From an uncultured Candidatus Saccharibacteria bacterium (GTDB lineage Bacteria > Patescibacteriota > Saccharimonadia > Saccharimonadales > CAZJQT01): a DNA stretch of 64,000 nucleotides. This document shows positions 1 to 64,000 of the stretch, piece by piece (within the stretch, counting starts at the first letter, position 1; the number at the start of each line of letters is the position of its first letter). Below the pieces are notes generated by a model, which made no database searches, had not been told where the DNA came from, and saw nothing but the letters and a program-made list of their open reading frames with translations. The position numbers and the translations under genes are program-made. The DNA lies in assembly GCA_964548655.1 (NCBI GenBank), contig CAZJQT010000001.1, positions 30,884 through 94,883 of the forward strand, written 5' to 3'.

Positions 1-786
1 AAGCACGGTTTACACACCAGGGTGTTTATTAACTCTGAAGGCCTGCCAACTTATGAGGCCAAAGACACTGGTCTGATACTACAAAAATGGCAGGATTATC
101 ATTTTGACCTGTCGGTCGTCATCACTGCTAATGAAATTGCCCAATATATGCAGGTAGTTTTGAAAGCTATTGAACAATTCAAACCGGACTTGGTCAAAAA
201 AACTGTTCATCTGACTCACGGCATGATTAAACTTCAGGGTGGTGTCAAAATGAGCTCGAGGAAAGGCAACATCCTAAGAGCCGTAGATGTGCTAGACGCG
301 GCCGCTAAAGCTAATCATAAGCTCAGCGGTAAAGAGCAACCCATCGTGGTGTTAGGCGCGGTTAAATACGCCTTTCTAAAACAGGGCTTAGGGGGTGATA
401 TCATTTACGATCCAGAAGAGTCAGTCGCCATTGCCGGCAACAGTGGGCCATATTTGCAATACGCCCATGCCCGAGCGCGCAGCATTTTGACCAAAGCCAA
501 AGCGGACAATGCTAAGATTGACTATTTTGATGAAGCCGAACGCAGCCTAGCACGCAAAATTAGCGAATTCCCAGAGGTGGTTGAAGTGGCTGTGACTGAA
601 TTTACCCCGCACCACATTGCCACTTATCTGTATGAACTTGCCCAAGATTTTAATAGTTTTTATGAAAATAGTCGGGTGATAGGTGACCCACGTGAGCAGA
701 CACGACTCAAGCTAGTAGAGGCTTACGCCCAAGTTCTAAAAAATGGCCTAGAACTACTGAATATTACTGCCCCGGAGAAGATGTGA
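1..786 (+). CDS. argS: Arginyl-tRNA synthetase, C-terminal part (5' end lies outside the window)
   Basis: The frame is open from nt 1. The C-terminal anticodon-binding (DALR-type) region is recognisable: HHIATYLYELAQDFNSFYENSRVIG. It ends ...APEKM, as class-I ArgS proteins typically do. Confidence 0.85.
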   Translation, partial: KHGLHTRVFINSEGLPTYEAKDTGLILQKWQDYHFDLSVVITANEIAQYMQVVLKAIEQFKPDLVKKTVHLTHGMIKLQGGVKMSSRKGNILRAVDVLDAAAKANHKLSGKEQPIVVLGAVKYAFLKQGLGGDIIYDPEESVAIAGNSGPYLQYAHARARSILTKAKADNAKIDYFDEAERSLARKISEFPEVVEVAVTEFTPHHIATYLYELAQDFNSFYENSRVIGDPREQTRLKLVEAYAQVLKNGLELLNITAPEKM

Positions 787-1343
787 ACGTTCTAATTGTC
801 CCGGGTTATGGGGACAGATACGACTATATAGAAAAAGCAACAGAACACTGGTCAGAAAAATATGGTATCGAACCGGAAATATACGTGTTTGGTACCAAGC
901 CTGAGGATGAATATGCTCCCAATTGGCTAGCTTTTGAAGCTAAGCTTCAACAAATGGGTAATACTGCCATTATTGGTGCCAGTTTTGGGGTAACCATCGC
1001 GCTAAGAGCCCTGCAAGACCATCCGGATATTGTCAGCTGCGCAGTTGGGATTTCTGGTCCGCATGACTTGAAAGACATGGATCAAAAAACTGTCGATAAA
1101 AAATATCAACTACTCAATGAATCATTACCAGCTTTTTCGGTTGATAAATTGCCGCTTGATAAGGTAATGACACTAAGGCCAATCTATGATGGCGTCATTG
1201 AACCTAAAAAAGTTTTTATAAAAGATGCAACCAATAAGCGCATGCTCACAATCGGTCATCCGCTGGGCATCTTCTGGGCATTCAAATTTAATGGCAGAGC
1301 AATCACTGACTTTATAAAGGCTCATCATGACAATAGTATTTGA
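783..1343 (+). CDS. Small alpha/beta-hydrolase-fold protein (YdeN/RBBP9-like serine hydrolase)
   Basis: GTGA overlap with argS. There is a nucleophile-elbow-like GASFG motif. Size (186 aa) and the N-terminal VLIVPGYG strand fit a minimal alpha/beta hydrolase. Confidence 0.5.
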   Translation: MNVLIVPGYGDRYDYIEKATEHWSEKYGIEPEIYVFGTKPEDEYAPNWLAFEAKLQQMGNTAIIGASFGVTIALRALQDHPDIVSCAVGISGPHDLKDMDQKTVDKKYQLLNESLPAFSVDKLPLDKVMTLRPIYDGVIEPKKVFIKDATNKRMLTIGHPLGIFWAFKFNGRAITDFIKAHHDNSI

Positions 1344-1956
1344 TTTTGATGGTACGTTGGCTGATAGCCAATCAGTTGTCTTAGAACTTTATAATGACAC
1401 CGCTAAAGAGCGAGGCTTCAAGCACATCAGCCGAGAAGACTGGCCCAAAGTGCGGCGCATGGGTATAGCCGAAGGTCTAAGGTTCGCCGGTATCAAAGCC
1501 TATCAGATACCGGGACTTTTGGCACTTGGCAAACGCGAAATGGTCAAACGGGCAAGAGATATCAAATTGTTTCCGGGTGTGGCAGATGTAGTCAAACAGC
1601 TTAATGCCTATGGCCACGAAGTTTATTTACTCAGCACCAACTCTAACCAGGTTGTTAATACGGTTTTAAAAAACAATGGCCTGATTGGCTACCTGACCGT
1701 TCTAAAAAGCTCTCAGATATTTGGCAAAGCCCGTGCTATCCGTGGTCTAATGCGTAAACACAAACTTAAGTCTGGGGATGTTTGGATGGTCGGTGATGAG
1801 GTGCGCGATATTCAGGCCGCCCAAAAGGCCGGCGTCAATATCATATCTGTTACCTGGGGCTTCCAACCGACTGATGTGCTTGGTCCAGCTGAACCCACAG
1901 CCCTAGCTCAAAATCCAGCCGACATTCTAAAAATTATTCAATCCAGTCATGACTGA
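1327..1956 (+). CDS. HAD-superfamily hydrolase (phosphoglycolate phosphatase-like)
   Basis: HAD motif I is FDFDGTLADS. Motif IV-like sequence is VGDEVRDIQAAQKAG. Confidence 0.8.
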   Translation: MTIVFDFDGTLADSQSVVLELYNDTAKERGFKHISREDWPKVRRMGIAEGLRFAGIKAYQIPGLLALGKREMVKRARDIKLFPGVADVVKQLNAYGHEVYLLSTNSNQVVNTVLKNNGLIGYLTVLKSSQIFGKARAIRGLMRKHKLKSGDVWMVGDEVRDIQAAQKAGVNIISVTWGFQPTDVLGPAEPTALAQNPADILKIIQSSHD

Positions 1957-2668
1957 ACAAAATAATGCTCTAGTCCAGCTTGAAAAAGCTCTGCAAAAAA
2001 GCGCCGATCCAACCAGAGCATTAGCGTCCTCCAAGTTTTTTAGAACTGGACCCGGACAATATGGTGAGGGTGACAAATTTTTGGGTGTCAGAGTACCTCA
2101 ACAACGGCTGATTGCTAAACAGTTCTATAAGGTTATTTCGCTTGATGACACACTTAAATTGTTGAAGAGTAAGTGGCACGAATACCGGCTGACCGCCATA
2201 ATAATTTTGGTAACTCAATATCAAAAAGCTGATGCTAGCGGCAAAAAAATTATAGCCAATGCTTACCATAAGAACCGTCGTTACGTTAATAACTGGGATT
2301 TAGTAGACAGTTCGGCGCCCTATATTCTGGGTGATTATTTGCTGGATCATGCCCGCGGCGTCTTGTACCGTCTGGCAAAATCTTCATCTGTCTGGGATAG
2401 ACGTATAGCCATTATTACGACCCTAAACTTTATCAGAAATGGGGAATTTGTAGACACTCTAAAATTGTCTGAATTGTTGCTGGACGACAAACATGATCTT
2501 ATGCACAAGGCCGTAGGTTGGTGTTTACGTGAGGTTGGCAAAAAAGATAGAAAAACTCTTTTAAAGTTCCTTGATCAACACGCCAAGACAATGCCCAGAA
2601 CCGCTCTGCGCTACGCCATTGAACATTTACCACCAGAGCAACGGCAGCACTACATGGGAGTAAAATAA
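1949..2668 (+). CDS. DNA alkylation repair protein (AlkD/AlkC-like HEAT-repeat glycosylase family)
   Basis: Family-typical motifs are present: FFRTGPGQYGEGDKFLGVRVPQQR, NNWDLVDSSAPYILG and HKAVGWCLRE. Confidence 0.75.
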   Translation: MTEQNNALVQLEKALQKSADPTRALASSKFFRTGPGQYGEGDKFLGVRVPQQRLIAKQFYKVISLDDTLKLLKSKWHEYRLTAIIILVTQYQKADASGKKIIANAYHKNRRYVNNWDLVDSSAPYILGDYLLDHARGVLYRLAKSSSVWDRRIAIITTLNFIRNGEFVDTLKLSELLLDDKHDLMHKAVGWCLREVGKKDRKTLLKFLDQHAKTMPRTALRYAIEHLPPEQRQHYMGVK

Positions 2669-2672
2669 AGGG

Positions 2673-3887
2673 ATGCTTGACACTACTAGGCGGATGATTG
2701 AGCAAGTCGGTCGTAAGATCGGACTAAGTAAAGATGAAGTAGATTATTTGCTCAAAATCGACCGTGAGCACCTATTTGATATAACTTTGAGTAATGGCAA
2801 TACTCATCAGGCTTACCGAGTACAGCATAAAAATGTTTTAGGCCCGTACAAAGGTGGAATTCGCTTCCATCCAGAGGTAGATCTGAACGAAGTTAGGGCA
2901 TTGGCAACGCTTATGAGTCTGAAAACTGCGGCGGTTGGCCTGCCTTTAGGTGGTGCCAAAGGTGGTGTGGCAGTCGACCCAAGGCAACTAAATGAAGCCG
3001 AACTAGAAGAGTTATCCAGAGCCTACGCTCGTCATTTACATGCCCATATTGGTCCGGATAAAGACATACCGGCACCGGATATGAATACCAACGCTACCAT
3101 TATTGATTGGATGGTTGACGAATACGAGCAAGTTACTGGCGATAAAACTAGAGCTAGCTTTACTGGTAAATCAATTGAAAAAGGCGGTAGCCTAGGCCGC
3201 GAAGCCGCTACTGGCCGCGGTGGAGTACTGACTCTAGAGGCGGTCTTAAGGCACATGCACCAGGACAAAGAAGAGTTAACCTATGCTATTCAAGGTTTTG
3301 GTAATGTCGGCTTGTTTTTTGGTGTAATTGCCGAGCAGTTACTACCCAACCTACAAATCGTGGCAGCCACAGACAGCAGTGGTGGTGTTAGCACGCCGTT
3401 TGGCATGAGCGCTAAAGAACTGGCTGCCTACAAAAAAACCGGTGCTAAGCTTATAAATTACAGCGATAGTGCTAGCATCAAGCTGGATAATGATCAGCTG
3501 TTAAGCGAAGAAGTTGATGTGTTGGTTCTAGCTGCTTTGGGCGATGTTATTACCACACAGAACGCCCCTAAAGTTCAAGCCAAGATCATTCTGGAATTAG
3601 CCAACGGACCAGTTTCTGACAAAGCCTACGATTACCTAACTAACAAAGGTGTAATTATAATTCCAGACGTCCTAGCCAATGCTGGTGGTGTGATAGTCAG
3701 CTATCTTGAGTGGCTGCAGAACCGTGCTGATGAAAAGTGGGATGAAAAGCGCGTTGATATGGAAATGGAACACTTCCTGATGCCAGCTGTTAGCCAAACA
3801 CTAAGATACGCTGAAGACAATAAATTGTCGCTAAAAGAAGCTGCTCTGGCTCGCGCCATGAGGCGTATTATTGACGCCCGGGTATAA
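2673..3887 (+). CDS. gdhA: Glutamate dehydrogenase (Glu/Leu/Phe/Val dehydrogenase family)
   Basis: The catalytic region GPYKGGIRFHPEVDLNEVRALATLMSLKTAAVGLPLGGAKGG is present. A Rossmann GFGNVG motif follows. Confidence 0.9.
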   Translation: MLDTTRRMIEQVGRKIGLSKDEVDYLLKIDREHLFDITLSNGNTHQAYRVQHKNVLGPYKGGIRFHPEVDLNEVRALATLMSLKTAAVGLPLGGAKGGVAVDPRQLNEAELEELSRAYARHLHAHIGPDKDIPAPDMNTNATIIDWMVDEYEQVTGDKTRASFTGKSIEKGGSLGREAATGRGGVLTLEAVLRHMHQDKEELTYAIQGFGNVGLFFGVIAEQLLPNLQIVAATDSSGGVSTPFGMSAKELAAYKKTGAKLINYSDSASIKLDNDQLLSEEVDVLVLAALGDVITTQNAPKVQAKIILELANGPVSDKAYDYLTNKGVIIIPDVLANAGGVIVSYLEWLQNRADEKWDEKRVDMEMEHFLMPAVSQTLRYAEDNKLSLKEAALARAMRRIIDARV

Positions 3888-3910
3888 TATTATGGAAATA
3901 AGGAGGTGCA

Positions 3911-4315
3911 ATGACTGAGGAACCTAAAGCTAATCAAGTGGTGGAGGGCAGACAAGTCATAATCAACGTGCCACCGCTAAAATCACCTAAGTGGATGCAA
4001 GGGTTTTTAGACTTTATTCGTCACCAAGGGGTAGTCGGTCTATCAGTTGGTTTAGTAATTGGTATAGCTTCAAAAAGCTTAGTAGATAGTTTAGTAAATG
4101 ATATTTTTAACCCCATTATTGGTTTGGTTGGTGGCAGTGGTGGTTTGGATAGTCGATATGTTTGTCTCAAAAATGTCGCTGGACAGTGTACCAACAAGCT
4201 AGCTTACGGAGCGCTCATTAACAGTTTACTAAGTTTCATAATCATTGTTGCGGCGGTTTACTTTGTGATCAAAGGTTTGAAACTAGACAAATTAGACAAG
4301 CCAAAGGCCGAGTAG
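3911..4315 (+). CDS. mscL: Large-conductance mechanosensitive channel
   Basis: The F(L)DFIRHQGVVGLSVGLVIG TM1 signature is present, with a second TM. Length is 134 aa. Confidence 0.85.
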   Translation: MTEEPKANQVVEGRQVIINVPPLKSPKWMQGFLDFIRHQGVVGLSVGLVIGIASKSLVDSLVNDIFNPIIGLVGGSGGLDSRYVCLKNVAGQCTNKLAYGALINSLLSFIIIVAAVYFVIKGLKLDKLDKPKAE

Positions 4316-4317
4316 TC

Positions 4318-4416
4318 GCTCGTATTTTTCCTCAAGAGACCACTTCCGCGCAGAGTAATCCAGTTGGTCACTCCGGTTCGCGTTTCGCCTTAGTCTCTTT
4401 CGTGAAAAATACTCGC
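4318..4416. repeat. 99-nt imperfect palindrome downstream of mscL
   Basis: The arms GCTCGTATTTTTCCTCAAGAGAC / GTCTCTTTCGTGAAAAATACTCGC are largely complementary. The centre is GC-rich and contains CCGCGC and TTCGCG. Confidence 0.6.
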
Positions 4417-4435
4417 TTAAGTCTATAATTAGAGT

Positions 4436-4834
4436 ATGGATTTATCAGAAGATGAGTGGAAGCAAAAGCTAACACCCCAGCAATATAAAGTACTTCGTCA
4501 GAAGGGTACTGAAGCGCCATTTTCAGGAGAACATTTAAAACAAACTGGTAGCGGTATGTACACTTGCACCGCGTGCGGCGCTGAGCTATTTAAGAGTGAT
4601 GCTAAGTACGAGTCAAATCAACCCGGTCTGGCTGGTTGGCCCAGCTTTGCTGACGTGGCTAAAACCGGATCAGTAAAGCTGCTAGATGACAACAGTTATG
4701 GCATGCACAGGACTGAAGTTGTCTGCGCAAATTGTGGTAGTCATTTGGGGCATATTTTTGATGATAGTAGTTCACCAACCGGCCAGCATTACTGTATCAA
4801 CTCTGTTTGCTTAAATTTCAAACCCAAAAACTAG
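4436..4834 (+). CDS. msrB: Peptide-methionine (R)-S-oxide reductase
   Basis: Two CxxC pairs are present (CTACGAEL and CANCGSHLGHIFDD). The GWPSF motif is also present. Confidence 0.9.
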   Translation: MDLSEDEWKQKLTPQQYKVLRQKGTEAPFSGEHLKQTGSGMYTCTACGAELFKSDAKYESNQPGLAGWPSFADVAKTGSVKLLDDNSYGMHRTEVVCANCGSHLGHIFDDSSSPTGQHYCINSVCLNFKPKN

Positions 4835-4924
4835 TAAGCAAGTCGCCTTAGAAAATCTAAACTAGTCGGCTAAATAACTTCTTGAGTGTTCTAGATTTGC
4901 GGTTTTCCTGTCACAATAGATTTA

Positions 4925-6121
4925 ATGAAACTGAAAATTTTTGTCATAGTCTTGGCTATTACTTCGATTGGCAGTTTGGCATATTGGCGTACACGTAAAT
5001 CACCAAACGGTCCATTGACTCAATCGTCTGTTATTAAACAGCAAGTAGCTAAAGTCGCCACCCATAGCAGTCGAATTCGTTTAATAGCAACCGGTGATTT
5101 TATTGCTCATGATTCAGTCAATACCGCTGCCCGCAAATCTGATGGCAGTTATGATTATTTACCACTGATGAGCGAATTTCAGACAATTTTAGCAGGCGCT
5201 GATATACGGTTTTGTAATGATCCAATCCTTAACGGCGGTAAAACACTTGGCATTACTGGCTACCCAAGATTTAATTCACCAACTGAATTTGTAAATGACA
5301 TGGGCAGACTTGGCTGCAACCTTGTAAACACTGCTTCAAACCATAGTTTTGACTTTAGTCAGGCCAACATAACAGCTTCGATTGATGCCTGGAGCAAAGT
5401 ACCCAACATGCTTGCAGTAGCCGGCGAAAATCGGTCACAAGCTGAACACGACACCGTCCATTATTTCAGTGTCAAAGGTGTTAAATTTGCTTTCTTAGCT
5501 TATACATCCTACACAAACAACGGTTTGCAGAATAACTACGGCGTAAATTTTTTCAGCCAGGATTTGGCTACGCAACAAATAGCCGAAGCCAAGAAAAACA
5601 GTGCTCAAATCATAATCGCTAGTATGCGTTGGGGTACTGAATACTCATCTAAGGTTAGCACTGCTCAAATTCAAAATGCTCAATTTTTAGCTGACCAAGG
5701 GGTTGGCTTGATCCTTGGTCATGGTCCACATGTTTTGCAGCCCGTACAACAACTAACGGGTAAGGCCGGCAACAAAACAACGGTTTGGTACAGTTTAGGA
5801 AACTTTCTAAATACCCAAGAACCGCCGGAGACTTTATTTAATGGCCTGGCTATTATGGATTTTGATACAAATTCCAAACAGATCACTAATATGCAATATC
5901 TGCCAATATATATGCACTACGAATGGACGCCAGCACAGGCAGCAGCTGACAACATAGCCGCTCGACATAATTTACATCTATATCTACTAGAAACCGCCAA
6001 TCAGTCAATGATCGATTCCCAACAACTGCACACTACAATAGCCGACCAAAAAGCTAGAATCAGCGGTTTGCTGTCTGCCGATGGGTTAAATATCCCACTG
6101 ATAACGTCTGGTCAATTGTAG
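4925..6121 (+). CDS. CapA-family (poly-gamma-glutamate/capsule synthesis type) metallophosphatase, membrane-anchored
   Basis: There is an N-terminal TM. Motifs are ATGDFIAHD, NTASNHSFD and GHGPHVLQP. Confidence 0.7.
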   Translation: MKLKIFVIVLAITSIGSLAYWRTRKSPNGPLTQSSVIKQQVAKVATHSSRIRLIATGDFIAHDSVNTAARKSDGSYDYLPLMSEFQTILAGADIRFCNDPILNGGKTLGITGYPRFNSPTEFVNDMGRLGCNLVNTASNHSFDFSQANITASIDAWSKVPNMLAVAGENRSQAEHDTVHYFSVKGVKFAFLAYTSYTNNGLQNNYGVNFFSQDLATQQIAEAKKNSAQIIIASMRWGTEYSSKVSTAQIQNAQFLADQGVGLILGHGPHVLQPVQQLTGKAGNKTTVWYSLGNFLNTQEPPETLFNGLAIMDFDTNSKQITNMQYLPIYMHYEWTPAQAAADNIAARHNLHLYLLETANQSMIDSQQLHTTIADQKARISGLLSADGLNIPLITSGQL

Positions 6122-6876
6122 CTAGGGCCTCCAGGAACATTAAAAAACTCTTCTAGAGTCTTAATGTTTTTATTATGCATTTCTGTAGCTAATTCAACGC
6201 CAACGTAGCGGACGTGCCAGGGCTCATATTCATAACCAGTAACCGCGACCTTGTCGGCTGAGTACCGGATAATAAAGCCAAATTTAAAAGCATTGGCAGC
6301 CAACCACTGACCTTCTTTTGTATTTGCAAAACATTGTTCAACTTCACAATTCCGGCTTGTTGGTTCAATGTCGGCTGCCAGACCAGTTTGGTGTTCGCTA
6401 TGGCCAGGTCTAGCGCTTTGTTGATCAGCAGCCGCTTTGCCCAGACTCTGGACATATCCGTTATATAGGCTTACTTGGTAGCTATATGAACGGTAGCCAC
6501 TGGAAAGCATCAAATTAATTCTTTCTGTCTTGGCAGCCGCAAACATTGTTTCTAACGCCGTAGCAGTATCTTTCCGTACTTGCATACTCTCATTTCCAGG
6601 TACGCGCAGTGGTATTTGTGGCACTCTTAGGTCGGATGGGGCATAACTAATTGGATTGAGTGCTCGCGGTTTATTAACTACTACCCAAAGACTGGTTGGG
6701 TCGTTGATTGAATATTTAGATTTATCGAAACTTGGCGCTGGGCTTGGCTGGTTACTTTTAACAGTTGGGCTGCCATTTTGATTAGTTGGGGTTGGTTTTT
6801 TGATCTTGGTCAGCATCAATACCACACCAATAATTGCCAAAACCACTACAACTGCGAAGATTATTTTTTTACGCAT
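6112..6876 (-). CDS. D-alanyl-D-alanine carboxypeptidase, VanY/M15 family, membrane-anchored
   Basis: There is an N-terminal TM. Motifs SGYRSYSYQ, SEHQTGLAADI and EPWHVRYVG supply the zinc ligands typical of M15B. Confidence 0.85.
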   Translation of the reverse strand: MRKKIIFAVVVVLAIIGVVLMLTKIKKPTPTNQNGSPTVKSNQPSPAPSFDKSKYSINDPTSLWVVVNKPRALNPISYAPSDLRVPQIPLRVPGNESMQVRKDTATALETMFAAAKTERINLMLSSGYRSYSYQVSLYNGYVQSLGKAAADQQSARPGHSEHQTGLAADIEPTSRNCEVEQCFANTKEGQWLAANAFKFGFIIRYSADKVAVTGYEYEPWHVRYVGVELATEMHNKNIKTLEEFFNVPGGPSYN

Positions 6877-6914
6877 GCAACGCCTAGTATATCTTTACGA
6901 TATAATAACCTGCA

Positions 6915-7484
6915 ATGACAACTGATGAAAAAAAGCAGGTTCCTACTAAATTATTGTGGTTGGATCTGGAAATGACTGGCTTGGATCCTAGCAAAGATTT
7001 GATTTTGGAAGTGGCCGCCGAAGTTACGGATTTTGATTTTAAGACCTTGGCAAGCTATGAAGCCAGGGTGAAACAAGATAAAAAGACAGTGCTCGCCCGC
7101 ATGCAAAACAATATTTGGTGGCGTGATTTCCCAGCTAACCGTGATGAATTTGTTCAAAAGCTGGATGATGGTCAAGACCTCAAGCAGGTTGAACAAGATT
7201 TGGTCGCGTTGGTAGAAAAACACTTTGGCGACGAACTGGCTGTGCTGGCAGGCAACTCTATCTACAATGACCGTGGTTTTATCAAGCAATGGTTACCAGC
7301 CCTGGACCTTAGGCTACATTACCGCATGTTAGACGTCAGTGCCTGGAAGATCCTAATGCAAGGCAAATACGGCGTAAATTATGAGAAAAAAGAAGTCCAT
7401 CGTGCTTTTGACGATATTCAGGCCTCGATTGCTGAGCTCCAACACTACTTGGACTGGTTCAAAAACAATTCAGCCAATAACTAG
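6915..7484 (+). CDS. orn: Oligoribonuclease (DEDDh 3'-5' exonuclease)
   Basis: Motifs LLWLDLEMTGLDP, GNSIYNDRGFI and HRAFDDIQASI are present. Confidence 0.85.
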   Translation: MTTDEKKQVPTKLLWLDLEMTGLDPSKDLILEVAAEVTDFDFKTLASYEARVKQDKKTVLARMQNNIWWRDFPANRDEFVQKLDDGQDLKQVEQDLVALVEKHFGDELAVLAGNSIYNDRGFIKQWLPALDLRLHYRMLDVSAWKILMQGKYGVNYEKKEVHRAFDDIQASIAELQHYLDWFKNNSANN

Positions 7485-7552
7485 TTGACAATTACAAATT
7501 TGGGTATAAATTGAGAAGTTAGAAATAACATTAAGTGTGAAAAGGAAAAACA

Positions 7553-7810
7553 ATGTCAAACACAAACCGTTCAGAGAAAATGGTTATTGATGACGATTTA
7601 ATAAATGCTCGGGGTTTATTTTCAAGGCAGCAGATAGTTGAAGTAATTGATGAAATTGACCTTCGCGACCCAAGTGAATTAGCAATAGAAGTTGAAACAG
7701 CTCGCCTAAATAAACTAAATGAAATGGCCCTTAGAACTGACACCACTGCTCTAAATGGTTTGGTACACACACTGTATTATTCCCAAGTTGGCGCAGCTCA
7801 CATTGTCTAG
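7553..7810 (+). CDS. Hypothetical small protein
   Basis: 85-aa ORF with an AAGGA-type SD upstream and a TTGACA-type promoter at 7485. I recognised no motif. Confidence 0.4.
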   Translation: MSNTNRSEKMVIDDDLINARGLFSRQQIVEVIDEIDLRDPSELAIEVETARLNKLNEMALRTDTTALNGLVHTLYYSQVGAAHIV

Positions 7811-7842
7811 ACAATAGATCAATCTGATGCCAAACTTGTGAA

Positions 7843-8187
7843 ATGGATCACAAAACAGTTGAAGAATATATCCTGAGCCTGCCCAGGGCTAAATTAGATT
7901 ACCCGTTTGGTGAAGGTGTGGCGGTCTATAAAGCCAAAGACAAAATGTTTGCTCTGATTGCCGAAAAAACCAATCCGCTTAGGGTCAGCCTAAAGTGCGA
8001 CCCGCTATTGTCGCAAATATTGCGCAAAAAATATGAAACCGTGCTGGAAGGCTACCACCTTAATAAAAAACACTGGAACACGATTATCCTAACTGGGCAA
8101 TTGCCGTGGGAAGAAATCCAAGCTCTAATTCATCATAGTTACCAGTTAATTACTGGCGAACACGGTGTAACACCAGATATTAAATAA
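7843..8187 (+). CDS. MmcQ/YjbR-family protein
   Basis: The sequence DYPFGEGVAVYKAKDKMFALI...LKCDP...HLNKKHWNTI resembles the YjbR fold family. Confidence 0.55.
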   Translation: MDHKTVEEYILSLPRAKLDYPFGEGVAVYKAKDKMFALIAEKTNPLRVSLKCDPLLSQILRKKYETVLEGYHLNKKHWNTIILTGQLPWEEIQALIHHSYQLITGEHGVTPDIK

Positions 8188-8188
8188 G

Positions 8189-8827
8189 TTACTGGCTGGT
8201 GGCTAGCAGGGGTCTTACAGCGTTGAAGTAGGCGGCCAGGGTTGTTTTGGCTTTAGTGTCATTGCTGGAATCATGCAGTTTTTTGATATTTTGAGCATAA
8301 GTTAACAGTTCTGATTGCAAGATTTTGGTAAAAGTCCCGTCAAAACTGTTGGCTTGTTTGGCGGTGGTTAGTTGGGCATCGGTTTGAACATTTTTACCCA
8401 GGGCTAAACTGGCGGCTTTGGTGTTAGCTCCAGACGACTTAGCATACTTCAGAATGGTTGCTTGCTGTGATTCAAGGGTTGTTTTGGCCGTGATGGCCAA
8501 ATTTTTGGCGTTACTATCTGTAGCTGACTCAGAACCCAAACCGCTGATACGAATGGCTTCAGTCTGTTCCTGGGCGAGTTTTAACCATTCTTGTGACCGA
8601 CTGCTACCGCCACCACTAATAAGACTGAAGACAATTATGACAACTATAAGTAGTATTACCCCAGCAATACTGATAAAAATTACCCGTTGCTTTTTAGAAC
8701 CACCCCCAAATAGACTTTTTTTGGGTTGGTGTGGTTTATTAACTATAAAATCGTAGGGATCCTGCTGAACCGGTGCTGGCGTTAAAGGTGGTGGTGCTGG
8801 AGCAGGGGCGTTCGGTTGCATAAGCAT
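8189..8827 (-). CDS. Hypothetical single-pass membrane protein with a Pro-rich N-terminus
   Basis: Order is a PAPAPPPLTPAP N-terminus, one TM (VIFISIAGVILLIVVIIVFSLI), then an Ala/Thr/Lys-rich helical ectodomain. Confidence 0.6.
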   Translation of the reverse strand: MLMQPNAPAPAPPPLTPAPVQQDPYDFIVNKPHQPKKSLFGGGSKKQRVIFISIAGVILLIVVIIVFSLISGGGSSRSQEWLKLAQEQTEAIRISGLGSESATDSNAKNLAITAKTTLESQQATILKYAKSSGANTKAASLALGKNVQTDAQLTTAKQANSFDGTFTKILQSELLTYAQNIKKLHDSSNDTKAKTTLAAYFNAVRPLLATSQ

Positions 8828-8896
8828 TATGATAGTAGAAAGTTATTGAAACTGCTAACCCTTTCTACTTTGTACTTTTAACACTAGACTATAGAT

Positions 8897-10651
8897 ATGG
8901 ACTCTGTGGATGAGATCAAACAAAGGTTGAATATTGAGGATGTAATTGCTGAATACGTCCAACTAAAACGCTCTGGCCGTAACTTCAAGGGCTTAAGTCC
9001 ATTCAACAATGAAAAAACACCGAGCTTTATGGTCAGCCCCGAGAAGCAAATTTGGCATGATTTTTCTTCAAACAAGGGTGGCAATATGTTCAGCTTTGTT
9101 ATGGAGATGGAGGGTCTGGATTTCCGTGGCGCCCTAGAACTCTTAGCCCGCAAAGCCGGCGTTGATCTGGATCAATACAGGGGTCAAAGTGGCAGTAATG
9201 CCAAACTCAAAGAGCGTTTGCGCGAAGCCTTGCAACTGGCTACTAAGTTCTACCAAGTTCAGTTTAGTCATAGCTCGGAGGCTATCGATTACGTTTTTAA
9301 AAAACGTGGTTTCACTAAGCAAACAGCTTTGGATTTTAAACTTGGTTATTCGCCCAATAATGGCTCGGCATTGTTAGATTTTATGAAGAAAAAGGGCTTT
9401 AGCGAAGACGAGCTAAAAAAGGCTGGCCTGACCGCCCAAAGACGCAATGGCACAGGCGATATGTTCCGTGGCCGCTTAATGGTGCCACTCATGGACACAC
9501 AGGGCTCAGTCATCGGCTTTACAGCCCGGCAGTTGGACGAGGATCCTAACGCTCCCAAGTACATCAACACGCCACAAACCTTGCTGTACGACAAAAGCCG
9601 CCACGTCTATGGTCTGAATCTGGCCAAGGAATCAATCCGGCGTCAGAAATATGCCATTTTGGTAGAAGGGAACCTAGACGTGATCGCCAGTCATCAAGCT
9701 GGCGTTAAAAATACTGTGGCTACCGCCGGTACTGCGTTGACTGAACAGCATCTCAAGGCGCTGGGGCGTTTTGCCAATGATATTCGGCTGTGTTTTGATG
9801 CAGATAGTGCTGGCCTAGCGGCCACTGAACGCTCGATTCCGATTGCTTCCAGAACTGGGGTAAAACTAAGTATTATCAACCTGCCTGGTGGCAAAGACCC
9901 CGATGAATTAATCAAACAGGACGTGGCCAAATGGCAACAAACAGTTGAAAAACCAATTTATGCGCTGGATTGGCTAATTACCCATTACCAAAAGCAGCTG
10001 GATTTGGATTCTGGTAGTGGCAAACGGGAGTTTAGCGACCTGCTTTTGCCAACTTTGAAAGGTCTGGGTGATCCGGTAGAGCAGGACCACTACATCCGTA
10101 AACTTGCCAAACTCATAGACGTCAACGCCTCGGCGCTGCGTGAAAAGGTAGAAGCCAAAAGTACTAGTGCTGTTCAGCTCAAAAGATCCAAAGCAGTCCC
10201 GGTTGTCGATGACCAGCAGCAACTAGAATGGGCCAAGGCCCAAGACCACTTACTGGCCTTAACTTTAATGAGGCCAGATCTGCGCGACCTACTAGATCTG
10301 ATTGATTCGGAAATGTTCCCGCAAGACTCAGGCAGACAACTGCTGGAATACTTGCAGACGCACCCAGACTTTGATGGCAACCTGACTCATGCTCCTCTGT
10401 TGCAATCTATCGCTGACTATGTCAAAATTATCTCATTACAATATGAGGCGCTATTTATTGATCTAGATGAGACCGAAGCCCGTTATGAGGCTAACCGTCT
10501 CCGGATCCGCCTGATTGACATATTTGTCAGAACTAAAAAAGCTCAAATCTCAACAGCCTTAAAAGAAGCCGATGACGAAACCGCTCAAAAGCTTCTGACC
10601 CGTGTGAAAAGCCTAGATAATTTATTAAAGACCAGTCAGGAGACTATCTAA
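8897..10651 (+). CDS. dnaG: DNA primase (zinc-ligand-less variant)
   Basis: The primase N-terminal motif is [12 protein letters not shown]. The TOPRIM region is [16 protein letters not shown]...CFDADSAG. It sits directly upstream of rpoD, the conserved dnaG-rpoD arrangement. Confidence 0.9.
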
Positions 10652-11781
10652 TGCCAGCCAAAAAACCTGCCAAGAAGGACGAGCCGGAAATTGATCCGGA
10701 TATGATCACCAAGAAGGACGATCTGTTTAAGAAAGCCAAAAAAGATGGCAAAATTGACCAACGCGAAATTTTTGAAGCCATTGCCGATGTACCAGAAAAC
10801 GCCGAAGTTTTGGACATGCTCTACACCCAACTAGCCGACAGCAATATTCTGGTAGTAGAATCAGCCGCACCCGTGGCCGGCTTTGGTGACCAGTGGGAAG
10901 CTGAGGAAGAGGAAGAAGTCGTCCTAGACGATAACGCTTATTTAGACGATATCGCCGATGACTCAGTACGTTTGTACCTGCGTGAAATCGGTAAAATCCC
11001 GCTGCTAACCGCAGAGGAAGAACTAGCTCTAGCCAAAAAAGTCGTAGCCGGTAGCAAAGGTGCCAAAGATAAAATGGCCGAAGCCAATATGCGTTTAGTT
11101 GTCTCAATTGCCAAGCGCTACGTCGGTCGTGGCTTGGACCTACTAGACCTGATTCAAGAAGGTAACACAGGACTACTGCGCGCTGTTGAGAAGTTTGACC
11201 CGGACAAGGGTTTCAAATTCAGTACCTACGCTACTTGGTGGATTCGCCAGGCTATCACCCGTGCTATCGCTGACCAAGCTCGGACCATCCGTATTCCGGT
11301 GCACATGGTTGAAACCATCAACAAATTGCTGCGTACTCAGCGCCGACTAACTCAGGAACTCAACCGTGAGCCAACCAACGAGGAAATCGCCGCCGAGATG
11401 GAGATTGACGTCGATAAAGTCGAACACATCATGAAGATCAAACAGGATATTTCATCTCTGGATGCTTCAGTTCGTGATGATGAGGAAGACTCTGTCTTGG
11501 CCGATTTTATTGAGGATGAAGACACCGTCAGCCCAGAAGAATCAGCCACCACTCAGTTACTAAAAGAGCATGTCAAAGACATGCTGGGCGCTCTAACAGA
11601 GCGTGAACAAAAGATTTTAAAACTGCGTTTTGGCCTCGAGGATGGTAAAAGCCACACCCTTGAGGAAGTCGGGCAGGAGTTCATGGTTACCCGTGAACGC
11701 ATTCGCCAGATTGAAGCCAAAGCCCTGGCCAAACTACGTAAGCACAAAGACGCCAAAAAGCTCCACGACTATATCAAATAA
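10651..11781 (+). CDS. rpoD: RNA polymerase primary sigma factor (sigma-70)
   Basis: Region 2 is [53 protein letters not shown]. Region 4 is [24 protein letters not shown]. Confidence 0.95.
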
Positions 11782-11797
11782 CCGTTCACCTTTTGGC

Positions 11798-11902
11798 TTG
11801 GGGCACTGTTACACGCAGGGTTTGCAGGGCAAACTCTGGTTGCACTACGCCTGAGTACCCCAAATCCAAAATGTTCACTATGAATTGGGCTACTCCTTCC
11901 TG
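11798..11902 (+). repeat. Gene-terminal structured element ending in the GGGCTACTCCTTCCTG box (rpoD 3' side)
   Basis: The outer pair is TTGGGGCAC / GTACCCCAA. The inner hairpin is CAGGGTTTGC-AGG-GCAAACTCTG. The 3' box is TTGGGCTACTCCTTCCTG. Confidence 0.55.
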
Positions 11903-11918
11903 AAAAACAAAATTTCGT

Positions 11919-13025
11919 CTAAGTATTTTTAACCAGGGCGTAACCCAGTTTTTTATGATTCTCGATGTTGTAGGGTTGGGTCACAAAAGCAGGGTGTTTA
12001 CGCAAACGATAAACCAGGGCATTGAGTGCCCATTCTGATCCCAGTTCCTCACCACGCCAAACCGCGTCATAAATTTCTATTTTGGGCACTACTCGTCCTT
12101 GATAACGTTTGAGTATGGCAAGAAGCCGGCGTTCTTTTACGGGTAGTTTTGAACTTACCGATCCAACCACTCCATCTCTAAATAACGGTGAGAAAAGCTC
12201 AAATTTTTTGCCTTTAGGTATAACCAAGCCAACATTTGTCAGATAGATGTCTGGTTTGGCATACTCGCCAGTAGTGGCGACTTTTCTGAGAATAGTTTTT
12301 TGTGATGCGGACAGATGAGACCAGATGTTCTCAAAAGACAATTTGATAAAAGGATCTTGGATTGGGGTAGGGCGGTACTCGGACTGGAGAAGCAACTGTA
12401 AGAATTGGAAATGACCACCACTCAAACGCACAATGTTTTTAAATGTCTGGTCATCAATCTCTAATTTGGGACCATAAACGTCCAAGAGGTAACGTAAGTC
12501 ATCTTGACTATAACGTTTCAGGTAATATTTATTGGCCAGCAGACGCAGGTCCAAATTGGTTAGTTCCGTCGGTAAAATTGTCTCCAGGCGCTTGCAGATA
12601 CCAAAAACAAACACAATTTTGGACTGATCTATGCTCAGTAAACTCCGCAGATAGCGAAAGAAATCATTATTAAAATCTTTGAACAACTTATCAAAACCGC
12701 TAATAACAATAACCACTTTTTCATCAGTTTTTAGAATATGGCTAAGTCTTTCTTGGCAGGAACGAATCATTTCCTCAATGTTTTTACCGTTGCTTTTGCC
12801 GCCAAGTTGTTCCAGTAGGTTACTGAAAAATTCTTTTGAACTTAATGAGGGCAGGCTGAAGACGTCAATATGTATCATCTTGCCGTAAGGCTGACGGGCC
12901 AGCTGTTTTAGAAAAACTGAGATTCCACAACCAGGTATGCCAATGACTGAGGTTGATTGGCCGCTATCCAGCATCTTCTTTATAGCGCCAAATTGTGTAC
13001 TAGCAAATTGATGATCTTGACTCAT
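11919..13025 (-). CDS. P-loop NTPase-like domain fused to a C-terminal OmpR/PhoB-type winged-helix DNA-binding domain
   Basis: The N-terminal GIPGCGIS is a Walker-A-like motif that lacks the Lys. VVIVISGFD is Walker-B-like. The C-terminus is trans_reg_C-like: KERRLLAILKRYQGRVVPKIEIYDAVWRGE...LNALVYRLRKH. Confidence 0.6.
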   Translation of the reverse strand: MSQDHQFASTQFGAIKKMLDSGQSTSVIGIPGCGISVFLKQLARQPYGKMIHIDVFSLPSLSSKEFFSNLLEQLGGKSNGKNIEEMIRSCQERLSHILKTDEKVVIVISGFDKLFKDFNNDFFRYLRSLLSIDQSKIVFVFGICKRLETILPTELTNLDLRLLANKYYLKRYSQDDLRYLLDVYGPKLEIDDQTFKNIVRLSGGHFQFLQLLLQSEYRPTPIQDPFIKLSFENIWSHLSASQKTILRKVATTGEYAKPDIYLTNVGLVIPKGKKFELFSPLFRDGVVGSVSSKLPVKERRLLAILKRYQGRVVPKIEIYDAVWRGEELGSEWALNALVYRLRKHPAFVTQPYNIENHKKLGYALVKNT

Positions 13026-13119
13026 TATTAGAATCCTATCTATAAAACGTCATAATTTTATCATATTTGCATCAAGCAAACAAGTCCTTTCTTTTCTACA
13101 ATTAGAGCGTCATTAACTT

Positions 13120-13521
13120 ATGAAAGGACTGACCATGGAATTAAAACCAACCATGACAAGAAAAGAAGCCGTTCAGTTTTCGAATGTTCTTAGCCAAACT
13201 GTGTTTGCGGTAGAAAAAGACCAACCAAGCAAACTGACTGATCGTCAAAAAATGATCGCTAACCTAGCAATTAGCCAACTGCGAGAGGACAACCATGATG
13301 ACAACGTCAGACTAGAACTTGAACACGAAGATCTAAATGACCTTGTTCGTGTGACCCAGGTGGCGCTGGATGACCCACGTCGGATTGTTTACGGGCTGAT
13401 TACCTACGACATCGACATCGAAGATTCACCCACACACTGGGACGAACGCGGCGATGCTTTCAGATCACTGGCTGTAGCGGCCGATTTTGTGGAATTAGCC
13501 AAGCCATTCAAGGGAGTTTGA
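13120..13521 (+). CDS. Hypothetical acidic protein, paralogous to the N-terminal half of the next ORF
   Basis: 133-aa ORF. It ends in a TGA immediately followed, in the same frame, by the GTG start of the next ORF. Confidence 0.5.
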   Translation: MKGLTMELKPTMTRKEAVQFSNVLSQTVFAVEKDQPSKLTDRQKMIANLAISQLREDNHDDNVRLELEHEDLNDLVRVTQVALDDPRRIVYGLITYDIDIEDSPTHWDERGDAFRSLAVAADFVELAKPFKGV

Positions 13522-14280
13522 GTGGAATTTAAACAACATCATCTAGAACTTACGAAACAAGAAGCTCGAGATCTAGCAGAAGTATTTAGTATCACGGCAA
13601 GCCTGAACGATTGGGGACCACTTAGTGGAGTTGTTCGTGAACCAACCACAGAAGAACGAACAAAGGCCAGAGGCTTGGTATGGCAAACTGCACCGACTTT
13701 AGGTCCTGACTTTGCAAACCCAAATATGGTTGAGGAAGATAGGCTCGTACTTGGTGCTGAACATTTTCTGACAGTTAAGAATATTGCGGAACTTGCCTTG
13801 GATAATTCGCAAAAGATTGTCTCGGGTCTATGTACACCGAATGTGTGCGACGGTTACCGTAGCGAATGGCGCCCAGCTGCTTACCATATTCTCGCCATGA
13901 CTGCCGAAATCAGCGAAAAAATTCAGATACTCGAGCAAAATCCCAATATTTCTCCTGAAAGCCTCAATGCAAAAAAAGTTCCTTCTTATCAAGCCGAAGT
14001 GAAACACGAGAAAACAATAGAAGCCCGAACGGCTGAAGTTGGTCAAACTTTACGAGAACGCAGACAAGCTCTGGGTTACAACCAAGCAGAAATTGCGCGG
14101 ATGGCTGGGATGACCAGAACGTATTTAAATATGATCGAAAATGCAGAACGACCGAAGGTTTCTGATAAAAATAAGCACAAACTGTGGCCGTCTAGGAAGA
14201 TGCTTACAGGCCTCTCGGTGGCATTAGATTTAGATACAGACACGTTACTAGCCTTAGCCGGATACGACGTAGACGCTTAG
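13522..14280 (+). CDS. XRE-family HTH protein with an N-terminal domain paralogous to the upstream ORF
   Basis: The C-terminal HTH_3-like segment is LRERRQALGYNQAEIARMAGMTRTYLNMIEN. An AGGGAG SD lies 5 nt upstream of the GTG. Confidence 0.6.
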   Translation: MEFKQHHLELTKQEARDLAEVFSITASLNDWGPLSGVVREPTTEERTKARGLVWQTAPTLGPDFANPNMVEEDRLVLGAEHFLTVKNIAELALDNSQKIVSGLCTPNVCDGYRSEWRPAAYHILAMTAEISEKIQILEQNPNISPESLNAKKVPSYQAEVKHEKTIEARTAEVGQTLRERRQALGYNQAEIARMAGMTRTYLNMIENAERPKVSDKNKHKLWPSRKMLTGLSVALDLDTDTLLALAGYDVDA

Positions 14281-14298
14281 GTAGGTTACAATAAACGC

Positions 14299-14892
14299 AT
14301 GAAAATTGTTGGGATTGGCGGTTTGCCAAGGAGCGGCAAGGATACACTGGCTGAACTTCTTATTAAGGATGGCTATTTTGGCTTTTCTTTTGGCGACTAT
14401 AATCGCAAGTTTACATTTGAACGTCACAAGGACAAACCCGATCCGATTTCGCGCGAAAATACGACCGAGACATCCAATTGGTTACGCGAAAAATATGGTG
14501 CTGATTTCTTCCTCAAAGCTGCTCTGAAAGAATATGAGATAGCCAAAGCCGAAGACGGCAATTATAAAGGCGTTGTATTGTTCAGCGTGCGTGCCCCTGT
14601 GGAAGTTGATTGGATTTTGAAACATGGCGGTGAACTTATCTGGGTCGAAGCCAGTGATAAAGTACGCCATCAACGCATGCTAGATCATCTGCGAGAAGGT
14701 GAGCTGCCAATAAACTTAGAAGAGTTCAAGCGACAAGAAGCTGAACAGTGGCAGCCTCAGCCAGGTATTCCTGAAGAGTCCCAGATGAACATTAGCTATG
14801 TCAAAAAACACGCCACCAAAATCGTCGTAAATAACGACAACGACGTCAATAAATTCTTGCAAGCCGCTCAAAATGCTCTCGGTTTGAACTAA
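14299..14892 (+). CDS. P-loop nucleotide kinase (dNMP-kinase-like)
   Basis: The P-loop is GIGGLPRSGKDT, resembling the phage T4 gp1 type xRSGKDT motif. Size is 197 aa. Confidence 0.5.
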   Translation: MKIVGIGGLPRSGKDTLAELLIKDGYFGFSFGDYNRKFTFERHKDKPDPISRENTTETSNWLREKYGADFFLKAALKEYEIAKAEDGNYKGVVLFSVRAPVEVDWILKHGGELIWVEASDKVRHQRMLDHLREGELPINLEEFKRQEAEQWQPQPGIPEESQMNISYVKKHATKIVVNNDNDVNKFLQAAQNALGLN

Positions 14893-14914
14893 TTAACAGA
14901 GTATACTTTTAGTT

Positions 14915-17539
14915 ATGGCGGAGAGGAAAAAACTAGCGATAATTGACGGTAAGTCAGTGTTTTATCGTGGTTATTACGCCATGCCCAGTTTGAGTACTAA
15001 CGATGGCACACCAACTGGCGGGGTTTATGGCTTTGCCACTATGGCACTGGAAGTTCTGAAACTTCTAAAACCCGATTACGTGGCCGTGGCGTGGGACAAG
15101 CCCAAAACCAATATCCGCAAGCGTCTAGCCATGTACCCGCAATACAAAGCCAACCGTAAACCAGCACCGGCCGATTTTAAGATCCAAATCCCTCTGTTAC
15201 ATGAACTGCTTCGAGCTTTTGGCTGGCCACTTTACGAGCTGGATGATTACGAAGCCGATGACATCATGGGTACCCTAGCTGTCCAGGCAACAAAAAAAGA
15301 CATCGAGACTATGCTCATAACGTCGGACTTAGATATGTTGCAATTGATCAACGGCCACACGCACGTTTATGCACTCAAAAAAGGCCTCAGCAACATAGAA
15401 TTATTCCACCCGGAAAGCTTTGAACAAAAATACGGGATTAGCGCCGAACAATTTTTGGATCTAAAGGCTCTAAAAGGCGACAGTTCAGACAATATTCCAG
15501 GGGTACCGGGCATTGGCGAGAAAGGCGCTATAGAATTACTCAAGCAGTTTGAAACACTAGACGGAGTCTACGAAAACCTAGACTTAATTAAGAATTCAAC
15601 TAAAGACAAATTGGTTGCCGGTAAAGATCTAGCCTACCTGAGTAAAAAATTAGCTGCTATTTGGACTGACGCGCCGATCAAACTGGATCTCAAAGAAGTT
15701 GATGGTACTAAAGCTGAACCGGAAAAGATCAGGGAAGTCTTGCAGAAGCTGGAGTTCAAATCTCTGGTGCGCCAGCTACCGGAAATTATGCAGATAAAGC
15801 CGGAGGATGAACTCAAGGGTCAATACACTCATAAATCAACAGAGGTAAAAGTTATCAGCAGTGATGCTGAACTAGCCAAACTCAATCTCAGCAAAACTGA
15901 CAAATTATTTATCCATAGTCGTAGTGCAGGCAAGCACGGCAAAGACCCACTAGCATTAATCGTTAGCCCAAACGGTAAGCAAACTTATGCTATTGATCTA
16001 AAGAAAGTATCAGCCAAAGCCCTTAGCGCTCAGCTTGCGGGTGTTGCGGTGATTGGCTTTGACGTCAAATCAACTCTTAAAGTTCTGCTAGAACTAGGCC
16101 TAGAACTGCCGGAGGTTGCTCACGATGTCTTGATCGGCGCCTTTCTGCTCAATTCACTGCGTCGTGACCAGAGTCTGACTGATCTAGCCAAAGCCGACTT
16201 AGATTTTGAAGGGTCGCTGGAAGATCTGACTAATGAGGAGTTAGTGGAACGGGGCAGTGAAATCATCAGTGTTATCAACGCACTTTATAAAATCCAAGTA
16301 GATGGCTTTGCCAAATTCCCCAAAATATCCAGTCTGGCCGAGGTTATCGAATGGCCGGTTATAACTGTGTTGGCTCGCATGGAACACACAGGCATCAAGC
16401 TTGATGGTAAGTACCTGGGGCTAATGTCAGAGAAGCTAAATGATGCCATTTCTGACCTTGAGCAACAAATTTACGGCTACGCTGACCAGGAATTTAACAT
16501 CGCTAGTCCCACCCAGCTGGCTGATATTTTGTTCAACAAGCTCAAGCTACCAACGGCTACTATCAAAAAGGGCAAAACTGGTTACTCAACCGCCGCGAGC
16601 GAGCTAGTTAAACTACGTGAAGCCTCACCCATCATTGACTTTATTAGCCAATTCCGAGAGGTTACCAAGCTCAAAAACACCTACGTTGATACTTTACCGA
16701 CTCAGGTTGATGAAAATTCACGTCTGCACACTACTTTTGCCATGACCGTGGCCCAAACTGGACGCTTGAGCTCCAATGACCCGAATTTGCAGAACATCCC
16801 TGTTAAAACTGAGCTTGGCAAGCAAATTCGCACTGCTTTTGTGGCCGGTCCGGGCAAAATGTTTGTCAGCGCTGACTATTCACAGTTTGAACTACGCATT
16901 GCCGCTTATTTATCCAAAGACCAGCGGTTGATAGATATGTTCAACAAGGACGTAGATGTCCATTTAGCCACTGCCGCCGAAGTTTACGGTCGGGCTGAAG
17001 AGGACGTTACCAAAAATATGCGCCGCGAGGCCAAGGTCCTGAATTTTGGCGTTATGTACGGCCTGGGCGCGCACGGTATGACCCAACAGACTAGTCTGAA
17101 CTACGAACAAGCCAATAGTTTTATCAAAAAATACTTTGAGCTCAGGCCCAAACTAAAGGAATATATCGACTCCGTTAAAGAGCAGGCCCAAAAACGGGGT
17201 TATGTTGAGACTATTTTTGGCCGCCGCCGGCCGACACCAGATGTGCATTCATCCAATTTTGTCGTCCGCGAGGCCGCCATGCGGGCGGCTGTGAACATGC
17301 CATTTCAGGGTAGTGCGGCCGACATTATGAAACTAGCTATGGTCAAACTTCAGAAAGAACTAGACGGCACCGACTGCAAGTTACTCCTTCAGATCCATGA
17401 CTCCGTCATTGCTGAATGCGACGAGAAAGATGCTGAGAAAATGGCCAAACTGTTCAAGGATGTAATGGAAGCGGCTCACAAACTACCCGTAAAACTAACT
17501 GTCGATACCTCAACCGGCAAAAACTGGGGTGAACTGTGA
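14915..17539 (+). CDS. polA: DNA polymerase I
   Basis: The 5'-nuclease N-terminus is IIDGKSVFYRGYYA and LKGDSSDNIPGVPGIGEKGA. Pol motifs are DYSQFELRI, KVLNFGVMYG and LQIHDSVI. Confidence 0.95.
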   Translation: MAERKKLAIIDGKSVFYRGYYAMPSLSTNDGTPTGGVYGFATMALEVLKLLKPDYVAVAWDKPKTNIRKRLAMYPQYKANRKPAPADFKIQIPLLHELLRAFGWPLYELDDYEADDIMGTLAVQATKKDIETMLITSDLDMLQLINGHTHVYALKKGLSNIELFHPESFEQKYGISAEQFLDLKALKGDSSDNIPGVPGIGEKGAIELLKQFETLDGVYENLDLIKNSTKDKLVAGKDLAYLSKKLAAIWTDAPIKLDLKEVDGTKAEPEKIREVLQKLEFKSLVRQLPEIMQIKPEDELKGQYTHKSTEVKVISSDAELAKLNLSKTDKLFIHSRSAGKHGKDPLALIVSPNGKQTYAIDLKKVSAKALSAQLAGVAVIGFDVKSTLKVLLELGLELPEVAHDVLIGAFLLNSLRRDQSLTDLAKADLDFEGSLEDLTNEELVERGSEIISVINALYKIQVDGFAKFPKISSLAEVIEWPVITVLARMEHTGIKLDGKYLGLMSEKLNDAISDLEQQIYGYADQEFNIASPTQLADILFNKLKLPTATIKKGKTGYSTAASELVKLREASPIIDFISQFREVTKLKNTYVDTLPTQVDENSRLHTTFAMTVAQTGRLSSNDPNLQNIPVKTELGKQIRTAFVAGPGKMFVSADYSQFELRIAAYLSKDQRLIDMFNKDVDVHLATAAEVYGRAEEDVTKNMRREAKVLNFGVMYGLGAHGMTQQTSLNYEQANSFIKKYFELRPKLKEYIDSVKEQAQKRGYVETIFGRRRPTPDVHSSNFVVREAAMRAAVNMPFQGSAADIMKLAMVKLQKELDGTDCKLLLQIHDSVIAECDEKDAEKMAKLFKDVMEAAHKLPVKLTVDTSTGKNWGEL

Positions 17540-18144
17540 ATGAAACTACTACTGAGAACTTTCGGGAAAAGTATTATCCTAGAGAAGGTTTTGACCCAAT
17601 CAAGGTTAGGATTGAAGGCGATGCACCAGACGAATGCTTAGAAGCATTGGACCAAGCAATGCGATTGTTGGACAAAGCTCTTGGCAAAAATTTGTATAAA
17701 TTATGCGCAGGATTGGAAATCAGTATAGTTAATGATTTGGTTACGGGTGGTGGAGGACATGCCATAGCGGAAAAAAACCGAATAGAAATGGACAAAGCCA
17801 AAAGCGCCATGCCTATCAATGAAGCCAGAAAGTATTTAACCAGCCAGGGCATTATTGAAGAGGGTGAAGAAATCGGTAATCTCATCGGCGAAAGTGATGA
17901 ACCATGGAGCGAGATGGTACCGGGTTTAATTCATGAGGTCGGCCATATTATTGATTGGCATGCTCCTGGCGACAAGTATCATAGGCTGAAACCTGAAGAT
18001 TCACCGACCAAATACGGCCGAACAAAAGGCCCACACGAAGCTTTTGCTGAAGCCTTTGTCTATTGGGTATATGGTCTACCGCAATCATCAAAGGTTACGC
18101 ATATCATCGAAGAGACTATTGGCAAAAACAAGGATGAACTATGA
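17536..18144 (+). CDS. Putative cytoplasmic zinc metallopeptidase (gluzincin-like, HEXXH)
   Basis: HEVGH is followed about 35 aa later by HEAFAEAFVYW, the downstream Glu pattern seen in M34/Zmp1-like enzymes. GTGA overlap with polA. No signal peptide. Confidence 0.45.
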   Translation: MNETTTENFREKYYPREGFDPIKVRIEGDAPDECLEALDQAMRLLDKALGKNLYKLCAGLEISIVNDLVTGGGGHAIAEKNRIEMDKAKSAMPINEARKYLTSQGIIEEGEEIGNLIGESDEPWSEMVPGLIHEVGHIIDWHAPGDKYHRLKPEDSPTKYGRTKGPHEAFAEAFVYWVYGLPQSSKVTHIIEETIGKNKDEL

Positions 18145-18674
18145 AAGATTACCTGGAACAAATTGATCAGTACGCTGTGGAGCTGGAAAATTTCATTAGT
18201 GCACACAACCTGCCAGAAGCCTGGTTTGCGCAACCAGACCACGTGGCTATTAAATGCGCTGATGGCATGGACTATGAAGACACAATGGAAGAGTTCAAAG
18301 GCGAAGCCAAGCAAAGAACCGAAGTGGAGATGCACGGTCGCCGTCTAGGCACTGTCAAGCTAATTAGCTCTGTCGCACTAGGCAATTTTGGTGATATTAG
18401 CTGGATTGAAGTCATGGAACCACGGCCAGAAAAAGTTGGTAAAGACCTAGTCGGGCTTGATCATGCTGAGTTTCATTTCCCGAACTTCAAGCCAGTAAAA
18501 ATAACATTCAATATGCGCGGGATCCACTACAAAATACCGGACGATAATCCAGAGCATCAATCTATCAATGTAATCATAAATAAAGTAACGGATCATGAAG
18601 TTAAATTTAATGATAAGACTTTGGCTTACATTGTTGCCCACGAGCTCAAAGAGGGAAAGGCAAGAGTATTATGA
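18141..18674 (+). CDS. VOC-superfamily / YecM-like protein
   Basis: The PDHVAIKC ... IEVMEPRP ... LDHAEFHF pattern resembles the YecM/glyoxalase-fold family. ATGA overlap with the upstream gene. Confidence 0.45.
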   Translation: MKDYLEQIDQYAVELENFISAHNLPEAWFAQPDHVAIKCADGMDYEDTMEEFKGEAKQRTEVEMHGRRLGTVKLISSVALGNFGDISWIEVMEPRPEKVGKDLVGLDHAEFHFPNFKPVKITFNMRGIHYKIPDDNPEHQSINVIINKVTDHEVKFNDKTLAYIVAHELKEGKARVL

Positions 18675-18985
18675 CCAAGATTTATAACAAACTGGTCAGG
18701 GATAAAATCCCGGAAATCATTGAAGCCGATGGCGGCAAACCAGTAACCCGAATTTTAGAGGAAAACGCGGTTCTACCAGCACTCATTCTGAAGTTTGACG
18801 AAGAGGTTGATGAATTTGTTGCCAACCCGTCTCTAAGCGAATTAGCTGACATCCAAGAAGTTGTTCTGGCTCTGGCTGGCTTAATTGGTGTAACTCCTGA
18901 ACAACTAGAACAGGCTCGTGCAGAAAAAGCTGAGGCTCGCGGTGGTTTTGATAAACACATTTTTTTGGAGAGAGTCGATGACTGA
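18671..18985 (+). CDS. MazG-like / phosphoribosyl-ATP pyrophosphohydrolase-like NTP pyrophosphatase
   Basis: YNKLVRDKIPEII and the EEVDEF...ELADIQEVV acidic helix pair are present. ATGA overlap with the upstream gene. Confidence 0.6.
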   Translation: MTKIYNKLVRDKIPEIIEADGGKPVTRILEENAVLPALILKFDEEVDEFVANPSLSELADIQEVVLALAGLIGVTPEQLEQARAEKAEARGGFDKHIFLERVDD

Positions 18986-19586
18986 CTTGCGCCAGGAAAC
19001 GGTTGATACCTACAACAAATCCGCCAAGGAATATGCTCAATATTTTAAAGGTTTTGGACCTCGTATTAGATACATCGAACAAGCTTGGAAACTGGCTGGC
19101 AATCCAAAACAGGCAAAAGTTGTAGAAATAGGTTGTGGTGACGGGCGCGACGCTAAAGAAATAATAAAACGCACCAAAAATTATACTGGTTTTGATATAT
19201 CAGAGGGCTTTATAAAACTGGCTAAAAAACAGATACCAAATGGCAAGTTTGAGGTGGCTGACGCTGCCACTTATAAATTCTCAAACAATCTCGATATAGT
19301 CTTTGCATTCGCTTCGCTACTGCATTTAGATAAAGACGAGTTCAGGCAAGTGCTTCGCAACGTCCATAAAGCCCTAAAACCCGCTGGCATATTCTACATA
19401 TCTGTTAAATACGCTCCTGCCTACCAGGAATATATTAAAAAGGATGAACACGGCCAGCGTTTGTTCTATTTTTATCACCTTGAGTTAATAGAAGAATTGG
19501 CTGGCAAAGACTATAAAACTGTTTACTCAGAGCGCGAAACCATTGGCCATACTGATTGGCTGGAAGTTGCTCTTCGAAAAATCTGA
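18978..19586 (+). CDS. Class I SAM-dependent methyltransferase
   Basis: SAM motif I is VVEIGCGDGRD, with post-I and motif II-like DIVFAFASLLHL. I placed the start at the ATG at 18978 (overlap with the upstream stop), not the longer 18918 ORF. Confidence 0.75.
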   Translation: MTDLRQETVDTYNKSAKEYAQYFKGFGPRIRYIEQAWKLAGNPKQAKVVEIGCGDGRDAKEIIKRTKNYTGFDISEGFIKLAKKQIPNGKFEVADAATYKFSNNLDIVFAFASLLHLDKDEFRQVLRNVHKALKPAGIFYISVKYAPAYQEYIKKDEHGQRLFYFYHLELIEELAGKDYKTVYSERETIGHTDWLEVALRKI

Positions 19587-19592
19587 CGAATA

Positions 19593-19621
19593 TTGCAAAA
19601 GTTGCATAGCAGTGTTATAAT
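19593..19621 (+). promoter_or_regulatory. Putative promoter (TTGCAA-17-TATAAT)
   Basis: The hexamers lie at 19593-19598 and 19616-19621. The -10 abuts the first ATG, which argues for the downstream start at 19640. Confidence 0.55.
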
Positions 19622-19639
19622 ATGCTCATTCGAGGTGTT

Positions 19640-20209
19640 ATGAGATATTTAATAGCTGTCATTTTAGTAATTCTAGTCGTGGTGTTCGGCACCGTGGCGT
19701 TACTGCGTAGTTTTAATGGTGGCTCTAAAACTTCTAAAGCCCTTAAAATTACCAAAATGGCTGACTTTGATAACAATACTAACGCAGTTGTCAGCTGGAC
19801 CATGCAAGGCCGACTAGTTGGCGAGAACCAACGCCGTTCTTTGCGTATTACTATCACCGAATCAGAGCGCACAGCTGAAATCCTAGATGGCTATGAGCAA
19901 ACCCCTGATAAAACCCAGACAGAAGGTAACACCCAAGCGGCTTTCGCTACTTTTTTACGTGCCTTAGACAACCTAAACTTTGGCCGTCCTAGAAACTTCA
20001 AAACTAGCGACGAGCGTGGTTTTTGCCCAACAGGCAACCGTTTTGTTTACCAGTTAGATGATGGCAGCAATCAAGTTTTTAGAACTTGGGCAGATTCCTG
20101 CCAATCTGGTGATGGCACCTTTGGTGGCGTAGCCGCAACTACTGGTACTGTGTTCAAAGCCCAAATCACTGACTACGGCAAATTTATTTTTAACACTAGT
20201 TTGCAGTAA
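19640..20209 (+). CDS. Hypothetical membrane-anchored/secreted protein
   Basis: There is an N-terminal TM (YLIAVILVILVVVFGTVALL). I moved the start to the ATG at 19640 because a consensus TATAAT abuts the 19622 ATG and a GAGGTG SD precedes 19640. Confidence 0.55.
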   Translation: MRYLIAVILVILVVVFGTVALLRSFNGGSKTSKALKITKMADFDNNTNAVVSWTMQGRLVGENQRRSLRITITESERTAEILDGYEQTPDKTQTEGNTQAAFATFLRALDNLNFGRPRNFKTSDERGFCPTGNRFVYQLDDGSNQVFRTWADSCQSGDGTFGGVAATTGTVFKAQITDYGKFIFNTSLQ

Positions 20210-20229
20210 TAATTTGTTACAGTAGAGCG

Positions 20230-20784
20230 GTGATCAAAGCCGTTGTTTTCGATTTCTTTGGGGTTATTAGCTCAGATGAGTATTGGCATTTTATAGGTGT
20301 TGATAAACAAAAGCCTTCAGTTTTCCGTGAGATTAGTGACCAAACCAATCTAGGCAATATTGATTGGCAAGCTTTTCTACACAAAGTAGCCGAAGTTAAA
20401 AAGATAAGCGTAGATGAGATTCAAGCTGTTTATGAATCAGAACAGCTGAATCCACAAATCCTATCTCTAATCGAGACTCTGCATGCTAAGTACAAAACAG
20501 GCTTACTCACCAACGCCCATCATGACTACATTGATCAAATCATAGAAAAAGCACATCTACGTGATTTGTTTGATGTACTGGTTATTTCTTCCCGAGAGGG
20601 CGTAATCAAACCGGACCCCAGAATATTTCAGATTATGCTGGAAAGGCTAGAGGCAAGTCCTGAAGAAATAATTTATGTTGACGATCAGCAAAGACACGTT
20701 GAAGCAGCTAAATTACTAGGTATTAAAGCTATTTTGTATCAAGACTACCAACAACTGGCGCAAGAGTTAAGCAAGCTTTTATAG
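20230..20784 (+). CDS. HAD-superfamily hydrolase
   Basis: Motif I-like sequence is VVFDFFGV. Other HAD motifs are GLLTN and YVDDQQRHVEAAKLLG. Confidence 0.7.
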   Translation: MIKAVVFDFFGVISSDEYWHFIGVDKQKPSVFREISDQTNLGNIDWQAFLHKVAEVKKISVDEIQAVYESEQLNPQILSLIETLHAKYKTGLLTNAHHDYIDQIIEKAHLRDLFDVLVISSREGVIKPDPRIFQIMLERLEASPEEIIYVDDQQRHVEAAKLLGIKAILYQDYQQLAQELSKLL

Positions 20785-20893
20785 CACAAGTGGTATAAAG
20801 CCGAGTTTTTTTGTGTTTTTTGTCACAAAAGCTTAAGCTTCTTGACTAGCAGAGTTATAATTTAATTACCTTAACTAAAACAAAGGAATAAAA

Positions 20894-21091
20894 ATGACCC
20901 TCACAGAACAACCACTTTTGTATGAATTATATGAACATGGCAGGGACGTCGGTATGGTTATTGGCGGACTTTGCTTGGACGCACAGTATTTTGAAGACCA
21001 AGCCGAAGCAGCCGGACATGACACTGAAGTTCTAGTACCTCTAGCTGATACAGCTCTTAGACTAGCGCTAGTTACTGATCCTGATCACTAA
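20894..21091 (+). CDS. Hypothetical small acidic protein
   Basis: 65-aa ORF with an AAGGA SD 7 nt upstream. No motif recognised. Confidence 0.4.
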   Translation: MTLTEQPLLYELYEHGRDVGMVIGGLCLDAQYFEDQAEAAGHDTEVLVPLADTALRLALVTDPDH

Positions 21092-21310
21092 TCTCTTATC
21101 TGTTTTGCAGAGTTCCTGTAATTTATGAAGTTCAATACGTAGTGCCCCAGCCAAAGACGCGCTTTTCACCCCGATTATTATTTGCTGAGATTGAACCGTT
21201 ACTAACACTTCGTCGTAGAAATGCTTTCTGACGTAATCTTTGATAATTCTGATCTCTGGTGGGGCTGAGAAATCTTTTTTGCCTAGGATGTCACCAATCG
21301 CGTCTGTCAT
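21068..21310 (-). CDS. DUF721/DciA-like small protein
   Basis: The 80-aa pattern is ...QIIIGVKSASLAGALRIELHKLQELC...KRLVIRI, typical of DUF721. The assignment is tentative. Confidence 0.45.
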   Translation of the reverse strand: MTDAIGDILGKKDFSAPPEIRIIKDYVRKHFYDEVLVTVQSQQIIIGVKSASLAGALRIELHKLQELCKTDKRLVIRISN

Positions 21311-21337
21311 ACCCCGTATTGTACAATGGATACCACT

Positions 21338-22216
21338 ATGCCGGAGTTACCAGAAGTCGAAACCGTTAAACGCGGGCTAAGTCAGTTTTTGCCTGGCAAA
21401 AAGATTGTTGGCGTTACGCACGATTGGCCAAAGTCTTTTCCGAACGCCGAAGCCGACGTAAAAAAGTTTCTAATCGGCGCCAAGGTTAAGGAGGTAAAAC
21501 GCCGCGCCAAGGTGTTAATTATTGATCTTGATAACGCCTATAGTCTGGTAATCCACCTCAAAATGACCGGCCAACTAGTTTTCCGGAAGAACGATGACAG
21601 TCTTAGGTTTGGCGCCGGGCATCCAAATGATAGCCTGATAGGCAAACTACCTGACAAATCTACGCGCGTAACCTTTGGTTTGGGTGATAGCAAGCTTTTC
21701 TTTAACGACCAGCGTAAGTTTGGTTGGGTTAGGCTACTGCCAACCGTAGAAGTACCCAACATTGATTTTATGAAGCGGGTCGGGCCAGAACCTTTAGATG
21801 CTAAATTTACCGCCAAACAATTCCGGGAACGCATCAAAAAGCGAATGAACACTAGCATTAAAGCTGCGCTTTTAGACCAGTCAGTTATAGCTGGCGTGGG
21901 CAATATATATGCTGATGAATCACTTTGGGGAGCCAAAATTTATCCAGGAAAACAGGTTAAAAACTTAAACACAAGCAAATTGAACACATTATTTGAACAA
22001 CTTCAGTATGTGTTAAACCTAGCCATAGAAAAAGGCGGCAGCACTGACCGTAATTACGTTAATGCTGAAGGCAAACGCGGTAGCTACATGGACTTTGCCC
22101 GCGTGTTTAGACTGGATGGCCAACCATGCCCGCGTTGCGGCACGACTATCAAAAAAACTCGAGTGGTTGGCCGTGGCACGCACTTTTGCCCTAAGTGTCA
22201 GAAGGTGAGTTTATGA
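21338..22216 (+). CDS. mutM: Formamidopyrimidine-DNA glycosylase
   Basis: The start is set so the N-terminus is MPELPEVE (catalytic Pro2). A C-terminal zinc finger CPRCG...CPKCQ is present. Confidence 0.9.
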   Translation: MPELPEVETVKRGLSQFLPGKKIVGVTHDWPKSFPNAEADVKKFLIGAKVKEVKRRAKVLIIDLDNAYSLVIHLKMTGQLVFRKNDDSLRFGAGHPNDSLIGKLPDKSTRVTFGLGDSKLFFNDQRKFGWVRLLPTVEVPNIDFMKRVGPEPLDAKFTAKQFRERIKKRMNTSIKAALLDQSVIAGVGNIYADESLWGAKIYPGKQVKNLNTSKLNTLFEQLQYVLNLAIEKGGSTDRNYVNAEGKRGSYMDFARVFRLDGQPCPRCGTTIKKTRVVGRGTHFCPKCQKVSL

Positions 22217-22518
22217 AAAAGGCTTCTATTAAAGATCTTCAAGAGGAGATACTGGCCTTAGCTAAAGCCAAAGGCTTTCCTCTGAAACCGAGTGATCAGA
22301 AATTCTTAATAAAACGGATTTTATCCGAGGTAGAAGAATTAAAAAGTGAAAAACTGCCAGAAAAAATAGCCGAAGAAGCCATAGATATTCTGGTTCAATC
22401 AGTTCAACTGGTTTTGGCACTTGGTTTAGATCCAAATGAGATTTACAGACAGAAAATGGACAAAAACTGGCACAGGAAATGGCAGCGTAGAGACGATGGG
22501 GAGTTCAGATCATCATGA
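22213..22518 (+). CDS. All-alpha NTP pyrophosphatase (MazG/dCTPase-like)
   Basis: The SEVEELKSE ... EEAIDILVQSVQLVLALGLDPNEIYRQKMDKN helix pattern is present. ATGA overlap with mutM. Confidence 0.5.
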   Translation: MKKASIKDLQEEILALAKAKGFPLKPSDQKFLIKRILSEVEELKSEKLPEKIAEEAIDILVQSVQLVLALGLDPNEIYRQKMDKNWHRKWQRRDDGEFRSS

Positions 22519-23435
22519 TAACCACACTTACTGGCGAAAATTCTTTTGCTTTGAAGGCTGAATTACATCAACGTGTTAAAGATTTTGTGTCCAAACAGGG
22601 TGACATGGCACTAGAAAAACTAGATGGTGAAGAGGTTGAATTTGAGCGTATAACAGAGGCATTGCAGAGTCTACCATTCCTAGCTAGTCAGAAATTAGTC
22701 GTTCTACATACTCCAGGTGCCAACAAAAAATTTACCGAAGAGTTTGAAAAACTGTTGCCAACTATCAGTGAAACTACAGATGTAATTATGGTTGAACCCA
22801 AGCTGGATAAACGTACCCAATACTATAAAACACTCAAGGCCAAAACTGACTTTAAGGAATTTAACGAACTCGACGAAAATAGTTTGGCCAGATGGTTGGT
22901 TGATAAAGCAAAAAGACAAACTGCCGAGCTAAGTTCAACTGATGCGCGCTACTTAATAAGCAGAGTAGGCACCAACCAGCAAATGCTAGCAAACGAGCTA
23001 AAAAAACTTCTGACCTATGAGTCTAAAATCAGCCGGGTTAGCATTGATCTACTAACCGAACCAACTCCGCAAAGTAGTATTTTTAATCTGTTAGATGCGG
23101 CTCTGGCAGGTCAGACTAAACAAATGCTAAAACTCTACGAACAACAACGGGCACAGAAGGTTGAACCGCAACAAATTATTGCCATGCTGACTTGGCAGCT
23201 GCACGTTTTAGCAGTTATCAAAACAGCCGAAGGCAAAAGTGACGGCGAAATTGCCCGCGATGCCAAACTCAATCCTTACGTCATCGGTAAGAGTCGAACC
23301 ATCGCCAAGGAACTAACTTTTGGCCAGCTCAAAACTCTAGTTAGCAATCTCGTCAAACTAGAACAGGACCTTAAATCTATCTCAATTGACGCCGACGACG
23401 CCCTTCAAGCCTACTTGCTTGGGGTAACGGAATAA
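22515..23435 (+). CDS. holA: DNA polymerase III delta subunit
   Basis: 306 aa. The N-terminal ...LTGENSFALK..., the LKKLL helix and the overall delta-subunit layout fit holA. ATGA overlap with the upstream gene. Confidence 0.7.
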   Translation: MITTLTGENSFALKAELHQRVKDFVSKQGDMALEKLDGEEVEFERITEALQSLPFLASQKLVVLHTPGANKKFTEEFEKLLPTISETTDVIMVEPKLDKRTQYYKTLKAKTDFKEFNELDENSLARWLVDKAKRQTAELSSTDARYLISRVGTNQQMLANELKKLLTYESKISRVSIDLLTEPTPQSSIFNLLDAALAGQTKQMLKLYEQQRAQKVEPQQIIAMLTWQLHVLAVIKTAEGKSDGEIARDAKLNPYVIGKSRTIAKELTFGQLKTLVSNLVKLEQDLKSISIDADDALQAYLLGVTE

Positions 23436-23810
23436 CTATTTCTTTTTAGCTGTAGGCTTTTTGGCAGGTGATTTTTTAGTTGCTGGCTTTTTAGCCACTG
23501 TTTTCTTTGCAGCAGGCTTAGCAACGACTTTTTTGGCTGAACCAACGGTTTTAACACCGGCGGTTTTAGCTTTAGCAGCTAGTTGTTTTTTGATGCGCGC
23601 GGCCTTGTTGGCGTGAATAATACCTTTTTTAACGGCAGTATCTAGTGCGCTCTGGGCTTTGGCGTGGCTGTCACCAGCAGATTTTTTGCCAGCAAGATCA
23701 ACCTGAAAGGTTTTTAGAGCAGCTTTAAGCGTTCGCTTGGTCTTGGCATTGCGCAGGGTCGCTTTCTTGGCAGTACGGACGCGCTTTTTGGCGGATTTGA
23801 TAATGGGCAC
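23436..23810 (-). CDS. rpsT: 30S ribosomal protein S20 with a Lys/Ala-rich C-terminal extension
   Basis: The N-terminus is PIIKSAKKRVRTAKKATLRN. There is a GTG start with an AAGGAG SD. At 124 aa it is longer than the usual ~87 aa. Confidence 0.9.
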   Translation of the reverse strand: MPIIKSAKKRVRTAKKATLRNAKTKRTLKAALKTFQVDLAGKKSAGDSHAKAQSALDTAVKKGIIHANKAARIKKQLAAKAKTAGVKTVGSAKKVVAKPAAKKTVAKKPATKKSPAKKPTAKKK

Positions 23811-23884
23811 TAGGACTCCTTAAAAATTAACGATAAATTTACAGTCGAAGCTAGACTATAGCAACAGAGGCGAGATTTGTAAAG

Positions 23885-23973
23885 CCCAGTAGTAGACTTT
23901 TGAGCAGTTTGCCTGTGGCAAACCTAGCATCCTGGCCTCTTGGCCAAGATGCTCTCAAAAGCTCACTGCTGGG
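23885..23973. repeat. ~89-nt imperfect palindrome between the divergent rpsT and DHH-like genes
   Basis: The arms are CCCAGTAGTAGACTTTTGAGCAG / TGCTCTCAAAAGCTCACTGCTGGG. Internal hairpins are TTTGCC-TGT-GGCAAA and GCATCCTGGCC-TCTT-GGCCAAGATGC. It shares CTGGC.CTCTTGGC with copies A and B. Confidence 0.55.
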
Positions 23974-24041
23974 TAAAGCAAAACCATGGACATTGCTTGT
24001 GCTTTATGGTACGATTCAATCAGTTAGGATCAAATACAAAA

Positions 24042-25634
24042 ATGGATACTCAAAAAGCTCAAGTTGTTGATTGGCTAAAGTCTGCCAACAACGTTTTGGT
24101 GACTGTTAGCGCCAACCCCTCAGTTGACCAATTATCAGCCGCCATTGGCTTGACGTTACTTCTAAACAAAATGGGCAAACATGCCACAGCCGTTTTCAGT
24201 GGTCAGACCCCGTCAACTATTGAGTTCCTGCAACCTGAGAAAACCCTAGAAAAAAACACCGACAGTCTGCGTGATTTTATAATTGCGCTCGATAAATCCA
24301 AGGCTGATAAGCTGCGTTATAAGGTTGAAGACCAAATGGTTAAAATCTTTATAACTCCTTACAGAACTTCGTTGAGTGATAAAGATTTGGAATTCAGCCA
24401 AGGTGATTTCAACGTTGATGTTGTGATGGCCTTGGGTGTCAAAGAACAAACTGATCTGGATAAAGCCATAATTGCGCATGGGCGCATACTGCACGATGCC
24501 AAAGTTGTTGGCGTCAGTAATGATCCGGCTCAACAACTCGGTAATGTTAATTTGATAGATACTAGAGCTAGCAGTTTATGCGAGATCTTGGCGGCACTAG
24601 GTGTCAGTCTACAGCCTGATATTTTGGATGCCCAGATTGCTACTGCGTTTTTGACGGGTATCGTGGCCGAAACCGACCGCTTCAGCAATCAAAAAACCAG
24701 TTCTGAAACCATGCAAATGAGCTCGAAGCTAATGACTGCTGGTGCCAACCAACAATTAGTGGCTAAACAATTAAAACCTACGGAAGAAAAAGTCGAGCTA
24801 TTAAAAGAAGTGCCAGACAAAAAGATTGATAGTAAAGACGATAAAGGCGCTCTAGAAATCGAGCACAATGAGCCGGCTCCTAAGGAAACCGTAACTGAGC
24901 TACCTGAGCCGCAACCTGAGCCACCAGAAATTGAACAGATTCATATTAGTGAGGATGGCCAAATTGAGCCACCAGCCCCAGAAGATAAAACTACCGAAAA
25001 ATCCAGGTTTATTTTAGAGCCACCAACGCTTGGCGGCCGGTTAACTGCCAATAGCGAGCCGGAAGCACTAGATCCAAGCACCGACCCGTTAGGTGCTAAA
25101 ACCAAAGAAACACCAATCCTAACTCACACTGAAAAAGGTGAGAACAAAACTAGTAACCTGCCAAAAACTGAGCCAGCTAAACCACAACAGAGCAAGACTT
25201 TAACCCAGCTAGAGAAGGAAACCGACAGTCCGCATCTTGATCAGCCTGCCACCAGTGACAATAAAGCCGAGCTTGACAGTGCTCGGCAAGCAGTTGAAGC
25301 AGCAGCACCGCCAACGATAAAACCACCAGAAGCTCTGGGTTCTCAATACATTGATATCGATCCTAAACTTACTCCGGCTAATCAGAGTCCGCCACCAACG
25401 CCAACCGAAAACGTTACGTCAGATCCTGGTCTGCCCCCAGGTTTGTCGCCGAACAGGCCTGATTTGCCCCCACCGAGTCCCTTTGGTACCAGCAGCCCAT
25501 CGGTAATACCCCCACCTCCGGTGCCCCCACCGATGATGCCTCCGCCAGTCAATCCTAGTATGAGTTCAGGCCAACAACCATTGCCAAACGCTGAAAACGA
25601 CAACGACGCCCAAGAACCACCCGTAGCACTCTAA
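24042..25634 (+). CDS. DHH-like (NrnA-type fold) protein with degenerate catalytic motifs and a ~300-aa Pro/Glu/Thr-rich C-terminus
   Basis: The sequence aligns by eye to NrnA motifs, but DxD becomes SVD, DHH becomes VSN and GDTGRF becomes AETDRF. I placed the start at the ATG at 24042, not the 23940 TTG. Confidence 0.5.
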   Translation: MDTQKAQVVDWLKSANNVLVTVSANPSVDQLSAAIGLTLLLNKMGKHATAVFSGQTPSTIEFLQPEKTLEKNTDSLRDFIIALDKSKADKLRYKVEDQMVKIFITPYRTSLSDKDLEFSQGDFNVDVVMALGVKEQTDLDKAIIAHGRILHDAKVVGVSNDPAQQLGNVNLIDTRASSLCEILAALGVSLQPDILDAQIATAFLTGIVAETDRFSNQKTSSETMQMSSKLMTAGANQQLVAKQLKPTEEKVELLKEVPDKKIDSKDDKGALEIEHNEPAPKETVTELPEPQPEPPEIEQIHISEDGQIEPPAPEDKTTEKSRFILEPPTLGGRLTANSEPEALDPSTDPLGAKTKETPILTHTEKGENKTSNLPKTEPAKPQQSKTLTQLEKETDSPHLDQPATSDNKAELDSARQAVEAAAPPTIKPPEALGSQYIDIDPKLTPANQSPPPTPTENVTSDPGLPPGLSPNRPDLPPPSPFGTSSPSVIPPPPVPPPMMPPPVNPSMSSGQQPLPNAENDNDAQEPPVAL

Positions 25635-25799
25635 AACTACATGCCGTGCCACCCGTTTCCGACCAAAGGTCGAAACTCTGCTGGCACTCTTGGCATCCTG
25701 CGTTGTTGCTGATTCTAGTGCTCCTTCGCCGTATTTCGATACGGCTCTGTCCGCGCTTCATCAGCGCCTAGCAGGGTGCTCAAGCATGTAGCTTTAGAG
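25629..25799 (+). repeat. Long rod-like imperfect palindrome, family copy A (171 nt)
   Basis: The terminal arms CTCTAAAACTACATGC / GCATGTAGCTTTAGAG pair at 15 of 16 positions. Internal helices are nested. The apical hairpin is CCGTAT-TTCG-ATACGG. Confidence 0.75.
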
Positions 25800-25822
25800 A
25801 TCTTTAACTTACAATGTAGGCC

Positions 25823-26521
25823 ATGGACGGCTTACTACTAGTTGACAAACCTTCTGGCTGGACTAGTTTTGATGTGGTAGCCAAGGTTCGTGGCATGCTA
25901 AAACAAACTGGCATCGCCAAACCAAAAGTGGGGCATACAGGTACATTGGATCCGTTGGCTACCGGTTTATTGGTTTTAGTAGTTGGCAAATACACCAAGC
26001 GCGCTCAGGAATTTTTCAAATTGGATAAAACCTACCAAGTAACTATGGAGCTTGGCCAAACCAGTACCACAGGCGACGAAGAAGGTGAGAAGACCAAAAT
26101 ATCCGACAACAGACCTACTCAAAAGGATCTAGAAGAAGTCATCAAACAGTTTACCGGCCAGATCGACCAAGTACCACCAGCCTTCTCGGCTATAAAAATT
26201 GGTGGCCAACGGGCCTATAAACTAGCGCGGGCAGGGCAGAAGGTGGAGCTTGAACCGCGTAAAGTAGAAATTTACGGTATAAATCTAGAAAAATATGACT
26301 ACCCAGCGATACAGTTCACAGCCAAAGTGTCATCAGGAACCTACATCCGTTCATTGGTGGCTGATATCGGTGAAAAACTTGGGACTGGCGCATATATGAC
26401 AGGGTTAAGCCGTACTCAGGTCGGACAATTTGAATTAGAAAAAGCAGTTGATTTAAGTAAAATTATGTGGGATAATATAACTCAGCAAATAATTGTAACA
26501 GATGACAAGTCTACCATTTAA
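25823..26521 (+). CDS. truB: tRNA pseudouridine(55) synthase
   Basis: Motifs GLLLVDKPSGWTSFDVV and GHTGTLDPLATGLLVL (catalytic Asp) are present. Confidence 0.9.
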   Translation: MDGLLLVDKPSGWTSFDVVAKVRGMLKQTGIAKPKVGHTGTLDPLATGLLVLVVGKYTKRAQEFFKLDKTYQVTMELGQTSTTGDEEGEKTKISDNRPTQKDLEEVIKQFTGQIDQVPPAFSAIKIGGQRAYKLARAGQKVELEPRKVEIYGINLEKYDYPAIQFTAKVSSGTYIRSLVADIGEKLGTGAYMTGLSRTQVGQFELEKAVDLSKIMWDNITQQIIVTDDKSTI

Positions 26522-26777
26522 TTCTGAGTTTCCCGAACCTCATCCTATTTATGAGGATTACATGCAGCATATTGATGAATTGCGTCGGGACGAACGTCAC
26601 AAAAGGGATCTAGACACCCAACTAGGTGCATTGGGAGTTAACCTAGCCCTCGTTTGTTATGAAGTTGCCCAAGGAGATTTTAGAATGTCAGTTGTTACGG
26701 GTGCTTCTTTATTGGGAATAAACGCTGTCTCCCGCGCAATATTACGCCGGGACTACCAAGAGCGGGCTCAAAGCTAG
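26502..26777 (+). CDS. Hypothetical protein
   Basis: 91-aa ORF overlapping the truB 3' end by 20 nt. No motif recognised. Confidence 0.35.
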   Translation: MTSLPFNSEFPEPHPIYEDYMQHIDELRRDERHKRDLDTQLGALGVNLALVCYEVAQGDFRMSVVTGASLLGINAVSRAILRRDYQERAQS

Positions 26778-26779
26778 AC

Positions 26780-26808
26780 TTGCTTAACAGAGAAGAGTGT
26801 GCTACTAT
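26780..26808 (+). promoter_or_regulatory. Putative rpsO promoter (TTGCTT-17-TACTAT)
   Basis: The hexamers lie at 26780-26785 and 26803-26808. Confidence 0.5.
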
Positions 26809-26854
26809 CATCTGTAACGCCATCAAAACTCTCGTTAATTTAATAAGGAACTGA

Positions 26855-27121
26855 ATGATTTCAACTGACAAGAAGCAAAAGATTGTTGCTGACCTGCAGA
26901 GTGGCAAAAATGACACTGGTAGCCCAGCCGTTCAGGTTGGCATACTAACTGAACGCGTCAAAGAATTAACTGCCCACCTGAAAACTAACAAGCATGATTT
27001 CATGGCTCGCCGTGGTCTGTTGCAGGCCGTTGGCAAACGCAAGAAACTACTAAAGTATTTGGCCGAAAAAGACAGCAAAGCATACTTAGAACTAGTCAAA
27101 AGTTTAGGTATTCGCAAGTAG
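26855..27121 (+). CDS. rpsO: 30S ribosomal protein S15
   Basis: Motifs GSPAVQVGILTERVKELTAHLKTNKHD and RRGLL are present. Conserved rpsO-pnp order. Confidence 0.95.
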   Translation: MISTDKKQKIVADLQSGKNDTGSPAVQVGILTERVKELTAHLKTNKHDFMARRGLLQAVGKRKKLLKYLAEKDSKAYLELVKSLGIRK

Positions 27122-27132
27122 GTTTTAGACAT

Positions 27133-27176
27133 TAGGCGCTTACCCAAGTGCCTACAATCTAGAATCTAAATTCTAG
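27133..27176 (+). promoter_or_regulatory. Two hairpins in the rpsO-pnp intergenic region (terminator/processing-site candidates)
   Basis: The first is TAGGCGCTT-ACCC-AAGTGCCTA (27133-27154). The second is CTAGAAT-CTAA-ATTCTAG (27159-27176). Confidence 0.4.
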
Positions 27177-27261
27177 AGCACATCAATTAAGTGGTAGGTG
27201 ATGGAGCACAGGTTTCCAATTATATGGACACTTGGACCTCATTACCTACAGAAAGGAACAA

Positions 27262-29394
27262 ATGAGTACTATAAACCCATTTGGAAAAGACATTATAAAA
27301 GTAGAAACAGAACTTTGCGGCCAGCCGCTAAGCCTGGAGATTAACCGCGTTGGTTTTAGGACAAGCGCTAGCGTAATTGCACGCTACGGCGAAACCGTAG
27401 TACTAGGCACAGCCATGGTCAGTGAAAAATCACTGCAAGGCTTTGACTACTTCCCATTATCAATTGATTATGAAGAGCGTTTTTACGCCGCTGGTAAAAT
27501 CAGCGGTAGTAGATTTGTTAAGCGTGAAGGACGTCCCAGTGACGACGCCATTCTAATTGGTCGTTTGATCGACCGCCCAATCCGGCCGCTGTGGCCAAAG
27601 GGCTATCGTCATGAAGTACAGGGTGTAGCTACAGTCCTAAGTATGGATCCTAACTTCCGTCCTGATATGGTGGCCATGATTGCTATGAGTACAGCCTTTT
27701 GTCTGACTGGTGCGCCATTTGAAGGTCCGATTGCCGGTCTAAGAATCGGCCTAGTTGACGGCAAGCTAAAAGCTTTCGCCAGCGCTGAAGAACTGGATAG
27801 TGGCGACCTAGATCTAGTTGTAGCTGGCACCAAAGACGCCATCATGATGGTAGAAGCTGGCGCCAACGAAGTCTCGGAAGACTTAATAGCCGAGGCCCTG
27901 GAATTTGCTCACAAACAGATGCAACCAGCCATTAAATTGCAGGAAGAATTACTGTCTAAAGTCAAAATTAAACCTATGGAATATGTAATTGATGCATCTG
28001 ACAGCGATATCCAAAGCCGAGTTGACACCTGGGTAGCTGGCAAACTAGGCATTGGTCTGCGCCAACCTTACCCAGAACGTAATGAACTAGTGCTCGAAAT
28101 GCGCAAACAAATGCATACCCACTTTGCCGAAGAAATTGGCGAAGAAGCCTACGCTGAGCAAAGACAAGCTTATGATGATGCTCTCACATACGCTCTACAT
28201 AAAGATGTCCGCGAAGGCATAATTAGGGATGGTGTGCGCCCTGATGGCCGCAAACTGGATGAAATCCGAACTCTTAGTTCTGAGGTCGGCATTTTACCTA
28301 GAGCCCATGGTTCATCTCTGTTTACTCGCGGCATGACCCAGGCTATGAATATAGTCACTGTGGCACCGACTTCGTATGCGCAATTGTTAGACACTATGGA
28401 GCGCAACGACGCCCAAAAGCGTTACATGCACCACTACAATGCACCTGGCTATACGGTTGGTGAAGTTCGCCGATTGGGCTCACCAGGACGGCGCGAAATT
28501 GGCCACAGTGCCTTGGCCGAAAGAGCGTTACTGCCGGTTATACCAGCTGAAGACGTCTTTCCATACGCTATCCGTTCAGTCACGGAAATCATGAGCCAAA
28601 ATGGTAGCACCAGCATGGCCGCGACTTGTTCGAGCTGTTTGGCGCTAATGGACGCCGGTGTACCTATTAGCGCCCCAGTTAGTGGTATTGCTATGGGGCT
28701 GATGTTGGACGGCGACAAAGCCTATATCTTGAGTGATATTGCTGATGCTGAAGACTTTGCCGGTGATATGGACTTCAAGGTGGCGGGCACTGCCAAAGGC
28801 ATTACGGCTCTACAAATGGACATGAAAGTTCATGGTCTGGACGCAAGTTTGCTCAAAAAAGCCCTAGTTCAAGGTAAAGAGGGCCGGGCTGAAATCCTCA
28901 AGCATATGATTAGTGTGCTTGAAGCTCCTAGAAAAGAAATGAGTCCTTACGCACCCCGCGTTGAGTCAATCAAGATTAATCCCGATAAAATTCGCGAAGT
29001 CATTGGTAAGGGCGGCGAAACCATCAATAAAATCATTGCTGAAACTGGTGCTGAAATTGACATTAAAGATGACGGTACAGTCATGATTGCCAGTCCAGAT
29101 AAAACTAGCATCGACGCTGCCACACAGTACATTCGTAACCTGACTGAGGACCCAGAAGTCGGTCATATCTACGAAAACGTGCCAGTTGTTACCGTTATGG
29201 ATTTTGGCGCATTTGTACAAATCCTGCCTGGTAAAGACGGCTTGGTTCACGTTTCTGAGATGAGCGAAGAACGGGTTGAAAAGCCTAGCGACGTAGTCAA
29301 AGAAGGCGACCGCGTAACAGTAAAACTAGTGGCAATCGATGACCGTGGCCGCTTACAATTAAGCATGAAAGCAGCGGCAAGAGACAAGAAATAA
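27262..29394 (+). CDS. pnp: Polyribonucleotide nucleotidyltransferase (PNPase)
   Basis: Two RNase PH domains are followed by KH (GKGGETINKI) and S1 (GAFVQILPGKDGLVHVSE) domains. I chose the ATG at 27262 with a GAAAGGA SD over the TTG at 27232. Confidence 0.95.
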   Translation: MSTINPFGKDIIKVETELCGQPLSLEINRVGFRTSASVIARYGETVVLGTAMVSEKSLQGFDYFPLSIDYEERFYAAGKISGSRFVKREGRPSDDAILIGRLIDRPIRPLWPKGYRHEVQGVATVLSMDPNFRPDMVAMIAMSTAFCLTGAPFEGPIAGLRIGLVDGKLKAFASAEELDSGDLDLVVAGTKDAIMMVEAGANEVSEDLIAEALEFAHKQMQPAIKLQEELLSKVKIKPMEYVIDASDSDIQSRVDTWVAGKLGIGLRQPYPERNELVLEMRKQMHTHFAEEIGEEAYAEQRQAYDDALTYALHKDVREGIIRDGVRPDGRKLDEIRTLSSEVGILPRAHGSSLFTRGMTQAMNIVTVAPTSYAQLLDTMERNDAQKRYMHHYNAPGYTVGEVRRLGSPGRREIGHSALAERALLPVIPAEDVFPYAIRSVTEIMSQNGSTSMAATCSSCLALMDAGVPISAPVSGIAMGLMLDGDKAYILSDIADAEDFAGDMDFKVAGTAKGITALQMDMKVHGLDASLLKKALVQGKEGRAEILKHMISVLEAPRKEMSPYAPRVESIKINPDKIREVIGKGGETINKIIAETGAEIDIKDDGTVMIASPDKTSIDAATQYIRNLTEDPEVGHIYENVPVVTVMDFGAFVQILPGKDGLVHVSEMSEERVEKPSDVVKEGDRVTVKLVAIDDRGRLQLSMKAAARDKK

Positions 29395-29395
29395 G

Positions 29396-29596
29396 ATGAA
29401 AACGCTAAAAGCCCCCGAACAATTTAAGTCACCAGTCGCCACTGCCGTCATGGCAGTTGTCGGGGTATTTTTGGCATATTTGTTAATCACTAGGGCGCTG
29501 GACACAGGCAGTTGGTGGCAATATTTGGGCGCGATACTGCTAATCGGACTCAGCATTCGCTTAAGTGCGCACACTGTTACACATAGATCAAAATAA
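29396..29596 (+). CDS. Small two-TM membrane protein
   Basis: 66 aa with two hydrophobic segments. It starts 1 nt after the pnp stop. Confidence 0.45.
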   Translation: MKTLKAPEQFKSPVATAVMAVVGVFLAYLLITRALDTGSWWQYLGAILLIGLSIRLSAHTVTHRSK

Positions 29597-29597
29597 A

Positions 29598-30158
29598 ATG
29601 ACTACTCAAAAACAACTAGATGACATCAAAGCCAAGATAATTGAGGACAAAGTTTGTCCAGACTTGGCCAAACAAGCAACTCAGCTAGTGTTTGGTGTTG
29701 GTAATCCAGACGCTGACATTGTTTTTATCGGTGAAGCACCGGGTAAAAACGAAGATATAAAAGGTGAGCCATTCGTGGGTGCGGCCGGCAAATTCCTAGA
29801 CAAGATGCTGGAAATGATCAAACTCAAACGCTCAGATATCTACATAACTAACATCGTTAAATACCGGCCACCCAATAACCGCGACCCATTACCAGATGAA
29901 AAAGCCGCTTTTTTGCCATATTTAGAGACTCAGCTAGAAGTAATCAAACCTAAACTGACCATAACACTTGGTCGTCACAGTCTTAATTGCTTCTTGCCGG
30001 ATCTTTCAATCAGCCAAGTCCATGGCCAACCGAAACGCTATAAAGGCAGAGTTTTTCTGCCACTGTTTCATCCGGCGGCGGCATTGTATAACGGTGCTAT
30101 GAAGCAAACTCTCATAGACGACTTTGCTCGCATCCCATTAATTTTAGAAAAAATTTAA
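29598..30158 (+). CDS. Uracil-DNA glycosylase, family 4
   Basis: [24 protein letters not shown] and a C-terminal HPAA motif are present. I chose the ATG at 29598. Confidence 0.85.
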
Positions 30159-30183
30159 TTCGTTAATCCTTGAAAGGAAATAA

Positions 30184-32205
30184 ATGAACCCAAAACAATC
30201 AAAACCAGGACAAAACCGTCCTAATAACCAACAACCGCGCGGTAGCGGTATCTCAAGAGGCACGGCTATCCGTGCCCATAAACGTACCCAAGATGATGCT
30301 CAGCGCATCATCAATCAGTACGCCTTTGCCGACCAATCTCAGCCGGCTGGTGCCCAGACCCCGATGTCTGACAACAAGCTAAAAATCACTTTCTTGGGCG
30401 GCCAAGAAGCCATTGGTGAAAAAAACATGCAGGTAATAGAGTGGCAAAACGATGCTATCATCCTAGACTGCGGTAACGACCTAGGTGTTGATCTGCCAGG
30501 TGTTAACTACACCATCGCTGATACAACCTACCTGGACTCGATCAAGCATAAACTACGCGGTTATGTCATCAGTCACGGCCACCTAGATCACCTAGGCGGA
30601 CTAAGGCACATAGTGCCAAAATATCCAGCACCAATCTATGGCTCACGCTTTACAATTGGCGTCGTTGAGAAAACTTTTGACGATGCAGCCAGCGAGTCCG
30701 GGCTAGAGTTTAAGCCCAAGACTGTCATCATGAACATGGACGCTCACGAACGCCTCAAACTAGGCATTTTTACAGTTGAACTTGTTCGCATAACTCACTC
30801 TGTACCTGAATCTTCTTGTATCGTTGTCGATACACCAGTTGGACGTTTAATAAACACTGGTGATTTTAGGTTGGATCCAGAACCGCTTGACCAAATGCCC
30901 AGCGACAAAGCTCGCTTGAAACAACTTGGTGAAGAAGGCGTCTTGGCGCTATTGAGCGAGAGTACTTACACTAACGTTGAGGGTCGTCAATCGACCGAAC
31001 ACACTCTGCAAGACAGCTTCCATGACCTGATTGGTAAGGCTGAAGGCAGAGTATTTGTGGCCATTTTCTCGTCCAACATGAACCGCGTTCAGATGATCGT
31101 TAACTCTGCTGTTCAAGCCGGACGGCGAGTAGCCTTAGATGGCCGTAGCATGATGAGTTACGCCGAAATTGCCGTTAGGCAAGGTGTGCTCAAGATTCCC
31201 AAAGGCACCGTGCTACCGATGCGTGAAATGCCTAATATCCCACCAAATCAGGTACTGGTTATCTGTACCGGTGGTCAGGGCGAACCTGGCTCAGCCCTAC
31301 AGCGCATGGCCGAAGGCGAACATAAACACATCAAATTAACAGCTGGTGATACGGTTGTCGTTAGTTCGACACCAATTCCTGGTAACGAAATCCGCTACCA
31401 AGTAATCGGCAACGATCTCGCCAAGATTGGTGTGCATTTGTATAGACATCCAACCCACGAAATCGATGGTTCTGGCCCACTTCACGTTGGTGGCCACGCT
31501 CGCCGCGATGAACACCGTGAAATGATGCAATTAGTTAAGCCGAAATTCTTCATTCCTATCTATGCTGGTGCCTTGAACCGTAAATACCATGCCGAGATGG
31601 CCGTTGAAGAAGGTTGGAAGCGTGAAAACGTCATCATGGCGGACAACGGTGAAAGCCTACTATTTACAGAAAATACCTGGGAAAAGGGCGCTGAAGTGCC
31701 TCATGGTAACGTTTTGGTTGACCAAAGTGGCGCAACCGTCAGCAACGTAGTCATCAAAGATCGCATTATGCTAGCCGAAGAGGGCCTAATTGCGGTTGTA
31801 CTAACTGTAGATAAAAAATCTGGCAGACTGCTAACCAGCCCAGATATCATCAGCCGTGGCTTCATATATATGAAGGACAATGAAGAACTGATGAACAACT
31901 TCCGTCAGGAATTACGCCGGGCCGTCGAGCAACGCTACAGCCGGATTGACCTGGATCGTTTTAAAGCCGAACTCAAGGACCATATTACTCACTTCTTGTT
32001 TGAGCAAACTGCCGGTAGTCCCATCGTCATTCCAGTAGTAAATGTCGTTGGCGGTGGTGGCAAGGTAGAAACCAAGGTAAATGGCAATGGTAACAATGGT
32101 AATGGAACCAAACCACATTCTGAGCAAGAAGATCTGGCAGCCGCTCAACAGAAGCGGTTTCAAGAGATGCGCGCCAAGCTCCTGGGCATGGACCAGCCGG
32201 ATTAG
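30184..32205 (+). CDS. rnj: Ribonuclease J with low-complexity N- and C-terminal extensions
   Basis: The metallo-beta-lactamase motif is ISHGHLDHLGG. Beta-CASP and a C-terminal domain follow. About 65 aa of Gln/Pro-rich N-terminus precede the core, and the tail is Gly/Asn-rich. Confidence 0.9.
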   Translation: MNPKQSKPGQNRPNNQQPRGSGISRGTAIRAHKRTQDDAQRIINQYAFADQSQPAGAQTPMSDNKLKITFLGGQEAIGEKNMQVIEWQNDAIILDCGNDLGVDLPGVNYTIADTTYLDSIKHKLRGYVISHGHLDHLGGLRHIVPKYPAPIYGSRFTIGVVEKTFDDAASESGLEFKPKTVIMNMDAHERLKLGIFTVELVRITHSVPESSCIVVDTPVGRLINTGDFRLDPEPLDQMPSDKARLKQLGEEGVLALLSESTYTNVEGRQSTEHTLQDSFHDLIGKAEGRVFVAIFSSNMNRVQMIVNSAVQAGRRVALDGRSMMSYAEIAVRQGVLKIPKGTVLPMREMPNIPPNQVLVICTGGQGEPGSALQRMAEGEHKHIKLTAGDTVVVSSTPIPGNEIRYQVIGNDLAKIGVHLYRHPTHEIDGSGPLHVGGHARRDEHREMMQLVKPKFFIPIYAGALNRKYHAEMAVEEGWKRENVIMADNGESLLFTENTWEKGAEVPHGNVLVDQSGATVSNVVIKDRIMLAEEGLIAVVLTVDKKSGRLLTSPDIISRGFIYMKDNEELMNNFRQELRRAVEQRYSRIDLDRFKAELKDHITHFLFEQTAGSPIVIPVVNVVGGGGKVETKVNGNGNNGNGTKPHSEQEDLAAAQQKRFQEMRAKLLGMDQPD

Positions 32206-32229
32206 CGGCTACGACTTCGTCTTCGCCTT

Positions 32230-32301
32230 ATGAGAGGAGGTGACTCCTCCTCTCATCGCGCCGGGCTTGGAATAAATCCAAGTCTCGGGCTACTCTCCTC
32301 C
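32230..32301 (+). repeat. Gene-terminal double hairpin with conserved flanking boxes (rnj 3' side)
   Basis: An 11-bp perfect hairpin ATGAGAGGAGG-TGACT-CCTCCTCTCAT comes first. It is followed by CTCTCATCGCGCCGG, a stem CTTGGA/TCCAAG, then TCGGGCTACTCTCCTCC. Confidence 0.7.
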
Positions 32302-32313
32302 CAAACTATTGGA

Positions 32314-32341
32314 TTGACAATTTAATATTCAAGAATATAAT
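32314..32341 (+). promoter_or_regulatory. Near-consensus sigma-70 promoter (TTGACA-16-TATAAT)
   Basis: TTGACA lies at 32314-32319 and TATAAT at 32336-32341. It is upstream of the 59-aa ORF. Confidence 0.6.
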
Positions 32342-32390
32342 TTCTCGCTGTCCTGAAACGAACTTAAGAGACGGGGCTAGAAGGAATATT

Positions 32391-32570
32391 GTGAAACTAG
32401 GTAACCAATTACCCATATATGAGCCGTTTGATGAAAAGGTCATGGAAGAAGCTATACGTCAAAATCGATTAGATATTTTTGCAAAACTTGGGCAAACAGC
32501 TAGCGACCCAGAGTTAATAGATCTGAGCGAGGCCACAACAGAGACTGTTACCGAAACACAAACAACCTAA
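32391..32570 (+). CDS. Small acidic hypothetical protein (59 aa, below the ORF-track cutoff)
   Basis: GTG start with an AAGGAA SD 4 nt upstream. A consensus TTGACA-16-TATAAT promoter lies at 32314-32341. Confidence 0.4.
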   Translation: MKLGNQLPIYEPFDEKVMEEAIRQNRLDIFAKLGQTASDPELIDLSEATTETVTETQTT

Positions 32571-32611
32571 ACTGTATTGACAAATGTTGTAAAATTTGCT
32601 GTAATATAGCA

Positions 32612-32887
32612 ATGACAGATGTCAATGAAGCAGATTACCCTGAAGTATTTCAAGATCCTCAGTTGCGCCGTGAAGCGGGTGAAGGCTGGTACACTAGTGG
32701 CCTTAACAGGATATTATTGGGTGCCCTTGTAGCGCGCAAAGTACTTGCTCATGAAATTTCTCAAGGTGGACATAATAAAGACGACTCATTGTTGGATGAG
32801 TATTTATCGCAAGTAATGCATGTCGAGACCCTAAAAATACAATTTGGAATTGTTGATCCACCACCCCTTCCTCCAGAGAGTGAATAG
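32612..32887 (+). CDS. Hypothetical small protein
   Basis: 91-aa ORF with its own TTGACA -35 at 32577 and TAATAT at 32602. No motif recognised. Confidence 0.4.
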   Translation: MTDVNEADYPEVFQDPQLRREAGEGWYTSGLNRILLGALVARKVLAHEISQGGHNKDDSLLDEYLSQVMHVETLKIQFGIVDPPPLPPESE

Positions 32888-32908
32888 TTATATAATTGAA
32901 TCCTAGTT

Positions 32909-35086
32909 ATGGCTAAAAGAAAAAAACAAACAAAAAAACGTAACACCCAAAGAGAAGAAGAGCGTTCTAGCTTTTGGCCATTGGCCGGCGCCATCATTAT
33001 GTGGTTGCTGGCTGTTTTTGTATTACTGGGTGGCTTTGGCGGCGGTGGGCCGCTGCCCAAAAACTTATTCCACGGTGCTTATTGGGCACTTGGTTGGGGG
33101 GCTTATTTAACGCCGGTCGCCTTGATATATTTTGGCGTTGAGAAGTTTAGGAGTGATGACCACCAGATACCATTCGCCAAATTTGTCAGCATGCTGGCCT
33201 TTATTGTTATGTCATCTAGTTGGTTGCACGTTGCTTACGCAAGCAAAATAGCCACTAATGAATTCACTGGTGGCCACGGCGGTGAAGTCGGTAAACTATT
33301 TGGTAATCTTGCTCTTGGTGCACTGGATAAAATACCAGCCGCCATTATGTTTTTTGTCTTTGCATTACTGTTGTTTTTCCTGACATTTGCCATTTCGCCA
33401 AAGGTTTTGATCAAATTATTCGAACTATTTAGGCGTGAAGAGCCGGACACTGACCTGGCGGCGCTCAAATCCAGCAGCCACGGCCTTAAGCTTAATGAAG
33501 GTGTGCCGGTGGAACATTACTCAGGTGACGCAAGCCGTCTTTCTAGCTTCAAAAACACTGCTCAGAAACTTAGTGGAGCCGAAAATCACGAAGCCCTAAC
33601 GACTACCAGCGACCCAGACTGGAAATTCCCGGGTCTGGATCTACTAAATGAAAAACAAGACAAGGCCGACGCCGGCAATATTGAGGGCAATGCCGAAATT
33701 ATTAAAGAAACTTTGGCCAACTTCAACATCGGCGTTGATATGGAAGGCGCCAACATTGGACCACGTGTCACCCAGTTCACCCTAAAACCACCTACAGGGG
33801 TAAAACTAGCTAAAATTACCCAGCTGGAGAACAACCTAGCGCTTGATTTGGCCGCTACATCAATCCGTATTGAAGCCCCGATTCCAGGCAAGAGAGCCGT
33901 TGGTATCGAGGTACCAAATATCAAACCAGCCACAGTTAGAATCAGTTCTATTTTGCAATCACCAGAGTGGGGTGATCTAAAAAGCCCGCTAGCTATAGTC
34001 ATAGGTAAGGACATTTCCGGTGCGCCAATCCTGGGTGACCTAGAAAAAATGCCGCACTTACTAGTTGCTGGACAAACAGGTTCCGGTAAAAGCGTCATGA
34101 TAAACGACATTCTCACCAGCTTGCTGTACCGCAACAGTCCAGCTGACCTAAAGCTCATACTTGTTGACCCCAAGCGGGTAGAGCTCAAGCCTTACGACGA
34201 AATTCCGCATCTCCTGACACCAGTTATTACCGAGCCAGAGAAGTGCATCAGCGCCCTTAAATGGACAGTGGCCGAGATGGAAAGGCGCTACCGGGCTCTA
34301 GCCGAGGTCAAAAAACGCAATATTAATGAATACAATACCCTCAAAAAAGAAGAAGGCATGCCCTACATCGTCATTGTTATAGACGAGTTGTCAGATCTGA
34401 TGATGATGGCCGCCCGCGACGTCGAAGCCTTGATTGTGCGCATTGCTCAAAAGGCTCGTGCCGTTGGCATCCACTTGGTTCTGGCTACTCAGCGCCCTAG
34501 CGTAGACGTTATCACCGGTTTGATTAAAGCCAACATTCCGGCCCGTATAGCTTTTACCACCGCCAGCCAGGTGGATTCACGGACCATCATTGATGGTATG
34601 GGCGCCGAAAAACTGCTTGGCATGGGCGATATGCTCATGACCACCGCCGAACTCCCCAAACCCAAGCGTATTCAGGCAGCCCTGATTGAAGAAGCCGAAA
34701 CTAATCGGGTCACTGATTTTATCCGCATGCAGCGGCCGCCTCAGTATGACGACGAAGTTGTCAGCCAACCCGTGCAATTAAATGGCCGTGGCGGTGTAGT
34801 GGCTGATTACGGTGGCCAAGATGTTGATGACGACATGTACCGCGACGCCGTTAGAGCTGTGATTGATGGTCGTAAAGCCAGCACCAGTCTACTACAACGT
34901 AGGCTTAGAATTGGCTACGGCAGAGCAGCTCGGTTGATTGAAACCATGGAAGAACAGGGAATTATTAGCCATGCTGACGGCAACCGTCCACGTGAGGTTC
35001 TAGTGCACTCTATAGACGAAGTCTTTGGCGGTGGCGCAGCTGACGAAGCGTCGTTTGACGATATCCCTGATGAACCAGAAGAATGA
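32909..35086 (+). CDS. ftsK: DNA translocase FtsK
   Basis: N-terminal TMs are present. Walker A is AGQTGSGKSV. Other elements are VIVIDELSDLMM, RISFTT-like ARIAFTT and the gamma wHTH LLQRRLRIGYGRAARLIE. Confidence 0.95.
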   Translation: MAKRKKQTKKRNTQREEERSSFWPLAGAIIMWLLAVFVLLGGFGGGGPLPKNLFHGAYWALGWGAYLTPVALIYFGVEKFRSDDHQIPFAKFVSMLAFIVMSSSWLHVAYASKIATNEFTGGHGGEVGKLFGNLALGALDKIPAAIMFFVFALLLFFLTFAISPKVLIKLFELFRREEPDTDLAALKSSSHGLKLNEGVPVEHYSGDASRLSSFKNTAQKLSGAENHEALTTTSDPDWKFPGLDLLNEKQDKADAGNIEGNAEIIKETLANFNIGVDMEGANIGPRVTQFTLKPPTGVKLAKITQLENNLALDLAATSIRIEAPIPGKRAVGIEVPNIKPATVRISSILQSPEWGDLKSPLAIVIGKDISGAPILGDLEKMPHLLVAGQTGSGKSVMINDILTSLLYRNSPADLKLILVDPKRVELKPYDEIPHLLTPVITEPEKCISALKWTVAEMERRYRALAEVKKRNINEYNTLKKEEGMPYIVIVIDELSDLMMMAARDVEALIVRIAQKARAVGIHLVLATQRPSVDVITGLIKANIPARIAFTTASQVDSRTIIDGMGAEKLLGMGDMLMTTAELPKPKRIQAALIEEAETNRVTDFIRMQRPPQYDDEVVSQPVQLNGRGGVVADYGGQDVDDDMYRDAVRAVIDGRKASTSLLQRRLRIGYGRAARLIETMEEQGIISHADGNRPREVLVHSIDEVFGGGAADEASFDDIPDEPEE

Positions 35087-35089
35087 ACC

Positions 35090-35118
35090 TTGACCAACAG
35101 GGGTAAATAAGGTAGAAT
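35090..35118 (+). promoter_or_regulatory. Putative promoter of the rpsF-ssb-rpsR operon (TTGACC-17-TAGAAT)
   Basis: The hexamers lie at 35090-35095 and 35113-35118. Confidence 0.55.
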
Positions 35119-35194
35119 CCTGGGAGCTTAACTCAAGCTTCAGGTTGCGGCCAACTTTAGAGCGCGTAGCCTTAAACCAACGGAAGGAGTTCAA

Positions 35195-35569
35195 TTGAAC
35201 CAATACGAAATTGCAGTATTGTATCACCCGGATTTGGAAGTAGATTTGTCCAAAGCCGAGGAAAAAGTGACCAAAATCATCACCGATAACGGTGGCAAAG
35301 TGGTCAAAACTGACAATTGGGGCAAGCGCAAACTAGCCTACCCAATCAAGAAACAGGAACATGCTATCTACGTGTTTTACATCGTAGAAATGCCTGGCCC
35401 AGGCCTAATTAAGGTTGAGGGTGCCTTGAATATCACGGACGAAGTTATTCGTTATTTGATAGTCAAACAGGACCTAAAACTAATGGCTAAAATTGAAGCC
35501 GCCAAGGCTGATAAAGCCAAAAAGGCCGCAGAACGTAACGATAGAACTGAAGACTCTGAGGAAGAGTAA
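35195..35569 (+). CDS. rpsF: 30S ribosomal protein S6
   Basis: YEIAVLYHPD...WGKRKLAYPI is present. It is in the conserved rpsF-ssb-rpsR order. TTG start with a GGAAGGAG SD. Confidence 0.9.
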   Translation: MNQYEIAVLYHPDLEVDLSKAEEKVTKIITDNGGKVVKTDNWGKRKLAYPIKKQEHAIYVFYIVEMPGPGLIKVEGALNITDEVIRYLIVKQDLKLMAKIEAAKADKAKKAAERNDRTEDSEEE

Positions 35570-35658
35570 AACGCACATGCTTGACAGCAAATTGCGAATG
35601 GAGCTAGTGTATATGTACAAATTAATTGGGACATATGTCCTACAAGGAGGGATGCCTT

Positions 35659-36141
35659 ATGGCACGTAGTTTTAACCAAGTAATATTAATGGGTAACCTT
35701 ACCCGTGATCCGGAACTCAGACAAATTCCATCCGGACAATCAGTTTGTAGCTTTAGTTTAGCTCTAAACCGCAGCTACAAGAGTAAAGAAGGAGAGTGGC
35801 AAGAAGCCACCGACTATATTGATGTGGTCGCTTGGGGACCCTTAGGCGAGCGCGTAGCCCAATATCTGACCAAAGGCCGCCCTGCGCTTGTAAATGGCCG
35901 CTTGCAGTCCCGTAGTTGGGAGCAGGATGGTAACAAGCGTAGCAAAGTAGAAGTTGTCGCCCAAGACGTAACTTTCCTCGGTGGTGGAGGCGGTGGAAGT
36001 GGTGGTTCTAGTCGAGCTCCAGAAGAAAACGGCAGCTCAACCGAGGAAGCACCCAAGCCCAGCAAAAAAGCCAAGGCCGATGATATTGTCATAGAAGACA
36101 TCGGCGATGAACCAATTAACCTAGACGACATACCATTTTAA
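35659..36141 (+). CDS. ssb: Single-stranded DNA-binding protein
   Basis: FNQVILMGNLTRDPELR is present, with a Gly-rich linker and a C-terminal DDIPF tip. The ATG at 35659 is preceded by AAGGAGG. Confidence 0.95.
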   Translation: MARSFNQVILMGNLTRDPELRQIPSGQSVCSFSLALNRSYKSKEGEWQEATDYIDVVAWGPLGERVAQYLTKGRPALVNGRLQSRSWEQDGNKRSKVEVVAQDVTFLGGGGGGSGGSSRAPEENGSSTEEAPKPSKKAKADDIVIEDIGDEPINLDDIPF

Positions 36142-36151
36142 GGAGTAATTA

Positions 36152-36355
36152 ATGGCAAAGATTTTTAAGAACAGAACTGACGTAGCCTATTTTGACTACA
36201 AGGATTTCAAGACCTTGCAGCGGTTTGTTAATAGCTACGGCCAGATTGAAAGCCGTAAAAAAACCGGCCTGCGTGAACACGAACAGCGTCAATTGGCAGC
36301 CGCAATCAAGCGCGCCCGTCACCTAGCCCTATTACCATTTGTAGCTACTAGTTAA
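36152..36355 (+). CDS. rpsR: 30S ribosomal protein S18
   Basis: Motifs DYKDFKTLQRFV and LAAAIKRARHLALLPF are present. Confidence 0.9.
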   Translation: MAKIFKNRTDVAYFDYKDFKTLQRFVNSYGQIESRKKTGLREHEQRQLAAAIKRARHLALLPFVATS

Positions 36356-36364
36356 GGACGAATA

Positions 36365-36778
36365 GTGCGTCACCTGGATATCGCATTGGCTTTAATTGAA
36401 CAAGAAGGTGTATATTTTCTGCAATTAAGGGGTGCGAATCCAGAAATCGGTGGCGCAGGACTCATTGGATGTTTTGGCGGCAAAATTGAAGAAGAAACCC
36501 CGGGTGTCGCTATTTGTAGAGAGCTTAGCGAAGAAACCAATCTGGAAAACTTAAGCGAAGAAGATATAGAGTTGATTGGTCGCGTGAGAGTACATAGTGA
36601 CCATAAGCTTGAAAAAGTGTCTGTCCACGCCCATGTTTTTCGTATAGTAGTGGCTGGCGATACAGACATCTTCGCAAAAGAGGGTGGACTCGTCCGACTC
36701 ACTCCTGATGAGGCCAAGGAAAAATTGGATAATATGACCACTGGTACCCGGGCAGTTTTTGAAGAAATAATATTTTAA
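36365..36778 (+). CDS. NUDIX hydrolase
   Basis: The Nudix box is GGKIEEETPGVAICRELSEETNL. Confidence 0.8.
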   Translation: MRHLDIALALIEQEGVYFLQLRGANPEIGGAGLIGCFGGKIEEETPGVAICRELSEETNLENLSEEDIELIGRVRVHSDHKLEKVSVHAHVFRIVVAGDTDIFAKEGGLVRLTPDEAKEKLDNMTTGTRAVFEEIIF

Positions 36779-36788
36779 GGAGAGTTTG

Positions 36789-37355
36789 ATGGCTTTAGGC
36801 GTAACCGATCTTAAGAAAGGGCAGATATTCCAACTGGACGGTGTACCGTACCGGGTGGTTGAGTATGCCCAAAAAGTCATGGGCCGGGGTGGCTCAATAG
36901 TAAACGTTAAGATCAAGAGCCTGACTGACGGCAAAGTCTTGGACAAAACTTTCAAGGGTAACGACAACATTGAGCATGCCGATATAACCAATAAGAATGT
37001 TCAATATCTCTATAGTGACGCTCAAAACTTCTTTTTCATGGACGAAAACACCTATGAGCAATTTGAAATGCCGACTAATGATATGGCTGACAAAGCTGGC
37101 TATATGAAGGAGGGTGATAAAGTCCAGGCCCAGATGTTCGATGGTCGTGTAATTAATATTGAGCTACCCAAAAACGTACCACTCAAAGTTACACATGCCG
37201 AAAACGCTGTAAAGGGCGACACCAGCTCTGCCATCACCAAAGACGCTGAGCTGGAAACCGGTGTACACGTAAAAGTCCCGGCATTTATTAAAACTGGTGA
37301 TATGATTTCAGTCGACACGGTTACAGGAGCTTACCGTGAGCGGGTCAAAGACTAA
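36789..37355 (+). CDS. efp: Elongation factor P (Arg at the loop tip)
   Basis: The sequence is collinear with EF-P domains I-III. The tip loop is VMGRGGS. The ATG at 36789 is preceded by TAAGGAGAG. Confidence 0.9.
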   Translation: MALGVTDLKKGQIFQLDGVPYRVVEYAQKVMGRGGSIVNVKIKSLTDGKVLDKTFKGNDNIEHADITNKNVQYLYSDAQNFFFMDENTYEQFEMPTNDMADKAGYMKEGDKVQAQMFDGRVINIELPKNVPLKVTHAENAVKGDTSSAITKDAELETGVHVKVPAFIKTGDMISVDTVTGAYRERVKD

Positions 37356-38067
37356 AACACGGCTAGATCAAGAATTAGTTAAGCGTGGGTTGGTCTCAAC
37401 ACGCAGCCAAGCAGAGAATTATATTAAACTCGGGCTAATTAAATTAAATGGAAAAATAATAAATAAATCAGGTTATTTAATTTACCAAAATGATGAGATT
37501 GTGGTATTAACAGATGAGAAATATGTTTCCAGAGCGGCACTTAAATTAAAATCAATTACTAATAAATTAAATATTAAATTTGAAAATAAAATAATACTTG
37601 ATGTTGGCTCTAGCACAGGTGGCTTCACAGATTTTGCCTTGCAGCACGGTGCCAAGAAGGTAATTGCCGTTGATGTCGGCACAGATCAGCTGCATCCAAG
37701 CCTATTAACAGATAAGAGAATCGAACTGCACGAAAAAACTGATATCAGAGATATTAATAAATTATCTAGTTCACCCGATATAGTTTTGATTGACGTGTCA
37801 TTCATTTCATTAAAAGAAATATTGCCAAAAATAGCTGAATTAGTTAATAAAAATACTGAGATTATTGCAATGGTTAAACCGCAGTTCGAATCGGGTGATC
37901 AAATGAAGCACAAAGGCGTTATAAAGAATGATAAAATCCGCCGGAATATACTAAAAGATTTTGAAAGTTGGACACAAAATTTGTTCAAAATAATAAACAA
38001 GGCAGATTCGGAAATAACAGGGGCCAAGGGCAACTTAGAACGCTTCTATCTGCTCAAACGGCTATAA
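37336..38067 (+). CDS. tlyA: TlyA-family rRNA 2'-O-methyltransferase (S4 domain plus FtsJ-like MTase)
   Basis: The S4-like N-terminus is RLDQELVKRGLVSTRSQAENYIKLG. The SAM motif is LDVGSSTGGFTDFALQHGAKKV. Confidence 0.85.
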   Translation: MSGSKTKTRLDQELVKRGLVSTRSQAENYIKLGLIKLNGKIINKSGYLIYQNDEIVVLTDEKYVSRAALKLKSITNKLNIKFENKIILDVGSSTGGFTDFALQHGAKKVIAVDVGTDQLHPSLLTDKRIELHEKTDIRDINKLSSSPDIVLIDVSFISLKEILPKIAELVNKNTEIIAMVKPQFESGDQMKHKGVIKNDKIRRNILKDFESWTQNLFKIINKADSEITGAKGNLERFYLLKRL

Positions 38068-38712
38068 ATAAGCTTTGAGTTTGTCGATGTTTTTTATCTT
38101 TAGATACTGGGTGTTGGTTTCTATGAAACCTTTCTTTTCTAGCAGTGAAAGTTCGCGGCTGGTAGTCTCACGGGAGGCATTGATAGAACTGGCTATATCT
38201 TGCTGTCTAAGTGCTACATTTATTTGAACTTGCCCATTCTTTTCTTGATCACCAAAACGTTGAGAGGTGTTTAGTATAAATGAAATTAGACGTTCACGAA
38301 CAGTGCGGTACTCTAAATTAATAATCCGCTCAGAGTGCAGCCTATACATCTCCATTGTCATATCTAGGAGTGGCAAGTGGGAATACTCGGAACTTTTTAG
38401 GTAAGCAAGAAAAGCTGTCCTGGTAATGCGCCAAACATCGGTGGTTGACATGGCTTGATAGATAACTTTACGCTCTTGACCGGTAACAGCCCAGATCAGA
38501 GGGAATATTTCATGATCTTTACGGATGATGAGCAAGTTTTCCTCACCATACTTTGTGATATCAAAAGCTTTGACTAGCCCCGAATTGATATAAAAAACGC
38601 CCGTAGGGGTTTCCCCGGGGCGAATAATGAACTCACCTTTGTCGTATTTCAGCCTGGTACCAGATTTAAAAACCTGTACCAATGCGGCCGTCTGTTCTGC
38701 GGAGGCCAACAT
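38062..38712 (-). CDS. Crp/Fnr-family transcriptional regulator
   Basis: An N-terminal cNMP-binding-like beta-roll (GEFIIRPGETPTGVFYINSGLVKAF) is followed by a C-terminal HTH (RQQDIASSINASRETTSRELSLLEKKG). Confidence 0.8.
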   Translation of the reverse strand: MLASAEQTAALVQVFKSGTRLKYDKGEFIIRPGETPTGVFYINSGLVKAFDITKYGEENLLIIRKDHEIFPLIWAVTGQERKVIYQAMSTTDVWRITRTAFLAYLKSSEYSHLPLLDMTMEMYRLHSERIINLEYRTVRERLISFILNTSQRFGDQEKNGQVQINVALRQQDIASSINASRETTSRELSLLEKKGFIETNTQYLKIKNIDKLKAYL

Positions 38713-38744
38713 ATATGTATTATGTCACAACTCTTTCAAAACCG

Positions 38745-38760
38745 TGTGATAAATGTCTCA
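38745..38760. promoter_or_regulatory. CRP-type palindrome TGTGA-N6-TCTCA in the crp/PH-gene divergent region
   Basis: The site is TGTGATAAATGTCTCA, matching 9 of the 10 conserved half-site bases of the TGTGA-N6-TCACA consensus. It lies 33 nt upstream of the Crp/Fnr-family gene start. Confidence 0.4.
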
Positions 38761-38836
38761 GCTAGTTTGTGATGTAACTAACCGACAGTTACCCAAAACA
38801 AGCCTAAGATGTAGTTATTAACAAGGGAGGTGCGCG

Positions 38837-39379
38837 ATGATCCATGAACGTGTGGTCAAGGAGCAGCTAAAACGTATTGGCTCCGACTTTAAATTCTGGG
38901 GGGTCAGCGAGCTACGTGAACTTCCCAAAGTCCTGTTTGAAGGCGAACAATTAAACCATGTTATAAACGGCCGCTACACCGGTGGTTTTGCCACGCTATG
39001 CGCAACCGACCAGCGCGTCTTATTAATAGACAAAAAACCTTTTTACCTAACGCTCGAGGACATTCGCTACGATATGATATCTGACGTTATGTACAATCAC
39101 CGTTTGCTAAACGCCACAGTGCTGTTGGGCACGGTTCACAAATCAATAGCCTTTATTGGCTATAATCACGGTAAGCTCAGGAACATGACTAACTTTATTC
39201 AACAAAAGGTTCTTGAGTTTCGCCAACAGCAAAATCAGCAGCAATTGCAACCTCTTGTAGCTTCCAACAACTTAGCTATGCCTGTCCAAAATCTGGTTAA
39301 TTTGCCAGAGCATAACTATCCGATCAATCCCTACAAGATGCCGGTTATGATCCGACGCCGCGTCTCCCGCTTCAACTAA
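38837..39379 (+). CDS. Bacterial PH-domain (YokE-like) protein with a Gln-rich C-terminus
   Basis: The pattern LFEGEQLNHVINGRY.GGFATLCATDQRVLLID...LEDIRYDMISDV is typical of bacterial PH/GRAM-like domains. There is an AAGGGAGG SD. Confidence 0.5.
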   Translation: MIHERVVKEQLKRIGSDFKFWGVSELRELPKVLFEGEQLNHVINGRYTGGFATLCATDQRVLLIDKKPFYLTLEDIRYDMISDVMYNHRLLNATVLLGTVHKSIAFIGYNHGKLRNMTNFIQQKVLEFRQQQNQQQLQPLVASNNLAMPVQNLVNLPEHNYPINPYKMPVMIRRRVSRFN

Positions 39380-39549
39380 TCACACTCCGCACCAGCCAGC
39401 CTGTCTTCTGGCGGAGCCATAAGCACCGCTGGCCTCTTTGGCTCAATCACGATTTTCTTCTGCGATGCTCCTTCACTGTATTTAGAAATACAGTTCAGTC
39501 CGCTTCTCAAAGAGAAATCGCACCTGAGCCTAAAGTGCGGAGCGTGATT
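39378..39549 (+). repeat. Long rod-like imperfect palindrome, family copy B (172 nt)
   Basis: The arms AATCACACTCCGCAC / GTGCGGAGCGTGATT pair at 14 of 15 positions. The core TGCTCCTTCACTGTATTTAGAAATACAGTTCAGTCCGCTTC is homologous to copy A. Confidence 0.75.
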
Positions 39550-39580
39550 CCAGCTAAATTGCTCATGCTAAACTGGGAGA

Positions 39581-40234
39581 ATGTACTTCAGTAGTAGGGC
39601 AGAAGCTGGGCGCTTGTTAGCCGATAAGCTTAAAAAATACGCCAATCAACCAACGGTTGTCATTGCGCTAAATCAGGGCTCAGTGCTGATCGGTGCCCAA
39701 ATAGCCATGTCTTTGCACGCCAATCTGCTAGTGCTTTTAAGCGACAATATAATGCTGCCCGGCGAGCCCAAACCGTTCGCAACCATGACTGAAAACACCT
39801 ACACTTACAATAACTTTTATAATGAGAGTGAACGTGAAGAGATCGAATCTGAATACCACGGTGTAATTGAGGACGAAAAGCGCAAAAAACTGTACTCTTT
39901 GCACCGCCTAACCGACAAAGGGGGTGAGATTGACCGTAAATATTTGCGTCAGCACGTGATCATACTGGTTTCGGACGGTCTGCAGGACGGCCAATCACTT
40001 GAAGTCGCGGCCGATTTTCTAAAACCAATTAAGGTCAAGCGATTGGTAATAGCTACGCCGCTGGCTACTGTAAACGCAGTCGATAAAATGCACCTAATTG
40101 GCGATGAGATACATTGCCTCGGCGTGGTAGAAAACATGATGGAAACCGACCATTATTACGATGACAATAATTTGCCCAAAAATGCGGATATTCAGAAGAT
40201 TATTAAAAATATATCGCTGAACTGGACGCTATAG
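39581..40234 (+). CDS. Phosphoribosyltransferase-family protein
   Basis: The PRPP-binding-type acidic loop is HVIILVSDGLQDGQS. The N-terminal FSSRAEAGRLLA resembles the family of predicted PRTases. Confidence 0.65.
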   Translation: MYFSSRAEAGRLLADKLKKYANQPTVVIALNQGSVLIGAQIAMSLHANLLVLLSDNIMLPGEPKPFATMTENTYTYNNFYNESEREEIESEYHGVIEDEKRKKLYSLHRLTDKGGEIDRKYLRQHVIILVSDGLQDGQSLEVAADFLKPIKVKRLVIATPLATVNAVDKMHLIGDEIHCLGVVENMMETDHYYDDNNLPKNADIQKIIKNISLNWTL

Positions 40235-40297
40235 AACTATTTCGACGCGGCTTTTCAAGCCGCTTACCGAGTTCTTTTGTGACCAAAAGAACCAAAA

Positions 40298-40466
40298 GTC
40301 CCGGGGCTGACGTTCCTGAACAGACCTATCTGTAGTAATTAAGGTCTTTGCGTTCAGAACTCCTCGTAAACTTGCCAACGGCAACTTTACTCATCAAACA
40401 GCTGAACGAACTCAAAGCCAGACCTAATTACTACATCTAGTCTGTCAGTCACTTAATGCCCCGGAC
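40298..40466 (+). repeat. Long rod-like imperfect palindrome, family copy C (169 nt, diverged)
   Basis: The outer pair is GTCCCGGGGCTGAC / GTCAG..GCCCCGGAC. The ~25-nt arms CAGACCTATCTGTAGTAATTAAGGTCT / AGACCTAATTACTACATCTAGTCTG pair. The inner pair is CGTTCAG/CTGAACG. The apical region is CTCCTCG...TCATCA. Confidence 0.65.
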
Positions 40467-40685
40467 CCCAAAAAATACAAGTCAGATGCCCAGATCTATT
40501 TAGTTGCGATTCATGATCTTATCCCCCATCTGTAAGTTCCTGATGAGTAAATGTCAAAAGCACAATTTGAAGCGAGGAGTTGTTTGAGGTTTGCCATCCC
40601 AAATAATAAGGCAAGCCGAGTTCTCCGAGCATTGTGTCTTTTGACAATGAAGTCATAAAGAGCTGGAAGCGGGGTCGCTTCTTTG

Positions 40686-40715
40686 CATACTTTCTGGTCG
40701 ACACCAGAAAGTATG
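40686..40715 (-). terminator. 13-bp perfect hairpin downstream of ychF (no U-tract)
   Basis: The hairpin is CATACTTTCTGGT-CGAC-ACCAGAAAGTATG, starting 38 nt past the ychF stop. Confidence 0.4.
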
Positions 40716-40752
40716 TCGAACAGGCGAGCGAAGCGCGCCGTCGGAATTAGTT

Positions 40753-41829
40753 TTAGACGTTAAATCTGAACTCAACTACGTCGTCTGGTTGCATAACGTA
40801 GGTTTTGCCTTCGGTGCGGACTTTGCCAGCAGCCTTGACTGCGGTTTCTGAACCGGCCGTAATCAGATCATTATAGTTAATAACCTGGGCGGCGATAAAG
40901 CCTTTTTCAAAATCACCATGTATAACACCAGCAGCCTGCGGCGCTGTTGAACCTTTGGGAATCGTCCAGGCTCTAACTTCTTTCTCGCCAGCTGTTAAAT
41001 AGCTTTGTAGCCCCAAAATGTTATAAGCAGCATGGATTAATTGCAATAAGCCCGATTCCGCCTGACCGTAACTTTGCAGTAGTTCCTGGTGATCAGTTTC
41101 ATCCAAACCATTTAGTTCACTTTCTAACTTGGCGCAGACAAACAATGCCTGAGCCGGAGCCACCAGTGCGCTCAACTCGTCTTGCTTGGCCTTGTTGCTT
41201 AAGTCATTTTCATCAACATTAAACAGATAAATCACGGGCTTGGCCGATAAAAGTTGCAGGCTTTCAATATGCTCATGGTCGATGTCTTTGGCTGACGAGA
41301 TTGGCGTGCCGGCGTTTAGAAGTTCGTAGACTCTATGGATCGTATCGGCGATAGGTTTGAGTTTAGGATCGGCCTTGGCTTCTTTATCGATTTTAGACAG
41401 GCGGTTATTTACCGTCTGCAAATCAGCCAAAACAAGTTCGGTATTGATGACTTCAATGTCTTTTTTTGGGTCGTGCTTATTATCGACGTGCTGCACGTTA
41501 GGGTCGCTAAAGGCCCTAACCACCTGAACAATAGCATTTGTGCTACGGATATGACTCAAAAATTGATTACCCAAACCTTCACCTTGGCTGGCACCAGCTA
41601 CTAAACCAGCGATATCTACAAAAGTGACCGTGGCTGGCACAATCTTTTGGGTTTTATAAATTTCTGCCAATTTCAACAATCTTTCGTCTGGCACGGGCAC
41701 AATTCCAGTATTTGGCTCAATCGTGGCAAAAGGGTAGTTAGCCGCCAAAATATTGTTGTTAGTTAGGGCATTAAAAAGTGTTGATTTGCCTACGTTTGGC
41801 AAACCGACAATCCCAATTGATAATGACAT
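40753..41829 (-). CDS. ychF: Ribosome-binding ATPase YchF
   Basis: G1 is GIVGLPNVGKSTLFNALT. FVDIAGLV is present. The C-terminal TGS-like region is AWTIPKGSTAPQAAGVIHGDFEKGFI. Confidence 0.95.
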   Translation of the reverse strand: MSLSIGIVGLPNVGKSTLFNALTNNNILAANYPFATIEPNTGIVPVPDERLLKLAEIYKTQKIVPATVTFVDIAGLVAGASQGEGLGNQFLSHIRSTNAIVQVVRAFSDPNVQHVDNKHDPKKDIEVINTELVLADLQTVNNRLSKIDKEAKADPKLKPIADTIHRVYELLNAGTPISSAKDIDHEHIESLQLLSAKPVIYLFNVDENDLSNKAKQDELSALVAPAQALFVCAKLESELNGLDETDHQELLQSYGQAESGLLQLIHAAYNILGLQSYLTAGEKEVRAWTIPKGSTAPQAAGVIHGDFEKGFIAAQVINYNDLITAGSETAVKAAGKVRTEGKTYVMQPDDVVEFRFNV

Positions 41830-41885
41830 AGAGGTAATTTTAACAAAAAAACATCAATAACCCTTAGACAAAGCTGGCACAAGCC

Positions 41886-41894
41886 TGGTACAAT
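41886..41894 (+). promoter_or_regulatory. Extended -10 element (TGGTACAAT) upstream of the TPR/lectin/pilus cluster
   Basis: TGn plus TACAAT lies at 41886-41894, 28 nt before the ATG at 41923. Confidence 0.4.
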
Positions 41895-41922
41895 CAGCAT
41901 AAGCGTTAAGCGTTTATTTTCT

Positions 41923-42561
41923 ATGAGTGATAAAGAAAAAACAATTGTCGGAGAGGTGAAAAACAGGTTCAGTTTATCTAGGTCGTTGCCTGGCTTTATA
42001 AACAAACCCGTGGCTGTTTTTAGAAATAAGTATAAAAACCTGCCCAAGAAAATAAGGATTATCTTCTTACTAGTACTCGTATTGCCGGTTTTGTCTGCCG
42101 GTGCTTACGGTGTGTTTAAGGTTGTTGATAAGATTAGAGTTAAACTAGATCACAATTACGCCATATCTAAGGCAGCCAAAGAGCTCACAGTGGCAAACCG
42201 GTATGCAAAGGATAAAAACAAAGCTCAAGCTTTAGCGCATGCCAGGGCAGCGCTCGCTCTTGCACCAAATGACCCCGATACTGTACTAGAGGTAGCGGCT
42301 CTGACCCAGCAAGATAACCCAGCTGAAGCAAAGCAAGTCTATGCTGAGGCGCTAGCACTTTTAAAAACACAAGATAATCCTGATGTTAGTGGGAAAAAAG
42401 CTATAACCTACTGGGCGGCGGCCCAGCTAGCGGAACGAGCCGGCCTGATTGACCAGGCTAGGCAGTATTATCAGAAAGTTATAGATACTGCAAACCAATC
42501 TAACAGTTATGAGAAAAGCCTTCTACAGCAATCGCAAGCAGCGCTTAAGAGGTTGCAATGA
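41923..42561 (+). CDS. Membrane-anchored TPR-like protein, first gene of the pilus-associated cluster
   Basis: One TM (IIFLLVLVLPVLSAGAYGVF) is followed by Ala-rich TPR-like helices. ATGA overlap with the next gene. Confidence 0.55.
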   Translation: MSDKEKTIVGEVKNRFSLSRSLPGFINKPVAVFRNKYKNLPKKIRIIFLLVLVLPVLSAGAYGVFKVVDKIRVKLDHNYAISKAAKELTVANRYAKDKNKAQALAHARAALALAPNDPDTVLEVAALTQQDNPAEAKQVYAEALALLKTQDNPDVSGKKAITYWAAAQLAERAGLIDQARQYYQKVIDTANQSNSYEKSLLQQSQAALKRLQ

Positions 42562-45500
42562 GATTAATAAACATTAAATTACCATCTACATTTTTAGGCA
42601 ACCGTTCTAGGCGAATGACAAAGTATCTGACAATGTTTGGAGTAGTTCTGGGGATAGCCGGAGTTTTAGCAATGTTGGCTATGCCAAAAACTGCCTATGC
42701 GTCCGGAGGTGTAGGTAGCGGTGGTAGTGGTGGTGGTAGTGGCGTCGGTCACTACACTTATTACGGCTGGGGTTGGGCCATTTATGACACCAATGGTCCT
42801 GGCCCAACTGATGGCTTTAGGAATGGTTCATCATGGGCGAGCGCCCAATCAACCTGTCAGAGTGCCAACGCTACCCAAGTCTATGCTTTCGTTATTTCAA
42901 ATGTTAGTGGGACCGACGAGGTCTATGACTACCTCAATGAGGACGGCCCTCCTCAATTTGCAGCCCACTATGCTGCTGGCACAATCGTAGATAACGGTAA
43001 TGCCACAGCTATTGATTCCAGCCAAGCCCAAGGTGCTTTTGATAGTCTGCCCAGTTATGGTGTTGACACGTCGGGCTTTACATTTGGAGGCGCTTCAGGC
43101 AATGTCGGTTGGTTTTGTTATAATTTTGCGCAACCAAAAACTACTGTAGGCGGGCATGTATATAACACCACCACCGGCACCTATATGTCCGGCGTTCAGA
43201 TTGCTACTTGTATGAGTGGTTCTAACCCAGCAAATGTTTGGACTGACGCTAATGGATATTTTGGATTTACAGTTAACCAAGGCACCGGCTACTGTCTAAG
43301 AATTGTGGCCGGAACGGCCGCGGGGAGTTATACCAGCGCCTTTTGGATGACCCAGTTCCCCTACAATAAATATCATCCTGGTATAAGTAGTTATGAATAT
43401 CAGTTGGCCGGCACAAATTGCTTTGAAACTGGAGCCGAGGGCAATATCTATTGTGGGGATCGTAACGTCTATTGGGGTTATGATTTAAATTGGCCAAGTG
43501 GCACTTTTGACTCTTGGGGATCGCAGGGCATGGACTTTAACGTCACAAACCTAACTGTCCAAGCCCACGTCTTTAAGGTTGATGCTAGCGGTAATAATTT
43601 AGGTGATGTTAGTGGGGCAACACTAACCACTTGTGCGAGTCCGGCCACTATAACTACCGGTACGAACGGTTTTGCCTATATCAATGGTCTTGCACCAGGG
43701 GCAGGTTTTTGTCTTCGGGTTAGCAGCAGTGCACCGGTGGGCTACAGCGGACCGTTTGTCAGACCATGGGCCCAAGGTTATTACACAAACGATAACGGGT
43801 CATTAGGGGGTCCCAGCGGTCCTTCGTGCCCATCACTATCGCCCAACCCGCCAAATGGCTGGGGTGGTCCACCTTTTTCGGGGCATTGCAGTAATGCAAC
43901 TTACGAATGGCAAGTCGCAGGTTCAGCCCAAAACTATAGGAGCGAGCCAACGGGCACTTTCTTTGATAGAAATCTAGTTAGCCTGGGTCAAGATGGTGGT
44001 TATGACTTTGTTTATGTGCGTAACGCCCAAGTTGATCTCTGTCCAAACATAGCAGGATCTCAACCGACAGTACCAGATGGGTGGGTTATAGATAGTTCGG
44101 GTAATTGCTCTCAACCTGATTACCCATACATGCGTGTTTATGGTGGTGATGTACTGGCTGGCAGCGGTTTTGGCAGCTGCACACCAAATAATGCAGCTCA
44201 GATAATAGGCTGGAATGACGGTAATGGCGCGGGTGCTGGCGTGCAACTTGCCGCCCAGGCTATGGCTGCTATTAACCAATTTACAACTGCCACTCTGCGT
44301 GGTTCAACTCCCAAGCCGCCAGACGGACTTGCTTTTGCTAACACTGGGGCAGGCGTCGATCCAACCTACGGCGGCAATTTTGGTGATGCACCGTGTGCGA
44401 CCGATTACTTCAATACCGTTACGAACTATTCTGACCCTGGCTTAACCGCCGGCGGAGCTGTAGCAGTACCCGGTTCAAGCCCAAGCACAAACTACAGCGC
44501 AATAGCTAATAGCGAAAAACTAATATTGCGTCACGACGGCGATGTGCAAATAAATGGCAATATAATCTATACCAGCTCAGGTACATGGGCCAATCTTAGC
44601 CAGATACCGTCATTTGTATTGATTGTTCGTGGCAATATTTATATCCAAAAAACTGTGACCCAACTGGATGGTTTATACATAGCCCAACCAGACATAAGTG
44701 GTAACAAAGGTACAATCTATACTTGTGCCAACGGCACTAGTCTCTATACAGCCTCAACTCTGGATGCTAACTGTAATACCAAACTGACAATTAATGGCGC
44801 CTTTATAGCCAAAAAGGTCAAATTCCTGCGTACCAACGGGTCATTGAAAGCCCAAGCGGCCACACCTTATGGCTGGTCTGGTTGGCAAAAATTAAACTCA
44901 AGCGGCTGTGGAACAGGGACAGCACCTAACACATACGTTGGCGCCAACAAACAGGTTGGTGTGGCGTCATGGGGTCCTGGACGGCTTGATGTATTTTATC
45001 GCGGTACCGATAACCAACTAAAGCATTGTTACACTGATAATGCTGATCAAGGCATAGCCGCAACCTGGACATTTGAAAATTTGGGCGGTTCTCCCAACTC
45101 TGCACCAGACGCGGTTTCATGGGGATCTGGGAGAATAGATGTGGTAGTGACTTTTTCAACCGATGGTATGCTCCACCACATTGCTTACGGAGCCACCGGC
45201 TGGGGTAGTTGGGAGACATTCACTACGGGTTGTATCTCAAATGGGGCAGCCGTCACGTCATGGGCTTCGGGCAGAATTGATGTGATGGAGAACAGTTGTT
45301 CTTCGGCTGGGTTGCTGGAGGGTAACCAGACCGGTGCAACCTGGAGCGGGCTGGTGAATAACACTGGCGGAGCTACACCTAATGATACTGCTGCCGTTTC
45401 TTGGGGTCCAAACCGGCTTGATTTCTTTTTACGCGGTAATGACAATTTCTTGTGGCACAACTATTGGCCAAATGGCTCAGGAGCCTTCGCAGGCTGGTTT

Positions 45501-45971
45501 AAAGACACTGGCCCCCAGAATATAAATATTTGCTCTGGACCAGCTGCGACAGCACCTGCCGGCAACAATAGTTTTGGAAACCGTTTGGACATCTTCGCCA
45601 TGGGCTGCAATGGCAGTAACCTTAATAACGGCAAACTATATCAGACCACCTGGAACGGCTCTTCCTGGAGCGCTTTGAACCAAGTAGATGGTAACAATAC
45701 GGCTGCTGGTGATCCCGCGGCTGTATCATGGGGTGATAATCGGTTTGATGTAGTTGGGGTTAATACCGACGCCAATCCTAAGGTAATTTGGGATTATTAT
45801 GATGTTGTCGACCGTCCTAACGACCCAGCGGCCATACCCACAGAGGCTAGTAGCAGTGCCAATATAGCTGAAGTTTTCAACTACAGCCCTGAGCTATTCA
45901 TTATTCAGCTAGGCAATATCGTAAACAACGGAGAGATCGATGCCATCACCAGTCTTCCGCCGATACTCTAA
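42558..45971 (+). CDS. Large secreted/surface protein: Gly-rich N-terminus, two CarboxypepD_reg-like beta-sandwiches, beta-helix-like middle, C-terminal six-blade lectin-like beta-propeller
   Basis: The signal/TM segment is MFGVVLGIAGVLAMLAMPKTAYA. VGGHVYN...GYFGF and VQAHVFK...GFAYI are sandwich motifs. There are six repeats of SWG.(G/N)R(L/I/F)D(V/F/I)(F/V) spaced 46-60 aa, each followed by a W..W segment. Confidence 0.7.
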   Translation: MRLINIKLPSTFLGNRSRRMTKYLTMFGVVLGIAGVLAMLAMPKTAYASGGVGSGGSGGGSGVGHYTYYGWGWAIYDTNGPGPTDGFRNGSSWASAQSTCQSANATQVYAFVISNVSGTDEVYDYLNEDGPPQFAAHYAAGTIVDNGNATAIDSSQAQGAFDSLPSYGVDTSGFTFGGASGNVGWFCYNFAQPKTTVGGHVYNTTTGTYMSGVQIATCMSGSNPANVWTDANGYFGFTVNQGTGYCLRIVAGTAAGSYTSAFWMTQFPYNKYHPGISSYEYQLAGTNCFETGAEGNIYCGDRNVYWGYDLNWPSGTFDSWGSQGMDFNVTNLTVQAHVFKVDASGNNLGDVSGATLTTCASPATITTGTNGFAYINGLAPGAGFCLRVSSSAPVGYSGPFVRPWAQGYYTNDNGSLGGPSGPSCPSLSPNPPNGWGGPPFSGHCSNATYEWQVAGSAQNYRSEPTGTFFDRNLVSLGQDGGYDFVYVRNAQVDLCPNIAGSQPTVPDGWVIDSSGNCSQPDYPYMRVYGGDVLAGSGFGSCTPNNAAQIIGWNDGNGAGAGVQLAAQAMAAINQFTTATLRGSTPKPPDGLAFANTGAGVDPTYGGNFGDAPCATDYFNTVTNYSDPGLTAGGAVAVPGSSPSTNYSAIANSEKLILRHDGDVQINGNIIYTSSGTWANLSQIPSFVLIVRGNIYIQKTVTQLDGLYIAQPDISGNKGTIYTCANGTSLYTASTLDANCNTKLTINGAFIAKKVKFLRTNGSLKAQAATPYGWSGWQKLNSSGCGTGTAPNTYVGANKQVGVASWGPGRLDVFYRGTDNQLKHCYTDNADQGIAATWTFENLGGSPNSAPDAVSWGSGRIDVVVTFSTDGMLHHIAYGATGWGSWETFTTGCISNGAAVTSWASGRIDVMENSCSSAGLLEGNQTGATWSGLVNNTGGATPNDTAAVSWGPNRLDFFLRGNDNFLWHNYWPNGSGAFAGWFKDTGPQNINICSGPAATAPAGNNSFGNRLDIFAMGCNGSNLNNGKLYQTTWNGSSWSALNQVDGNNTAAGDPAAVSWGDNRFDVVGVNTDANPKVIWDYYDVVDRPNDPAAIPTEASSSANIAEVFNYSPELFIIQLGNIVNNGEIDAITSLPPIL

Positions 45972-45984
45972 GATGTCTGATAGC

Positions 45985-46014
45985 TTGCTTAAACAGATAG
46001 TGCTTATGTATAAT
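45985..46014 (+). promoter_or_regulatory. Putative pilM promoter (TTGCTT-18-TATAAT)
   Basis: The hexamers lie at 45985-45990 and 46009-46014, with the ATG 11 nt downstream. Confidence 0.5.
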
Positions 46015-46025
46015 CGGGATTAAAT

Positions 46026-47063
46026 ATGAACATACTGAGTGGGGTAAATGATTTTTTTGGTCTGGACATCGGCACCACTGCTATTAGAGCTGTCCAACTT
46101 CGTAGTGGTCCCAGCCCTCGTGCACTAGAAAAATACGCTTTTTTGCCCATTGACGACAAATTATCTATGAGTGACTCTAAGGCTGACCAGCAAAAGCTGA
46201 TTGATGAAGTCAAAAAACTTTTAACTGAGGCGCGGATTAGCAGCCGGAACGTGGCCGTTGGTATTCCGTCGCAAAAAGTCTTTACCACAGTGGTGGATAT
46301 CGATCGTCTTAATGACGATGAACTAGCCAAAACTATCCGTTATCAGGCAGATTCATTGATTCCAACCCCCTTAGCTGAATCCAAAATAGACTGGGTTGTC
46401 ATAGGTGATTCACCGAAAGATAAGACCAAAGTAGAAGTCTTACTATCTAGCGTCACCAACGCTTTTACCGAGGCCAGACTAGACATGCTGGAATCAATCG
46501 GGCTAAATGTCATCGCTTTTGAGCCAGATAATTTAGCGCTAGCTAGAGCCATTGTTCCGCTAGATGCGGCTCAACCACAAATGGTTTTGGACGTCGGTAG
46601 CAAAAGCACGGACTTGGTTATATGTATGAACGGCGCACCACGGCTAACGCGTTCTATCCCAACCGGCTCAGAAGCTATAGTTAAAGCCGCTATGCAGGGG
46701 TTGAGTGTTGATCAGAAACAAGCTGAACAGTTTGTTTTCAAGTTTGGCCTCAGCAAAGACAAGCTAGAGGGTCAGATTCACCAAGCAATTATTGGTACGG
46801 TGGATCTGTTGATCACCGAAATAGATAAGTCTATCAAATTCTTCCAGGCCAGGTACGTTGACAGCAAACTAGACAGAATAATAGTTACCGGTGGAGCTTC
46901 GGCTTTGCCAGAATTTCCACTCTATATTGCCAACAAATTTTCTATAAATGTAGAAATTGGTAACGCTTGGCGCAACGTGTCTTATCCAGCCGATAGGCAA
47001 AACGAACTGATGGCTGTTTCGAACCATTTTGGTGTCGCAGCTGGTTTGGCGGAGCGCGCATGA
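46026..47063 (+). CDS. pilM: Type IV pilus assembly protein PilM (actin-like ATPase fold)
   Basis: The N-terminus FGLDIGTTAIRAVQL and the C-terminal IIVTGGASALPEF are present. Position is upstream of pilN/O. Confidence 0.85.
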   Translation: MNILSGVNDFFGLDIGTTAIRAVQLRSGPSPRALEKYAFLPIDDKLSMSDSKADQQKLIDEVKKLLTEARISSRNVAVGIPSQKVFTTVVDIDRLNDDELAKTIRYQADSLIPTPLAESKIDWVVIGDSPKDKTKVEVLLSSVTNAFTEARLDMLESIGLNVIAFEPDNLALARAIVPLDAAQPQMVLDVGSKSTDLVICMNGAPRLTRSIPTGSEAIVKAAMQGLSVDQKQAEQFVFKFGLSKDKLEGQIHQAIIGTVDLLITEIDKSIKFFQARYVDSKLDRIIVTGGASALPEFPLYIANKFSINVEIGNAWRNVSYPADRQNELMAVSNHFGVAAGLAERA

Positions 47064-47743
47064 TTCAATTTAACCTACTACCAGACGTAAAGCTGCAATA
47101 TATAAAAGCCAAATCATCTAAACGTATGGTTATTTCTATTTCTGTGCTGACGGCCGCAACCGCTGTAACAGTTATGATTCTGCTACTTTTTGTTGTTAAT
47201 GTGCTTCAGAAGAAGCACTTAAGTGACCTAAATAACGACATTGCCAAATATTCCAAACAACTCAATGACACCACCGATCTAAATAAAATCCTGACCATCC
47301 AAAACCAACTAAGCAACCTAACAGCACTTCATGACAAAAAACCAGTAGTTAGCCGACTTAGTGGTTATTTGTCACAAATTACACCTACCAAGATTGGAAT
47401 AAATAGTTTGAGTGTTGATTTCGGCTCGTCTAACATGAAATTTAGCGGCACCGCCGATAGTCTAAATACCGTCAACACTTTTGTTGATACCCTCAAATTT
47501 ACTACCTACGATACTGATACTACCAAAGGCACCAACGCCTTCAAAAATGTTGTCCTGTCTGGCTTTACGCCTGGAAAAGATGGCAAAACCAGTTTTGATT
47601 TGGTACTTAGTTATGACCCAGTTATTTTCGACAGTGCTGCCAAGGTAAAACTAACGGTACCAAGCCAGACTACGACCCGATCTGAAGTGGAAAAACCCAA
47701 CGCCCTCTTTCAAACTAAAACTGACACCTCGACGGGGAACTAA
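47060..47743 (+). CDS. pilN: PilN-like pilus assembly protein
   Basis: FNLLPD motif, one TM, then a periplasm-type domain. ATGA overlap with pilM. Confidence 0.7.
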   Translation: MIQFNLLPDVKLQYIKAKSSKRMVISISVLTAATAVTVMILLLFVVNVLQKKHLSDLNNDIAKYSKQLNDTTDLNKILTIQNQLSNLTALHDKKPVVSRLSGYLSQITPTKIGINSLSVDFGSSNMKFSGTADSLNTVNTFVDTLKFTTYDTDTTKGTNAFKNVVLSGFTPGKDGKTSFDLVLSYDPVIFDSAAKVKLTVPSQTTTRSEVEKPNALFQTKTDTSTGN

Positions 47744-47746
47744 ACT

Positions 47747-48424
47747 ATGGCTAAACTTCAACAACCATCAACCAAACGGATCCTAATCGATCGAGCCAGT
47801 CGAACGCTAGTTATAGCTACTGCCATAGCAGCTTTTGTAGTCGTTTTTTCTCTGTTTGCTTGCAAAGCCCTACTTAGCCAGCGTGCCTACCAAGCTAAAG
47901 TTATTGGCGGCAAGGAAAAGGCTGTTGCGCAACTAAAAACTAACATCGACTCAGTCAGTAAGCTAGTAAGTGCTTATCAGGATTTTGTTGCGCCGGCTGC
48001 TAACGTTTTAGGTGGTGATCCCAAAGGTGCCGGTGACAAAGATGGCGATAATGCCAAGATAGTTTTGGATGCCTTACCTAGTAAATATGACTTCCCAGCT
48101 TTGGCTACGAGTTTGGCAAAAATAATGAGTGACGGTGGCTTTGCAGCTAGTGGTATTGCTGGTAAAGATGATGAAGTCAACCAATCACAACAAACTGCTC
48201 AGTCCAACCCGCAACCTATCGAAATACCGTTCCAGCTGAGCGTCAGTGGCCCATTCGACAAAATCAAGACTTTGATCGATACCCTGGAACATTCCATCAG
48301 ACCGTTTCAAATCAATAAGCTCGACATGAGTGGTTCAGACGATAATCTGTCTGTCGGTATCGATGCCAAAACCTATTACTTGCCAGAGAAAACCTTGAAT
48401 ATTCAAAAAGAGGTTGTTAAATGA
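47747..48424 (+). CDS. pilO: PilO-like pilus assembly protein
   Basis: One TM followed by a coiled-coil and an alpha/beta domain. Operon position is after pilN. Confidence 0.55.
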   Translation: MAKLQQPSTKRILIDRASRTLVIATAIAAFVVVFSLFACKALLSQRAYQAKVIGGKEKAVAQLKTNIDSVSKLVSAYQDFVAPAANVLGGDPKGAGDKDGDNAKIVLDALPSKYDFPALATSLAKIMSDGGFAASGIAGKDDEVNQSQQTAQSNPQPIEIPFQLSVSGPFDKIKTLIDTLEHSIRPFQINKLDMSGSDDNLSVGIDAKTYYLPEKTLNIQKEVVK

Positions 48425-48669
48425 AACGTAAAGACATAATCATTATAGTTGTTATCTGTGTAATCAGCGGTGTGGTCTCCTTGGTGCTATCTAACTTATT
48501 GCTTGGCTCTCCTGCCAAAAGGCAGTCAACTATTGAGAAGGTCGAACCGATATCAGCCGATTTTAAGACACCTGATAGTCGCTACTTTAACTCAAATTCG
48601 ATTGACCCAACCCAACTGATCAAAATCGGTGAAAATACCAACCAGTCACCATTTAATTCCAAGCCTTAA
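48421..48669 (+). CDS. Small single-TM protein in the pilus operon
   Basis: 82 aa with an N-terminal TM. ATGA overlap with pilO. Confidence 0.55.
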   Translation: MKRKDIIIIVVICVISGVVSLVLSNLLLGSPAKRQSTIEKVEPISADFKTPDSRYFNSNSIDPTQLIKIGENTNQSPFNSKP

Positions 48670-48681
48670 AGAGCGACGCCA

Positions 48682-50478
48682 ATGAGTGTCTTATCTGCCT
48701 CAACTCAGAAACAAGTTGAAGATAAATTACTAGAAGAAGGTGTTTTAGATGCGGTCAAATTAAAAAATGTTAAAGATAAGGCAGCGCAGTCTAATCAGCC
48801 TTTGTTGAGCGTTCTGGTACACGAAGGCATTGTTTCTAACGAAGCCCTGACCAAAACCATAGCCCATGCTACACACTTGCCCTATGTTAATTTAACGACC
48901 GCTAAGGTTGATCCGGAAATCTTGGCACTGATACCACAGGAAACGGCCGAGCGTTTTATGGCCGTACCGCTGGGCGAAATGCAACATAGGCTGGTTGTGG
49001 CTATGCTGGATGCCGATAATGTTCAAGCAGCTGACTTCCTCTCTAATAAGATAGGTCGGCCACTGAAGGTATATGCGGCCAGTGAAGAGGGAGTTAGAAA
49101 TGTCCTAAAGCAGTACGGCGCATCAATAGACAAGCAAACTGTTGGCGCACTAGGCGATATAAATGGTGAACCAGCCGGTACCGAAAATGTTCTGAAGTTT
49201 AATGACCAAGCAACCGATATTGAAAACTTGGTTCAAGACTCACCGATTAGCAAAGCCCTGACTACTATCATGGAATATGCTGCCAAAAATCGGGCCAGTG
49301 ACATCCACATTGAACCACTTGAAAACGAGCTACGCATTCGTTGCCGTATCGATGGAATACTCCGGGAAATCATGAAGTTGCCCAAATCTACAGAAGCCCC
49401 GCTAGTATCGCGAATAAAAATTTTATCCAATTTGAAGATTGACGAACACCGTATACCACAAGATGGACAGTTTTCTATCAAGGTATCTGGCCGCGATATT
49501 GACCTGAGAATTGCCATCTCGCCGGTAGTTTGGGGCGAACAAGTCGTAATCCGTCTGTTGGATAAAACTGGCACCAGTCTCAAGTTAGAAGATATGGGCT
49601 ACACTGGCCGGGCCCTCAGAACTATCAGAAAGGGACTAACCCGACCAAATGGCATGGTGCTGACATCTGGACCAACCGGTTCCGGTAAGTCCACTAGCAT
49701 GTATGCGGCCATCCAAGAGATCAAGAACGAGGCTATCAATATTGTCACGCTTGAAGACCCAGTCGAATACAAAATGCCTGGCATAAATCAGATACAAGTT
49801 AACGCCGACGTTGGTCTAACCTTTGCGTCCGGTCTCAGGTCAATCTTGCGCCAAGACCCTAATGTTGTCATGGTCGGTGAGATTCGTGATAAAGAAACTG
49901 CTACATTGGCGGTACAAGCTGCCCTGACGGGTCACCTGGTATTCTCAACCCTGCACACCAACTCTGCCTCCGGTATTTTGCCTAGGCTTCTAGATATGGG
50001 TATTGAGCCGTTCTTGATAGCATCAACTGTGCACACGGTTATTGGCCAACGGCTAGTCAGGCGTATTAACGATGAAACCAAGCAATCCTACGAGTCTTCC
50101 AAGACTGAAACCGAAGCCATCCACGCTACAATTGGGCATTTATTGCCAGCAACTAAAGAAGATGTCGCCAAGGTCGCCGAAGACCTAGGTTATAAAAGCT
50201 TGCCTCTAAGAGACCAAACCGCTTATACTTTGTACAAGGGTGCTGATGACCCAGCCTCAATAGACGGCTACAAAGGTCGTCTGGGGTTGTATGAGGTATT
50301 TGATATCACTGAACCGATCCAGGATCTAATCCTCAAACATTCCACCAGTACCGAGATTCAACACGCTGCCCAAAGACAAGGCATGGTCAGCATGCGTGAA
50401 GACGGTTATCTAAAGGCTCTTGCAGGCCTAACTACTCTAAGTGAAGTTAACCGAGTAGCCGCCGCCGACAGTGCTTAA
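48682..50478 (+). CDS. pilB: Type IV pilus assembly (extension) ATPase PilB/GspE family
   Basis: An N-terminal GSPII-like domain is present. Walker A is SGPTGSGKST, with Asp box and His box, and TGHLVFSTLHTN. Confidence 0.9.
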   Translation: MSVLSASTQKQVEDKLLEEGVLDAVKLKNVKDKAAQSNQPLLSVLVHEGIVSNEALTKTIAHATHLPYVNLTTAKVDPEILALIPQETAERFMAVPLGEMQHRLVVAMLDADNVQAADFLSNKIGRPLKVYAASEEGVRNVLKQYGASIDKQTVGALGDINGEPAGTENVLKFNDQATDIENLVQDSPISKALTTIMEYAAKNRASDIHIEPLENELRIRCRIDGILREIMKLPKSTEAPLVSRIKILSNLKIDEHRIPQDGQFSIKVSGRDIDLRIAISPVVWGEQVVIRLLDKTGTSLKLEDMGYTGRALRTIRKGLTRPNGMVLTSGPTGSGKSTSMYAAIQEIKNEAINIVTLEDPVEYKMPGINQIQVNADVGLTFASGLRSILRQDPNVVMVGEIRDKETATLAVQAALTGHLVFSTLHTNSASGILPRLLDMGIEPFLIASTVHTVIGQRLVRRINDETKQSYESSKTETEAIHATIGHLLPATKEDVAKVAEDLGYKSLPLRDQTAYTLYKGADDPASIDGYKGRLGLYEVFDITEPIQDLILKHSTSTEIQHAAQRQGMVSMREDGYLKALAGLTTLSEVNRVAAADSA

Positions 50479-50495
50479 AAGTAAAGGGGAGACAA

Positions 50496-51563
50496 ATGTC
50501 AGCACAACCAAGAATAGAAGTCCTACTCGAAGAAGTCATCAAGAAGAAAGCTTCTGATCTCCACATCCAAGTTGGGTTGCAGCCAATGCTAAGAGTTGAT
50601 GGTTCACTAGTGGCTGTGCCTGGCAGTGATATTTTGAATGAGGAGACCGTAGAGCTGCTGATCTTTGCTATTTTGGACGAAGACCAAAAGCAGATTCTGT
50701 TAAAGGACAAGGAGTTTGACTTCAGTTTTGCCTTTGGTGATTTGGGTCGCTTCCGCGTTAATGCCTTTCATGAGCGCGGTAACCTAGCGGCGGCTCTGCG
50801 TCTAATCCCTAACGAACTTTTGACTATAGAACAGCTTGGCTTGCCGCCAATTGTCAGTAAATTTGCTGACTATCCGCGCGGCCTAGTACTTGTAACCGGA
50901 CCAACTGGTTCTGGTAAATCAACTAGCCTAGCGGCCGTTATTCATAAAATTAACATGGAACGTTCGGCTCATATTGTTACTATTGAGGACCCAATTGAAT
51001 TCACTCACAAGAGTAAAAAGGCCGTGATTGTCCAGCGTGAAGTCCACTATGATACTTACTCATTCTCAGCCGCCTTGCGTAGCAGTTTGCGCCAAGACCC
51101 AGATGTGGTGCTAATCGGTGAGATGCGCGACCTTGAAACTATCGCCGCCGCTATTACCATTGCTGAAACTGGCCACCTAGTGCTGGCGACCCTGCACACC
51201 AACTCAGCCGCCCAAAGTATTGACCGTATGATTGATGTTTTCCCACCACACCAACAACCGCAGATCAGGGCTCAGCTATCCAATATCTTGATGGCCATCT
51301 GTTCTCAGCGCCTGATACCTTCGATTGGTGGTGGTCGAGTTGCGGCGGCTGAAATTCTAGTAGCTACTCCAGCCGTACGCAATATTATCCGTGAAGGTAA
51401 GAGTCACCAGCTAGAAGCGGTTATTCAGACTGGCGCTGAACACGGTATGCAGTCAATGGATAAAACTCTAGTGACTTTGATTCACAACGGCACAATTACT
51501 TTGGATGAAGCCCGCAACGTAGCTGTTGATCTTGAGGAACTAGACCGCTTAATGAGAGGCTAA
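50496..51563 (+). CDS. pilT: Twitching-motility (retraction) ATPase PilT
   Basis: ASDLHI is present. Walker A is TGPTGSGKST. Other motifs are GHLVLATLHTNSAAQSIDRMIDVF and AIRNIIREGK-like AVRNIIREGK. Confidence 0.9.
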   Translation: MSAQPRIEVLLEEVIKKKASDLHIQVGLQPMLRVDGSLVAVPGSDILNEETVELLIFAILDEDQKQILLKDKEFDFSFAFGDLGRFRVNAFHERGNLAAALRLIPNELLTIEQLGLPPIVSKFADYPRGLVLVTGPTGSGKSTSLAAVIHKINMERSAHIVTIEDPIEFTHKSKKAVIVQREVHYDTYSFSAALRSSLRQDPDVVLIGEMRDLETIAAAITIAETGHLVLATLHTNSAAQSIDRMIDVFPPHQQPQIRAQLSNILMAICSQRLIPSIGGGRVAAAEILVATPAVRNIIREGKSHQLEAVIQTGAEHGMQSMDKTLVTLIHNGTITLDEARNVAVDLEELDRLMRG

Positions 51564-51576
51564 CAGGCTTAGAAGG

Positions 51577-52794
51577 ATGCTCACTTACAAATACACTGCT
51601 CGCAATCCAGCAACTGGCCAAAAACTATCGGCTGAAGTTCAGGCCGATAATGAGCAAAATGCCGCCAAGCTTATTCATGATCAAGGTTTAGCGCCGATTG
51701 ATATCAGTCTTAAGGAAGGTAAAAACACCAGTTTCGCTAAGATCTTCAAAAAGGTTAAAGCCAAAGACAAGATTTTGTTCTCTAGACAGCTATCGACCTT
51801 AATTAACGCTGGCTTGCCGCTAGTGCAAAGTCTACGCAGCGTAGCCAACCAAACGACTAACAAAAATTTTAAAGTCATCATCAATGAAATCATCGCTGAC
51901 ATTGAAGGCGGCCAGGCTTTTTCAGCCGTGTTGGCTAAACATCCGGAGGTATTTAACAGAGTATTTATTAGTCTAGTGGCGGCTGGTGAAGCTTCGGGAA
52001 CACTTGATGCGGCCCTAGAGCGCCTGGCCAATCAACAAGAAAAAGATGCTGAAATCTTAAGCAAAGTCCGCGGTGCCATGGTTTACCCGATCATTGTGCT
52101 GATCGTGATGGGCGCAGTTGTTTTGTTTATGGTTGTTAAGGTTTTGCCGCAGGTTGAAGTGCTTTATAACGGCCTGCCAGGCACCACCTTGCCTTGGTTT
52201 ACTGTGGCCTTGCTGGCAGTTTCACACTTTATCATCAAATTTTGGTACTGGATGGTGTTCTTAGCAATTCTTTTGGTTATTTTTGGCTCCAGGTGGATAA
52301 AAACAATCGGCGGTCGTCGAGTAATAGACAAATTCAAAATGAAAGCCTGGCCGATCGGACCTTTGTTTATGAAGCTCTACATGGCTCGTTTTACACGCAC
52401 TGGCCAGACTTTAATATCGACCGGTGTTCCACTGATCCAAATGCTGGAAATTACGTCTGATGCTATCAATAATGTTTACATAGAGGAATCATTGAAGGGG
52501 GCGATTGAAAAGGTAAAAGGCGGCAAAGCTTTATCTGACTCACTGGCTAACGATAAAAATTTCCTAGAACTAGTCCCTAATATGCTCAGAATTGGTGAAC
52601 AGTCTGGTTCTATGGAGCAAATGATGGCCAAAACAGCTGATTATTTCGAGAGGGAAGTAGATAACCAGATTAAAACTGTTTCTACCATCATTGAACCCGT
52701 CATGATGGTGATGCTTGGTGTTTTCGCTTTTATTATCGTGGCGGCGGTACTTATCCCCATATATGGGCTGGCAGGCAAGACAATCATCCATTAA
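51577..52794 (+). CDS. pilC: Type IV pilus platform protein PilC/GspF
   Basis: Two T2SSF-type repeats are present (FSRQLSTLINAGLPLVQSL; FTRTGQTLISTGVPLIQML). There are three TMs. Confidence 0.9.
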   Translation: MLTYKYTARNPATGQKLSAEVQADNEQNAAKLIHDQGLAPIDISLKEGKNTSFAKIFKKVKAKDKILFSRQLSTLINAGLPLVQSLRSVANQTTNKNFKVIINEIIADIEGGQAFSAVLAKHPEVFNRVFISLVAAGEASGTLDAALERLANQQEKDAEILSKVRGAMVYPIIVLIVMGAVVLFMVVKVLPQVEVLYNGLPGTTLPWFTVALLAVSHFIIKFWYWMVFLAILLVIFGSRWIKTIGGRRVIDKFKMKAWPIGPLFMKLYMARFTRTGQTLISTGVPLIQMLEITSDAINNVYIEESLKGAIEKVKGGKALSDSLANDKNFLELVPNMLRIGEQSGSMEQMMAKTADYFEREVDNQIKTVSTIIEPVMMVMLGVFAFIIVAAVLIPIYGLAGKTIIH

Positions 52795-52797
52795 AAC

Positions 52798-52826
52798 TTG
52801 CATTATCTCTAATTTCTATTTAGTAT
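52798..52826 (+). promoter_or_regulatory. Putative major-pilin promoter (TTGCAT-17-TAGTAT)
   Basis: The hexamers lie at 52798-52803 and 52821-52826. A strong GGAGGGGGG SD follows. Confidence 0.5.
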
Positions 52827-52872
52827 TTTAACCATAAGCATTAATAAACCTTGTTGGAGGGGGGCTTTAAAT

Positions 52873-53379
52873 ATGAAACTTAACCTAAAAAAACTAAATG
52901 AGGGCTTCACTATCATCGAAGTCTTGATCGTGCTAGCAATCGCTGGCTTAATCCTGCTAATCGTGTTCCTAGCGGTACCAGCTTTGCAGCGTAACAACCG
53001 TAATACTGGCCGCCGTTCAGAGGCAGCTAGGCTAGCTAGTGCGTCAGCTAACTTCACAACAAATAACAATGGTGCAACACCTACAGTAGCAGCTGATATA
53101 ACCGCCGTCATTACCGACGCTGGTACTTTGCAGCAATTCTCTGGTCTAGCTGTAGCTTCACCACTTGGTACGGCTGCTGCAGGTAAGATGTCTCTTATTG
53201 CCGCCGGCTTCACTAGCCCACAGGCAGCCATTACTGTTAACGGAACTCAGCTAGTGGTTGGTGGTAAATGTGGTGCGAGTGGTACTGCGGTGACAGGTAC
53301 AACCAGACAAATGGCCTTGCAGTACACCCTAGAAGATGCCGGTGGTACCTACACTACATCTAGCTGCATAGACGTTTAA
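52873..53379 (+). CDS. Type IV (major) pilin, copy 1
   Basis: The class III signal is MKLNLKKLNEG|FTIIEVLIVLAIAGLILLIVFLAV, with Glu5. A strong GGAGGGGGG SD and a TTGCAT-17-TAGTAT promoter lie upstream. Confidence 0.85.
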   Translation: MKLNLKKLNEGFTIIEVLIVLAIAGLILLIVFLAVPALQRNNRNTGRRSEAARLASASANFTTNNNGATPTVAADITAVITDAGTLQQFSGLAVASPLGTAAAGKMSLIAAGFTSPQAAITVNGTQLVVGGKCGASGTAVTGTTRQMALQYTLEDAGGTYTTSSCIDV

Positions 53380-53433
53380 GTCGTACGTTAAATTTGAATC
53401 CAGCGGTAATGAGATAAAAAGGTATTTTTACTG

Positions 53434-53997
53434 ATGCTAAGAAAAAGATTCACTGGTGTTACAAGGTTCTTTTCCGAAGCAAGCTCTCATTCCGCTGGTA
53501 AGTCTTATCACGGGACAGCTGGCTTCACTATCGTCGAAGTCCTAATTGTTCTGGCTATTGCCGGCCTAATTCTATTGATCGTGTTCCTGGCAGTACCAGC
53601 CTTGCAGCGTAGTAATCGTAATCACAACCGTCGTAACGAAATATCTAGACTTGCGACTTCTGCCTCCAATTTTTCTTCTAATAATATTGGCGTTATACCG
53701 TCTACCTCAGGTGACGTGACTACAATAATTACTGATGCTGGTACTCTGAATCAATACACAGGACTAGCGGCGGCTTCACCACTAGGAACAGCTGTCAATG
53801 GCAAAATGTCGCTGGTATCGGGGGTTCAAGGCGTTATAACCGTTAGTGGTGTCCAGTTGGTTACAGCTGCACGTTGTGATATAACAGCTGGCAATATCGG
53901 TAAAACTCTTGGCGGTGCCAATAGGCAGATGGCTTTGCAATATGCCCTAGAAGACAGTAGCGGCAATTTTACTCTGTCCGAGTGCCTTAACGTTTAA
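53434..53997 (+). CDS. Type IV pilin, copy 2 (paralog with a 30-aa leader)
   Basis: ...HGTAG|FTIVEVLIVLAIAGLILLIVFLAV is nearly identical to the copy 1 alpha1-N. The C-terminal RQMALQYxLED...C..V motif is conserved. Confidence 0.8.
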   Translation: MLRKRFTGVTRFFSEASSHSAGKSYHGTAGFTIVEVLIVLAIAGLILLIVFLAVPALQRSNRNHNRRNEISRLATSASNFSSNNIGVIPSTSGDVTTIITDAGTLNQYTGLAAASPLGTAVNGKMSLVSGVQGVITVSGVQLVTAARCDITAGNIGKTLGGANRQMALQYALEDSSGNFTLSECLNV

Positions 53998-54033
53998 TCA
54001 ATTCAAATAACAACCTATGTTAGTATTCTACTA

Positions 54034-54864
54034 ATGTTTAAAATAGTGGCTTTGGTTGTTATTGGTCTGGCGTTTGGTAGCTTTGTTAACGCCCTAGTTT
54101 GGCGGTTGCATGAACGCGGCCAAGCCAAGAACAAATTACGGCTCAAAGAGCTGTCAATCACACGCGGCCGATCAATGTGCCCAGATTGCCGCCATACCCT
54201 TAGCTGGCAAGATTTAATTCCAGTCTTTAGTTGGCTATTGCTGGCAGGCAAGTGTCGTTACTGTAAGAAACCAATCTCCAGCCAGTACCCGTTGGTTGAG
54301 CTACTTACAGCCGCTCTATTTGTGGTTTCATATCTGTCTTGGTCCAATTTAGACCAACCTCGTAGCTGGCTGATGTTTTTAGCTTGGCTACCTTTACTCA
54401 CAGTGCTAGTCGCTTTATTTCTCTATGATCTGAAGTGGATGTTACTACCAAACAGTCTGGTAGCATGGGCGTTTGGTCTATCGCTAGTTCAGTTTGCTCT
54501 AAAGTTTGGTTTTGCTGACCAACAAATATCTTTAATCACGCAATCAATACTGGCAGTCTTTGTTCTTGGCGGCCTTTTTTATCTGTTATTCATAATCTCA
54601 GATGGCAAATGGATAGGTGGTGGCGACGTTAAGCTTGGTGTTGTTTTAGGCCTGATTGTCGGTCGGCCACTTCTAGCGGCTGGTGTTTTGTTCTTAGCGT
54701 CGCTGCTGGGCACTGTCTATTCTTTGCCACAACTCATGGATCATAAGTTAAAGACAAGTTCCAAAATACCGTTTGGGCCGTTTCTGATTATTGCCACCGT
54801 GGCCATCTATTTGTTAGGAACTTCGTTACAAAACTGGTTGCGACGCCACCTGTTTCTTGTCTAA
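54034..54864 (+). CDS. pilD: Prepilin peptidase / N-methyltransferase (A24 family)
   Basis: The zinc motif is CPDCRHTL...CRYCKKPI. It is polytopic, with the catalytic-type GGGDVKLG. Confidence 0.9.
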   Translation: MFKIVALVVIGLAFGSFVNALVWRLHERGQAKNKLRLKELSITRGRSMCPDCRHTLSWQDLIPVFSWLLLAGKCRYCKKPISSQYPLVELLTAALFVVSYLSWSNLDQPRSWLMFLAWLPLLTVLVALFLYDLKWMLLPNSLVAWAFGLSLVQFALKFGFADQQISLITQSILAVFVLGGLFYLLFIISDGKWIGGGDVKLGVVLGLIVGRPLLAAGVLFLASLLGTVYSLPQLMDHKLKTSSKIPFGPFLIIATVAIYLLGTSLQNWLRRHLFLV

Positions 54865-54904
54865 CCTATCCGTTAAGCGTAAGCTTTTATGCTATACTTG
54901 GCAT

Positions 54905-55765
54905 ATGAGTGTTACAGGTAGGGCCAGGGGCTATACCATTGTTGAAGTAATGATATTTTTGGCAGTTTCAGCCTCCTTGTTTGTGGTTGCGGCCGCCCTG
55001 ATTTCTGGCCAACAAGGTAAAAGTGAATTCAATCAATCACTCAACGACATAGAATCAAAAATTAGGGACGTCTCTAACGATGTTACTAATGGTTTTTATC
55101 CTAACACCAACAGTTTTAAATGCACGACTGACGGTACGGGTAGCGGTCCAACTATCAGTGTCAACGCAGGCAATACGCAGGGCACGAATCTGGGTTGTAT
55201 TTTCATCGGTCGGGTTCTACATTTTGGCGTTTCAGGTACCAGTGGCGTTGGCTATAATTTATACACGGTTGCTGGACAGCGCTTAATTGGTGGTGCCGGC
55301 AGTAATGAAGTGACTAGTCTACTTGAAACTAAACCGGTAGCAGTGGCCATAGACAGCAACGGTAAAAGTGCTGTGAATGCTATTGATAGTCTTACGCTTC
55401 AAAGTCGGATGATAGTTTCTAAGATGTACTACACTATCGGCGCTACGACTACCAATATTACAGCTTTAGGCTTTTTTAGTACTTTTAGCAGTTACGCTAA
55501 CGGCAACCTATCTTCCGGTAGCCAGTCCGTACAACTTGTGCCAATACCCGGACCTACGACTACGCCGCTAAATACTCTGACCTCACAAACTGCAGCCGAT
55601 CTGATAGATTCTTTTGCTAGTGGCGCTTACGACAGTAATCCGGTCAACGGGGTGGTGATCTGTTTCGTTAGCGGTGGCTCTAATCAATACGGCCAAATAA
55701 CCATCGGTAGCAACGGTCGGGAATTGACTACAAAACGAACTGTCGGTACGGGAGCTTGTCCATGA
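54905..55765 (+). CDS. Minor pilin-like protein
   Basis: The class III signal is RARG|YTIVEVMIFLAVSASLFVVAA. I chose the ATG at 54905 over the longer ORF. Confidence 0.7.
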   Translation: MSVTGRARGYTIVEVMIFLAVSASLFVVAAALISGQQGKSEFNQSLNDIESKIRDVSNDVTNGFYPNTNSFKCTTDGTGSGPTISVNAGNTQGTNLGCIFIGRVLHFGVSGTSGVGYNLYTVAGQRLIGGAGSNEVTSLLETKPVAVAIDSNGKSAVNAIDSLTLQSRMIVSKMYYTIGATTTNITALGFFSTFSSYANGNLSSGSQSVQLVPIPGPTTTPLNTLTSQTAADLIDSFASGAYDSNPVNGVVICFVSGGSNQYGQITIGSNGRELTTKRTVGTGACP

Positions 55766-56256
55766 AATATAAGCTATTAAACCAAATTGGTGACACCATG
55801 GTAGAAGTACTTTTGGCACTGCTGATAGTCAGTTCAGTTATTGCCGCGTCTTATGTATCTGCTAACCGAAGCCTTAGTGGTACGCGTCAATCTCAAGAAA
55901 GGGGCGAAGCCCTAAAAGCCGCCGAATCTCAAGTTGAGCAAATCAAAAGTAACGTAGCCGTAGCGGTTGCTGCCACCAAGATCTTTTGTATCGATTCAGT
56001 CAGCGGTAATGCGGTTATTGCCAATAATGCTCCGGTTGGTGGTATTGCCTTTGGCTCCCAACCAGCACTAAACAGCGACACGCTAACAACCTACGTAGCC
56101 ACCTGTAAAAGTGGCACGATCCCCTATAACATCGCTATTGATCGCAGTGGGCCTGACGCTAGCAACGGCTATGTATTTACGGTCTATGTACGCTGGTTTA
56201 GGTTAGCTTCCCCCAGTAAAGACGAAGTCAAAATAGTCTACAGGGCTTATCCATGA
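55762..56256 (+). CDS. Minor pilin-like protein
   Basis: The signal is ...NQIG|DTMVEVLLALLIVSSVIAASY, with Glu at +5. ATGA overlap with the upstream gene. Confidence 0.65.
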   Translation: MKYKLLNQIGDTMVEVLLALLIVSSVIAASYVSANRSLSGTRQSQERGEALKAAESQVEQIKSNVAVAVAATKIFCIDSVSGNAVIANNAPVGGIAFGSQPALNSDTLTTYVATCKSGTIPYNIAIDRSGPDASNGYVFTVYVRWFRLASPSKDEVKIVYRAYP

Positions 56257-56909
56257 CGACCATTAGAAACTCCAAGTCTGGTTTTACTATTATCGAACTA
56301 CTGATCGCTAGTCTTGTTTTTTCTACGATTTTGCTAGTAGTAACCTATAGTTTGCTACAAATTGGACGAATTTATTACAAAGGTATAACTGGCTCTAAGA
56401 CCCAGCAAGTCGCCCGTAATATCATGGATGATATATCGCACACAATTCAATTTAGCTCGGCTACTCCCTCTTCGCCAGATATTACTAATCTGCCAACCGT
56501 CGCTGGCGCGACTGGTCGCTTCTGTGTCGGTGATATTCGCTATACCTTCATTCTTGATAGACAACTAGTCGACAGTAGTCCTAATACCGACCAATCAGTC
56601 CATGTATTAGTGCGCGATAACAGCCCAGGTTGTACCGCTAACCGTAACCTCGGCAACGCTGTTACCGGTAGTGATCAAGAGTTGATGGATACCAGAATGC
56701 GGGTCAGCAAACTAACTATTCAGTCTGTTAACGCCAACACCCATCTATGGCGTATCACGCTAACAGTTATTAGTGGTGACGGCGGGGCAACTGGCGTGCT
56801 ACGTGACAGTAACAGTGATGGTCTCTATGACTCATGCCAAAATGTTAATGCTGGTTCACAGTTTTGCGCTGTGTCAACCTTAAGCACAGTTGTGCAACAA
56901 AGGTTATAA
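56253..56909 (+). CDS. Minor pilin-like protein
   Basis: The class III signal is NSKSG|FTIIELLIASLVFSTILLVV. ATGA overlap with the upstream gene. Confidence 0.7.
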   Translation: MTTIRNSKSGFTIIELLIASLVFSTILLVVTYSLLQIGRIYYKGITGSKTQQVARNIMDDISHTIQFSSATPSSPDITNLPTVAGATGRFCVGDIRYTFILDRQLVDSSPNTDQSVHVLVRDNSPGCTANRNLGNAVTGSDQELMDTRMRVSKLTIQSVNANTHLWRITLTVISGDGGATGVLRDSNSDGLYDSCQNVNAGSQFCAVSTLSTVVQQRL

Positions 56910-57967
56910 TGAAATTCAATATGCTTAGAATCCACAAGCTCAAAGACAATCAAGACGGCCTAGTGTCATTCATGGTGGCGCTATTTATCATGCTTATGTT
57001 GACCTTGATTGTGCTTAGCTTCGCGACTGTTACGCGTCGTGAACAGAGGCAGGTGCTTGACGATCAGCTTAGCTCTCAGGCCTTCTATGCGGCCGAAACA
57101 GGCGTAAATGATGCTCGCAAAGTGCTAAGCACGACACCTAACAAAAGCGTAAGTGACTGTAACTTAGCAGCAGCTGGTTTTAACAATAACGTGCTTGATG
57201 GCGCCAGTGGCCTAATCTCCTACACCTGTTTATTAATCAACCCTAGTCCTTCATCACTACTGTACCCAGATATTCCAGAAGGTAGTAGCCAGATTTTTCC
57301 AGTTACCAGTGCTTCAGGTGTCAATATTACAAGTATCACTCTTAATTGGCAAAACAAACTCACAAATAGCACGAACTACCGGAACATAAACTGTCCCGCT
57401 TCGGGCAACGGTTTCCCAACTCTAGCTTCATACGCTTCTTCGTGCGACATGCCGGTTCTACGAGTTGATTTTGTACCGTTAGCTAGCGTAACCCGGCCAA
57501 ACTTAATCGCTAACACCAAAACTCTGTTCCTTTTCCCACAGAAAAACATTGGTGCGGCTTCAGCCAGCTTTGCGTCAGCTGGTACCGGTGATATTGTCAG
57601 GGCTAACTGTGTATCGGCTGCTTCACCACTTTGTAGTGTAACTATTACTGGTCTAGCCCAACCAAGTTATTTCTTGCGTATCAGGCCTATTTACGAAGAC
57701 GCATCTGTAGCGATTACAGCCAGTGATGGCACTAATCCAACCATTAACTTGTCTGGCGCCCAGGCAATTGTTGACTCTACCGGCAAGGCCAACGATGTTT
57801 TACGACGCATACAAGTCAGGATACCCACCCGGGGCATCTCCAACATTTATCCACCTGACTTTGCACTCCAGTCCAATAGCAGTGTTTGCAAACGTTTCTT
57901 TGTAGGCGCTGGCATAAACGCTGGCACTGATCAAGTTGATTCAGCCTGTATCCCGGACCAGCCGTAA
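56909..57967 (+). CDS. PilX-N-domain pilus protein
   Basis: QDGLVSFMVALFIMLMLTLIVLSFATVTRREQRQVLDDQLSSQAFYAAETGVNDA matches the PilX N-terminal pattern. TAATG overlap with the upstream gene. Confidence 0.65.
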   Translation: MKFNMLRIHKLKDNQDGLVSFMVALFIMLMLTLIVLSFATVTRREQRQVLDDQLSSQAFYAAETGVNDARKVLSTTPNKSVSDCNLAAAGFNNNVLDGASGLISYTCLLINPSPSSLLYPDIPEGSSQIFPVTSASGVNITSITLNWQNKLTNSTNYRNINCPASGNGFPTLASYASSCDMPVLRVDFVPLASVTRPNLIANTKTLFLFPQKNIGAASASFASAGTGDIVRANCVSAASPLCSVTITGLAQPSYFLRIRPIYEDASVAITASDGTNPTINLSGAQAIVDSTGKANDVLRRIQVRIPTRGISNIYPPDFALQSNSSVCKRFFVGAGINAGTDQVDSACIPDQP

Positions 57968-57978
57968 CCATCCATGAT

Positions 57979-58042
57979 AGAACCCAGGTTCTCTCATCGC
58001 GCCGGCAAAATGGAATACATTTTGTCGGGCTACTCTTTCCTG
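57979..58042 (+). repeat. Gene-terminal hairpin with the same flanking boxes (pilus cluster 3' side)
   Basis: A short hairpin AGAAC-CCAG-GTTCT comes first. It is followed by CTCTCATCGCGCCGG, a stem CAAAATG/CATTTTG, then TCGGGCTACTCTTTCCTG. Confidence 0.7.
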
Positions 58043-58052
58043 TATTTAGTCA

Positions 58053-58985
58053 CTACTCAGTTTTGTGATGGAATTTCTGATGTACGGCTTTGAGGTGGGG
58101 GTCGGTAACATGAGTGTAGATCTGGGTGGTGGCTATATTGCTGTGACCTAGCAGGGCTTGGACTGACCTTAAATCAGCCCCATTCATAAGCAAGTCAGTA
58201 GCAAAACTGTGCCTCAAGGTATGTGGGCTAACATGTTTAGTAATGCCAGCTAACTTAGCGTATTGGCTAACCATACGTTGCACACTACGGGCAGTCAAAC
58301 GGTGAAAATTGCCGGATAAATCAACCGCCTTACTGCCCGAATAACGAATAAAAAGTGGTTTGGTGTTGTCGGTGCGCTTTTCCAGATAACGTTCAAGCCA
58401 GTCGGCCGCCTCTTGACTAACAAAAATTGGCCGGTCTTTCTGGCCCTTACCGCGCACCATAAACTCACGGCGTTTTAAGTTTATTTGTTCACGGTCCAAG
58501 CCAACTAGCTCAGAAACACGTAATCCTGAAGAGAACAACAGTTCCAAAATCGCTCTATCTCTAAGTCCCGATTGTTTTTCCAGTTTGGGTTGTTCAAAAA
58601 TCCGGGCTAATTCTTCTGGGTTTAGGAAGGTAACTTGTTTTCTAACCGTGTGGGCCAGCTCTATTTTGTCAGCCGACAAGCAATTAATATCACGTTTGGC
58701 ACAATATTTTAGGAAACTTCTAAGCGCGATTAAATGATAATTTTGAGTCGTTTTCTGCAGTTCATCAGAGGTGTTTGTGCCCAGACGGTTTAGCCACAGA
58801 CGCCATTTGCGCACCAACTCTTGGTCGATATCACTGACTTTTATATCGCCAGCAAAATCAATCAGACGGGTGAGGTAGTGATCGTAGTTAGCTATAGTTT
58901 TTTGCGAGCGGTTTTGTTCAATCTCCAAATATTCCAGGAAATCAGTTTTGGTTTTGCTAACTAGCATAACCATATTGTACGACAC
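58053..58985 (-). CDS. Tyrosine recombinase, XerC/XerD family
   Basis: HTLRHSFATDLLMNGADLRSVQALLGHSNIATTQIYTHV carries the R..H-R-[HW]..Y catalytic pattern. An N-terminal SAM-like core-binding domain is present. Confidence 0.85.
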   Translation of the reverse strand: MSYNMVMLVSKTKTDFLEYLEIEQNRSQKTIANYDHYLTRLIDFAGDIKVSDIDQELVRKWRLWLNRLGTNTSDELQKTTQNYHLIALRSFLKYCAKRDINCLSADKIELAHTVRKQVTFLNPEELARIFEQPKLEKQSGLRDRAILELLFSSGLRVSELVGLDREQINLKRREFMVRGKGQKDRPIFVSQEAADWLERYLEKRTDNTKPLFIRYSGSKAVDLSGNFHRLTARSVQRMVSQYAKLAGITKHVSPHTLRHSFATDLLMNGADLRSVQALLGHSNIATTQIYTHVTDPHLKAVHQKFHHKTE

Positions 58986-58988
58986 AGA

Positions 58989-59183
58989 TCTAGCAAACTG
59001 GCTTTAAAAGGCCAGCTCAATCTGTTAGAATAGTCATTAAGAATACGGCCTTCGCACTTGGTTGCTGGACAAGGCGCCAGCGAAGCGCGGAATGAGGCGT
59101 ATTTAATATACGGTAAATGAGCACTGCAGCTGGTAACGCCGTCCAGCGCCAAGAGCATCAGCAGAGTGGATAGCTTTGCTAGA
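58989..59183 (-). repeat. Family copy D (195 nt), inverted orientation
   Basis: Nt 59073-59168 align with the reverse complement of copy A. Shared blocks are AGGCGC..GAAGCGCGGA..GAG.CGTAT..ATACGG..GAGCACT..CAGC..AACGC..GCCAAGAG...CAGCAGAG. The outer arms TCTAGCAAA/TTTGCTAGA pair. Confidence 0.7.
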
Positions 59184-59212
59184 CAGCAGGATGATGCGGT
59201 GCGGAGGACGTA

Positions 59213-59794
59213 ATGGAACAAACATTGATTATATTAAAGCCTGACGTCGTTCAGCGCGGCATAGTAGGTGACATATTAAGCCGATTCGAAAAAGTCGGAC
59301 TCAAAATTGTTGGCATGAAAATGTTAGTTCCAGAGGACACGCGTCTAGCCAAACACTACCCCAACAGCCGCCGTGAATTTATAGAAGGTATGGGCAACAA
59401 AACCTTAAATAACTACAAAGAACTTGGGCTTGATGTAAAAGCCGAGTTTGGTCATACTGACCCCTATAAAATTGGTTTACAGATCAATAAATGGTTGATT
59501 GATTTTATGAAATCGGGTCCAGTTATCGCCACCGTCTTGGAAGGACCACATGCCATAGAAGTAGTTAGAAAAATAGTCGGCTTTACGCTGCCATCGGCTG
59601 CTGATCCGGGAACTATTAGAGGTGACTATTCGTTTGACTCATCAGCACTAGCCAACGCCGCCAAGCGTCCACTTAGAAATCTCATCCATGCGTCTGGCAA
59701 CAAAGAAGAAGCCGAACATGAAATTCCTATCTGGTTTGATAGCAGCGAACTCCACGACTACGAAACTATCCACCAAAAACACATGACCAGCTAG
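59213..59794 (+). CDS. ndk: Nucleoside diphosphate kinase (long form, ~35-aa insertion)
   Basis: Motifs TLIILKPDVVQRGIVGDILSRFEKVGLKIVGMKM, GTIRGDY and NLIHASG (catalytic His) are present. An insertion lies between HY and FMKSGPV. Confidence 0.8.
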   Translation: MEQTLIILKPDVVQRGIVGDILSRFEKVGLKIVGMKMLVPEDTRLAKHYPNSRREFIEGMGNKTLNNYKELGLDVKAEFGHTDPYKIGLQINKWLIDFMKSGPVIATVLEGPHAIEVVRKIVGFTLPSAADPGTIRGDYSFDSSALANAAKRPLRNLIHASGNKEEAEHEIPIWFDSSELHDYETIHQKHMTS

Positions 59795-60222
59795 TTTTTG
59801 CCAGATCCTAATGCTGAAACAAAATCATCAATTGCTTGTTTGGCGTCAATAAGTTCGGTGTAGTGAATAGTTTTTACGTTAGGTGACCCATCAATCATGG
59901 CTGATAGTTTGCGCTCCTTATCATTATAAAATAGCGCTAGCACCGGCTTACCCATGTCTTCTGCCTTGGAAATCTCGTAACCAACACCTAAGCTGGGGTT
60001 TGTTACTTCCGCAATAACCGCGTCGGCTTCCTTAATCCAATTCATATCGGTTTGCCAAATTGCTTTACTAGGCTTGTTCATGCCTTGCGAGGTCAATTTT
60101 CCATCGGCAAATATCTCGGTGAGTACATTAGCCTTAGTTTTTATGTGCTCCACTAGTGCTGCGTATGTTTTGGCATCCTCGCGTCCTCCGCGTATGGAGC
60201 AGGCAAAATAAATCTTTTTCAT
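59791..60222 (-). CDS. Nucleoside 2-deoxyribosyltransferase-fold protein (DNPH1/RCL-like dNMP N-glycosidase)
   Basis: The N-terminal IYFACSIRGGRED closely resembles the DNPH1 motif. GVGYEI is present. Length is 143 aa. Confidence 0.65.
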   Translation of the reverse strand: MKKIYFACSIRGGREDAKTYAALVEHIKTKANVLTEIFADGKLTSQGMNKPSKAIWQTDMNWIKEADAVIAEVTNPSLGVGYEISKAEDMGKPVLALFYNDKERKLSAMIDGSPNVKTIHYTELIDAKQAIDDFVSALGSGKN

Positions 60223-60314
60223 CTAATCAATCATAACAGAGGAAGTTTTGATTAACCTATAGTCCAACACACCGAACCAGGTTAGAACCGTTCTTGTATT
60301 TTACAATTAGCAAG

Positions 60315-60953
60315 TTAATACTGGAGGTCAGAGTTTTGTAAGACAACGTTTAGCAAAGTCATTTGATCGCGAATGTTGTCTGGTCTTTGGGCTTGAGCGT
60401 TAGCTTCTCGCATGTCATGCAGTTGGGCCAACATCTGTTGCGTACCAGGTCTCTCAATATGTTGTACAATCCTGGTGAGCAGGGCTGAATCTTCTGGCAT
60501 AAAGTCTGGTTGACCAATTGTATTTAAATTAGGACGTGGCGTAGCGTTTTTACGTGCTTTATCAATTGCAAGTTCTACAGCGGCTTCTCTGGAAACCCTA
60601 GCAGCTTCCCATGATGCCGAGTACAGCCACATGTGTGCTTTATCTTTTACTGTATCCCCAGTAACTTCGGGGGTCACTGGTAGCGGCTGGCGCAATTCAC
60701 GAGATTGTGTGTCTACTGCAGTGCTCGGGGCGAAAATTCGGTCTACCTGTCTGTCGGCCACATCTCTAATTTGGGAGCGGCCAACTTCTTTCAGCCCGTC
60801 ATTCTTGGTGTGCAAACCTTCCGCAATCGTGAGTACGCCAATGTCGTGATCGATGTCATCTGCTTTCTCATCCGGAGTCTTCTTATCAAATCGCTCTAAG
60901 GTCTCAGCAATACTTGGTTCATTCGGGAAAGGGTTTTTGTCTTCTATTGACAT
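60315..60953 (-). CDS. Hypothetical protein
   Basis: 212-aa ORF with acidic/polar composition. No motif recognised. Confidence 0.45.
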   Translation of the reverse strand: MSIEDKNPFPNEPSIAETLERFDKKTPDEKADDIDHDIGVLTIAEGLHTKNDGLKEVGRSQIRDVADRQVDRIFAPSTAVDTQSRELRQPLPVTPEVTGDTVKDKAHMWLYSASWEAARVSREAAVELAIDKARKNATPRPNLNTIGQPDFMPEDSALLTRIVQHIERPGTQQMLAQLHDMREANAQAQRPDNIRDQMTLLNVVLQNSDLQY

Positions 60954-60991
60954 GTGTTTATATTAGCATAAGTGTGATGAATTGTCAATGT

Positions 60992-61066
60992 TGGTACCCC
61001 CGAGAGGAATCGAACCTCTATCTTTTCCTTAGGACGGAACTACTCTATCCGTTGAGCCACGGGGGC
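60992..61066 (-). tRNA. tRNA-Arg (anticodon CCU), CCA encoded
   Basis: The reverse complement folds by hand as a cloverleaf. Acceptor is GCCCCCG/CGGGGGU. D arm is GCUC-AACGGAUA-GAGU. Anticodon arm has loop GU-CCU-AA. Variable loop is 4 nt. T arm is AGAGG-UUCGAUU-CCUCU. Discriminator A is followed by CCA. Total 75 nt. Confidence 0.85.
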
Positions 61067-61130
61067 GTGTTGCACAAGTATATCTTAAAACACTTGAACC
61101 TATAACCTAATAGCTATAACCTTATGCTAT

Positions 61131-61718
61131 ATGGCAGACAAAGAAGAAAAAGCTGAAAAATATTTTGCTGACCAATTTGATGATGAAAACGTTCTGTACG
61201 TTTTCCGTAAACATCCAGTCGTGATGCGTCGCAGTCTAGTATTTGCTATGCTTGGACCCTTGGTTGGTGTTCTACCGGTGGCAGCCAGGCCAACCCTTGG
61301 TTTTGGCTGGTTCTTTGGCGGCCTTGGGGCAGGGGTGCTAGCAGGCTTGATCATTATGTTCCCAGCTTGGATAGCTTGGTACTACAGTGTTTTCATTGTG
61401 ACCGATCAGCGATTTATCCAGATAACTCAACGCGGTTTATTCCACCGTAGCGTCGTTGATATTGGCCTGAACCAAGTGCAAATGGTCAACTACGAGATAG
61501 CCGGTTTTCAAGAAACCATGCTGGGTTTTGGTACAATAATGATGCAAACTTACATGGGTGATTTGGTTATTCATGACGTCCACCGCCCAGCCAAGATCCA
61601 GAAAAAAATGCTGAGCATCTTGCGTGAAGAAGGCATAATATCAACGACCCATCCAATTCAACCAACTAACGAGGCATATGAAGAAGAAACTGAAGCTGAG
61701 ACGGACGAAGAAGACTAG
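61131..61718 (+). CDS. Membrane protein with a bacterial PH (bPH_2/YdbS-like) domain and an acidic tail
   Basis: ENVLYVFRKHPVVMRR is followed by two TMs, then VTDQRFIQITQRGLFHRSVVDIGLNQV. Confidence 0.55.
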   Translation: MADKEEKAEKYFADQFDDENVLYVFRKHPVVMRRSLVFAMLGPLVGVLPVAARPTLGFGWFFGGLGAGVLAGLIIMFPAWIAWYYSVFIVTDQRFIQITQRGLFHRSVVDIGLNQVQMVNYEIAGFQETMLGFGTIMMQTYMGDLVIHDVHRPAKIQKKMLSILREEGIISTTHPIQPTNEAYEEETEAETDEED

Positions 61719-62754
61719 AGCTTTCCTAAAGAGGAAACTAGAAGAGAGGGGTGAGGAATCGGTGCCCAGTGAGGTGCCACGTATCACCAATGAAACCATT
61801 GCCGAACACCGCGAAGCCGTTATAGGTCGGGCTCGCAAATATATCTACCCCTTACAGCACTCCAAACACCGCATTATTTTAGTCTCGACGTCTGTTTTGA
61901 TAGCCGGCATTATTGCTTTCTTTGGCTACTGCACATTGGCGCTTTATAATTTTCAGAACAGCTCGACGTTCTTATACCGTATAACTCAAGTTATCCCATT
62001 CCCAGTTGCCAGAGTAAATAACCATTTTATCGATTACGAGAATTACTTGTTTGAACTACGGCACTATACCCACTATTATCAATCGCAGCTCAAGCTGGAT
62101 TTCAACAGCGACTCTGGTAAACAACAGTTGACGGCTTTTAGGAAACAGGCTTTGGACAAGGTTATTAGCGATGAGTTCGTCAAAGAACTAGCCGATAAAT
62201 ATAAAGTCAGCGTCAGTGACCGCGAGGTAAATGATCAAATTACAATTGTTAGGACCCAGAACCGTTTAGGTAGTAACGACAAAGTCTTTGAAGATGTTCT
62301 GAAGGATTATTGGGGTTGGACAGTCGATGATTTTAGACGCAGTCTGCGTAGTCAGCTTTTGGCTCAGAAAGTGGTCATGACACTTGATCAAGCTACCAAG
62401 GCTCGGGCTGACAACGCTCTGGCCGAACTCAAGAAAGGCACAGATTTTGCAACCGTTGCTAAAACTTATTCGGACGATCAAGCCACCAAGGGTAACGGTG
62501 GTGATTTTGGTGTTGTGGACCGCACCAACCGCGATCTGACAGCGCAAACAGTTGACGCGCTGTTTAAACTAAAACCGGGCGAATACTCAGATGTCATTAA
62601 TATCGGTTACAGTCTAGAAATAGTTAAAAATATCGAAAATTCAGGCGACAACAAAATACATGGCGCCCATATTCTGTTCAACTTCAAGGACATTTCTAAC
62701 TACACGACCGATCTAAAAAACAGCCAAAAATCCCGTGCTTTCATCAAGGTCTAG
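61678..62754 (+). CDS. Membrane-anchored PpiC/parvulin-type peptidyl-prolyl isomerase (PrsA/SurA-like)
   Basis: One TM and a chaperone-like region are followed by the parvulin motif FATVAKTYSDDQATKGNGGDFGVVDR...GYSLEIVK. It overlaps the upstream ORF by 41 nt. Confidence 0.7.
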   Translation: MKKKLKLRRTKKTRAFLKRKLEERGEESVPSEVPRITNETIAEHREAVIGRARKYIYPLQHSKHRIILVSTSVLIAGIIAFFGYCTLALYNFQNSSTFLYRITQVIPFPVARVNNHFIDYENYLFELRHYTHYYQSQLKLDFNSDSGKQQLTAFRKQALDKVISDEFVKELADKYKVSVSDREVNDQITIVRTQNRLGSNDKVFEDVLKDYWGWTVDDFRRSLRSQLLAQKVVMTLDQATKARADNALAELKKGTDFATVAKTYSDDQATKGNGGDFGVVDRTNRDLTAQTVDALFKLKPGEYSDVINIGYSLEIVKNIENSGDNKIHGAHILFNFKDISNYTTDLKNSQKSRAFIKV

Positions 62755-62800
62755 ACCATCTGTGCCCTAAAGCACTTAAGCTCTGTATAATAGTTTTCAT

Positions 62801-63547
62801 ATGGGCGAACGATTTAAATGGACGCTAGTGCTTTTACTGATGCTGGTATTGTGCATGAGCATACGCCAGTCAATTGCCTCGGCGCAGGGTACTTCTAACA
62901 GTTACCGAATTGATGAAAGCTTTTTTGGGCCTGGCGGCAACCTAGACAGTAGCTCGACTAATTATCAGTTTCAAAGCGGCCAACAATCGGTCGGTAATAC
63001 AGGGGTAGTGGAGGGGAGTTCAACTAATTACCGGGTTGAAAACGGCTACACAACTACTGCCGATCCACGACTTAGCTGCGTTCTTAATACTTCTACGCTA
63101 AACTTTGGTAACTTTTCTACCGGCAGCGCCATAACTGCCAACGCAACTTTTAGCGTCTTGAATTACACGGCTTACGGCTATATTGTTTCTGTAATCGGGA
63201 GTACTCCGGCCAATAATGGCCATAATCTGGCCGGAATTAACCCAACCGATACTTCTCATAATGGGACAGAACAATTTGGTATTAATCTGGTAGCTAATAC
63301 TTCTCCGGCTACCTTTGGCTCTAACCCCGTCCAGGTTCCAAGCAGCACATTTTCTTTTGGTTCGGCTGCCACCAACTACAACACTGCTAATAATTTTCGT
63401 TATGTTAACGGCGAGACCATAGCCTCAGCCCCCAGTAGTTCAGGTGAAACTGACTTCACCATCAGCTACATAGTCAATGCTTCTACTACCACCCCAGGTG
63501 GCAAATACAGTGGCAACCAAGTCATTTTGTGTACCGGTACCTATTAA
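62801..63547 (+). CDS. Secreted protein: three S(S/T)NY(R/Q) repeats plus a beta-sandwich resembling the DUF4402/spore-coat-U fold (tentative)
   Basis: The signal peptide ends ...SIASAQG. SNSYRI, STNYQF and STNYRV repeats are spaced ~23 aa. LNFGNF and a C-terminal GGKYSGNQVILCTGTY are present. Confidence 0.55.
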   Translation: MGERFKWTLVLLLMLVLCMSIRQSIASAQGTSNSYRIDESFFGPGGNLDSSSTNYQFQSGQQSVGNTGVVEGSSTNYRVENGYTTTADPRLSCVLNTSTLNFGNFSTGSAITANATFSVLNYTAYGYIVSVIGSTPANNGHNLAGINPTDTSHNGTEQFGINLVANTSPATFGSNPVQVPSSTFSFGSAATNYNTANNFRYVNGETIASAPSSSGETDFTISYIVNASTTTPGGKYSGNQVILCTGTY

Positions 63548-63612
63548 TAACGCTTGTTTGCACTTAGTTGTTATGGTAATGTAACTATTAAGTTCCAACG
63601 GTAAGACAAAAT

Positions 63613-64000
63613 ATGCATAAACACCTGACAAAACTCTATACTGCTCAGCAGCGTCTGTGGCTGCTTAGTACGGCTTTTGTTATGGCGTTTGCCAGTCTAT
63701 TTATCATATTAGCTCCTTCAGCTGTTGAGGCCGCACAGATTACCAACCGCAAGTTTACAATGTCAGATTCAGCTGGTAACGCTACTTCTGTTTCGTATAC
63801 GTTCAATTCTAGCGCCGTCCCGACAACTGGTACAGCTATCAAGAGCGTCAGTGCCGATGTTTGTGACACAGCTTCAGGTTCATGTACTCAAGCAGGTGGA
63901 GCCGCTGGTTTCAGTAGTAGTTCATCAACATTGGCTAGCCAGCCATCAGGCTTGGGCTGCGCCTCGGGCTGGACTGTTAATAGTTCAACAAGCACCAGCC
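63613..64000 (+). CDS. Secreted Ser/Thr-rich protein, 5' part (runs off the window)
   Basis: The ATG at 63613 is absent from the ORF track because there is no stop in the window. The signal peptide is ...LFIILAPSAVEA|AQITNRKFTMSDSAGN. The frame is open to nt 64000. Confidence 0.55.
   Translation, partial: MHKHLTKLYTAQQRLWLLSTAFVMAFASLFIILAPSAVEAAQITNRKFTMSDSAGNATSVSYTFNSSAVPTTGTAIKSVSADVCDTASGSCTQAGGAAGFSSSSSTLASQPSGLGCASGWTVNSSTSTS

Follow-up and report, generated by a model that had tools for sequence, protein, structure and literature searches.

Copies A, B, and D, three intergenic stem-loop elements in a 64,000-nucleotide (nt) stretch of Saccharibacteria DNA (here termed the window), are probably members of a non-autonomous palindromic repeat family that is specific to Saccharibacteria and is a functional analogue of Rickettsia palindromic elements (RPE). 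The initial annotation of this DNA had listed four copies, but only these three belong to the family. The fourth, copy C (40298 to 40466), forms a stable hairpin (z = −8.6) but lacks the core, was not matched by the covariance model at an E value of ≤10 with filters off, and has no relative among the loci. The copies and their parts are as follows.

25629 to 25799, + strand: copy A, 171 nt, full type I element
25629 to 25644, + strand: 5′ arm of outer stem P1 of copy A, CTCTAAAACTACATGC; its partner is 25784 to 25799, GCATGTAGCTTTAGAG
25646 to 25687, + strand: side hairpin P2 of copy A, GTGCCA...TGGCAC around GTTTC-GACC-AAA-GGTC-GAAAC
25690 to 25783, + strand: rod P3 of copy A, with conserved internal loops and apical hairpin
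25719 to 25754, + strand: conserved core of copy A, TGCTCCTTCGCCGTATTTCGATACGGCTCTGTCCGC, a pattern match; the apical hairpin is 25728 to 25745
39378 to 39549, + strand: copy B, 172 nt, core at 39466 to 39503
59049 to 59207, − strand: copy D, 159 nt, core at 59123 to 59087

Three copies in the window

Copy A lies between a gene for a 564-amino-acid protein with a proline-rich tail and truB, whose ATG is at 25823. Much of its initial description was reproduced: the stop codon of the upstream gene (TAA, 25632 to 25634) falls within the 5′ arm, the 16-nt terminal arms pair at 15 of 16 positions, forming the P1 helices 25629 to 25635/25793 to 25799 and 25637 to 25644/25784 to 25791, and both the GCTGAT/ATCAGC helix and the apical CCGTAT-TTCG-ATACGG hairpin were found. 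The element had, however, been described as one long hairpin, and its fold is instead a three-way junction of the outer stem P1, P2, and P3 (−78.8 kcal/mol; z = −8.7 versus shuffles). The pairing of GTTTCCGACC with GGTCGAAAC does exist, but as the local 5′ side hairpin P2. Covariance model R1 scores copy A at 104.7 bits over 25677 to 25798.

Copy B (fold z = −6.9; R1 score, 69.8 bits) follows a 180-amino-acid gene with its stop codon at 39377 to 39379 and precedes a 217-amino-acid gene with its ATG at 39581. It is a subvariant with continuous pairing of CGATTTTCTTC with GAGAAATCG instead of the UGCGUU/GCCUU internal loop. Copy D (fold z = −3.8; R1 score, 109.4 bits) was initially placed at 58989 to 59183, which loses the 5′ arm and includes an unrelated downstream hairpin. 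It is flanked by a gene for a Xer-like tyrosine recombinase (58053 to 58985, − strand) and by ndk (ATG at 59213, + strand), and its P1 helix is CCTCCGCAC/GTGCGAAGG. The common core holds for all three copies, with three exact matches to the pattern TGCTCMTTY..GTAT..ATAC...TC..TCCGC in the window where 0 are expected. As first described, their arms are unrelated to one another in sequence and are complementary within each copy, and the compensatory change from C-G to T-A in the apical stem is real between copies A and B.

No consistent promoter or terminator signals were found around copies A, B, and D, which are probably intergenic passengers that are cotranscribed with their neighbors. Their stem-loops are very stable and may have incidental effects on the stability or translation of mRNA. 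Copy D offers an example: the ndk Shine-Dalgarno sequence, GGAGG, is complementary to CCTCC in the 5′ arm of P1, and the predicted outer stem may thus sequester it. A promoter-like site (59003 to 59031, + strand) lies upstream of copy D on the ndk strand.

Family size, range, and unit

Further copies had been expected beyond the window, and a search with the core pattern retrieved 79 further loci, nearly all of them labeled Saccharibacteria or Patescibacteria and derived from MAGs; a covariance model search raised the total to 97 copies. The unit is about 120 to 175 bp long and comes as type I (about 160 to 179 nt) or type II (117 to 129 nt), with a core that is conserved across 83 copies. The initial estimate of dozens of copies per ∼1-Mb genome roughly fits some lineages: Saccharibacteria loci totaling 558 kb contained 15 unseeded copies, and the window contains 3. 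Several MAGs carry 3 to 5 seeded copies. The density is uneven, with 1 weak match in 116 kb of truB loci versus 3 in the 64-kb window.

Searches of phages, plasmids, and viral contigs gave no match to the element, and literature searches found no earlier description of it in Saccharibacteria or Patescibacteria. It is also no named RNA family, as had been stated: Rfam 15 returned nothing at gathering thresholds, at E values of ≤5 for the whole window, or at E values of ≤10 for the element alone. Segments of the element were compared with two known RNAs, with CCGUAU/AUACGG presumably resembling domain V of group II introns and GGAGCAGC presumably resembling SRP RNA. Both candidates were rejected, as the remaining parts of these motifs are absent and the Rfam models gave no match.

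Covariation and strand asymmetry

The outer stem of the element (P1) opens into a three-way junction, from which a 5′ side hairpin (P2) and a long rod (P3) extend. Across 82 sequences, 90.9% of cells were paired, compared with 67.7% in shuffles, so that pairing is clearly maintained and the element is not random intergenic DNA, in agreement with the initial annotation. The covariation score was 0.599 for the real sequences versus 0.175 for shuffled ones, with 0 of 500 shuffles reaching the real value, and it fell to 0.08 to 0.14 when the pairing partners were slid by 1 to 3 columns. Double changes were present in 21 of the 27 consensus pairs. In relatives, the homologous P2 carries ACGGC/GCCGT, ACGAC/GTCGT, or ACAAC/GTTGT as compensatory changes. 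Sequence conservation is greatest at the apex, and the arms need only be complementary.

Mismatches in the helices were counted as G·U or A·C, with ratios of 60:68 overall, 22:22 and 15:21 by orientation class, and 12:12 in the copies embedded in the UDG gene, where the transcribed strand is known. Strand asymmetry is seen in the conserved internal loops, which have tandem G·A/A·G motifs on the reverse strand, and it is the reverse strand that gives the better fold in 88 of the 97 copies, by a mean difference of 7.3 kcal/mol. Minimum free energy folds of extended flanks were uninformative on the boundaries of the element, as they contained spurious outer pairings.

Copies inside genes

Copies A, B, and D all lie outside genes. 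Across the family, copies are maintained in short spacers between genes and also, in frame, within housekeeping genes. An in-frame position within a conserved gene was found for 19 of the 97 copies, where we counted as a coding copy an open frame with ≥60 amino acids on each side of the insert. Host genes confirmed with Pfam encode LigA (twice), UvrD (twice, at different sites), CysRS, TsaD, Fpg, UDG, a pseudouridine synthase, IleRS (two copies in one gene), and FemAB, and the Pfam domain of the host is either split by the insert or stretched over it. The insert occupies the same site in independent MAGs, six for UDG and two for LigA, with open frames; since frames stay open at the same site in multiple independent MAGs, the inserts would be translated as hydrophilic extra loops. 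Orthologues free of the insert are encoded in the window itself (UDG, 29565 to 30158; Fpg, 21326 to 22216) and in three further loci (L077, L022, and L012), and the solved UDG structure 4zbx has about 55 residues fewer at the insert position. An intron-like or bypass element was considered and rejected, as the correct open frame is kept across the insert in all coding copies.

Both orientations of the insert occur in genes (6 to 13) and result in unrelated peptides. In the reverse-strand frame, the insert encodes a conserved and hydrophilic peptide (QGAGEQRTEPYxxYGEGAA..ATQQ) that is invariant at 9 positions across 15 inserts, and the other orientation encodes the completely different SASSEDALLxRRMSNTAxSAxPSSS. 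Intergenic copies often have stop codons in the frames that coding copies use. The insert peptide had no match among 5.8 billion proteins, and its profile matched only four short ORFs, which precluded a survey of host proteins. In the UDG-embedded copies, 18 of 56 pairs are compensatory and 18 of 56 are invariant, in proteins that are only 53 to 60% identical.

Gain, loss, and ends of the element

A close relative (locus L080), whose TruB is 77% identical and whose upstream gene ends in the same Ala-Leu-stop as at copy A, lacks the element at the site of copy A; this site is likewise unoccupied in 28 of 28 metagenomic truB loci. Loci L002 and L029, on different contigs of one MAG, share a ∼127-nt unit that is ∼98% identical and has sharp edges and unrelated flanks, which at the level of sequence comparison is a recent duplication. 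Empty and filled orthologous sites, together with near-identical copies in one genome, show copies to be gained and lost, as read from the loci compared.

Copies A and D can be read as flanked by TA, and the empty L080 site has TAG at the position of the TA of copy A. A terminal repeat could be detected in 66 copies, which have no flanking or terminal dinucleotide in common, and a general duplication of TA or another target is therefore unsupported across them. Arms are common to recent duplicates only and are otherwise unrelated between copies. No transposase adjoined the copies examined.

A repeat element and its alternatives

The initial annotation had left open a structured RNA or an ERIC/Correia-like repeat. 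We favor a repeat element over a strand-specific RNA because G·U and A·C are equally frequent, because the orientation to neighboring genes is mixed (among intergenic copies, 25 are ++, 16 −−, 8 +−, and 4 −+), and because about one-fifth of the copies lie in frame in housekeeping genes; this last property makes RPE, and not ERIC or Correia, the closest analogue. The mixed orientation and neighboring genes that share no function also led us to reject a 5′ leader or riboswitch. As a repeat, the element would spread as DNA via a hairpin or cruciform intermediate, and its conserved core would be recognized by a trans-acting enzyme, either from the host or element encoded. Complementarity of the arms would be kept because the hairpin is needed for the spreading process; alternatively, intrastrand template switching might copy changes from one arm to the other.

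Several observations run against a repeat element. The hallmarks of classical MITEs, conserved terminal repeats and a general target site duplication, are missing, and neither a transposase nor an autonomous parent turned up for the element in the loci examined. Conservation peaks at the apex and not at the ends, which is the reverse of a transposon. Compensatory pairing is kept at orthologous sites over deep divergence, even in the UDG gene, which looks more like continuing constraint than like decaying selfish DNA, and strand-asymmetric internal loops are typical of a single-stranded functional nucleic acid. The element might accordingly be such a molecule, RNA or single-stranded DNA, with a purine-rich core recognized by a Saccharibacteria-specific protein and a rod that is selected at each site, essential genes included. 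We regard this as possible though doubtful, on the grounds of compensatory evolution in situ, the asymmetric loops, and a constant length combined with variable arms. The tandem G·A motifs of the core lie on the strand opposite to the one initially described. On this view, the element would act as a mobile structured module and at the same time serve as coding sequence for proteins. Another proposal, a cis-acting structured RNA in mRNAs that serves as a module for processing, stability, or translation, is bound by a Saccharibacteria-specific protein, and is useful at each site, we judge to be unlikely. It would account for the strong covariation, for a structure kept at orthologous sites, coding sequence included, for the confinement of tandem sheared G·A pairs and a G·U to a single strand, the better-folding one, and for copy D, which lies in the probable 5′ untranslated region of ndk and is predicted to pair with its Shine-Dalgarno sequence. 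It is at odds with G·U being no more frequent than A·C, also in copies whose transcribed strand is known, and with the use of either strand as the sense strand, by 25 to 16 in codirectional pairs and 6 to 13 in coding copies. Flanking genes without a common function, inconsistent promoter and terminator signals, a site that is dispensable in close relatives, and the absence of an Rfam match weigh against it as well.

Independence of orientation and symmetric mismatch statistics point to constraint at the DNA level, and the core sequence is strictly conserved; all three would suit a functional DNA site, duplex or extruded hairpin, that is used in either orientation by a host protein (a nucleoid or replication protein or a Xer-like or other recombinase). 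Copy D does adjoin a tyrosine recombinase gene, but this is a single case and no associated gene was found. With a density that differs widely by lineage, presence or absence between close relatives, and positions inside the catalytic domains of enzymes that are hard to explain for a site that benefits the host, we hold a host site to be quite improbable. Finally, the conserved hydrophilic reverse-strand peptide and its invariant positions could mean that a peptide module is the selected unit, with intergenic copies as decayed remnants and palindromy as incidental. The completely different peptide of the opposite orientation already largely refutes this; about 80% of copies are intergenic, many with stops in those frames, and selection on a peptide leaves the compensatory base pair changes unexplained, so that we give it hardly any credence.

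Implications and comparison with known systems

Saccharibacteria are epibionts with reduced genomes, and protein-coding palindromic repeats have so far been regarded as peculiar to Rickettsia and Wolbachia. An independent and widespread family in Saccharibacteria suggests that selfish DNA of this kind arises repeatedly where genomes are small and host dependent. The family accounts for unexpected insertions of ∼55 to 65 residues in core enzymes of these organisms, among them LigA, UvrD, UDG, TsaD, and aminoacyl-tRNA synthetases, and is a warning to annotators and structure predictors that such inserted segments occur; the covariance model can be used to mask or track the element. As its arms covary without a G·U bias, the family is suited to asking whether selection on the hairpin or a mutational mechanism (template switching, for example) underlies compensatory evolution in palindromes.

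REP and REPIN sequences resemble the element in being hairpin-forming intergenic repeats whose copies diverge within a genome while pairing is retained, and their presumed substrate is a single-stranded hairpin. REPs are 20 to 40 nt long with a conserved terminal tetranucleotide, REPINs are doublets with conserved ends, and both are mobilized by RAYTs, which are Y1 transposases of the IS200/IS605 type. In-frame coding insertions are absent from REPINs but present in our element. Correia/NEMIS of Neisseria, ERIC of enterobacteria, and RUP of pneumococcus are bacterial MITEs with conserved terminal inverted repeats and TA duplication, and some ERIC and Correia variants provide open frames fused to genes. 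Like them, the element is a small palindromic repeat that is mostly intergenic and probably cotranscribed with its neighbors as a stable stem-loop; it shows presence/absence polymorphism between orthologous sites, and nearly identical copies occur within one genome. It differs in that its terminal repeats lack sequence conservation from copy to copy and in that TA flanks are not general; neither an IHF-type motif nor a related insertion sequence was identified for it.

RPE-1 to RPE-10 (Ogata et al. 2000, 2002; summarized in PMC2229807, PMC10969869, and PMC1779305) are ∼100 to 170 bp long, have no coding capacity for their own mobility, and occur in intergenic positions as well as in frame within conserved housekeeping genes. 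The element shares this size range, the lack of coding capacity for mobility, and a predicted long stem-loop with paired 5′ and 3′ ends. Both reach dozens of copies in the small, reduced genome of a host-dependent bacterium, lie between genes and in frame in conserved housekeeping genes whose reading frame stays intact, and include some ancient insertions common to related species; neither has a clear target site duplication. The hosts here are Saccharibacteria/Patescibacteria and not Rickettsiales, for which reason we class the element as an analogue and not a member, and the sequences are presumably unrelated. Insertion into RNA genes was not seen here in the DNA examined. In our element, furthermore, the apex is conserved and the terminal arms vary from copy to copy, the fold of many copies is a three-way junction that includes a side hairpin, and pairing is kept by compensatory changes. 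The best reading is that of a new family, which stands out by its conserved apical core, its variable arms, and compensatory pairing even inside genes.

Three copies of the family in the window

The conserved core, TGCTCMTTY..GTAT..ATAC...TC..TCCGC (the orientation carrying it is termed the reader's strand herein), has three exact matches in the window, where none would be expected, and a covariance model of the rod (R1) finds only the same three copies, A, B, and D. The shared core of the initial annotation is confirmed for A, B, and D, and its count of four copies becomes three.

25629-25799, plus strand: copy A, element with outer stem P1, side hairpin P2, and rod P3 (sequence reading and folding)
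25646-25687, plus strand: 5' side hairpin P2 of copy A (folding)
25690-25783, plus strand: long rod P3 of copy A, with several internal loops (folding)
39378-39549: copy B (core pattern match)
59049-59207, minus strand: copy D (core pattern match; extent by folding)

Copy A folds far more stably than its shuffles (−78.8 kcal/mol, z = −8.7). Its 16-nt terminal arms pair at 15 positions, the apical hairpin CCGTAT-TTCG-ATACGG is present, and the upstream gene has its TAA stop (25632-25634) inside the 5' arm, all as originally read, but the proposed single long hairpin is replaced by a three-way junction of P1, P2, and P3. For copy D, the earlier coordinates had missed the 5' arm and included an unrelated downstream hairpin. 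A and B fill spacers between codirectional genes, with which they are probably cotranscribed.

The fourth candidate, copy C (40298-40466), has no core, no R1 match (E ≤ 10, filters off), and no relatives in the loci fetched for comparison (mostly Saccharibacteria MAG contigs). It is a very stable, rod-like singleton hairpin (−62 kcal/mol, z = −8.6) with stop codons in all six frames, and the intergenic spacer around it is unusually long (518 nt, 40235-40752). Neither Rfam with permissive filters nor a comparison with the present repeat family gave a match; copy C could be an undetected small RNA (6S-like RNA, for example) or a different palindromic element.

Copy D lies between ndk and a plus-strand promoter-like site (TTTAAA-17-TGnTAGAAT, 59003-59031), which, judged by its sequence, would drive transcription across D into ndk. 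Since folding pairs the ndk Shine-Dalgarno sequence GGAGG inside the outer stem of D, the element could damp ndk translation. The gene adjoining D (58053-58985, minus strand) encodes a 310-amino-acid Xer/phage-integrase-type tyrosine recombinase, whose C-terminal motif reads ...HSNIATTQIYTHV; the adjacency is a single case and not evidence for a recombinase-repeat link. The stretch between D and the recombinase start (58989-59040) also holds a short hairpin, CTGGC-tttaaaag-GCCAG. The only RNA gene in the window recognized by Rfam and ARAGORN is a tRNA-Arg (CCT) (60992-61066, minus strand).

A covarying family centered on Saccharibacteria

A degenerate core pattern was scanned across one genome per bacterial and archaeal species and found 79 loci, nearly all labelled Saccharibacteria, Saccharimonadales, or Patescibacteria; a single MAG often holds several. 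Two loci carry other labels, L065 (Acidobacteriota) and L076 (Gammaproteobacteria); both are probably mis-binned Saccharibacteria contigs, because L076 is near-identical to the Patescibacteria loci L027 and L078. R1 recovered every seed and 15 additional copies outside the search pattern, giving 97 copies for analysis. Density is uneven across the DNA sampled, with 15 unseeded copies in 558 kb of Saccharibacteria loci, 3 copies in the 64-kb window, and 1 weak R1 match in 116 kb of metagenomic truB loci. Copies also cluster locally: two lie in frame in one isoleucyl-tRNA synthetase gene (L044, 6682-7998) with a third nearby in parB, three lie within 2 kb of L030 (4000-5863; one inside ligA, one ending at its probable start codon, and one farther upstream), and two neighbors in L079 (6821-7123) have opposite orientations.

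Two architectures occur, type I with P1, P2, and P3 (∼160 to 179 nt) and type II with the rod only (∼117 to 129 nt); a subvariant that includes copy B is missing one internal loop. In agreement with the initial annotation, Rfam returned no named RNA family. Phage records, plasmid records, and viral contigs held no family matches, and a nonexhaustive search of the searchable literature found no prior description in Saccharibacteria or Patescibacteria.

In the consensus rod from an alignment of 82 copies, both partners have changed in 21 of 27 pairs, and the anticipated covariation was statistically supported.

Covariation in the consensus rod
Measure: observed; shuffled; partners slid 1-3 columns
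Cells paired: 90.9%; 67.7%; 31-43%
Both-side-changed cells: 541; 162; 79-138
Covariation score: 0.599; 0.175 (0/500 as high); 0.08-0.14

The unseeded copies covary even within the supposedly invariant core, where TGCTC/TCCGC becomes TACTC/TCCGT or TCC../..GG, one loop pair is C-G, G-C, or A-T, and a U-A pair changes to C-G.

Copies inside genes

The description of the elements as intergenic holds for most copies; 19 of the 97, however, are embedded in a reading frame that stays open for 60 or more residues on each side. Pfam confirmed hosts by a domain in two split stretches or stretched across the insert: NAD-dependent DNA ligase (L030 and L031, same site), UvrD/PcrA helicase (L053 and L014, different sites), cysteinyl-tRNA synthetase, TsaD, Fpg, family-4 uracil-DNA glycosylase (UDG), pseudouridine synthase, isoleucyl-tRNA synthetase (two copies in one gene), and FemAB. 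Further inserts were seen by eye in ParB, RecJ, a Mur ligase, TsaB, and other proteins. The sense strand is opposite to the reader's in 13 coding copies (peptide ...QGAGEQRTEPYxxYGEGAA..ATQQ...) and is the reader's in 6, which encode an unrelated peptide (...SASSEDALLxRRMSNTAxSAxPSSS...).

The UDG of the window (29565-30158) is insert-free and aligns on both sides of a clean 57- to 66-residue insertion in relatives (L062, L067, L009, and L013 by protein alignment; L074 and L046 by tblastn); in the solved UDG structure 4zbx, ∼55 residues are absent at this position. Likewise, the window Fpg (21326-22216) is without the insert of L019, whose peptide matches the translation of copy D. An intron-like or bypassed element was considered for these inserts. 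Among intergenic copies, stop codons are frequent in the coding-copy frames, so only copies within genes keep the frame open, which speaks against that explanation and, at the sequence level, favors an insert that is translated. A profile of the insert peptide matched no database proteins except four short ORFs of 50 to 91 amino acids with no Pfam domains (P0001 to P0004), suggesting that gene callers sometimes annotate intergenic copies as small hypothetical proteins.

Gain, loss, and persistence

A close relative (L080; TruB 77% identical) has no element at site A; there the upstream gene ends ...GCT CTG TAG and truB starts 17 nt on; the homologous end in the window is ...GCA CTC TAA, followed by element A. 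No copy precedes truB in any of 28 metagenomic truB loci, and at this position a more distant relative (L062) carries nothing beyond a 35-nt hairpin. This perfect palindrome (CCGTATTTACAAGGAGGCTCCTTGTAAATACGG, within 590-640) holds the family-core words CCGTAT/ATACGG and AAGGAG/CTCCTT and may represent a remnant, a relative, or a chance resemblance. The gene 5' of copy A (23940-25634) encodes a 564-amino-acid protein that closes with a long, low-complexity tail rich in proline. The relatives L080, L062, L083, and L084 keep both this tail and the synteny with truB.

Two contigs of one MAG (L002 and L029) have in common a ∼127-nt unit of ∼98% identity with sharp edges and unrelated flanks, so the arms travel with the unit. 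The UDG insertion is common to six MAGs whose UDG proteins are only 53 to 60% identical; in these copies, 18 of 56 pairs do not vary, and another 18 stay paired in every sequence while using two or more Watson-Crick types.

RNA or DNA

A strand-specific RNA would favor G·U over A·C mismatches, a fixed orientation, and consistent expression signals, and it fails on all three. G·U and A·C are equally frequent over all copies (60 versus 68), in copies flanked by same-orientation (22 versus 22) or opposite-orientation (15 versus 21) genes, and in UDG-embedded copies, whose sense strand is known (12 versus 12). Orientation is free, with 25 versus 16 intergenic copies between codirectional genes, 8 convergent and 4 divergent contexts, and a 13-versus-6 split of coding copies; around the window copies, no consistent promoter or terminator signals were found. 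The conserved loops, however, are strand asymmetric: the opposite-strand core, 5'-GC G GA NU GAG [CCGUAU..AUACGG] UGA AN GA GC-3', has two tandem G·A/A·G motifs and one G·U, whereas at these positions the mismatches of the reader's strand are all pyrimidine-pyrimidine. In 88 of 97 copies, the opposite strand also has the more stable fold (mean difference, 7.3 kcal/mol). This asymmetry of loops and folding is compatible with recognition of a single-stranded DNA or RNA form and keeps a functional nucleic acid in play.

Comparison with known repeats

Mobility might proceed via a hairpin intermediate recognized at the conserved core, with arm complementarity kept by the hairpin requirement or by template-switch correction; we identified no mobilizing enzyme. 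The suggested ERIC/Correia-like identity stands as far as the palindromic repeat is concerned and falls on two classical tests for MITEs (the small palindromic repeat class including Correia, ERIC, and RUP): the terminal repeats lack conservation from copy to copy, and there is no general target duplication, A and D being readable as TA-flanked in a way that does not extend across copies. The combined features match the defining properties of the Rickettsia palindromic elements (RPEs; summarized in PMC2229807, PMC10969869, and PMC1779305): a small palindromic repeat that occurs many times in a reduced genome, presence/absence polymorphism, insertion in either orientation, both intergenic and in-frame coding copies, and no self-encoded mobility function. 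On these grounds, we file the Saccharibacteria family, by analogy, as a new, independent instance of the RPE kind; it is not called an RPE proper because the host phylum differs and the likeness drawn here is one of described properties.
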